Source of the DNA: a virus | Lineage: Duplodnaviria; Heunggongvirae; Uroviricota; Caudoviricetes | DNA: 12,834 nt | Virus record (IMG/VR): IMGVR_UViG_638341084_000023 | Reading direction: 5' to 3' (one strand) | In this document: positions 1 to 12,834 of the stretch, piece after piece | Layout: each line of letters opens with the position of its first letter | How positions within the stretch are numbered: position 1 is the first letter of the stretch | Notes under the pieces: generated by a model | Databases searched by the model: none | The model's input: the letters and a program-made list of their open reading frames with translations, nothing else | Told to the model about the DNA's origin: nothing | Translations under genes and position numbers: made by a program

Positions 1-138
1 CACCTCTATCGACTGACGGGGCGCGATGTTCTCCGTTATCGCCGTAAAAACTTCGATTTGATGACCGGTCTGGCCGTTGCCACTGCGCTCGGTCTGATCA
101 TCACTTTCATTCTCCTTGTTGCGAGGACCACAGTATGA
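1..138 (+). CDS. 3' end of an upstream gene (partial); hydrophobic C-terminal segment
   Basis: Frame 1 is open from base 1 to a TGA at 136-138 and ends ...[25 protein letters not shown]. The stop overlaps the next ATG (ATGA at 135-138), suggesting translational coupling. Could instead be a 25-aa peptide starting at the ATG at 61. Confidence 0.3.
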   Translation, partial: HLYRLTGRDVLRYRRKNFDLMTGLAVATALGLIITFILLVARTTV

Positions 139-1037
139 GTTTAGAAACCAGTCTCGAACTTAATAATCAACTTCTGGCACAACATAATGCGCTGCTTGAA
201 CGTCTTATCCGCACAATGGCATCAGGTATTGTTATGCATCCTGACACGATTTCACGAGTGCAGGAATGTCGGGATACAGCAACTGAAACTGAAAATATGT
301 CAGCGGCAATGACACTGGATGATCTGGAGTTCAGCGACGTTATCGCACTGGCTGGTTTCTACCCGGTAGCCACCCCTATCACAGAAGACATGCTGCAACG
401 TGCTGTTGCCTACCGTGATGCTGAAGGCGATAAACGAGTAGTTCAGATTGATCCTCTCGACAGCGCATTGCAGGGCGTCAAACGAGCCAGGGCACTGCAT
501 AAACCCGCTCTTCTGGACCTGTCCCGTAACATTCTTAAGTTCTGGGACGACCTGCCAACCATCGGCGAGCGACGTGCTTTTGCCGAGCAACTACTTGATG
601 CACCTGCAGATGGGCGTGATGAAGTTAAGCCGAAAAAGGCCAGTAACAAAGATGGAGAACGCACGGGGCCGTTTTACGTCAAAAATGTATCCGGCACAGC
701 AGCCAGTGAACTCCACACCTTACGCAAGTTGAACGAGATGCTTAAAAAAGGCCATATCGAGATCAACCGTGTTGAGTACCTTCAGCTGCAGGAAGAATTT
801 GCACGCAGAGACGCAGCAAATTCCAGCCAGAATAATGACGCCAAAGATGACCATACAATTGATTTCGCGGCACTACGCAAACAAGCTGAAGGGTTGATCC
901 TCCAGTTAGCAAAAGGGGGTTACCGGGCAGAAGCTATTGCAATTCTGGAAAAACAGGGAGCCAGGAAACTTGGTGAAGTAACGGATGAAAATCTCGCTGA
1001 AGTAATCACCCTGGCTGAAAAAGCACTGGAGGGTTAA
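135..1037 (+). CDS. hypothetical phage protein, first gene of the replication-module operon in this window
   Basis: 300-codon ORF, tightly packed with the next gene (stop 1035-1037, next ATG at 1040). No motif I can assign; N-terminal region looks coiled-coil-like. Confidence 0.7.
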
Positions 1038-1039
1038 TC

Positions 1040-2341
1040 ATGCCAGACGTTCATGCACAACTTTCTCCATCATCAGCGCATCGATGGATGCGCTGCCCAG
1101 GAAGTCTGGCGCTGGAGGCCACACAACCGGATAAAGAAACAACTTTTGCAATCGAGGGCACTGCAGCGCACGCGCTTGCTGAAAAAGTTCTACGAAACAG
1201 GCAAAGCCACCCGGAACACTACGCCGGATGCAATGTTTCTATGTTTCTCGGCTCATACCCCCTTCGCGAAAATCCTGATGATACATCTGGCCCACAGGTG
1301 GATGATGAAATGGTCGAAGCCGTTGGCCGGTATGTTGATACGGTCTGGACTCTTGCACAGAATAATGAACTATTGGTTGAACAACGTGTTGATTTCTCAC
1401 ATATAACGGGGGTGGAAGAATCTTTCGGAACTGCCGACGGCATAATCATCGCTGGTAACGAATTACAAATCCACGACCTGAAATATGGCAAAGGCGTCCG
1501 CATTGATGCAGAACAAAATGAGCAACTACAACTGTATGCTCTGGGTGCGCTCGAACAATTCAGCATGCTGTATGACTTTGAGACTGTAAGATTATTTATT
1601 CACCAGCCAAGGCTCAACCACGTTTCAGAATGGTCGTTAACCGTACAGGAACTTCAGTCTTTCGGTGAACGGGCACAGGAGGCCGCAACCAGTGCGATCC
1701 TTGTTCTCAATATTGCTGAATGCGAAGGCATTGAGACACTACCGCTGGAAAACTTCATACCTGGAGAAAAACAGTGCCGCTTCTGTAAAGCAAAAGCTAT
1801 TTGCACTGCCCAGAAAATGCAGCATTTACAAACAGCGGCCAGCGATTTTGAAGATCTGACAAAGCCTGTCAGCGAAATAATCACCAATGCCAGCGCACGT
1901 GTACCTCTGTTAACCATTGAGCAGCTTGCGGAGATCTATAGCCAGGCCGACTTTATTGAATCCTGGCTAAAGGCAGTACGGGACCGGGTTCACAATGAAC
2001 TCAATGCCGGACATCCGGTACCGGGGTTTAAACTGGTAACAGGAAAACAAGGTAACCGGGCCTGGAGTGATGAAGAGGCAGCTCGCGCACTTCTGAAGGA
2101 CCAGTTCAGGTACAAAACTGAAGAAGTATTCGACTTTAAACTTATTAGTCCCACAAAAGCCGAAAAACTTATCAAAAAGGCCAGTCCACGCCGTTGGTCA
2201 AAAGTCGAGGCACTGATAACACGAGCTGATGGTAAACCAACCGTCATTCCCGAGTCAGACCCACGCCCCGCACTCAATATCAACCCTGTAAATGATTTCG
2301 ACGACGTATCCGACGATACGCTAACCGCAGACCTCATCTGA
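1040..2341 (+). CDS. PD-(D/E)XK nuclease, DUF2800-type (Cas4/RecB-like phage exonuclease)
   Basis: N-terminal [15 protein letters not shown] is the signature I associate with DUF2800. Nuclease core D...IHDLKYGKG (D/E-x-K). Four cysteines arranged as one N-terminal Cys (RCPGS) plus [10 protein letters not shown] (C-x2-C-x5-C), as in Fe-S cluster Cas4/AddB-type nucleases. Confidence 0.8.
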
Positions 2342-2356
2342 TTTAAGGAAATACCC

Positions 2357-2905
2357 ATGAAACTGAAGCTGAACAATGTTCGTCTGGCCTTCCCGTCTCT
2401 GTTTGAAGCTAAAACTGTAAACGGCGAAGGCGATCCGCGTTTCTCCGCAGTATTTTTAATGTCTCCCAAACACCCACAACTGGAAGAAATCCGTAAAGCT
2501 ATGAAGCAGGTAGCGAAGGAAAAATGGGGAGAGAAGTGGGAGCCCATTTATAACCAGCTGGAGAAAAAACTCAATCTGTGCCTGCATGATGGTGATGAAA
2601 AAGCAGAGTATGAAGGCTTCCCCGGTAATTTCTTCCTGAATGCTGCTAACAAAGCGCGCCCAGCTGTTCTTGATCGCGATCGTTCGCCACTTATTCAGGC
2701 TGACGGACGTCCCTATGCAGGGTGCTATGTAAACGCCGTTATCGATATCTGGGCACAGGACAATAATTTCGGTAAACGCATTAATGCCTCACTCGGCGGA
2801 GTCCAGTTCCTGCGAGACGGCGATGCATTCGCTGGCGGCGGAGTGGCAAGCGCTGACGATTTCGACGATATCAGCGAAGGTGCTGATGCTGAAGCACTAA
2901 TTTAA
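2357..2905 (+). CDS. phage single-strand DNA-binding protein, DUF2815 / T7 gp2.5-like
   Basis: Starts MKLKLNNVRLAFPSLFE, typical of DUF2815. Ends in an acidic tail with aromatic residues (DDFDDISEGADAEALI), as in gp2.5-type SSBs. AAGGAA Shine-Dalgarno about 8 nt upstream. Sits immediately after the DUF2800 gene, the usual gene order. Confidence 0.7.
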   Translation: MKLKLNNVRLAFPSLFEAKTVNGEGDPRFSAVFLMSPKHPQLEEIRKAMKQVAKEKWGEKWEPIYNQLEKKLNLCLHDGDEKAEYEGFPGNFFLNAANKARPAVLDRDRSPLIQADGRPYAGCYVNAVIDIWAQDNNFGKRINASLGGVQFLRDGDAFAGGGVASADDFDDISEGADAEALI

Positions 2906-2920
2906 CCCTACTTCATAGAC

Positions 2921-2939
2921 GCCCGGTTAAACACCGGGC
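2921..2939. terminator. hairpin between convergent genes; possible bidirectional terminator
   Basis: Perfect 7-bp inverted repeat GCCCGGT / ACCGGGC around a 5-nt loop, between the stop of the SSB gene (2903-2905) and the stop of the minus-strand membrane gene (2958-2960). No clean U-tract on either strand, so function is uncertain. Confidence 0.3.
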
Positions 2940-2957
2940 TACTGATTAGGCGTATAA

Positions 2958-3587
2958 TCACTCAGGAATCTTAATCTTTCTCAATTCTTTATTTAGTTCA
3001 CAGATCTTTTTCTTAGACGGGAAAGTATCATACATCCAAAAACCAACAGTCTCTAAAACTATTATCATAACCATATACACAAGATAATTTAAAAGGCCTT
3101 CATTTTGCCCTATGGAAATAATGCAGATAATAGAAAAAAGGGTAAACAGCACAAAACACAGAAAGGAAAACAGACGACTAATAATAAATAAAAAACCTGA
3201 AAAATCAACATTAATAAAAAACACTCCGTTATCTTTCTCTATATAATTCTGAAGCTTAATCAACTGATTTATATACTGTCTTTTTTCTAATCTATTGCAA
3301 ATGTAAATAACATCTCTTCGGTTATAAGATGATTGCAATTTCAGCGCATCACGAATAATTTTATCATTTATTCTTTTTTCTATGGCACTCTTATCCTCCT
3401 CATCCAGATAACGTTCATACTTAACTAAATATAAAATTAACTTCTTAACATATTTAGGCTCTTTATACTTATAATTAAAAATGATCTTTCTTATCCAGAC
3501 TCCCATAACAATCAAACATGAAAAAATATATCCAGCTATTTTCTCCAGATGCTCTGTATGGTCAATCAAGTATTGGATCATATGCAT
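2958..3587 (-). CDS. AT-rich accessory (moron-like) gene; predicted membrane protein of unknown function
   Basis: 209-codon ORF in a region that is visibly much more AT-rich than its flanks, where stop codons would be frequent by chance. Encoded opposite to the surrounding operon. Hydrophobic segments near the N-terminus (IAGYIFSCLIVMGVWI) and two near the C-terminus (FLFIISRLFSFLCFVLFTLFSIICIISIG, LLNYLVYMVMIIVLETVGFWMY), with a K/E/Y-rich soluble middle. Confidence 0.6.
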   Translation of the reverse strand: MHMIQYLIDHTEHLEKIAGYIFSCLIVMGVWIRKIIFNYKYKEPKYVKKLILYLVKYERYLDEEDKSAIEKRINDKIIRDALKLQSSYNRRDVIYICNRLEKRQYINQLIKLQNYIEKDNGVFFINVDFSGFLFIISRLFSFLCFVLFTLFSIICIISIGQNEGLLNYLVYMVMIIVLETVGFWMYDTFPSKKKICELNKELRKIKIPE

Positions 3588-3633
3588 AATTAATCTTTTA
3601 ATCAGTTAATAGAATAAAAACCAAGGTAAACAC

Positions 3634-5697
3634 ATGTCCAATATACTATGGGGCGACCTGGAAACCTATTGCGAAATCCCTATTACGAACGGTACCCATG
3701 CGTATGCCGAAGGCGTTGAAGTGATGCTTTTCGCATGGGCTATCAACGACGGGCCAGTAAACGTGTGGGATATCACTGCCGGTGGTGGTATTCCACACGG
3801 CTTATACGAAGCAATCGCAGACCCTGAAACCCTGCTTTATTTCCATAACTCTCACTTCGACCGCACCGTTCTGCGTTATGCAATGCCGCGCCTGGCACCG
3901 CCAGTCGAACGTTGGCGCGACACAATGGTGCAGGCGCTGGCGCACGGTCTCCCGGGGTCTCTGGGGGAACTCTGCGAAGTACTAGGCGTCCCGCAAGACA
4001 AAGCGAAGGACAAAGAAGGTAAAGCGCTGATCCAGCTGTTCTGTAAGCCACGCCCGAAAAACAGCAAACTGCGCCGGGCCACCAGCAAAACCCACCCGGA
4101 AGAATGGCGGCGCTTTGTTGCTTACGCCGGACTGGATATCGAGGCAATGCGCGAAGTCTATAAACGTCTGCCGAAGTGGAATTATCAGGGGACAGAACTG
4201 GCGCTCTGGCATCGTGATCAGCAGATCAATGACCGGGGCGTCTGCATGGACGTGGAACTCGCACGCGCTGCGATCGACGCGGTAGACCAGGAACAAAAGC
4301 GCCTGGCAAAGCGTACACAGGAAATGACTGATGGCGAAGTGCAGGCAGCCACACAACGAGACGCGTTGATTAAGCACATTGTTGAATCCTACGGTGTGGA
4401 GCTACCAGACATGCAACGCAGTACTCTGGAACGTCGTATTGCCGACCCCGATTTACCATCTGCCGTGAAAGAACTGCTGGCTATCCGCCTGCAGGCCAGT
4501 ACTACCAGCACCAGTAAATACAAGGCACTGATGAAAGGCGTAAGCCACGACGGGCGCTTACGCGGTACGCTACAGTTCTGCGGGGCGTCACGTACCGGTC
4601 GTTGGGCCGGACGGCTATTCCAGCCCCAGAACCTTCCCCGCCCTTCACTAAAACAGGAACAAATAGACGAAGGCATCGAAGCACTGAAAGCCGGATGTGC
4701 AGACCTGCTGTTTGACAATATCATGGAACTAACCAGTTCAGCGTTACGTGGCTGCATTATCGCGCCAACAGGCAAAAAGCTGGTGGTAAGTGACTTGTCG
4801 AACATTGAAGGCCGTATGCTGGCATGGCTGGCGGGAGAAGAATGGAAACTGAATGCATTCAGAGAGTACGACGCCGGAACGGGTCCGGACTTATATAAAC
4901 TGGCGTATGCAAAAGCTTTCGATATTGCACCAGATGATGTTGATAAACACATGCGTCAGATCGGTAAAGTCATGGAACTCGGTCTGGGTTATGGTGGTGG
5001 TGTGTCGGCCTTCATCACTTTTGCACTGGTTTACGGTCTCGATCTCGACGAGCTGGCGAACGCCGCACTACCAAACATTCCCCGCGATGTTATCCGCGAG
5101 GCGAAAAGCTGGTACGACGAATCGGTTAAACGCAAGTCAACCTACGGGCTTTCTGAACGGGTATTTATCGCCTGCGACTCACTTAAACGTCTCTGGCGCC
5201 GGGCGCATCCCGCGACCTGTGATTTCTGGTACGAACTGGAGCGCACCGTCCGCACTGCAATCGCCACACCGCAAAAAACATTGTATTGCGGTTATCTTAA
5301 AATCCGCCGCGATGGCGCGTGGCTGCGCATACAGCTACCATCCGGACGCGCTGTATGCTACCCGTCTCCGGTTATCGAAAAAGGGAATATCACCTACATG
5401 GGGGTTAACTCTTATTCGCGTAAATGGCAACGACTCAAAACCTACGGCGGAAAGCTGGTGGAGAACATCACCCAGGCGGCCGCCCGCGACATTCTGGCCG
5501 GAAACATGCCGCTTATCGAAGATGCCGGTTACAGCATTGTGCTGACGGTACACAACGAGGTGATCACCGAAGCACCTGACACAGAAGATTTCAACGATAA
5601 AGCGCTTTCCGCGCTTCTCTCCACTGACCCCGAATGGGCGCCCGATATCCCACTGAACGCTGGCGGTTTTGAGGCGTACCACTACAAAAAAGATTGA
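3634..5697 (+). CDS. family A DNA polymerase with 3'-5' proofreading exonuclease domain (phage type)
   Basis: Exo I GDLETYCE (D-x-E), Exo II HNSHFD, Exo III YAGLD. Polymerase motif [15 protein letters not shown] (compare DYSQIELR), motif [17 protein letters not shown] (R-x3-K-x7-YG). Motif C reads VHNEV where HDE is expected. AAGG Shine-Dalgarno upstream. Confidence 0.9.
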
Positions 5698-5761
5698 TAT
5701 AACTCACCTTATCGAGCTATGGCGACATGCTGAATTCGAGTAAATTAAAGGAACAATACTT

Positions 5762-6523
5762 ATGCAGGAACTAACTGAAATGCCGATCACCTATCCATAC
5801 CCGAGAGAAACTTTTCCTGACTTTTTGAGGGAGTGTGGGTTCACCAATTTTTCCCACGAACAGCGTGAGACTTGTGACTGCTATCGTTTAACGAATGGCG
5901 TAATTGTTAACCTTTACACCACCCGGACCATTCAGTTTCAAGGTAACCCTCAAGAACGTCCCAATGTTGAAACTGCAATAATGACCCATTTAGGAACGCC
6001 GCCCACGGCAACACCACTAGCCGTAGAACAGCCATCTGAGCTCCCCAAAAAGATATTCATTGTTCACGGCCATGACCATACTGCAAAGGAGCAACTTGAG
6101 CTAATCCTTCATAAACTTGGATTACCAGACCATTTCATTTTGCAGAATACGGGAGGGACTGGACTCACCATTATTGAAGAGCTTGAACGTGAAATTGGGC
6201 AAGGACAAACTGCTACCCGTTTCGGGATTGTTCTTTTGACACCTGATGATATGGGATACTCAAAGCGCGCCGGTGAAGCAGAAATCCAACCCCGCGCAAG
6301 ACAGAACGTTGTACTCGAGATGGGTATGCTTCTTTCGTCCTTAGGGCGCAGCAATGTAGCAATCCTTCAGAAACAGCACCTAGAACAGCCTTCTGATGCT
6401 AACGGGATTTTGTATCTGAATTTCAACGACCATGTACGTGAAACAGTTCCTCGTCTAGTGCAACGGTTACAAAATTCTGGTTTCGAATTTACACAAGCTC
6501 AAATAGCTAACGCTTCCTCGTAA
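5762..6523 (+). CDS. two-domain protein: unknown Cys-containing N-terminal domain (about 95 aa) plus C-terminal TIR-like Rossmann nucleotide-binding domain; candidate defence effector
   Basis: C-terminal domain carries KKIFIVHGHD ... GIVLLTPDDMGY ... RARQNVVLEMGMLLSSLGRSNVAIL ... PSDANGILY. This matches my recollection of the TIR-like domain family (COG4271-type, as in CBASS Cap12 and TIR-STING TIR domains). Own AAAGGAA Shine-Dalgarno, own downstream terminator, and visibly lower GC and different codon choice than neighbours. Not verified by search. Confidence 0.55.
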   Translation: MQELTEMPITYPYPRETFPDFLRECGFTNFSHEQRETCDCYRLTNGVIVNLYTTRTIQFQGNPQERPNVETAIMTHLGTPPTATPLAVEQPSELPKKIFIVHGHDHTAKEQLELILHKLGLPDHFILQNTGGTGLTIIEELEREIGQGQTATRFGIVLLTPDDMGYSKRAGEAEIQPRARQNVVLEMGMLLSSLGRSNVAILQKQHLEQPSDANGILYLNFNDHVRETVPRLVQRLQNSGFEFTQAQIANASS

Positions 6524-6546
6524 TTACCCCTTATTGTTGATTACAA

Positions 6547-6570
6547 CCCTGCATCGCGGGGTTTTTTATT
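6547..6570 (+). terminator. rho-independent terminator after the TIR-like gene
   Basis: GC-rich hairpin CCCTGC-atc-GCGGGG (one G-U pair) directly followed by TTTTTTATTT, about 25 bp after the stop at 6521-6523. Confidence 0.5.
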
Positions 6571-6602
6571 TGGGAATAAAAACCCTATGTCATTTAAATA
6601 CC

Positions 6603-6664
6603 GGGACAGTCCGCTTTATTACCGGACTGTGCGGGAGGCTTTGCACCTTGAACAGTCCGGCGGG
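6603..6664. promoter_or_regulatory. three copies of an ACAGTCCG(G) motif (direct, inverted, direct) in the 234-bp intergenic region; candidate operator or iteron set
   Basis: GGGACAGTCCG at 6603-6613, CCGGACTGT at 6622-6630 (reverse complement) and ACAGTCCGG at 6652-6660. Copies 2 and 3 form a perfect 9-bp inverted repeat separated by 21 bp. Lies upstream of the strong-RBS gene at 6758. Confidence 0.3.
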
Positions 6665-6757
6665 TACGACCGGGCGATGCAGGTCTGGGCCAAAGCGAAC
6701 GTCGGTTTGATTTTTGTCTGATGCAGAACATGCGCGAAAAGCGTAAGGAGGTGGACG

Positions 6758-6952
6758 ATGTCTAATATCGATAATAAGGGTTGGGGGTTCCCCGCTCTGT
6801 CAAAAAAAGCACATTTCTTTAATTCGGGGGAAGCCATATCACTATGCGGAAAATGGATGTTCATAGGTATCAGGATTGATGAATGGCATGACCATCCTGA
6901 GAACTGCGCTATCTGCATGAAGAAACGCAAAAAGCAGGAAGGCGAAAGCTAA
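6758..6952 (+). CDS. small Cys/His-containing protein (possible zinc-ribbon), unknown function
   Basis: Strong AAGGAGGT Shine-Dalgarno 5 nt upstream of the ATG. Residues C30, H44, H46, C51, C54 (CGKW...HDHPENCAIC). Stop overlaps the next ATG (TAATG), suggesting coupling to the VRR-NUC gene. Confidence 0.5.
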   Translation: MSNIDNKGWGFPALSKKAHFFNSGEAISLCGKWMFIGIRIDEWHDHPENCAICMKKRKKQEGES

Positions 6953-7239
6953 TGGCCTATGAACGTGAAAACCTAATCGAAAAGCACCTCGTCGCTGAAG
7001 TAAAAAAGGCTGGCGGGGTTGCCTTTAAGTTCGTATCCCCCGGTCGCCGCTCGGTACCAGATCGCATTGTTCTGCTACCCGGCGGTCGTATCATTTTCGT
7101 TGAATGTAAATCCCCCGGCAAGCCACCACGGCCTGACCAGTTGCGCGAACACGGACGGTTGCGCGCGCTGGGCTTTACCGTAGTGGTGCTGGATAGCAAA
7201 AATCTGGAGGCCATTATTTTAAGCCGCAATAAAGGATAA
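6952..7239 (+). CDS. VRR-NUC domain nuclease (PD-(D/E)XK fold)
   Basis: About 95 aa with VPDRIVLLPGGRIIFVECKSPG (PD...E-x-K) followed by Q...G, the layout of VRR-NUC. This family is classically linked to SNF2 helicases in phages, and one lies downstream. Confidence 0.7.
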   Translation: MAYERENLIEKHLVAEVKKAGGVAFKFVSPGRRSVPDRIVLLPGGRIIFVECKSPGKPPRPDQLREHGRLRALGFTVVVLDSKNLEAIILSRNKG

Positions 7240-7251
7240 AAGACTTATGCT

Positions 7252-8049
7252 TTAATCCGTATTTTTAACACGTATTTCGAAACACCCTTTTAATTTAGCT
7301 ATTTCCTTTTTAGAGGACATGATTGTGAATCTCATCCCTTTTAAATCATTAACAAATTCAAATTTTGCGCTATTTGACTCACAATCACCAACAACAAAAC
7401 CACTACCAAATGAATTGAGCAACACTTTAGTATTACTACCATCTACCATATAATATTCGTTATTTTTAAATGCAGTAACCTTCCCGAATGTATAGCTCAA
7501 TATCAACAACGTTATCACCCCTAAAGGAAAAGCTGACTTTAGGATTTTTAAATCGATATAATAAAATACGTTCTTATACTCTGCAAGCCTCCCAAATTTT
7601 CTAATGCTCTCCATATGATGTTCGTGTCTCTTACTATGGATTGGCATGGACACCACATTGTGATAATTCAACAAAAGCATAGCAAATAATAAAATATCCT
7701 GAACACTCATCACAGAAGTTTCGGAGAAATAACCAAAAGGCCAATGAAATCCTATTATACAAATATTAGCCATTAGCATAACAACTATAAATACAATAAA
7801 TGGAACATAATATTTCCCTTTCAAATCAAACATCAACGCCGCATATAAGGCGCCGAGAAATAAAAAACTAAAAAACAAAAGCCACACAGCCGAATACAAT
7901 AGCGTATTTAAGTCTATTTTAATAAAAAGGTCTGGATAGCCATAATACGATGCAACACCTTTCTGAAAAGAATATGCCATCGCATAAGCTAACGCTGAAA
8001 ACATAGTTAATAAAGAAACTTGCTTTGTAAATATTTTCGCCAGGGGCAT
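7252..8049 (-). CDS. AT-rich accessory (moron-like) gene; polytopic membrane protein with C-terminal soluble domain, unknown function
   Basis: 265-codon ORF in a second strongly AT-rich block, opposite strand to the operon. About five hydrophobic helices in residues 10-190, then a soluble C-terminal region of about 70 aa. GGAGG Shine-Dalgarno 5 nt upstream of the ATG on the minus strand. Confidence 0.6.
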   Translation of the reverse strand: MPLAKIFTKQVSLLTMFSALAYAMAYSFQKGVASYYGYPDLFIKIDLNTLLYSAVWLLFFSFLFLGALYAALMFDLKGKYYVPFIVFIVVMLMANICIIGFHWPFGYFSETSVMSVQDILLFAMLLLNYHNVVSMPIHSKRHEHHMESIRKFGRLAEYKNVFYYIDLKILKSAFPLGVITLLILSYTFGKVTAFKNNEYYMVDGSNTKVLLNSFGSGFVVGDCESNSAKFEFVNDLKGMRFTIMSSKKEIAKLKGCFEIRVKNTD

Positions 8050-8065
8050 ACCCGCCTCCGTTAGT

Positions 8066-8083
8066 TATATATATAGAGAGAGA
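8066..8083. repeat. simple-sequence tract (TA)5(GA)4 in the 63-bp divergent intergenic region
   Basis: tatatatata gagagaga read directly, between the start of the minus-strand membrane gene (8049) and the start of the helicase gene (8113). Confidence 0.6.
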
Positions 8084-8112
8084 AGTGACCATATTCTACC
8101 ATAGGTGTATTA

Positions 8113-12834: not shown

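Follow-up and report, generated by a model that had tools for sequence, protein, structure and literature searches.

How a gene comes to lie against the direction of a phage replication operon, and what it might do there, are the questions raised by a short block of DNA between the single-stranded DNA-binding protein (SSB) and DNA polymerase (Pol) genes of an E. coli myovirus, a temperate phage whose prophage adjoins yfhL. The block was analyzed within a stretch of 12,834 nt (hereafter the window), and no literature was found under the phage name or accession. Its left flank is the gene for an Enc34-type ssDNA-binding protein (DUF2815; positions 2357-2905, plus strand; Pfam PF10991, E 7.6e-44) and its right flank is the gene for a family A DNA polymerase (3634-5697, plus strand; Pfam PF00476), and both are found in all variants of the locus. 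Between the SSB stop and the Pol start (2906-3633) the GC content is 0.299, compared to 0.489 in positions 1-2905 and 0.542 in the polymerase gene, in agreement with the sharp drop that an earlier note on this DNA had reported. The sole ORF of the block, with an ATG start and a stop codon, occupies 2958-3587 on the minus strand (630 bp, 209 aa) and has a GC content of 0.29 (GC3 0.31), as against ~0.48-0.50 in the flanks. The note had also held that such an ORF would be unlikely by chance, and this was confirmed by randomization: the block can be read for up to 215 codons without a stop, while none of 10,000 randomized blocks, 5,000 made by mononucleotide shuffling and 5,000 by first-order Markov resampling, contained a run of at least 209 codons, the maxima being 140 and 157 codons and the means 62-64. 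The ORF ends 52 bp from the SSB stop and begins 46 bp (3588-3633) from the Pol ATG. Because it converges on SSB and diverges from Pol, transcription of the replication operon, which runs rightward, has to pass through it antisense, so that the 46-bp spacing and the interleaving of its transcription with the replication operon, both claimed earlier, follow from coordinates and strand. It could be argued that the frame is fortuitous and that the block is a non-coding regulatory spacer or origin-like region, given that AT-rich intergenic blocks can be regulatory and that no good-quality ribosome-binding site (RBS) precedes the ATG. However, the shuffles, the existence of protein-level homologs with different DNA, and an excess of synonymous over non-synonymous changes effectively refute this reading, whose probability we consider vanishingly small; a search of the block against Rfam gave no match either.

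The signals around the ORF bear on how it might be expressed. A GC-rich hairpin with a 7-bp stem (GCCCGGT-TAAAC-ACCGGGC, 2921-2939) is located between the convergent ends of the SSB and cassette ORFs, and its folding gave -17 and -20.4 kcal/mol with z-scores of -2.6 and -3.1. Junction alignment showed that the hairpin is common to the slot variants carrying BRO/Ant genes, in which it is followed by a T-run; in the present cassette a U-tract is absent, and a terminator scan returned none. The promoter scan yielded a single candidate for the ORF, a sigma-70-like TGGACA-18 nt-TATTCT arrangement on the minus strand at 3611-3640, whose -35 element overlaps Pol codons 1-3 and from which transcription would start near 3602-3604, there being just 46 bp of sequence upstream of the ORF before the Pol ATG is reached; the count of promoter-like sites was not above the shuffled expectation. 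A common promoter for all minus-strand cargo, based on the TGGACA that is conserved in Pol codons 1-3, was considered and set aside, as no equivalent passes the scan in four other loci (L002, L003, L004, and L023). On the plus strand, the ribosome-binding region of the polymerase (3620-3633, AAGG 8 nt before the ATG) is supplied by the cassette and not by the backbone, because the sequence upstream of the conserved Pol ATG differs from one slot variant to the next. The classical, Hendrix-type definition of a moron includes its own promoter and terminator. Compared to classical morons, this cassette has only a weak promoter candidate, not above chance, and a hairpin lacking the U-tract; it resembles them in being an extra gene of deviant composition and independent orientation between genes that are adjacent in relatives.

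The adjacency of the flanking genes was established by comparison with related prophages, the check proposed earlier for finding the slot empty or filled with other cargo, and both states were encountered. Among 159 E. coli genomes with this backbone the present cassette is carried by 67, one copy per genome and always in the SSB|Pol slot; carriage by all relatives, which the earlier note had said would tell against acquisition, is not what was observed. The slot is filled by an Nmad5 gene in 58 of the 159 and by a gene for a 199-aa protein in 13, and the remaining backbones have BRO/Ant or other genes there. In a second set of 76 related IMG/VR phage contigs, nine have the present cassette and ten have an empty slot, in which SSB and Pol are separated by 74-80 bp with a GC content of 0.56-0.64; besides the empty state, at least 12 types of cargo were counted. 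These include an SPFH protein and, in 5 of the 76, the SIR2-like defense candidate PDC-S25 (PADLOC E 3.9e-157), and a TIR gene, PDC-S35, is located directly downstream of Pol, next to the slot. The greater part of the cargo either lacks annotation or, like Nmad5, BRO/Ant, and SPFH, has no evident defensive role. When the cassette is aligned with the Nmad5 and 199-aa variants, the breakpoints coincide precisely with the TAA stop of SSB and the ATG of Pol. With its patchy presence and a GC content of 0.30 between flanks of ~0.5, the 2906-3633 block is one filling, an AT-rich swappable cassette, of a diversity hotspot. Overall, the 209- or the 199-aa allele is present in 80 of 5,426 complete E. 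coli genomes (~1.5%).

A small, high-turnover locus between two conserved phage genes is what defines the anti-phage hotspots of P2 and P4 (PMC9122126), and the SSB|PolA interval conforms to this. It shares with them the SIR2 filling, the TIR gene in the adjacent slot, and some transmembrane fillings, but belongs to another phage lineage, is inside the replication operon instead of adjoining cos, has many fillings antisense to the operon, and has a large share of cargo (Nmad5, BRO/Ant) that is not evidently defensive. Likewise, the features by which a moron is recognized, i.e., flanking genes that are adjacent in relatives without the gene and a distinct base composition, are present. Together, the occurrence in 67 of 159 backbones, the empty slots in 10 of 76 contigs, and the unrelated contexts of the homologs strongly support, at the level of sequence, the earlier proposal of a horizontally acquired moron, in the form of an exchanged accessory cassette, and reject that of a replication-module component. 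Movement by transposition was also rejected, as convincing terminal repeats were lacking and all 67 copies are in one slot. A 9-10-nt GGT(T)AAACAC sequence is present at both cassette borders; this repeat is probably due to chance.

Homologs of the gene were found well beyond this slot. P2 itself carries an AT-rich, non-essential gene between S and V, a classical moron position, and one family member (L008) is located in the same interval, between the P2-type tail genes S and V of a P2-like prophage. Another precedes Q in a lambdoid prophage, with GAPS4, dGTPase, and methylase-HNH genes in the vicinity (L014), and a third adjoins RecT on the opposite strand (L016). Further homologs were found in an ICE, close to TraG_N (L011), in an integrase-linked island, where the S subunit of a type I R-M system and an AAA_21/AAA_15 ATPase are its neighbors (L007), and at the end of an island of the CP4-like kind (L022). 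The Xenorhabdus chromosome has the gene on its own (L009 and L024), while a Klebsiella aerogenes homolog (L023) is in the same SSB|Pol slot. In all 11 contexts examined the family genes are AT-rich relative to their flanks, and no conserved neighbor gene was found across these contexts. Occurrence as a lone AT-rich gene in so many unrelated mobile-element contexts shows the gene to be autonomous, and this range, from P2-like and lambdoid prophages through an ICE and islands to Xenorhabdus, means that the family is not tied to SSB or Pol. The Xenorhabdus gene has a conserved chromosomal position adjoining thrS, where it could have a housekeeping-like role. These data also weigh on the view that the protein serves the lytic cycle of the phage, for instance by tethering the replisome to the membrane, in host takeover, or in lysis timing, and that its position in the replication module is functional. 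The location between SSB and Pol in both E. coli and Klebsiella prophages agrees with this view, as does a weak match to a holin-like PHROG (phrog_2508, E 0.37). But that match is not significant, the gene is antisense to the replication operon, it is dispensable (10 of 76 slots are empty and most others have unrelated cargo), and its homologs turn up in tail modules, beside Q, in the ICE and the islands, and in a bacterial chromosome without replication genes nearby. A lytic-cycle role is, in our judgment, distinctly unlikely.

We next consider the encoded protein (WP_000551017-type; phrog_10579). Hydropathy placed helices at residues ~17-32, ~128-158, and ~165-186, and an AlphaFold2 (AF2) model built with 14 homologs agreed with this (pLDDT 75.7), which bears out the one N-terminal and two C-terminal hydrophobic helices around a K/E/Y-rich middle that had been read from the translation. 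The protein begins with an acidic/His N-terminus (residues 1-16; 3540-3587, minus strand, as for all segments below; charges +1/-3) predicted to be periplasmic. The first transmembrane (TM) helix follows (residues ~17-32; 3492-3539; residues 11-36 in the AF2 model) and is conserved family-wide. It leads into a ~95-aa basic middle domain (residues 33-127; 3207-3491; charges +22/-13) predicted to be cytoplasmic, which AF2 models as four helices plus a beta-hairpin (strands 116-125) and which contains the conserved motifs YL.KY..YLS..DK.YIK..IN.EIM and NR..LIYI.N. Residues 128-186 (3030-3206) are predicted from hydropathy, AF2, alignment, and charge to form a TM2-loop-TM3 hairpin with a 6-aa periplasmic loop, and TM3 contains a mostly conserved Glu179 that is missing from the 199-aa, P0010, and P0011 branches. 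The basic C-terminal tail or helix (residues 187-209; 2961-3029; charges +7/-4), predicted to be cytoplasmic, includes the only invariant residues of the family, Asn199 and Leu202, in the motif P....I..IN.EL.K. We thus predict a three-TM inner-membrane protein with a periplasmic N-terminus and with the ~95-aa basic domain and the conserved basic C-helix in the cytoplasm; the predicted periplasmic exposure is minimal, at ~16 aa plus the 6-aa loop. The phrog_10579 entry covers residues 28-209, implying an internal start at Met28 and an Esc-like short form. This start was rejected, as Met28 is not conserved, and is unlikely, homologs of 25-43% identity having kept the first 27 residues, TM1 included; the NCBI annotation likewise has the full 209 aa.

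Searches with the protein defined a family of its own. No match was obtained in Pfam, PADLOC, NCBIfam, PDB, or a fold search, nor in PADLOC-DB v2 at E<=1 (at E<=0.01 for the branch of a 223-aa slot protein), and the middle domain alone gave no domain match; in particular, a winged-helix DNA-binding domain was considered for residues ~60-125, but these gave no wHTH sequence or fold match. No similarity to RexB or pore formers was found, and among holin families phrog_2508 was the only, non-significant match, with no Pfam holin match. Homology was also sought and not found with the second AT-rich membrane ORF of the window (7252-8049), with the DUF6338 neighbor in Serratia, and with the 166-174-aa slot proteins. 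What the remote-homology and topology checks called for earlier did return, apart from the three predicted TMs, were relatives within an orphan family only: full-length homologs of 25-43% identity, and two remote homologs among the slot occupants, the 199-aa protein (hhalign probability 96.5%, E 8.8e-10) and the 223-aa protein (hhalign probability 98%). On present sequences, this is a tiny orphan family restricted to Enterobacterales.

We asked in addition whether the gene is under selection. H-NS often silences AT-rich genes in E. coli. The AT-rich composition, typical of this often-silenced class, and an in-frame 93-bp deletion in the copy of one strain could be taken to mean that the gene is a selfish or toxic addiction-type membrane protein, or neutral cargo kept because the hotspot tolerates insertions. 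Against this, pN/pS among alleles is 0.24-0.36, indicating purifying selection; length, topology, and motifs are kept down to ~18% identity and across five genera; and the gene was recruited independently into many element types. We regard selfish or neutral cargo as very unlikely, and these sequence comparisons show that the predicted protein is genuine and selectively maintained.

The closest parallel among known systems is with SieA of phage P22. P22 SieA is a 164-aa protein, expressed from the prophage by a gene on the opposite strand with a GC content of 0.34 in a 0.47 genome; its single N-terminal TM is separated by a charged loop from two C-terminal TMs, after which comes a conserved cytoplasmic motif at the C-terminus (PMC10883804). 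The present protein is predicted to have this layout in the inner membrane, its N-terminal TM being followed by a charged segment in the cytoplasm, a pair of C-terminal TMs, and a short, conserved, basic cytoplasmic motif at the end, so that the three TMs and cytoplasmic C-terminus characteristic of the SieA type are predicted here as well. The gene is likewise AT-rich relative to its own phage (0.29 vs. 0.48, as against 0.34 vs. 0.47 for SieA) and opposite in strand to, and convergent with, the adjacent operon, and in both cases sequence types less than 30% identical share one TM pattern. The two differ in that the present protein has a cytoplasmic domain of roughly double the length (95 vs. 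~45 aa), predicted to be helical with a beta-hairpin, and in that the carrier is a myovirus with a different DNA-delivery apparatus. Membership in the SieA family itself was rejected, since the family profile gave an hhalign probability of 0.2% with P22 SieA and the FxRYPxEAxxFNK motif is absent, and membership in the SieB family was rejected likewise (hhalign probability 0.2%).

A superinfection-exclusion or abortive-infection (Abi) role is plausible, although no known exclusion or Abi protein is homologous. The SieA-like architecture is in line with it, and so are the genes found nearby, since SIR2 PDC-S25 can fill the slot, TIR PDC-S35 is adjacent to it, and homologs have defense-rich neighborhoods. 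The best joint reading, which we judge to have an even chance of being right, is that of an exchanged hotspot moron encoding an inner-membrane protein that shields the lysogen from phages. Cassettes would be swapped by homologous recombination within the conserved flanking genes, each bringing its own ribosome-binding site for the polymerase; the gene would be active in the repressed prophage and would not depend for its expression on the antisense replication operon; and the lysogen would be protected against incoming phages at the inner membrane. Protection could come about in two ways. The protein may obstruct the DNA-delivery step, as P22 SieA does, or its cytoplasmic domain may sense an infection cue upon which the TM2-TM3 hairpin compromises the membrane. 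The diverged alleles of the slot (209, 199, and 223 aa; ~18% identity) would be specificity variants of an arms race.

An entry blocker and an Abi effector look alike in silico, and it is not evident how so small a periplasmic exposure would serve to engage an injection apparatus. For the Abi effector, recognition of a phage product by the cytoplasmic domain would be followed by oligomerization of the TM2-TM3 hairpin, in which Glu179 is buried, by depolarization of the membrane, and by death of the infected cell. The invariant residues are all predicted to be cytoplasmic, as is almost the whole of the soluble mass, an acidic residue inside TM3 is mostly conserved, the neighboring TIR gene shows that the element has Abi-type cargo, and transmembrane proteins in known systems are usually suicide effectors (PMC9122126). 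Nevertheless, there is no partner sensor gene or neighbor conserved across contexts, Glu179 is lacking in three branches, and RexB, holins, and pore formers are dissimilar. We hold the Abi effector to be possible but doubtful; its probability is a part of that given to the shielding moron as a whole and does not add to it. A more specific version of the shielding moron, which we think unlikely, is that the gene is a new single-protein membrane anti-phage module with an unseen cytoplasmic sensor fold, in which the allele set provides specificity and the antisense placement switches lysogen expression off during replication; here, read-through would silence the gene when the prophage replicates and so self-exclusion would be avoided.

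A protective function need not be directed at phages. Immunity genes against pore formers are typically small, encode multi-TM inner-membrane proteins, lie on the opposite strand, and are AT-rich. The gene fits this profile, its alleles are very diverse, and the bacteriocin-rich Xenorhabdus has it as a solitary gene of the chromosome, such that it might be a phage-unrelated lysogenic-conversion gene, providing for instance orphan immunity to a pore-forming colicin or to a contact-dependent/T6SS membrane toxin, or encoding a stress or envelope modulator. However, no cognate toxin gene is near it in any context examined, no Pfam immunity family is matched, and the large cytoplasmic domain is atypical for such immunity proteins, and we therefore see only a small chance that this explanation applies.

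The shielding of the lysogen from phages has an external counterpart in DefensePredictor (Science 2026, PMC13092281), where Table S10 classifies the 209-aa protein WP_000551021.1 as a 'Predicted novel defense gene' with a mean log-odds of 6.1 (min 2.9, max 9.5) against a strict cutoff of 4, and with no HHblits or Foldseek match. This protein is the L018/L021 allele, which differs from the window protein at six residues. The entry is a computational call, without mechanism, family description, or hotspot analysis, and because DefensePredictor uses genomic context it is not independent of the neighborhood argument; 45% of the units cloned in that study were validated (PMC13092281), and WP_000551021.1 is absent from the tables of cloned and validated units that were consulted. 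If protective, the gene would represent a sequence-novel, single-gene membrane defense in ~1.5% of complete E. coli genomes, and its antisense-in-operon layout would be a simple model for how a prophage switches its defenses off during its own lytic growth. The interval between the Enc34-type SSB and PolA genes, which holds SIR2, TIR-adjacent, and Nmad5 cargo and two unrelated AT-rich membrane-protein families, would serve as a new and easily recognized hotspot for mining phage-conflict genes, and if the gene is not protective, the locus is still a clean natural case of cassette exchange at exact gene boundaries. Two further observations, on the survival of the gene in decaying prophages, also speak for the shielding moron: the integrase of the prophage in the window carries an IS, and the 209-aa ORF is nonetheless intact, and in strain H10407 Pol is frameshifted and the ORF is still intact.

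The GC content of the block between the SSB and DNA polymerase (Pol) genes (2906-3633) was 0.30, compared with 0.49 to its left and 0.54 to its right, a sharp drop that the earlier note had described together with the rest of the block, and that description is accurate. The block contains one minus-strand ORF (2958-3587, 209 aa), which starts 46 bp from the Pol ATG, exactly the spacing first given, and stops 52 bp from the SSB stop. Shuffling or resampling the block 10,000 times never produced an open frame of 209 codons (maximum 157), which bears out the view that an ORF of this length is unlikely by chance. HMMER, run exhaustively against 1.84 billion representative proteins, returned ten relatives, including full-length proteins of about 210 aa with 25-43% identity, and pN/pS among close E. 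coli alleles was 0.24-0.36, with small counts. The homologue alignment showed conservation over the entire protein, first 27 residues included, and this supports the annotated Met1 start over the Met28 start implied by phrog_10579, the PHROG family to which the protein belongs. Two residues of the C-terminal helix, Asn199 and Leu202, do not vary in the family alignment, and Glu179, in the third predicted transmembrane helix (TM3), is kept in most branches. The analysis showed the 209-aa ORF to be an autonomous, selectively maintained gene. A natural allele in E. coli F1022 has an in-frame 93-bp deletion, by which residues ~72-102 are lost between two EKR repeats, and in ETEC H10407 the polymerase is frameshifted and the 209-aa ORF intact.

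Hydropathy analysis of the product gave one N-terminal and two C-terminal hydrophobic helices flanking a K/E/Y-rich middle, in agreement with the layout initially proposed. An AF2 model built from 14 homologues (pLDDT 75.7, pTM 0.58) placed TM1 in a helix of residues 11-36, followed by a helical domain (helices 45-56, 63-82, 90-99 and 103-111) ending in a beta-hairpin (116-125), a TM2-TM3 hairpin (132-160 and 165-188) and a C-terminal helix (192-202). Across the family, charge counts showed an acidic N-terminus (+1/-3), a strongly basic middle (+22/-13) and a basic tail, and the 6-residue loop is free of K/R in most members; by the positive-inside rule, this charge distribution predicts that the N-terminus is periplasmic and nearly all of the soluble mass cytoplasmic. 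The product is thus predicted to be an inner-membrane protein with three TM helices, and we regard the membrane-protein reading as well supported at the level of prediction. The 209-aa protein matched no known family in Pfam, PADLOC or NCBIfam, no solved structure among PDB sequences and no fold by Foldseek against BFVD and PDB. The analysis gave no support to a winged-helix fold for the middle domain, a reading that was also considered.

The census of the SSB|Pol slot covered 5,426 complete E. coli genomes, 159 of which carry the SSB-Pol backbone. The 209-aa cassette was present in 67 of these backbones, always in single copy and always in this slot, while 58 contained an Nmad5 gene, by itself or together with a minus-strand ORF of 89 or 229 aa, 13 a 199-aa minus-strand ORF, and the remainder BRO-N, AntA/B or other genes. 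Junction alignments against the Nmad5 and 199-aa variants showed that identity stops exactly at the SSB stop codon and restarts exactly at the Pol ATG, so that the ribosome-binding site of Pol comes with the cassette in each case. Second in frequency among the fillings is the Nmad5-family 'nucleotide modification' protein (loci L002 and L004, and the 58 E. coli genomes), often accompanied by a minus-strand 89-aa two-TM protein or a 229-aa soluble protein of no assigned function.

A wider survey via the SSB protein yielded 76 IMG/VR phage contigs with both flanks. The slot was empty (74-80 bp, GC 0.56-0.64) in 10 contigs and ~257 bp long without an ORF in two; it held the 209-aa cassette in nine, the 199-aa protein in 10 (three alone, seven beside a BRO/Ant-like gene), a divergent 223-aa relative in one, Nmad5 in 20, an unrelated N-anchored 166-174-aa AT-rich minus-strand protein in eight, a SIR2-like protein in five (PADLOC PDC-S25, E 3.9e-157; Pfam SIR2_2), an SPFH/Band-7 lipoprotein in four, a 67-aa ORF in four, a DUF4145 protein in one and unclassified content in two. 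Since the slot is sometimes empty and carries many different cargos, as a comparison of related prophages was meant to reveal, the 209-aa gene is not a conserved replication component, and this alternative was rejected. The locus is a prophage diversity hotspot by the published definition (PMC9122126), and the variable slot, its exchangeable cargo and the AT-rich composition lend strong support to the moron/hotspot reading, in line with the horizontal acquisition envisaged in the earlier note. The 166-174-aa family (L094-L098, L103, L106, L078) combines an N-terminal membrane anchor with a soluble domain, and the one representative scanned (173 aa) had no PADLOC or Pfam match. The SIR2-like gene, a ThsA-like SIR2 of 493-500 aa, lies on the plus strand with GC 0.34 (L043, L052, L053, L069; split in L056).

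Two of the three classical moron hallmarks were found, the third being a promoter/terminator. The gene lies antisense inside the replication operon, and its ribosome-binding site is poor. The sole promoter candidate (TGGACA-18-TATTCT, 3640-3611) lies across the Pol ATG and does not stand out statistically; no counterpart in the other slot variants passed the scan. Between the SSB and ORF stops is a 7-bp GC hairpin (2921-2939), after which no U-tract was found. The first ~34 nt of the cassette, hairpin included, are common to the BRO/Ant variants, where the hairpin is followed by a T-run. A near-identical 9-10-nt direct repeat, GGT(T)AAACAC, occurs at both cassette borders, one copy in the hairpin loop (2925-2934) and the other directly before the Pol ATG (3624-3633); it is probably due to chance, though its placement is curious.

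The family extends beyond this gene and this slot. BLASTP found no similarity between the 199-aa protein and the 209-aa protein, but the former aligned to the family profile over 190 columns (hhalign probability 96.5%, E 8.8e-10, 18% identity), and the 223-aa protein was also recovered (HMM E 3.7e-23, hhalign probability 98%). Some family member is present in 20 of the 76 phage contigs (about a quarter) and 80 of the 159 E. coli backbones (half), always on the minus strand, and a Klebsiella aerogenes prophage has one in the same slot. A combined profile run against 5.8 billion proteins gave 23 clusters at 90% identity for the whole superfamily, which makes it a tiny one; those with a source organism name are all from Enterobacterales, and every named cluster is called hypothetical. 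Solitary members were found in a P2-like prophage, in the interval separating tail genes S and V (L008); in a lambdoid prophage, where the Q antiterminator gene lies directly downstream (L014) and GAPS4-type PDDEXK, methylase-HNH and dGTPase-like genes are nearby; on the opposite strand between a PAPS-reductase-like gene and RecT (L016); in a conjugative element, close to TraG_N (L011); in an integrase-linked island of Serratia sp. Ag1 (L007), next to genes for an AAA_21/AAA_15 ATPase and for the specificity subunit of a type I R-M system; at the end of a CP4-like island (L022); and in Xenorhabdus chromosomes, where they stand alone behind long upstream spacers (L009, L024). These settings have no conserved neighbour in common, which argues that the gene works alone. 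Its GC was below that of the flanks in 11 of 11 contexts (0.28-0.40 vs 0.40-0.57), so that low GC characterises the family and is more than a trace of recent transfer. These results showed that the gene is exchangeable cargo of mobile elements. Directly upstream of the Serratia homologue is an AT-rich DUF6338 membrane protein gene (L007 6805-7404), unrelated to the family by hhalign.

Pfam and PADLOC contain no entry for this uncharacterised family. One allele, WP_000551021.1, near-identical to that of the window, is already a computational defence candidate: DefensePredictor includes it among its predicted novel defence genes, without remote homology and with a mean log-odds of 6.1 against a strict cutoff of 4; as listed there, it falls outside the set of cloned, tested units and is a computational call only (PMC13092281). 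The 209-aa protein would be expressed in the lysogen and may act against incoming phages. Besides the DefensePredictor call, this is suggested by the defence-type genes in the same and the adjacent slot (SIR2 PDC-S25 and TIR PDC-S35), by the defence-rich neighbourhoods of several homologues, by alleles that are extremely diverged yet keep their architecture, as expected of conflict genes, and by a layout, composition and strand arrangement that closely mirror those of SieA, the superinfection-exclusion protein of P22. Weak points are the non-defence cargo that also occupies the slot, the unremarkable promoter candidate, the missing U-tract of the hairpin and the poor ribosome-binding site, and we put an anti-phage function at about even odds, plausible but unproven. 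In looks at least, the 209-aa protein resembles a SieA-type exclusion protein; membership of the SieA family was rejected, as the homology test failed. Both an entry block and an abortive-infection mechanism are plausible, and the predicted cytoplasmic placement of the conserved parts leans slightly towards intracellular sensing or contact with the cytoplasmic face of an injection channel. As a candidate the protein is solid and open to testing; it is not a surprise.

The rightward replication module comprises a hypothetical gene (135-1037), a DUF2800/PD-(D/E)XK nuclease (1040-2341), the Enc34-type SSB (2357-2905, plus strand) and the family A DNA polymerase (3634-5697, plus strand), followed by genes for a TIR protein, VRR-NUC and an SNF2 helicase. 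Between the last two lies a second AT-rich ORF (7252-8049, minus strand, 265 aa, GC 0.33) with several hydrophobic helices, no match in Pfam, PADLOC or NCBIfam and no relation to the 209-aa family; it was found in only 17 E. coli genomes, and the cognate phage vB_EcoM-606R2 has two plus-strand genes in its place, indicating a second variable slot in the same operon. The TIR-domain gene (5762-6523, plus strand; Pfam CAP12/Pycsar-TIR E 2.9e-31, PADLOC candidate PDC-S35 E 6.8e-109) marks a third variable position with defence-type cargo. It lies directly downstream of Pol, a position that an ANR regulator takes in the L003 and L004 variants, which lack the TIR gene.

The window comes from an E. 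coli prophage. Strain FDAARGOS_1059 matches it at 100% identity over positions 1-9959; further right, the window differs by an IS insertion. This IS3-like element of ~1.25 kb (9960-11213; orfA 10853-11161, orfB with rve domains 9990-10856) splits the tyrosine integrase of the prophage, whereas FDAARGOS_1059, whose prophage is otherwise identical, has the intact 465-aa protein. With its integrase interrupted, the prophage in this strain probably cannot excise. For ~6587-6765, NCBI annotates the counterpart in the identical prophage as a pseudogene, a frameshifted transcriptional regulator of the ANR family.

Follow-up and report, generated by a model that had tools for sequence, protein, structure and literature searches.

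An asparagine in place of the motif C aspartate in the family A DNA polymerase of an Escherichia coli prophage: a probable recent null allele confined to one clone

Is a prophage DNA polymerase that reads His-Asn-Glu at motif C, where its family reads His-Asp-Glu, a dead enzyme in a decaying element or a working variant of its lineage? The question was raised by a first-pass annotation of the window, by which we mean the whole stretch of 12,834 nucleotides analysed here (bases 2-12835 of contig AAJX02000030.1), and that annotation offered both readings. We propose that the substitution, D641N, is very probably a recent null mutation in a decaying prophage, kept by drift. On this view the enzyme is no new type of polymerase: its family is known, and the allele is most likely one of ordinary loss of function. 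The features to which the argument refers are collected in Table 1.

Table 1. Coordinates of the polymerase, its motifs, the neighbouring replication genes and the interrupted integrase (positions in the window)
Feature	Position	Strand	Remarks
DUF2800 PD-(D/E)XK nuclease	1040-2341	+	Replication module
Enc34-type/DUF2815 single-strand-binding protein	2357-2905	+	Replication module
Family A DNA polymerase, 687 aa	3634-5697	+	Pfam, PHROG, AlphaFold2 model, Foldseek
Exonuclease motifs: D8, E10 (Exo I); H71-N72...F75-D76 (Exo II); Y164...D168 (Exo III)	3655-4137	+	All present
Motif A, SDLSNIEGR, residues 386-394	4789-4815	+	Catalytic Asp D387 intact
Motif B, residues 441-456	4954-5001	+	Intact; R...K......YG type with GYGGG stretch
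Motif C, V639-H640-N641-E642-V643	5548-5562	+	Family consensus VHDEV; translation, alignments
Codon of V639	5548-5550	+	
Codon of H640	5551-5553	+	
Codon AAC, Asn641	5554-5556	+	Derived base A at 5554; GAC (Asp) in all relatives checked
Codon of E642	5557-5559	+	
TIR-domain protein, 253 aa	5762-6523	+	Replication module, directly after the polymerase
VRR-NUC nuclease	6952-7239		Replication module
SNF2 helicase	8113-9507		Replication module
Integrase, 3' (C-terminal) part	9701-9959	-	Collinear with the integrase of locus L001 up to the insertion point
IS3-family insertion sequence, 1258 bp	9960-11217	-	Boundaries by comparison with the IS-free locus L001
rve transposase of the IS3 element	9990-10856		Pfam rve and HTH_Tnp_1 matches in the element
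orfA of the IS3 element	10853-11161		
Target duplications of the IS3 element, 3 bp (AAT)	9957-9959 and 11218-11220		
Integrase, 5' (N-terminal) part, severed by IS3	11221-12359	-	Pfam Phage_integrase matches

In the protein encoded by the 2064-nt polymerase ORF, a 3'-5' exonuclease domain at the N terminus is followed by a polymerase domain at the C terminus. The protein matches Pfam DNA_pol_A with 48.3 bits against a cut-off of 34.3, the 3'-5' exonuclease Pfam family weakly, and PHROG 17 ('DNA polymerase') at 3e-125. The AlphaFold2 model (mean pLDDT 94.4, pTM 0.90) has the Klenow fragment (1kfs, E 4e-18) as its top Foldseek match, further top matches being Aquifex Pol I, the apicoplast polymerase, phage G20c Pol I and DpoZ, all five at a probability of 1.00; Bst and Taq are also among the structural matches. 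The exonuclease and polymerase two-domain fold is common to the protein and to Klenow, Taq and Bst (PF00476; TM ~0.6-0.7), with motifs A and B and the His and Glu of motif C in register, whereas the sequence identity to these enzymes is ~13-16%. A further difference is that this phage-type enzyme is without a 5' nuclease domain, and its D882 equivalent is asparagine. The profile match, the fold, motif A and motif B are all those of family A (PF00476, Pol I / T7 gp5 type); the His-Asp-Glu of motif C, with the second catalytic aspartate, is replaced in the window's allele by H640-N641-E642. On sequence grounds, the window's polymerase is a family A member by descent and, by its motif C, a predicted catalytic-site null allele.

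This assignment depends on the placement of motif C. The HNE reading of the first-pass annotation is borne out by the 687-aa translation, which has V639-H640-N641-E642; the interval given for it, 5548-5556, does contain the critical AAC codon but covers V-H-N, the HNE codons (cac aac gag) spanning 5551-5559, an offset of 3 nt. The motif A and motif B assignments made at the same time hold as well. In an alignment of 71 sequences of the polymerase family (A1), D387 and E392 of motif A and R441, G444, K445, L449 and G455 of motif B are invariant, and the motif A segment aligns with the DYSQIELR region of Klenow and Taq. The same alignment is consistent with the earlier view that the exonuclease motifs are intact, D8, E10, F75, Y164 and D168 being invariant and H71 and N72 at least 90% conserved. 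Within motif C, H640 is invariant, and at least 90% of the sequences have D641 and E642. A phmmer search against PDB sequences aligned the motif C segment of the window's protein with Taq LQVHDELVLEAP, and a family profile built from alignment A1 set its 'ltvHDEl' against Klenow 'MQVHDELV', the D882/E883 motif, in a whole-protein match with an E value of 2.7e-18. In the AlphaFold2 model, strands 634-639 and 642-648 form a beta hairpin with H640-N641 at its tip, and D387, the aspartate of motif A, lies where strand 381-388 ends. The annotation had located motif C by its position relative to motifs A and B; three independent lines, namely phmmer alignment, profile and modelled fold, confirm that location and make N641 the equivalent of Klenow D882 and Taq D785.

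It could still be argued that the HNE triplet is an error, either of motif assignment, against which the concordance of sequence, profile and predicted fold speaks, or of sequencing or assembly, the difference being a single base in a draft genome. The accession prefix AAJX02 is that of the draft genome of the EPEC prototype strain B171 (PMC4464170). The same base as in B171 is, however, found in GCA_000250235.2, in GCA_000250275.2, in the Logan assembly of ERR3062034 and in the complete FDAARGOS_1059 chromosome. Its presence in independent assemblies excludes a sequencing error, and we regard an error of either kind as next to impossible. The exact 687-aa Asn641 protein is recorded on 32 contigs, and all N-allele copies are identical. 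Four N-allele loci are at least 99.98% identical to FDAARGOS_1059 over 16-18 kb, chromosomal flank included, so that they represent one clone. The N allele is private to a single clonal E. coli lineage that includes B171, FDAARGOS_1059 and ~30 other assemblies.

The origin of the allele can be read from its closest relatives. P0122, the commonest allele (211 contigs) of the 90% cluster to which the window's protein belongs, is identical to that protein except at residue 641, and the N allele is therefore without compensating changes. Of the 2064 nucleotides of the polymerase gene, DETEC-P1056 and the window disagree on a single one: gene position 1921 (window 5554) is G in DETEC-P1056 and A in the window; this agrees with the annotation's remark that the asparagine codon lies one G-to-A change from an aspartate codon. 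By comparison with P0122 and DETEC-P1056, D641N is one G-to-A transition, derived and recent, in a gene that is otherwise wild-type. Four Asp-allele prophages and one phage served as the reference for differences private to the lineage. Downstream of 2300, only six sites set the window apart from all four prophages: D641N, two further missense substitutions, a synonymous one and, between genes, an indel and a base change. The apparently private differences upstream of ~2300 were considered as mutations and rejected, most of them being mosaic or recombinant blocks common with phage vB_EcoM-606R2 and uninformative in this respect. A dense cluster of ~30 substitutions relative to the four close prophages, at ~1573-1660 in the DUF2800 gene, is likewise common with vB_EcoM-606R2; its pattern is the signature expected of a short recombinant (mosaic) patch and not of point mutation.

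The annotation's other reading, a lineage-specific variant, is not supported by comparison with the relatives, nor is asparagine fixed in the clade, the closest homologues all having aspartate. The motif is VHDE in 120 of the 120 closest 90%-identity cluster representatives, which are 88-92% identical and come from Escherichia, Salmonella, Klebsiella, Enterobacter and Citrobacter. A diverse set consisted of the best 150 50%-identity representatives from 1.84 billion proteins, 148 of which were alignable across motif C (45-98% identical). All 148 have aspartate at the motif C column, within 146 HDE triplets, one HDD and one YDE. Asparagine at the motif C aspartate is found in none of the 268 close and alignable diverse representatives. 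Three deposited phages whose polymerases are 95-99% identical have GAC, namely vB_EcoM-606R2 (polymerase 98.1% identical), vB_EcoM-689R2 and vB_EcoM-611R5, and the AAC-containing 41-mer has no match in 50,697 phage records. When 41-mers centred on the codon were searched in 5,426 complete E. coli genomes, GAC was found in 145 and AAC in one, FDAARGOS_1059, so that 145 of the 146 genomes matching either 41-mer have the aspartate codon. Judged by this survey, Asn641 is not a feature of its clade.

The same survey bears on the proposal that Asn641 is tolerated in a functional, lineage-specific enzyme whose polymerase is active, perhaps with an altered metal preference. As a matter of general chemistry, the carbonyl oxygen of asparagine can coordinate metals. 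The third, acidic position of motif C varies in some family A enzymes, as in the one relative with HDD, and the Tt72 polymerase has serine at the E883 position (PMC9324360). This variation, however, concerns the neighbouring residue and never the aspartate, which is present in 268 of 268 representatives. Compensating substitutions are absent from a protein that is otherwise identical to the Asp allele, and the allele is limited to one clone and occurs in no deposited phage. We consider a functional variant highly unlikely.

A null allele is what the chemistry of the active site would lead one to expect. In family A polymerases both catalytic metal ions are bound by the aspartates of motifs A and C (Klenow D705 and D882), and that of motif C also touches the primer 3'-OH. 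Asparagine is isosteric with aspartate and weak metal ligation is still possible; a residual activity of the N641 enzyme, for example with Mn2+, is conceivable. As the equivalent of Klenow D882, the lost Asp641 would have been a ligand of the catalytic metal ions and a contact of the primer 3'-OH. A review of Bst polymerase calls the corresponding residue, D830, invariant and has it coordinate metal and bond to the 3'-OH (PMC10520511). In the polymerase of Thermus phage Tt72, replacement of the equivalent aspartate (D615A) leaves 4% of the activity and unchanged DNA binding (PMC9324360). Human POLG D1135A, at the same position, is polymerase-deficient and dominant-negative in cells, as is POLG D890N, an Asp-to-Asn change of the motif A aspartate (PMC1904276). 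We found no published measurement of an Asp-to-Asn change at exactly the motif C position of a family A DNA polymerase, and for Klenow D882N and T7 RNA polymerase D812N there was nothing usable in the literature searched. The available precedents are therefore alanine at the motif C position and asparagine at the partner aspartate. In these POLG and Tt72 mutants, as in the window's allele, a metal-binding aspartate is replaced; the mutant proteins fold, bind DNA and have lost polymerase activity. They are laboratory constructs, whereas the window's is a natural allele fixed in a bacterial clone. By analogy, the N641 protein would still fold and bind DNA and would probably be proficient in exonuclease and thus proofread, with little or no polymerase activity, most or all of it being gone. 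Loss of this activity would leave the prophage unable to replicate its own DNA.

The polymerase is the replicative enzyme of a ~43-kb temperate phage integrated next to yfhL. After the SNF2 helicase, its replication module has a small HTH protein and a tyrosine integrase abutting yfhL. In FDAARGOS_1059 the element continues with a repressor, a VapE-domain protein, antiterminator Q and lysis, terminase, head and contractile-tail genes, and this prophage is collinear with the 42.7-kb phage vB_EcoM-606R2, on which no paper was found in the literature searched. The FDAARGOS_1059 locus thus has the integrated phage modules, and the integrase at the chromosomal junction, of a prophage. The wild-type allele (P0122 / WP_000065476-type, as in DETEC-P1056 and IAI1) and the polymerases of phages vB_EcoM-606R2, -689R2 and -611R5 have amino acid identities of 98-99.9% (95-99% for the phages by the survey above) to the window's protein and lie in the same module of DUF2800 nuclease, DUF2815/Enc34-type SSB, PolA, TIR, VRR-NUC and SNF2 helicase. 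The prophages with this allele are integrated next to yfhL, as is the window's prophage; the wild-type allele and the phages differ from the window's allele in having Asp641 (GAC).

Several genes of the module are of interest in their own right. The TIR protein matches the Pfam CAP12/Pycsar-effector TIR family at 2.9e-31 and the PADLOC candidate defence family PDC-S35 at 6.8e-109, and it is conserved, position included, in phage vB_EcoM-606R2 and in the Asp-allele prophages. Two ORFs of unassigned function, at 2958-3587 and 7252-8049, lie on the minus strand inside the otherwise plus-strand replication module. The first has a sole match, to PHROG 10579, a family of unknown function. Pfam, PHROG and PADLOC gave no match to the second, for which there is a weak precomputed TfpB hit; phage 606R2 has two different plus-strand ORFs in the equivalent slot, which looks like a variable cargo slot.

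The first-pass annotation had taken the disrupted integrase as a sign of decay. An IS3 element does split the window's integrase, but the lesion is strain-specific and later than the polymerase mutation. Four other N-allele loci (L001-L004) have an intact integrase of 1398 bp (465 aa) without the IS3 element, from which it follows that the polymerase mutation predates the insertion and that the two lesions are independent. Of the N-allele loci examined, the B171 contig alone has the IS3 insertion, which must therefore be very recent. Better evidence of decay lies outside the window. In FDAARGOS_1059, an IS66-family element (ISCro1) is situated inside a tail-fibre assembly gene according to the PGAP annotation. 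The DUF2213 head gene, a baseplate-region gene and a recombinase gene are frameshifted in the PGAP annotation of this single assembly. Inactivating lesions are thus present in genes of the lytic cycle or of excision, as in a defective prophage, the frameshifts coming from one annotation.

A further candidate for decay evidence was rejected. PGAP labels a short ANR family transcriptional regulator as frameshifted in FDAARGOS_1059, at 22954-23132 of locus L001, corresponding to ~6587-6765 of the window, and likewise in three of the four Asp-allele prophages examined (357900, JNEC-KY180 and IAI1; loci L008, L009 and L010). As the label extends beyond the N-allele clone, it points to an ancient lesion common to these prophages or to an artefact of annotation. 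The DETEC-P1056 prophage, which has the Asp allele, carries an internal stop in its DUF1073 gene (8014-9480 of locus L006). Decay of the copies of this prophage family seems to have been independent in different hosts.

A G-to-A transition at 5554 in one clonal E. coli lineage converted the motif C aspartate to asparagine. We hypothesise that drift preserved the mutation in a prophage whose selection as a phage had already ended or was coming to an end. The single origin of the allele, its clonal spread and the co-occurring lesions in structural genes together favour neutral decay. The annotation's suggestion of an inactivated polymerase in a decaying element is supported in this form, with a universal aspartate, no compensating changes, restriction to one clone and other lesions in the prophage. 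It can be asked whether the loss was instead selected, a polymerase-dead protein that binds DNA and is proficient in exonuclease benefiting the host by blocking runaway prophage replication or by poisoning superinfecting related phages with the same replisome partners. Every N-allele copy retains a full-length ORF that is otherwise undamaged, its exonuclease and DNA-binding motifs are untouched, and the allele has spread to at least 32 contigs. Catalytic-aspartate mutants are dominant-negative in vivo in the case of POLG D890N and D1135A (PMC1904276), and Tt72 D615A retains DNA binding (PMC9324360). Clonal descent nevertheless accounts for the spread, the loci being at least 99.98% identical. 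The allele has a single origin, with no comparable change in 145 complete genomes or 268 cluster representatives, and general decay would also account for the damage to structural genes of this prophage. The repressor of the lysogen should, moreover, silence the gene anyway. A selected loss is in our estimation unlikely. A more specific form of the idea, to which we give very little credence, is that the D641N protein acts as a natural dominant-negative replicase. Expressed at a low level from the crippled prophage, it would bind primer-templates and its DUF2800, SSB, VapE primase-helicase and SNF2 partners, and so stall incoming related phages. Were this true, the EPEC clone would gain superinfection immunity at the replication step.

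Taken as neutral decay, the locus provides a clean and datable case in which a prophage decays by a single active-site missense mutation, although its broader importance is small. D641N is invisible to gene callers and annotation pipelines; PGAP names the product 'DNA polymerase' and sets no pseudogene flag. An intact prophage ORF need not mean an active enzyme, which is a practical warning, and the substitution suggests that replication is not to be expected of the B171-lineage prophage next to yfhL. The N641 and D641 proteins, one residue apart, form a ready natural control for the biochemistry of a widespread and uncharacterised clade of phage polymerases. Many homologues in this clade (P0138-P0284; phage hits H49, H50 and H55) are ~850-1275 aa long and align in two to four pieces, the alignment often breaking close to residues 450 and 610 of the query. 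An intein-containing polymerase precursor is annotated in several Salmonella phage records; inteins seem to be common in the polymerase clade, and the window's gene is without one.

Follow-up and report, generated by a model that had tools for sequence, protein, structure and literature searches.

The open reading frame at positions 5762–6523 of the window (the whole stretch of viral DNA that was analyzed, 12,834 nucleotides) encodes a protein of two domains, a TBP-like domain of the RNase HIII/RnlA type and a Cap12/Pycsar-type TIR domain, joined by a flexible linker (Table 1). We propose, with a probability of roughly 55%, that the gene is prophage cargo specifying a one-protein abortive-infection defence, in which the N-terminal domain would read an infection cue and cluster the TIR domains, leading to NAD+ hydrolysis.

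Table 1. Features of the TIR gene and of the inserted segment that carries it (positions in the window).
Feature	Position	Strand	Basis
Cargo cassette between the phage DNA polymerase gene and the ANR-family regulator gene	5686..6583	+	blastn against empty site
Shine-Dalgarno-like AAGGA, 9 nt 5′ of the ATG	5748..5752	+	sequence reading
ORF, 253 aa, TBP-like domain + linker + TIR domain	5762..6523	+	ORF list, ATG start
N-terminal TBP-like domain, residues ~8–78, predicted sensor	5783..5995	+	
Pro/Thr/Ala-rich linker, residues 79–95	5996..6046	+	pLDDT, alignment gaps
Cap12/Pycsar-type TIR domain, residues 96–253, predicted NADase effector	6047..6520	+	PF10137, Foldseek
GAG codon, Glu186, predicted catalytic glutamate in RARQNVVLEMG	6317..6319	+	alignment to SfSTING
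Intrinsic-terminator-like hairpin and T-run, within the cassette	6545..6573	+	terminator scan

The preliminary description of this DNA had seen here a gene with a Shine-Dalgarno sequence and a terminator of its own, and on these points it stands. The reading frame is real and all the motifs that had been quoted are found in its translation (FIVHGHD at residues 99–105, VLLTPDD at 157–163, RARQNVVLEMGMLLSSLGR at 178–196, PSDANGILY at 210–218 and the cysteine-containing stretch CGFTNFSHEQRETCDCY at 25–41); an AAGGA motif precedes the ATG, and downstream of the gene the terminator scan identified a hairpin at 6545–6563 with an 8-bp stem containing 5 GC pairs, followed by the tail TTTTATTTGG. Translation might instead start at Met7 (ATG at 5780), near which most homologues begin. 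The promoter search found no sigma-70-like promoter across 5400–7000. The lower GC content that had been ascribed to the gene is evident against the polymerase gene (0.457 vs 0.542), but the drop is modest relative to the three upstream genes (0.485–0.492; whole window 0.483). In RefSeq the product is labeled ‘TIR domain-containing protein’.

The TIR domain and its predicted active site

The active-site residues of the TIR-STING NADase are retained in the TIR domain, which is the predicted NADase effector. Its assignment to the TIR-like family, previously suggested by motif recognition, was confirmed by a match to Pfam PF10137 at residues 97–222 with an E-value of 2.9e-31 and 108.4 bits against a gathering threshold of 24.7, covering 118 of the 119 profile positions. 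A TIR-like fold was likewise supported by the structural comparison, in which the best Foldseek matches of the domain in the PDB were the TIR-STING entries 9lmq and 9lmr, both filaments, and the sequence matches in the PDB were TIR-STING (7un8, 9lmq) and PycTIR (8jsj). The AF2 model of the domain is of moderate confidence, with pLDDT values of 53–77 over much of its length.

In the alignment with SfSTING, numbered after correcting the deposited chain for its 8-residue offset, Glu186 pairs with the glutamate of NVVFEFG, which is the catalytic E84. More generally, R180, N182, E186 and D212 align with SfSTING R78, N80, E84 and the trans-acting D110, and all four are invariant in 35 of 35 diverse family members; the conserved catalytic glutamate of TIR NADases, for which a check had been proposed earlier, is therefore present.

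The N-terminal domain and its occurrence on other effectors

The N-terminal domain is TBP-like, of the type found in the N-domain of RNase HIII and in RnlA and LsoA. It had been taken for an uncharacterized domain of 95 residues; its folded part instead covers residues ~8–78, and residues 79–95 form a low-confidence linker, in which the pLDDT falls below 50 at residues 83–91 and the length varies across the family, giving a gap-rich region of the alignment. The fold is alpha-beta-alpha and RNase H3 is the top structural match. At the sequence level, the similarity of this N-domain to RNase HIII and RnlA stays under the Pfam thresholds: RnlA_toxin gave an E-value of 0.098 and 13.4 bits with the whole protein and 0.016 and 15.9 bits with the isolated N-domain, against a cut-off of 27. 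Among family members, however, 10 of 29 matched RnlA_toxin (best E-value 8.6e-5) and 4 of 29 matched DUF3378, and the family profile retrieved RNase HIII (E-value 0.011) and LsoA (E-value 0.018) from the PDB. The partner of the RNase HIII N-domain (DUF3378) and of its RnlA/LsoA counterpart is an RNase H or a HEPN nuclease, whereas here it is a TIR domain.

The isolated N-domain of RNase H3 binds RNA/DNA hybrid only, through its exposed sheet, and in Ta-RNase H3 Tyr43 stacks on a deoxyribose and the amide of Gly52 touches a 2′-OH. The position of Tyr43 corresponds to Y52, which is aromatic in 35 of 35 members, and that of Gly52 to G61, which is present in all 35. Since the conserved residues R/K42, N50, Y52, T56, Q58 and Q60 follow an i, i+2 spacing on three adjacent strands, they are expected to lie on one conserved face of the sheet. 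The three cysteines pointed out in the preliminary description do occur within residues 25–41, but the family does not conserve C25, C38 or C40, and a metal-binding cysteine cluster was rejected on this ground. The E. coli N-domain is acidic, with a net charge of -4 and a pI of 5.0 (family mean charge about 0); this is unusual for a nucleic-acid binder and weighs against hybrid sensing. Elsewhere, TBP-like folds make protein-protein contacts or have no binding role.

A word-indexed homologue search with the N-domain alone returned 2 fragments only. By a scan of 1.8 billion representatives with the N-domain profile, the same profile was located on the anti-phage dCTP deaminase P0199 (PADLOC dCTPase, E-value 7e-173) and on a multi-TM protein, so that homologues of the domain do accompany other effector types, a point that had been raised for checking. 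The RnlA/LsoA RNases also carry TBP-like domains, and one paper describes such fusions for bacterial Schlafen defence nucleases. Some members of the anti-phage dCTP deaminases, P0199 for example, thus share with the TIR protein the N-terminal domain, and both would be metabolite-depleting effectors; the effector itself is unrelated, being kinase-like plus cytidine deaminase, and the N-terminal ~140 positions of the PADLOC dCTPase model differ and are unmatched by P0199.

The cassette, its homologues and known systems

The TIR gene moves as a single-gene cassette without a conserved partner. In the blastn comparison with the empty-site prophage L013, homology ends at 5685 and returns at 6584, which bounds an inserted segment of ~0.9 kb, including the terminator-like hairpin, and agrees with the stand-alone cassette postulated earlier; in L013 the ANR regulator gene starts 5 nt past the polymerase stop. 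The slot after the polymerase gene is a cargo hotspot of this prophage family, worth mining: it holds varied cargo in 158 E. coli genomes, and in sister prophages it is filled by a DUF4406 gene, whose product we take to be nucleoside 2-deoxyribosyltransferase-like. The TIR gene is directly 3′ of the polymerase gene, on the same strand and inside the phage's own replication operon; this location, and the fact that no promoter was detected in the cassette, weigh against a defence reading.

Relatives about 50% identical are found in Proteobacteria, Acidobacteriota, Verrucomicrobiota, Chloroflexota, Bacteroidota, Cyanobacteria and other phyla. The V. parahaemolyticus homologue forms an integron cassette of one ORF, flanked by attC-like repeats, those of Vibrio cholerae and Vicinamibacterales are within ICE-like elements, and others have as neighbors Mrr and PemK, or DUF4062, reverse transcriptase and toxin-antitoxin genes. 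In 150 flanking ORFs from 41 species, counted by family, no family was seen more than 3 times; they include Cas, MADS, AriA, AbiLi, type II R-M, Drt8 and PD-T7-4. A purely housekeeping context, which the preliminary description had said would speak against defence, is therefore not what was observed, the homologues being instead in mobile and defence settings. Its statement that no signaling partner accompanies the gene also held: no cyclase, STING, SAVED or other sensor partner was found among the other ORFs of the window, and no CD-NTase or cyclase was found in the seven homologue contexts inspected or recurred among the 150 flanking ORFs.

The idea of an undescribed single-gene defence does not hold at the level of candidates, as the family is already catalogued as the candidate PDC-S35 and as phrog_16442. 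The protein matched the PADLOC model PDC-S35 (PDLC05003, PADLOC-DB version of 2023) with an E-value of 6.8e-109 at residues 10–253, over 243 of 245 profile positions, and PHROG phrog_16442 with an E-value of 2.4e-109; it is a full-length member of PDC-S35, a single-gene phage defence candidate, and is likewise a single gene. The catalogue entry is bare of function, domain interpretation or experiment. In the open-access literature we found no paper with ‘PDC-S35’ or WP_001157067 and no study of an architecture combining TIR with a TBP-like, RNase HIII or DUF3378 domain, including integron-cassette or PF10137 contexts. NADase activity, toxicity and protection against phage are what we infer for the PDC-S35 family. 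The protein merits experiments, but since its candidate family is already listed, it does not represent a new kind of system.

With Cap12 (TIR-STING; SfSTING, 7un8/9lmq) the protein shares the PF10137 subfamily, the R, N, E and trans D residues and the best structural match, and activation by TIR clustering is likely a common principle. [quoted passage not shown] The NCBIfam Cap12 models NF050171 and NF050172 gave 34.8 and 30.5 bits, in the TIR core only, far under the cut-off of 450, and no STING domain was found by Pfam; with no CD-NTase operon either, membership in Cap12 is ruled out. PycTIR (8jsj) resembles the protein in its N-terminal sensor, its C-terminal PF10137 TIR domain and the common ARxNVxLExG and PSDaxG motifs, but it has a cNMP-binding domain and a pyrimidine cyclase, both missing here. 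The PADLOC PycTIR match was partial and limited to the TIR part (residues 132–234, E-value 1e-8), and membership is excluded by the TBP-like N-domain and by the lack of a cyclase nearby. Thoeris, or a Thoeris-like signaling TIR, was rejected as well, because there is no conserved neighbor or partner (150 flanking ORFs; one-ORF integron cassette) and no ThsB model among the PADLOC matches. The closest functional analogue is SpbK of the Bacillus subtilis element ICEBs1, in which clustering of the single TIR protein by a dodecameric phage portal activates the NADase: in both cases one polypeptide on a mobile element, without partner, combines sensor and TIR. The analogy is functional only, no sequence relationship being detected and SpbK being absent from the PDB sequence-search matches; moreover, the trigger of SpbK is the portal protein, whereas the sensor fold of the TIR protein points to nucleic acid.

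Proposed function and alternative explanations

In the uninfected cell the protein would be dispersed and its TIR domain inactive. Once a phage infects, a repeated or polymeric cue would be bound by the N-domain through the exposed, conserved face of its beta-sheet; our most specific guess for the cue is an RNA/DNA hybrid or some other intermediate of replication or transcription, the alternative being a multimeric phage protein. Binding of the cue would cluster the TIR domains, so that the Glu186 active site of a TIR is completed by the Asp212 loop of an adjacent one, a part that Asp110 plays in TIR-STING filaments; NAD+ would then be hydrolyzed, and the cell would no longer support phage growth. 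A generic sensor of replication hybrids could be triggered by the prophage's own replication, which weighs against hybrid sensing.

A broader and tentative suggestion, which we regard as rather doubtful, is that the TBP-like domain is a portable sensor of hybrids or intermediates used by at least five effector classes, and that binding along the hybrid assembles the active TIR NADase. The five classes proposed are the PF10137 TIR, the dCTP deaminase, the RnlA/LsoA HEPN RNases, the Schlafen nucleases and the multi-TM protein. If this were true, the protein would be the first TIR immune enzyme activated directly by nucleic acid, without second messenger or phage protein.

The effector logic could be the same with an N-domain that senses a phage protein, such as a structural or replication protein in multimeric form; this is possible, if on balance unlikely. 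It would agree with the acidic N-domain in E. coli, with the service of TBP-like folds as protein-interaction modules, with the precedent of SpbK, which is clustered by the SPbeta portal protein, and with a much faster divergence of the N-domain than of the TIR domain (33% vs 72% mean pairwise identity). Near-identical prophages carry, in this one slot, two E. coli alleles with 72% identity overall, 48% in the N-domain and 89% in the TIR domain; dN/dS is 0.16 for the N-domain and 0.03 for the TIR domain. The dS between them is, however, saturated (pS 0.74), hence positive selection on the N-domain is not demonstrable; the alleles are old and reached the slot by exchange, not by diversification within it. 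Against a protein cue speak also the invariant or nearly invariant residues of the sheet face, located at the hybrid-contact positions of RNase H3, and the conservation of this face across many phyla, a better fit to a generic chemical cue than to a fast-evolving phage protein. A different activity is conceivable for the TIR domain itself, which might act on nucleic acids or nucleotides delivered by the N-domain, for instance as an N-glycosidase or a 2′,3′-cNMP synthetase with RNA or DNA as substrate. The fusion to a domain related to binders of RNA/DNA hybrids would suit it, as would the DUF4406 gene in the same slot of sister prophages, the fold common to TIR domains and nucleotide glycosylhydrolases such as MilB (structural comparison in the TIR-STING paper) and an earlier analysis that proposed possible nuclease activity for some bacterial TIR domains. 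We consider it improbable, given that the NAD+ phosphodiester/ribose-binding and catalytic residues of SfSTING are all matched and invariant and that the closest characterized homologues, Cap12 and PycTIR, are NADases.

The gene might also serve the phage itself, as a replication accessory, a superinfection or competition factor of lytic growth or a counter-defence enzyme, and not the defence of the lysogen. In line with such a role, the gene follows the polymerase gene immediately and in the same orientation, no separate promoter was detected for it, it is present in three E. coli phage genomes and relatives are encoded on 154 viral contigs; but the gene is dispensable, the same slot being empty or occupied by unrelated cargo elsewhere, the homologue of a related Salmonella prophage is in a different slot, and the family is common outside phages (integron cassette, ICEs, islands beside R-M, Cas and toxin-antitoxin genes), which leaves this role little chance. 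Least probable is an orphan role in CBASS or Pycsar, in which the protein would respond to a cyclic nucleotide whose cyclase is encoded at another locus of the genome. The Pfam family of the TIR domain is named for Cap12/Pycsar effectors, and the weak PADLOC and NCBIfam matches would accord with this origin, but domain and neighborhood tests led us to reject it: the sole other domain is TBP-like, with no STING, SAVED or cNMP-binding domain, the Cap12 models scored as low as reported above, no cyclase was found in the window or the seven contexts or recurred in the 150 flanking ORFs, and the gene can occur as a one-ORF integron cassette.

If the one-protein defence proposed here were confirmed, sensor and effector would be united in an immune protein of 253 aa, very compact and very widespread, with a sensor unlike those of all characterized TIR effectors. 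Because the same sensor sits on unrelated effectors, finding its ligand would explain the triggering of several defence families, and would test whether a nucleic-acid pattern can directly activate bacterial TIR enzymes. The two natural E. coli alleles, with near-identical TIR domains and divergent N-domains, are well suited to a comparison of specificity.

Domains and active site of the cassette protein

The preliminary description had assigned a TIR-like fold to the C-terminal part of the 253-aa protein, and all the motifs that it quoted were found in the translation of the ORF (see table). The C-terminal domain matched the Pfam profile PF10137 (CAP12/Pycsar effector TIR) from residue 97 to 222 (E 2.9e-31; 108.4 bits, cut-off 24.7), and its nearest solved sequences were TIR-STING (7un8, 9lmq) and PycTIR (8jsj). 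Both this profile and the top Foldseek matches of the AlphaFold model (TIR-STING 9lmq/9lmr) bore out the assignment. The TIR-STING paper assigns catalysis to E84 and the completion of the site to D110 of the adjacent TIR. Once the numbering is corrected for the deposited chain, which is offset by 8 residues, TIR-STING R78, N80, E84 and D110 aligned with R180, N182, E186 and D212, respectively, which are invariant in 35 homologues sharing 50-93% identity with the query. The protein therefore possesses the catalytic Glu that was to be looked for, since E186 matches E84 and is invariant in all 35 homologues.

As predicted by AlphaFold with pLDDT >90, residues 8-78 form a helix, a four-stranded antiparallel sheet and a second helix. 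A profile built from 29 N-domains and compared with the PDB retrieved RNase HIII (E 0.011), LsoA (E 0.018) and a second RNase H3, all aligning on the motif Y-x-[ST]-G-[ST]-x-x-x-Q-G; used singly, 10 of the 29 domains matched Pfam RnlA_toxin and four matched DUF3378. Sequence alone is sub-threshold here, and sequence, predicted fold and motif agree with one another, suggesting that the domain, formerly taken as unknown, is identifiable as a TBP-like domain of the RNase HIII/LsoA kind. The Cys stretch to which attention had been drawn does contain cysteines, but these are not conserved in the family. G46, Q60 and G61 are invariant (each 35/35), and the other conserved positions comprise an aromatic at 52 (35/35), R/K42 (33/35), T56 (32/35) and N50 (28/35). 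The conserved residues follow an i, i+2 spacing across three adjacent strands; this periodicity, read from residues and not from coordinates, implies that one face of the sheet is conserved. RNase H3 of Thermovibrio binds the hybrid on its exposed sheet, where Tyr43 stacks on a deoxyribose and the Gly52 amide contacts a 2'-OH; in isolation, the domain bound RNA/DNA hybrid but neither dsDNA nor dsRNA. In the profile alignment, Tyr43 and Gly52 correspond to Y52 and G61 of the N-domain.

Features of the window and of the 253-aa protein
Feature	Position	Strand	Remarks
ORF, 253 aa, ATG start	5762..6523	+	ORF listing
Cys-containing stretch	residues 25-41		read in translation
FIVHGHD	residues 99-105		read in translation
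VLLTPDD	residues 157-163		read in translation
RARQNVVLEMGMLLSSLGR	residues 178-196		read in translation
PSDANGILY	residues 210-218		read in translation
209-aa ORF	2958-3587	-	very low GC (0.289); between ssDNA-binding protein and polymerase genes, inside plus-strand replication operon
265-aa ORF	7252-8049	-	low GC (0.327); between VRR-NUC and SNF2 helicase
Two-ORF insertion sequence	~9960-11213	-	ORFs 9990-10856 and 10853-11161, both minus strand

The N-domain on other effectors and a possible mode of action

The scan of 1.84 billion representative proteins with the N-domain profile gave 941 matches, and the 29 of at least 180 aa were read and sorted by eye. Sixteen of these carry a TIR domain, six continue as the anti-phage dCTP deaminase, with its kinase-like and deaminase body, one is a multi-TM protein, and six were placed in no group. 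A follow-up PADLOC/Pfam scan covered most of the non-TIR long matches. Protein P0199 (617 aa) matched the PADLOC dCTPase model (E 7e-173) together with Pfam dCMP_cyt_deam_1, and the N-domain replaces the first ~140 positions of the dCTPase profile; P0165, P0241 and P0272 matched the same model. P0234, the 428-aa multi-TM protein headed by the N-domain, matched no effector model, and P0181 carries the N-domain as a tandem pair. The question whether homologues of the N-domain accompany other effector types can be answered positively for dCTP deaminase-type proteins. Sensor or targeting modules typically show themselves in this way, as one small domain that recurs on several effectors unrelated to each other, and the N-domain is a portable module. 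Furthermore, TBP-like domains have been described on 1.5% of bacterial Schlafen defence nucleases and as fusions to RNase LS-family HEPN nucleases, the latter interpreted by their authors as targeting RNA in DNA-RNA duplexes, e.g. viral priming intermediates.

The initial interpretation was right in outline, but besides its N-domain being identifiable, the family is not undescribed: the protein belongs to the catalogued PADLOC candidate family PDC-S35 (E 6.8e-109) and to phrog_16442. No publication testing or dissecting this family was found among open-access papers and preprints. Cap12 was ruled out by the lack of a STING domain and by its score of 34.8 bits (cut-off 450), PycTIR by the lack of a cNMP-binding domain and of a cyclase, and a Thoeris component by the lack of a partner gene. 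The closest functional analogue is SpbK, to which homology is undetectable. We class the protein as a putative single-protein TIR effector whose predicted sensor is of a kind so far unstudied on TIR enzymes, and as such it would hardly surprise a specialist.

Our comparisons establish the two-domain architecture, the TIR-STING-type active site including its trans-acting Asp, the single-gene mobility and the defence-type neighbourhoods; that the protein acts in abortive infection as a one-component system is our inference. The conserved sheet face of the N-domain would bind a multivalent infection cue, bringing cue-bound molecules to stand side by side; TIR-TIR contacts would then complete the active site, by analogy with TIR-STING filaments and with SpbK, which is clustered by the portal dodecamer, and the completed site would consume NAD+. 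As the cue, an RNA/DNA hybrid or some related intermediate is the most specific candidate, to which we give only some three chances in ten because the E. coli N-domain is acidic, because TBP-like folds can have other roles and because a sensor of generic hybrids might be set off by the very phage in whose replication operon it lies. The protein is compact, widespread and amenable to experiment, and it could show the trigger of a portable sensor common to several defence families.

Spread and neighbourhoods of the family

The family is found in many phyla, where its members are ~50% identical to that of E. coli, and relatives are encoded on 154 viral contigs. Seven inspected contexts of homologues shared no neighbour: two related prophages, a Vibrio cholerae integrase/TrwC/SMC element, an islet with integrase, Mrr and PemK, an island with DUF4062, reverse transcriptase, ParDE and Phd-YoeB, a T4SS element of Vicinamibacterales, and a V. 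parahaemolyticus locus (L018, 6963-7979) in which homologue P0119 is the sole ORF between two attC-like repeats. This last unit lies in a long array of such repeats and is a chromosomal integron cassette. Among 150 flanking ORFs (two on each side of the gene, 41 species), no Pfam or PADLOC family occurred more than three times; they include Cas1/Cas4/Cas7, MADS, AriA, AbiLi, type II R-M, Drt8 and PD-T7-4, plus housekeeping genes.

On average, pairs of sequences are 33% identical in the N-domain and 72% identical in the TIR domain. Between the two E. coli alleles of the slot these values are 48% and 89%, with 97.8% identity in the flanking polymerase DNA. Synonymous sites are saturated in both domains, therefore the two alleles are old and were exchanged as cassettes. 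The dN/dS values (0.16 for the N-domain, 0.03 for the TIR domain) show a weaker constraint on the N-domain and do not demonstrate positive selection.

The cassette and the cargo slots of the prophage

The prophage of the window belongs to E. coli and is integrated beside yfhL. The replication module around the TIR gene comprises a DUF2800 nuclease, an Enc34-type ssDNA-binding protein, a family A DNA polymerase, VRR-NUC and an SNF2 helicase. The gene is carried by 37 of 5,426 complete E. coli genomes and, at 98% amino-acid identity, by E. coli phages vB_EcoM-606R2, 611R5 and 689R2. Its insertion as a separate cassette was verified on the empty site of strain 2011C-4315, where the start of the ANR regulator gene follows the polymerase stop by 5 nt: homology is lost at 5685 and regained at 6584, hence the inserted unit of ~0.9 kb consists of spacer, ORF and terminator. 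The Shine-Dalgarno (AAGGA, 9 nt upstream of the ATG) and the terminator (8-bp GC-rich hairpin followed by a T-run, 6545-6573) were located as described, and a promoter scan of 5400-7000 found no sigma-70-like promoter. The GC content of the gene (0.457) is indeed lower than that of the polymerase (0.542) and the helicase (0.540), but it differs little from the window mean (0.483) and from the three genes upstream (0.485-0.492), which makes for a weak compositional signal. An alternative start, Met7 (ATG at 5780), is preceded by AGGA at 5767-5770, and most homologues outside the enterobacterial clade start about this alignment position.

The 2.5-kb slot probe, from the polymerase 3' end to VRR-NUC, matched 158 E. 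coli genomes, only 37 of which have the gene of the window. Elsewhere the slot is occupied by an allele of 72% identity, by a DUF4406 protein, by an ATP-binding protein on the minus strand, by YfbU or by a SAM methyltransferase, or it is empty. The post-polymerase position (5685/5697 junction; prophage loci L011, L012 and L013) is a cargo hotspot of this prophage family across the 158 genomes. Cargos other than the two TIR alleles are uncharacterised candidates. A Serratia prophage has the TIR gene in the same slot, and in a Salmonella prophage a homologue occupies another slot of the replication module.

The 209-aa ORF, without Pfam or PADLOC match, looks membrane-spanning when its sequence is inspected by eye and resembles a second cargo gene or moron; its slot is variable and holds a DUF4145 protein in Serratia and Nmad5 plus a hypothetical protein in E. 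coli 2011C-4315. The 265-aa ORF, with no family match, is probably membrane-spanning, and its location is a third variable cargo slot, occupied by DUF6338 plus a hypothetical protein in STEC383, two plus-strand ORFs in phage 606R2 and a cytosine methyltransferase in 2011C-4315.

The ANR-family regulator gene 3' of the cassette (6584-6765) is annotated as frameshifted in E. coli IAI1, and in the window it is visible only as short overlapping ORFs (6534-6710, 6758-6952). The sole break in collinearity with IAI1 is the insertion sequence, which we take to be IS3-like. It interrupts the prophage integrase gene (pieces 11199-12365 and 9701-9949), uninterrupted in IAI1 (1,398 nt, 465 aa); a few bases are duplicated at the junction, and the prophage is probably unable to excise.

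What the first reader, a model, noticed from the sequence alone, without database searches (positions are those of the whole stretch)
7240..8112. Second AT-rich opposite-strand cassette (265-aa polytopic membrane protein) splitting the VRR-NUC and SNF2 helicase genes
VRR-NUC and SNF2 helicase genes are normally adjacent or fused in phage replication modules. Here they are separated by an AT-rich block carrying a minus-strand gene for a protein with about five transmembrane helices and a roughly 70-aa soluble C-terminal domain, with a good GGAGG ribosome-binding site. This is a second independent moron-like insertion in the same operon. The two membrane proteins show no obvious similarity to each other.
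Basis: partly seen in the sequence, partly recalled or inferred. Interest (0 to 1): 0.5.

Follow-up and report, generated by a model that had tools for sequence, protein, structure and literature searches.

The report
Prophage hotspot gene for membrane protein
The AT-rich block holds a real gene for an uncharacterised inner-membrane protein, one of many swappable cargo genes (several of them known anti-phage genes) that fill a fixed slot in the replication genes of a widespread enterobacterial prophage, so it is probably a phage-exclusion factor, though that is untested.

Summary
A 265-aa minus-strand ORF (7252-8049, GC 0.33 against about 0.53 in the flanks) lies between VRR-NUC and SNF2 of an E. 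coli prophage integrated at yfhL. It is a real gene: dN/dS is 0.13 against a Raoultella copy. A confident AlphaFold model (pLDDT 88) shows five TM helices plus a beta-rich C-terminal domain. Loop charges place that domain in the periplasm, and it carries two invariant cysteines.

It is not a one-off insertion. The VRR-NUC/SNF2 junction was occupied in every relative examined. It is a recombinational cargo hotspot with fixed boundaries (about 7200-7220 and 8139-8149). In 158 E. coli elements it holds this gene (17), two 19-25%-identical homologues (22 and 6), or unrelated cargo: BstA, PDC-S42, a TIR-like protein, a methyltransferase, DUF6338. Homologues occupy the same slot in Enterobacter, Yersinia and Raoultella, where SNF2 stays 72-96% identical.

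The family is small and uncharacterised. Relatives are labelled Pfam PF27470 'TfpB'. It has no PADLOC or NCBIfam match, only one marginal PHROG hit, and no fold match in PDB or BFVD.

Most likely it is a lysogen-expressed, envelope-acting superinfection-exclusion or anti-phage protein. That function is inferred, not shown. Interest is moderate.

The parts
7252..8049 (-). 265-aa ORF (RefSeq WP_001127515.1, 'hypothetical protein'): a polytopic inner-membrane protein of the PF27470 'TfpB'-labelled family
8055..8059 (-). Shine-Dalgarno GGAGG, 5 nt upstream of the ATG (8049->8047)
   Evidence: read directly from the sequence
8093..8101 (-). Putative extended -10 promoter element TGGTAGAAT. It was read by eye and the consensus scan did not call it, because the -35 is poor. 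The -35 region would overlap SNF2 codons 2-3.
   Evidence: The same or a similar element occurs upstream of homologues in Raoultella (TGGTAGAAT), the P0007 locus (TGATAGAAT), the Enterobacter lambdoid prophage (TGATAAAAT) and Serratia (TATAAT). One search did not list it.
7912..7986 (-). Family signature Y22-D46 (YAMAYSFQKGVASYYGYPDLFIKID): the outer end of TM1 plus periplasmic loop 1. This is the most conserved stretch of the family.
7255..7464 (-). C-terminal domain (residues 196-265): beta strands plus a terminal helix, predicted to be periplasmic
7381..7383 (-). Codon of Cys223, invariant in all 35 sequences of the Cys-pair subfamily
7282..7284 (-). Codon of Cys256, invariant in all 35 sequences of the Cys-pair subfamily and the presumed disulfide partner of Cys223
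7200..8149 (.). Exchangeable cargo block. Flank homology to all sister elements stops at 7199-7220 and resumes at 8139-8149, so the block includes the last ~7-13 codons of VRR-NUC and the first ~9-12 codons and RBS of SNF2.
6952..7239 (+). VRR-NUC nuclease gene: the conserved left flank and recombination arm
8113..9507 (+). SNF2 helicase gene: the conserved right flank and recombination arm

Best explanation
The block is one allele of an exchangeable cargo cassette. It sits in a fixed hotspot between the VRR-NUC and SNF2 genes of a temperate phage type (DUF2800 / Enc34-SSB / PolA / VRR-NUC / SNF2 replication module). In E. coli this phage integrates at yfhL.

Shown or strongly predicted:
- The cassette carries one gene on the strand opposite to the early operon.
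- The product is a 265-aa inner-membrane protein with the N-terminus in the cytoplasm and five TM helices.
- Nearly all of its conserved residues face the periplasm: the TM1/loop-1 signature, and a beta-rich C-terminal domain of about 70 aa with two invariant cysteines.

Inferred:
- The two cysteines form a disulfide.
- The gene has its own extended -10 promoter that overlaps the SNF2 start, so it would be transcribed in the lysogen while the early operon is repressed.
- The protein acts at the envelope to protect the lysogen from other phages. The most likely mechanism is superinfection exclusion that interferes with genome delivery across the inner membrane.
- The periplasmic domain sets specificity, and the deeply divergent alleles are different specificities swapped by recombination in the conserved flanking genes.

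My confidence is about 0.9 for the anatomy and the hotspot, about 0.6 for an anti-phage or competition role, and about 0.4 for entry-blocking exclusion specifically.
For: Real, constrained gene: dN/dS is 0.13 against Raoultella. GC stays at 0.33/0.34 while the flanks shift from 0.54 to 0.60.

Structure and topology: AF2 pLDDT 87.9. Over 35 sequences, mean K+R is 5.7 in the N-terminus, loop 2 and loop 4 combined, against 1.5 in loops 1 and 3 combined. Most conserved positions cluster at the outer end of TM1/loop 1, the outer end of TM5 and the C-domain. C223 and C256 are invariant in 35 of 35 sequences, and both are absent from the distant subfamily.

Hotspot: the breakpoints are the same in 12 sister loci. 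Census of 5,426 complete E. coli genomes: this allele 17; a 236-aa homologue 22; a 243-aa homologue 6; a TIR-like 305-aa protein 24; methyltransferase plus BstA 15 (PADLOC BstA 2.5e-110); BstA alone (1.4e-115); a three-gene set with PDC-S42 17 (4.7e-40); methyltransferase plus a 106-aa gene 20; DUF6338 at least 2.

BstA is an experimentally shown prophage abortive-infection protein (bioRxiv 10.1101/2020.07.13.199331).

Same family, same slot in Raoultella, Enterobacter and Yersinia. Cargo identity is 19-30% while SNF2 is 72-96% identical.

The family also sits at other classic accessory positions: between dinI and the lambda-P gene of a lambdoid prophage, and just upstream of holin-like and endolysin-like genes, with a Q-like gene further upstream.

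-10-like elements lie upstream in all contexts.

Dispensable: the isolated phage vB_EcoM-606R2 lacks it.
Against: - There are no functional data for any family member; all are annotated 'hypothetical'.
- Guilt by association with BstA, TIR and PDC-S42 is suggestive only. Hotspots also carry non-defence cargo, such as the methyltransferase.
- The promoter was read by eye and the consensus scan missed it. No terminator was found.
- The disulfide and the topology are predictions.
- Within one allele lineage (E. coli vs Raoultella) the gene evolves under ordinary purifying selection. The deep divergence between alleles could therefore be ancient rather than an ongoing arms race.
Confidence: 0.45

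Rival explanations
1. It is an abortive-infection or membrane-disrupting effector. A single membrane protein senses infection and depolarises or permeabilises the inner membrane, killing the infected cell, in the manner of RexB-type or other TM effectors.
For: It shares the slot with BstA (Abi) and TIR-like proteins. A polytopic helical bundle could form a pore.
Against: The conserved residues and the folded domain face the periplasm. The only sizeable cytoplasmic loop (136-166) averages about 13 residues across the subfamily and is poorly conserved, which leaves little to sense intracellular phage components. There is no partner sensor gene in the cassette and no PADLOC match.
Confidence: 0.15
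2. It is a lysogenic-conversion or fitness factor unrelated to phage defence. Examples would be envelope modification, immunity to a bacteriocin or contact-dependent toxin, or a pilus-related accessory role, as the Pfam label 'TfpB' might suggest.
For: Prophage morons include many non-defence membrane proteins. Homologues carry the Pfam label PF27470 'TfpB'. Extreme allelic diversity is also typical of toxin-immunity proteins.
Against: No residues typical of catalysis are invariant. Only Y22 and the two cysteines are invariant in the subfamily, and across the whole family only Y22, G31 and G189 are nearly invariant. No pilin, toxin or glycosyltransferase gene neighbours the gene in about 20 loci. 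TfpY/FimB-type pilin accessory proteins are described with three TM helices (PMC11841053), not five.
Confidence: 0.15
3. It has a core phage life-cycle function, for example anchoring the replication complex to the membrane or controlling lysis timing. On this view it sits in the replication module because replication needs it.
For: It sits inside the replication module, and the family has been tied to this junction across genera for a long time.
Against: Unrelated genes replace it in more than 70% of E. coli elements, and in the isolated, presumably viable phage vB_EcoM-606R2. It is on the opposite strand, is AT-rich and appears to have its own promoter. Family members also occur outside replication modules.
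Confidence: 0.05
4. It is a spurious ORF: an AT-rich spacer that happens to be open.
For: There is no functional annotation, and AT-rich DNA contains few GC-rich stop contexts.
Against: dN/dS is 0.13. Full-length homologues span 57-92% identity, and a family of 72 clusters exists. The AF2 model is confident. There is an RBS.
Confidence: 0.02

Closest known systems
Pfam PF27470 'TfpB' (a family added after the local Pfam copy was made; function unknown to me)
   Same: Homologues at 57-85% identity (P0002, P0005, P0006, P0007) and more distant same-slot homologues (P0009, P0097) carry precomputed PF27470 hits. By transitive homology the window protein belongs to the same family.
   Different: The cluster representative closest to the window protein (P0001) has no hit on record, and some hits are only 'weak' or 'faint'. 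I could not trace the origin of the name. I recall tfpB as an ORF in the Moraxella pilin inversion region, but that is unverified. No member seen here lies next to pilin genes, and no characterised member was found.
Prophage superinfection-exclusion membrane proteins (P22 SieA, HK97 gp15, T4 Imm), named from general knowledge
   Same: It is a prophage-borne accessory gene and a predicted inner-membrane protein whose conserved parts face the periplasm. It is dispensable for the phage and has moron-like composition and orientation.
   Different: There is no detectable sequence or fold similarity. It is larger (five TM helices plus a folded domain). No phenotype is known.
BstA, the prophage abortive-infection protein (Owen et al., bioRxiv 10.1101/2020.07.13.199331)
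   Same: It occupies exactly the same VRR-NUC/SNF2 slot, mostly on the same (minus) strand, in sister prophages.
   Different: The proteins are unrelated. BstA is soluble, has an HTH and acts in the cytoplasm on replication.
TfpY/TfpZ/FimB-like type IV pilin accessory proteins (PMC11841053)
   Same: Similar size (230-265 aa), a short cytoplasmic N-terminus, N-terminal TM helices and a periplasmic C-terminal globular domain with beta strands.
   Different: Those proteins are described with three TM helices and lie next to pilin genes. Ours has five TM helices and lies in prophages. The paper does not mention TfpB. Homology was not tested because no sequences were available here.
Phage accessory-region and defence hotspots (P2/P4 hotspots; accessory regions between conserved phage genes, bioRxiv 10.1101/2023.04.06.535777)
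   Same: Conserved flanking genes, and a variable AT-rich cargo that includes known defence genes and is exchanged between closely related elements.
   Different: This hotspot, inside a PolA-type replication module between VRR-NUC and SNF2, was not found described in the searched literature.

Membership tests
Pfam PF27470 (TfpB) | Significant match of the protein itself to the PF27470 HMM | not testable with these tools
   The local Pfam-A copy lacks PF27470, so the window protein gets 0 families. Only precomputed labels on relatives are available.
Pfam PF27470 (TfpB) | Full-length homology to proteins that carry the PF27470 label | tested here: met
   phmmer E-values of 1e-93 to 1e-143 to P0002, P0003, P0005, P0006 and P0007, all labelled PF27470. 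Profile hits also reach P0009 and the P0021/P0097 cluster, whose members P0009 and P0097 carry the label.
Moron (Hendrix-type: an independent transcription unit inserted between genes that are adjacent in related phages) | Base composition differs from the surrounding phage genes | tested here: met
   GC is 0.33 against 0.53-0.54 in the flanks.
Moron (Hendrix-type: an independent transcription unit inserted between genes that are adjacent in related phages) | Own promoter and own terminator | tested here: inconclusive
   An extended -10-like element is conserved upstream in several contexts, but the consensus scan did not call it. No terminator lies downstream in the window; a hairpin is present only in the Enterobacter lambdoid context.
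Moron (Hendrix-type: an independent transcription unit inserted between genes that are adjacent in related phages) | The flanking genes are directly adjacent in close relatives that lack the insert | tested here: not met
   Every one of about 20 related loci has cargo in the slot. Lytic Dhillonvirus has two small ORFs there.
Known anti-phage defence systems (PADLOC-DB v2) | HMM match to a catalogued defence protein | tested here: not met
   0 families at E <= 1 for the window protein, and 0 for the L004 homologue.
Superinfection-exclusion proteins (functional class) | Inner-membrane or periplasm-facing localisation | tested here: inconclusive
   Prediction only: five TM helices and a positive-inside charge bias giving N-in, C-out. 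There is no experimental localisation.
Superinfection-exclusion proteins (functional class) | Blocks infection after adsorption and before or at DNA entry, without killing the cell | not testable with these tools
   This needs phage challenge, adsorption and DNA-entry assays.
Superinfection-exclusion proteins (functional class) | Homology to a characterised Sie protein | tested here: not met
   PHROGs gives only phrog_35408 (unknown function, E 0.029). There is no BFVD or PDB fold match.
TfpY/FimB-like pilin accessory proteins | Three TM helices, and a gene adjacent to a major pilin gene | tested here: not met
   Five TM helices are predicted. There are no pilin genes in any neighbourhood examined. 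The family description comes from PMC11841053.

The most novel reading that the evidence does not exclude
The PF27470/'TfpB'-like proteins are a previously unrecognised family of envelope-acting superinfection-exclusion proteins. A periplasmic, disulfide-stabilised C-terminal domain sets which incoming phages are excluded. Enterobacterial PolA-type temperate phages keep at least five deeply divergent specificity alleles (19-30% identity), which they swap by recombination within the 92-96%-identical VRR-NUC and SNF2 genes. This would be an immunity-type polymorphism at a fixed defence slot that also trades in BstA, PDC-S42 and TIR genes.
Probability: 0.3. Interest if true: 0.6.

Novelty: new member of a known kind. 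Interest (0 to 1): 0.45.

Why it matters
If the inference holds, this is a compact single-gene exclusion factor with no relative among characterised defence proteins. The natural series of highly divergent alleles in near-identical phage backgrounds would serve as a ready-made specificity-swap experiment.

The analysis also defines a cargo hotspot that I did not find described in the literature I searched. The hotspot lies inside the replication module of a prophage type present in about 3% of complete E. coli genomes, and also in Enterobacter, Yersinia and Raoultella. It already holds validated (BstA) and candidate (PDC-S42, PDC-S35 TIR) defence genes. Its uncharacterised tenants (this family, DUF6338, the 305-aa TIR-like protein and several small ORFs) are therefore good candidates for finding new defence genes.

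Conceptually it fits the established picture of prophage accessory hotspots, so it is useful rather than surprising.

Tried and rejected
1. Family scans. Pfam, PADLOC and NCBIfam gave no match for the protein, and PHROGs gave only a marginal hit.

2. First AF2 run. The 8-sequence alignment gave pLDDT 47 and was discarded. The 64-sequence alignment was used instead.

4. Origin of the name 'TfpB'. Three literature searches and one guessed PubMed id failed. Thirty cluster look-ups found only 'hypothetical protein' entries and no Moraxella member.

5. Locus scans. The search for related loci failed on the diverse alignments because no stretch was conserved enough. With the tighter alignment it found no close relative among GTDB species representatives.

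6. MY ERROR. The back-translated signature used (genome contigs; viral contigs) had one N too many and does not match even the window. Those two 'zero hits' are meaningless, and the last genome-contig scan was wasted. The corrected pattern (verified) was rerun only on viral contigs.

7. Possible relationships. Homology to DUF6338 (same slot) or to the first cassette's 209-aa protein was rejected by hhalign.

8. Transposon-like insertion. Rejected: there are no flanking repeats.

9. tblastn against 50,697 phage records found no match for the protein.

10. An early reading of the -10 coordinates (8092-8084 in my notes) was a ruler misreading. The correct position is 8101-8093.

Full report
WHAT IS THERE

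The window is part of an E. coli prophage integrated next to yfhL. It is 100% identical over 6700-8700 to strain FDAARGOS_1059. The early rightward operon encodes:
- a 300-aa protein;
- DUF2800, a PD-(D/E)XK nuclease;
- a DUF2815/Enc34-type SSB;
- PolA;
- a CAP12-type TIR protein;
- a frameshifted ANR regulator;
- a 64-aa protein;
- VRR-NUC (6952-7239);
- SNF2 (8113-9507);
- an HTH protein.

A 265-aa ORF lies on the minus strand between VRR-NUC and SNF2 (7252-8049). Its stop codon is 12 nt from the VRR-NUC stop, and its ATG is 63 nt from the SNF2 ATG. GC falls to 0.32-0.36 across 7201-8100, against 0.52-0.58 in the flanks. GGAGG lies 5 nt upstream of the ATG.

IT IS A REAL, CONSTRAINED GENE

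Seven close homologues (57-92% identity) exist in E. coli, Raoultella, Enterobacter and metagenomes. Against the syntenic Raoultella copy, dN/dS is 0.13. That is the same order as SNF2 (0.05), VRR-NUC (0.09), TIR (0.10) and PolA (0.06). The gene keeps 0.33/0.34 GC in both hosts, while its neighbours move from 0.54 to 0.60.

THE PROTEIN

A first AlphaFold run on 8 sequences was poor (pLDDT 47). An exhaustive profile search of 1.84 billion cluster representatives found only 72 family members at E <= 1e-3. With 64 of them as the alignment, the model became confident (pLDDT 87.9, pTM 0.84).

The model has five long helices (13-36, 47-76, 81-99, 116-152, 167-195). After them comes a beta-rich domain (strands within 200-243), capped by a C-terminal helix (247-263).

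Across the 35 sequences of the nearer subfamily, the N-terminus, loop 2 and loop 4 together carry 5.7 K+R on average. Loops 1 and 3 together carry 1.5. By the positive-inside rule this gives an N-in, C-out topology.

Most strongly conserved positions fall in three places:
- the outer end of TM1 and loop 1 (Y22, Y26, Q29, G31, G37, Y38, P39, F42, I43, D46);
- the outer end of TM5 (G189, A193);
- the C-terminal domain (L210, S213, G221, C223, F230, K254, C256, F257).

C223 and C256 are invariant in 35 of 35 sequences. Both are absent from the more distant subfamily, which also lacks the terminal helix. A both-or-neither cysteine pair in a predicted periplasmic domain is best read as a disulfide. 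That is an inference: I could not measure the distance in the model. No residue typical of catalysis is conserved across the family.

NO KNOWN RELATIVE

- Pfam (local copy), PADLOC and NCBIfam give nothing. PHROGs gives only a marginal hit to a family of unknown function.
- tblastn against 50,697 phage records finds nothing.
- Relatives do carry a precomputed label from a newer Pfam release, PF27470 'TfpB'. I could not trace that name. Thirty cluster look-ups returned only 'hypothetical protein', from Serratia, Yersinia, Enterobacter, Pantoea, Lelliottia and Izhakiella for the Cys-pair subfamily, and from the Bacillus cereus group and metagenomes for the distant subfamily.
- The pilin-accessory proteins TfpY/TfpZ/FimB are described with three TM helices and lie next to pilin genes (PMC11841053). 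Neither is true here.

THE JUNCTION IS A STANDING CARGO HOTSPOT, NOT A ONE-OFF INSERTION

Of 5,426 complete E. coli genomes, 158 carry the flanking genes. Only 17 carry this cassette. In 12 sister loci, homology to the window ends at 7199-7220, inside the last codons of VRR-NUC. It resumes at 8139-8149, about 9-12 codons into SNF2. There are no flanking repeats. The block is therefore exchanged by homologous recombination within the two conserved genes, and each cassette brings its own VRR-NUC tail, SNF2 head and RBS.

Census of slot contents (complete E. coli genomes):

| Cargo | Genomes |
|---|---|
| This allele (265 aa) | 17 |
| 236-aa protein | 22 |
| 243-aa protein | 6 |
| 305-aa plus-strand protein with a weak TIR-effector match (1e-6) | 24 |
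| Cytosine methyltransferase plus BstA (2.5e-110) | 15 |
| BstA alone (1.4e-115) | seen, not counted |
| Three-gene set including PDC-S42 (4.7e-40) | 17 |
| Methyltransferase plus a 106-aa gene | 20 |
| DUF6338 plus an 86-aa gene | at least 2 |

About 35 elements were not classified. None of about 20 loci inspected has an empty junction. BstA is an experimentally validated prophage abortive-infection protein (bioRxiv 10.1101/2020.07.13.199331).

The isolated phage vB_EcoM-606R2 has a 97.8%-identical SNF2 and is of this phage type. It carries the 305-aa-type cargo rather than this gene. So the gene is dispensable for the phage.

THE KEY TWIST

The 236-aa and 243-aa tenants are full-length homologues of the 265-aa protein. 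They share 21-26% identity (blastp E 1e-7 to 1e-14 in a small database), the minus strand, GC of 0.34-0.38, five TM helices and the G-x-C ... C-F/L motif.

The same family fills the same slot in three other genera: Raoultella (84% identical), the Enterobacter cloacae complex (23%, and the most abundant cluster) and Yersinia (28%). In those genera the phage uses other integrases and attachment sites.

Between these elements SNF2 is 92-96% identical (72-74% for Yersinia), while the cargo homologues are 19-30% identical to one another. Together the three alleles make this family the commonest tenant in E. coli, 45 of 158. It is evidently an old resident of the slot, held as several deeply divergent alleles.

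Within one allele lineage evolution is ordinary. The divergence is therefore between old alleles, not demonstrably ongoing.

Family members also occur at other classic accessory positions:
- between dinI and the lambda-P replication gene of an Enterobacter lambdoid prophage, on the opposite strand;
- directly upstream of holin-like and endolysin-like genes in IMG/VR contigs, with a Q-like gene and two other accessory-looking genes further upstream;
- in decayed prophage remnants;
- as a lone gene after proBA in Serratia, which is the site the Enterobacter prophage uses;
- for a weak, Cys-less member, between a late regulator and the terminase of a gut siphophage.

EXPRESSION

The consensus scan did not call a promoter upstream. 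By eye, the minus strand has TGGTAGAAT at 8101->8093, which reads as an extended -10 element. Equivalent elements lie 30-45 nt upstream of the ATG in four other contexts, including unrelated phage backgrounds.

In the window the -35 region of this putative promoter overlaps SNF2 codons 2-3. I infer that the gene is transcribed in the lysogen, and that rightward early transcription opposes it after induction. No terminator follows the gene. No Rfam family or tRNA is present.

HOW IT MOST LIKELY WORKS

The evidence to weigh:
- a lysogen-expressed inner-membrane protein whose conserved surface faces the periplasm;
- dispensable for the phage;
- held as highly divergent alleles;
- sharing a slot with validated and candidate anti-phage genes.

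The best-supported reading is an envelope-acting anti-phage protein. Most likely it causes superinfection exclusion by interfering with genome delivery across the inner membrane. I put this at about 0.4, and about 0.6 for any anti-phage or competition role.

Rivals:
- a single-protein abortive-infection membrane effector (0.15). This is disfavoured because the cytoplasmic parts are short and unconserved;
- a non-defence lysogenic-conversion or immunity function (0.15);
- a core life-cycle role (0.05). This is contradicted by frequent replacement;
- a spurious ORF (0.02).

None of these is tested experimentally.

The description is correct, and 'moron-like accessory cassette' is a fair label. 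'Second independent insertion splitting normally adjacent genes' is not the right history. This is one allele at a permanent, always-occupied recombinational hotspot, and relatives of the same protein are its usual tenant.

The window's other two odd genes also sit in variable slots. The 209-aa membrane protein lies between SSB and PolA, and the TIR protein lies after PolA. The whole replication module is therefore interleaved with cargo positions.

NOVELTY AND LIMITS

Prophage accessory and defence hotspots are well known. I did not find this particular hotspot or this protein family described in the literature I searched. I rate it a new member of a known kind, of moderate interest.

Limits:
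- there are no functional data;
- the Pfam family description was unavailable;
- one of my own scans was wasted on a mistyped pattern. The taxonomic spread among species-representative genomes therefore rests only.

Noticed in passing
window 5762-6523 (+): The TIR-domain protein matches Pfam CAP12-PCTIR_TIR (2.9e-31) and the PADLOC candidate defence family PDC-S35 (6.8e-109). It sits in a second variable slot after PolA. It is absent from L004, L005 and L027-L030, is replaced by a 169-aa gene plus a YfbU-family gene in O55:H7 CB9615 (L006), and is present in Raoultella and in phage vB_EcoM-606R2.
   Followed up: partly
window 2958-3587 (-): The first AT-rich cassette (GC 0.29) encodes a 209-aa membrane protein that matches phrog_10579 (2.9e-108, unknown function). 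It is unrelated to the 265-aa protein. The same SSB/PolA slot holds different opposite-strand genes elsewhere: 164 aa in Raoultella (L016), 174 aa in Enterobacter (L047/L048) and 229 aa in Yersinia (L049). This is a third cargo position.
   Followed up: partly
window 9701-12365: The prophage integrase is split into two parts (9701-9949 and 11199-12365). Between them lie two overlapping minus-strand ORFs (9990-10856 and 10853-11161) that look like an IS3-family orfB/orfA pair. In FDAARGOS_1059 (L001) the integrase is an intact 1398-nt gene. The window's prophage is therefore probably unable to excise. The IS identity was judged by eye, not scanned.
   Followed up: partly
window 7200-7239 and 8113-8149: The exchangeable block includes the last codons of VRR-NUC and the first ~9-12 codons plus the RBS of SNF2. 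Each cargo cassette therefore supplies its own variant termini for the two conserved enzymes.
   Followed up: partly
L027 (ETEC H10407) 1418-3363; L029 2079-3424: In many E. coli elements a DNA cytosine methyltransferase gene overlaps the end of VRR-NUC. A convergent BstA gene or a 106-aa gene follows it. Whether the methyltransferase is a self-protection partner of BstA or an independent anti-restriction gene was not examined. In H10407 PolA is frameshifted and SNF2 has an internal stop, so that prophage is decaying.
   Followed up: no
L024 (phage vB_EcoM-606R2) 11366-12287: In the isolated phage, the 305-aa TIR-like cargo seen intact in L002 is annotated as two ORFs (163 and 103 aa). That suggests a frameshift or a sequencing error.
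   Followed up: no
L022/L023 7185-7889: A decayed relative of the phage carries, besides a family member at the SNF2 junction, another opposite-strand 234-aa gene with no Pfam hit next to the TIR gene.
   Followed up: no
window 6534-6760: The ANR-family regulator upstream of VRR-NUC is annotated as frameshifted in this and several sister prophages, but it is intact in others (L004, L005, L007, L008).
   Followed up: no
L050 vs L049 (Yersinia): Near-identical copies of the same Yersinia prophage are integrated at two different chromosomal sites with different integrases: next to a yfhL-like ferredoxin gene, and next to aroC/mepA. Integration modules are therefore swapped as readily as the cargo.
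   Followed up: no
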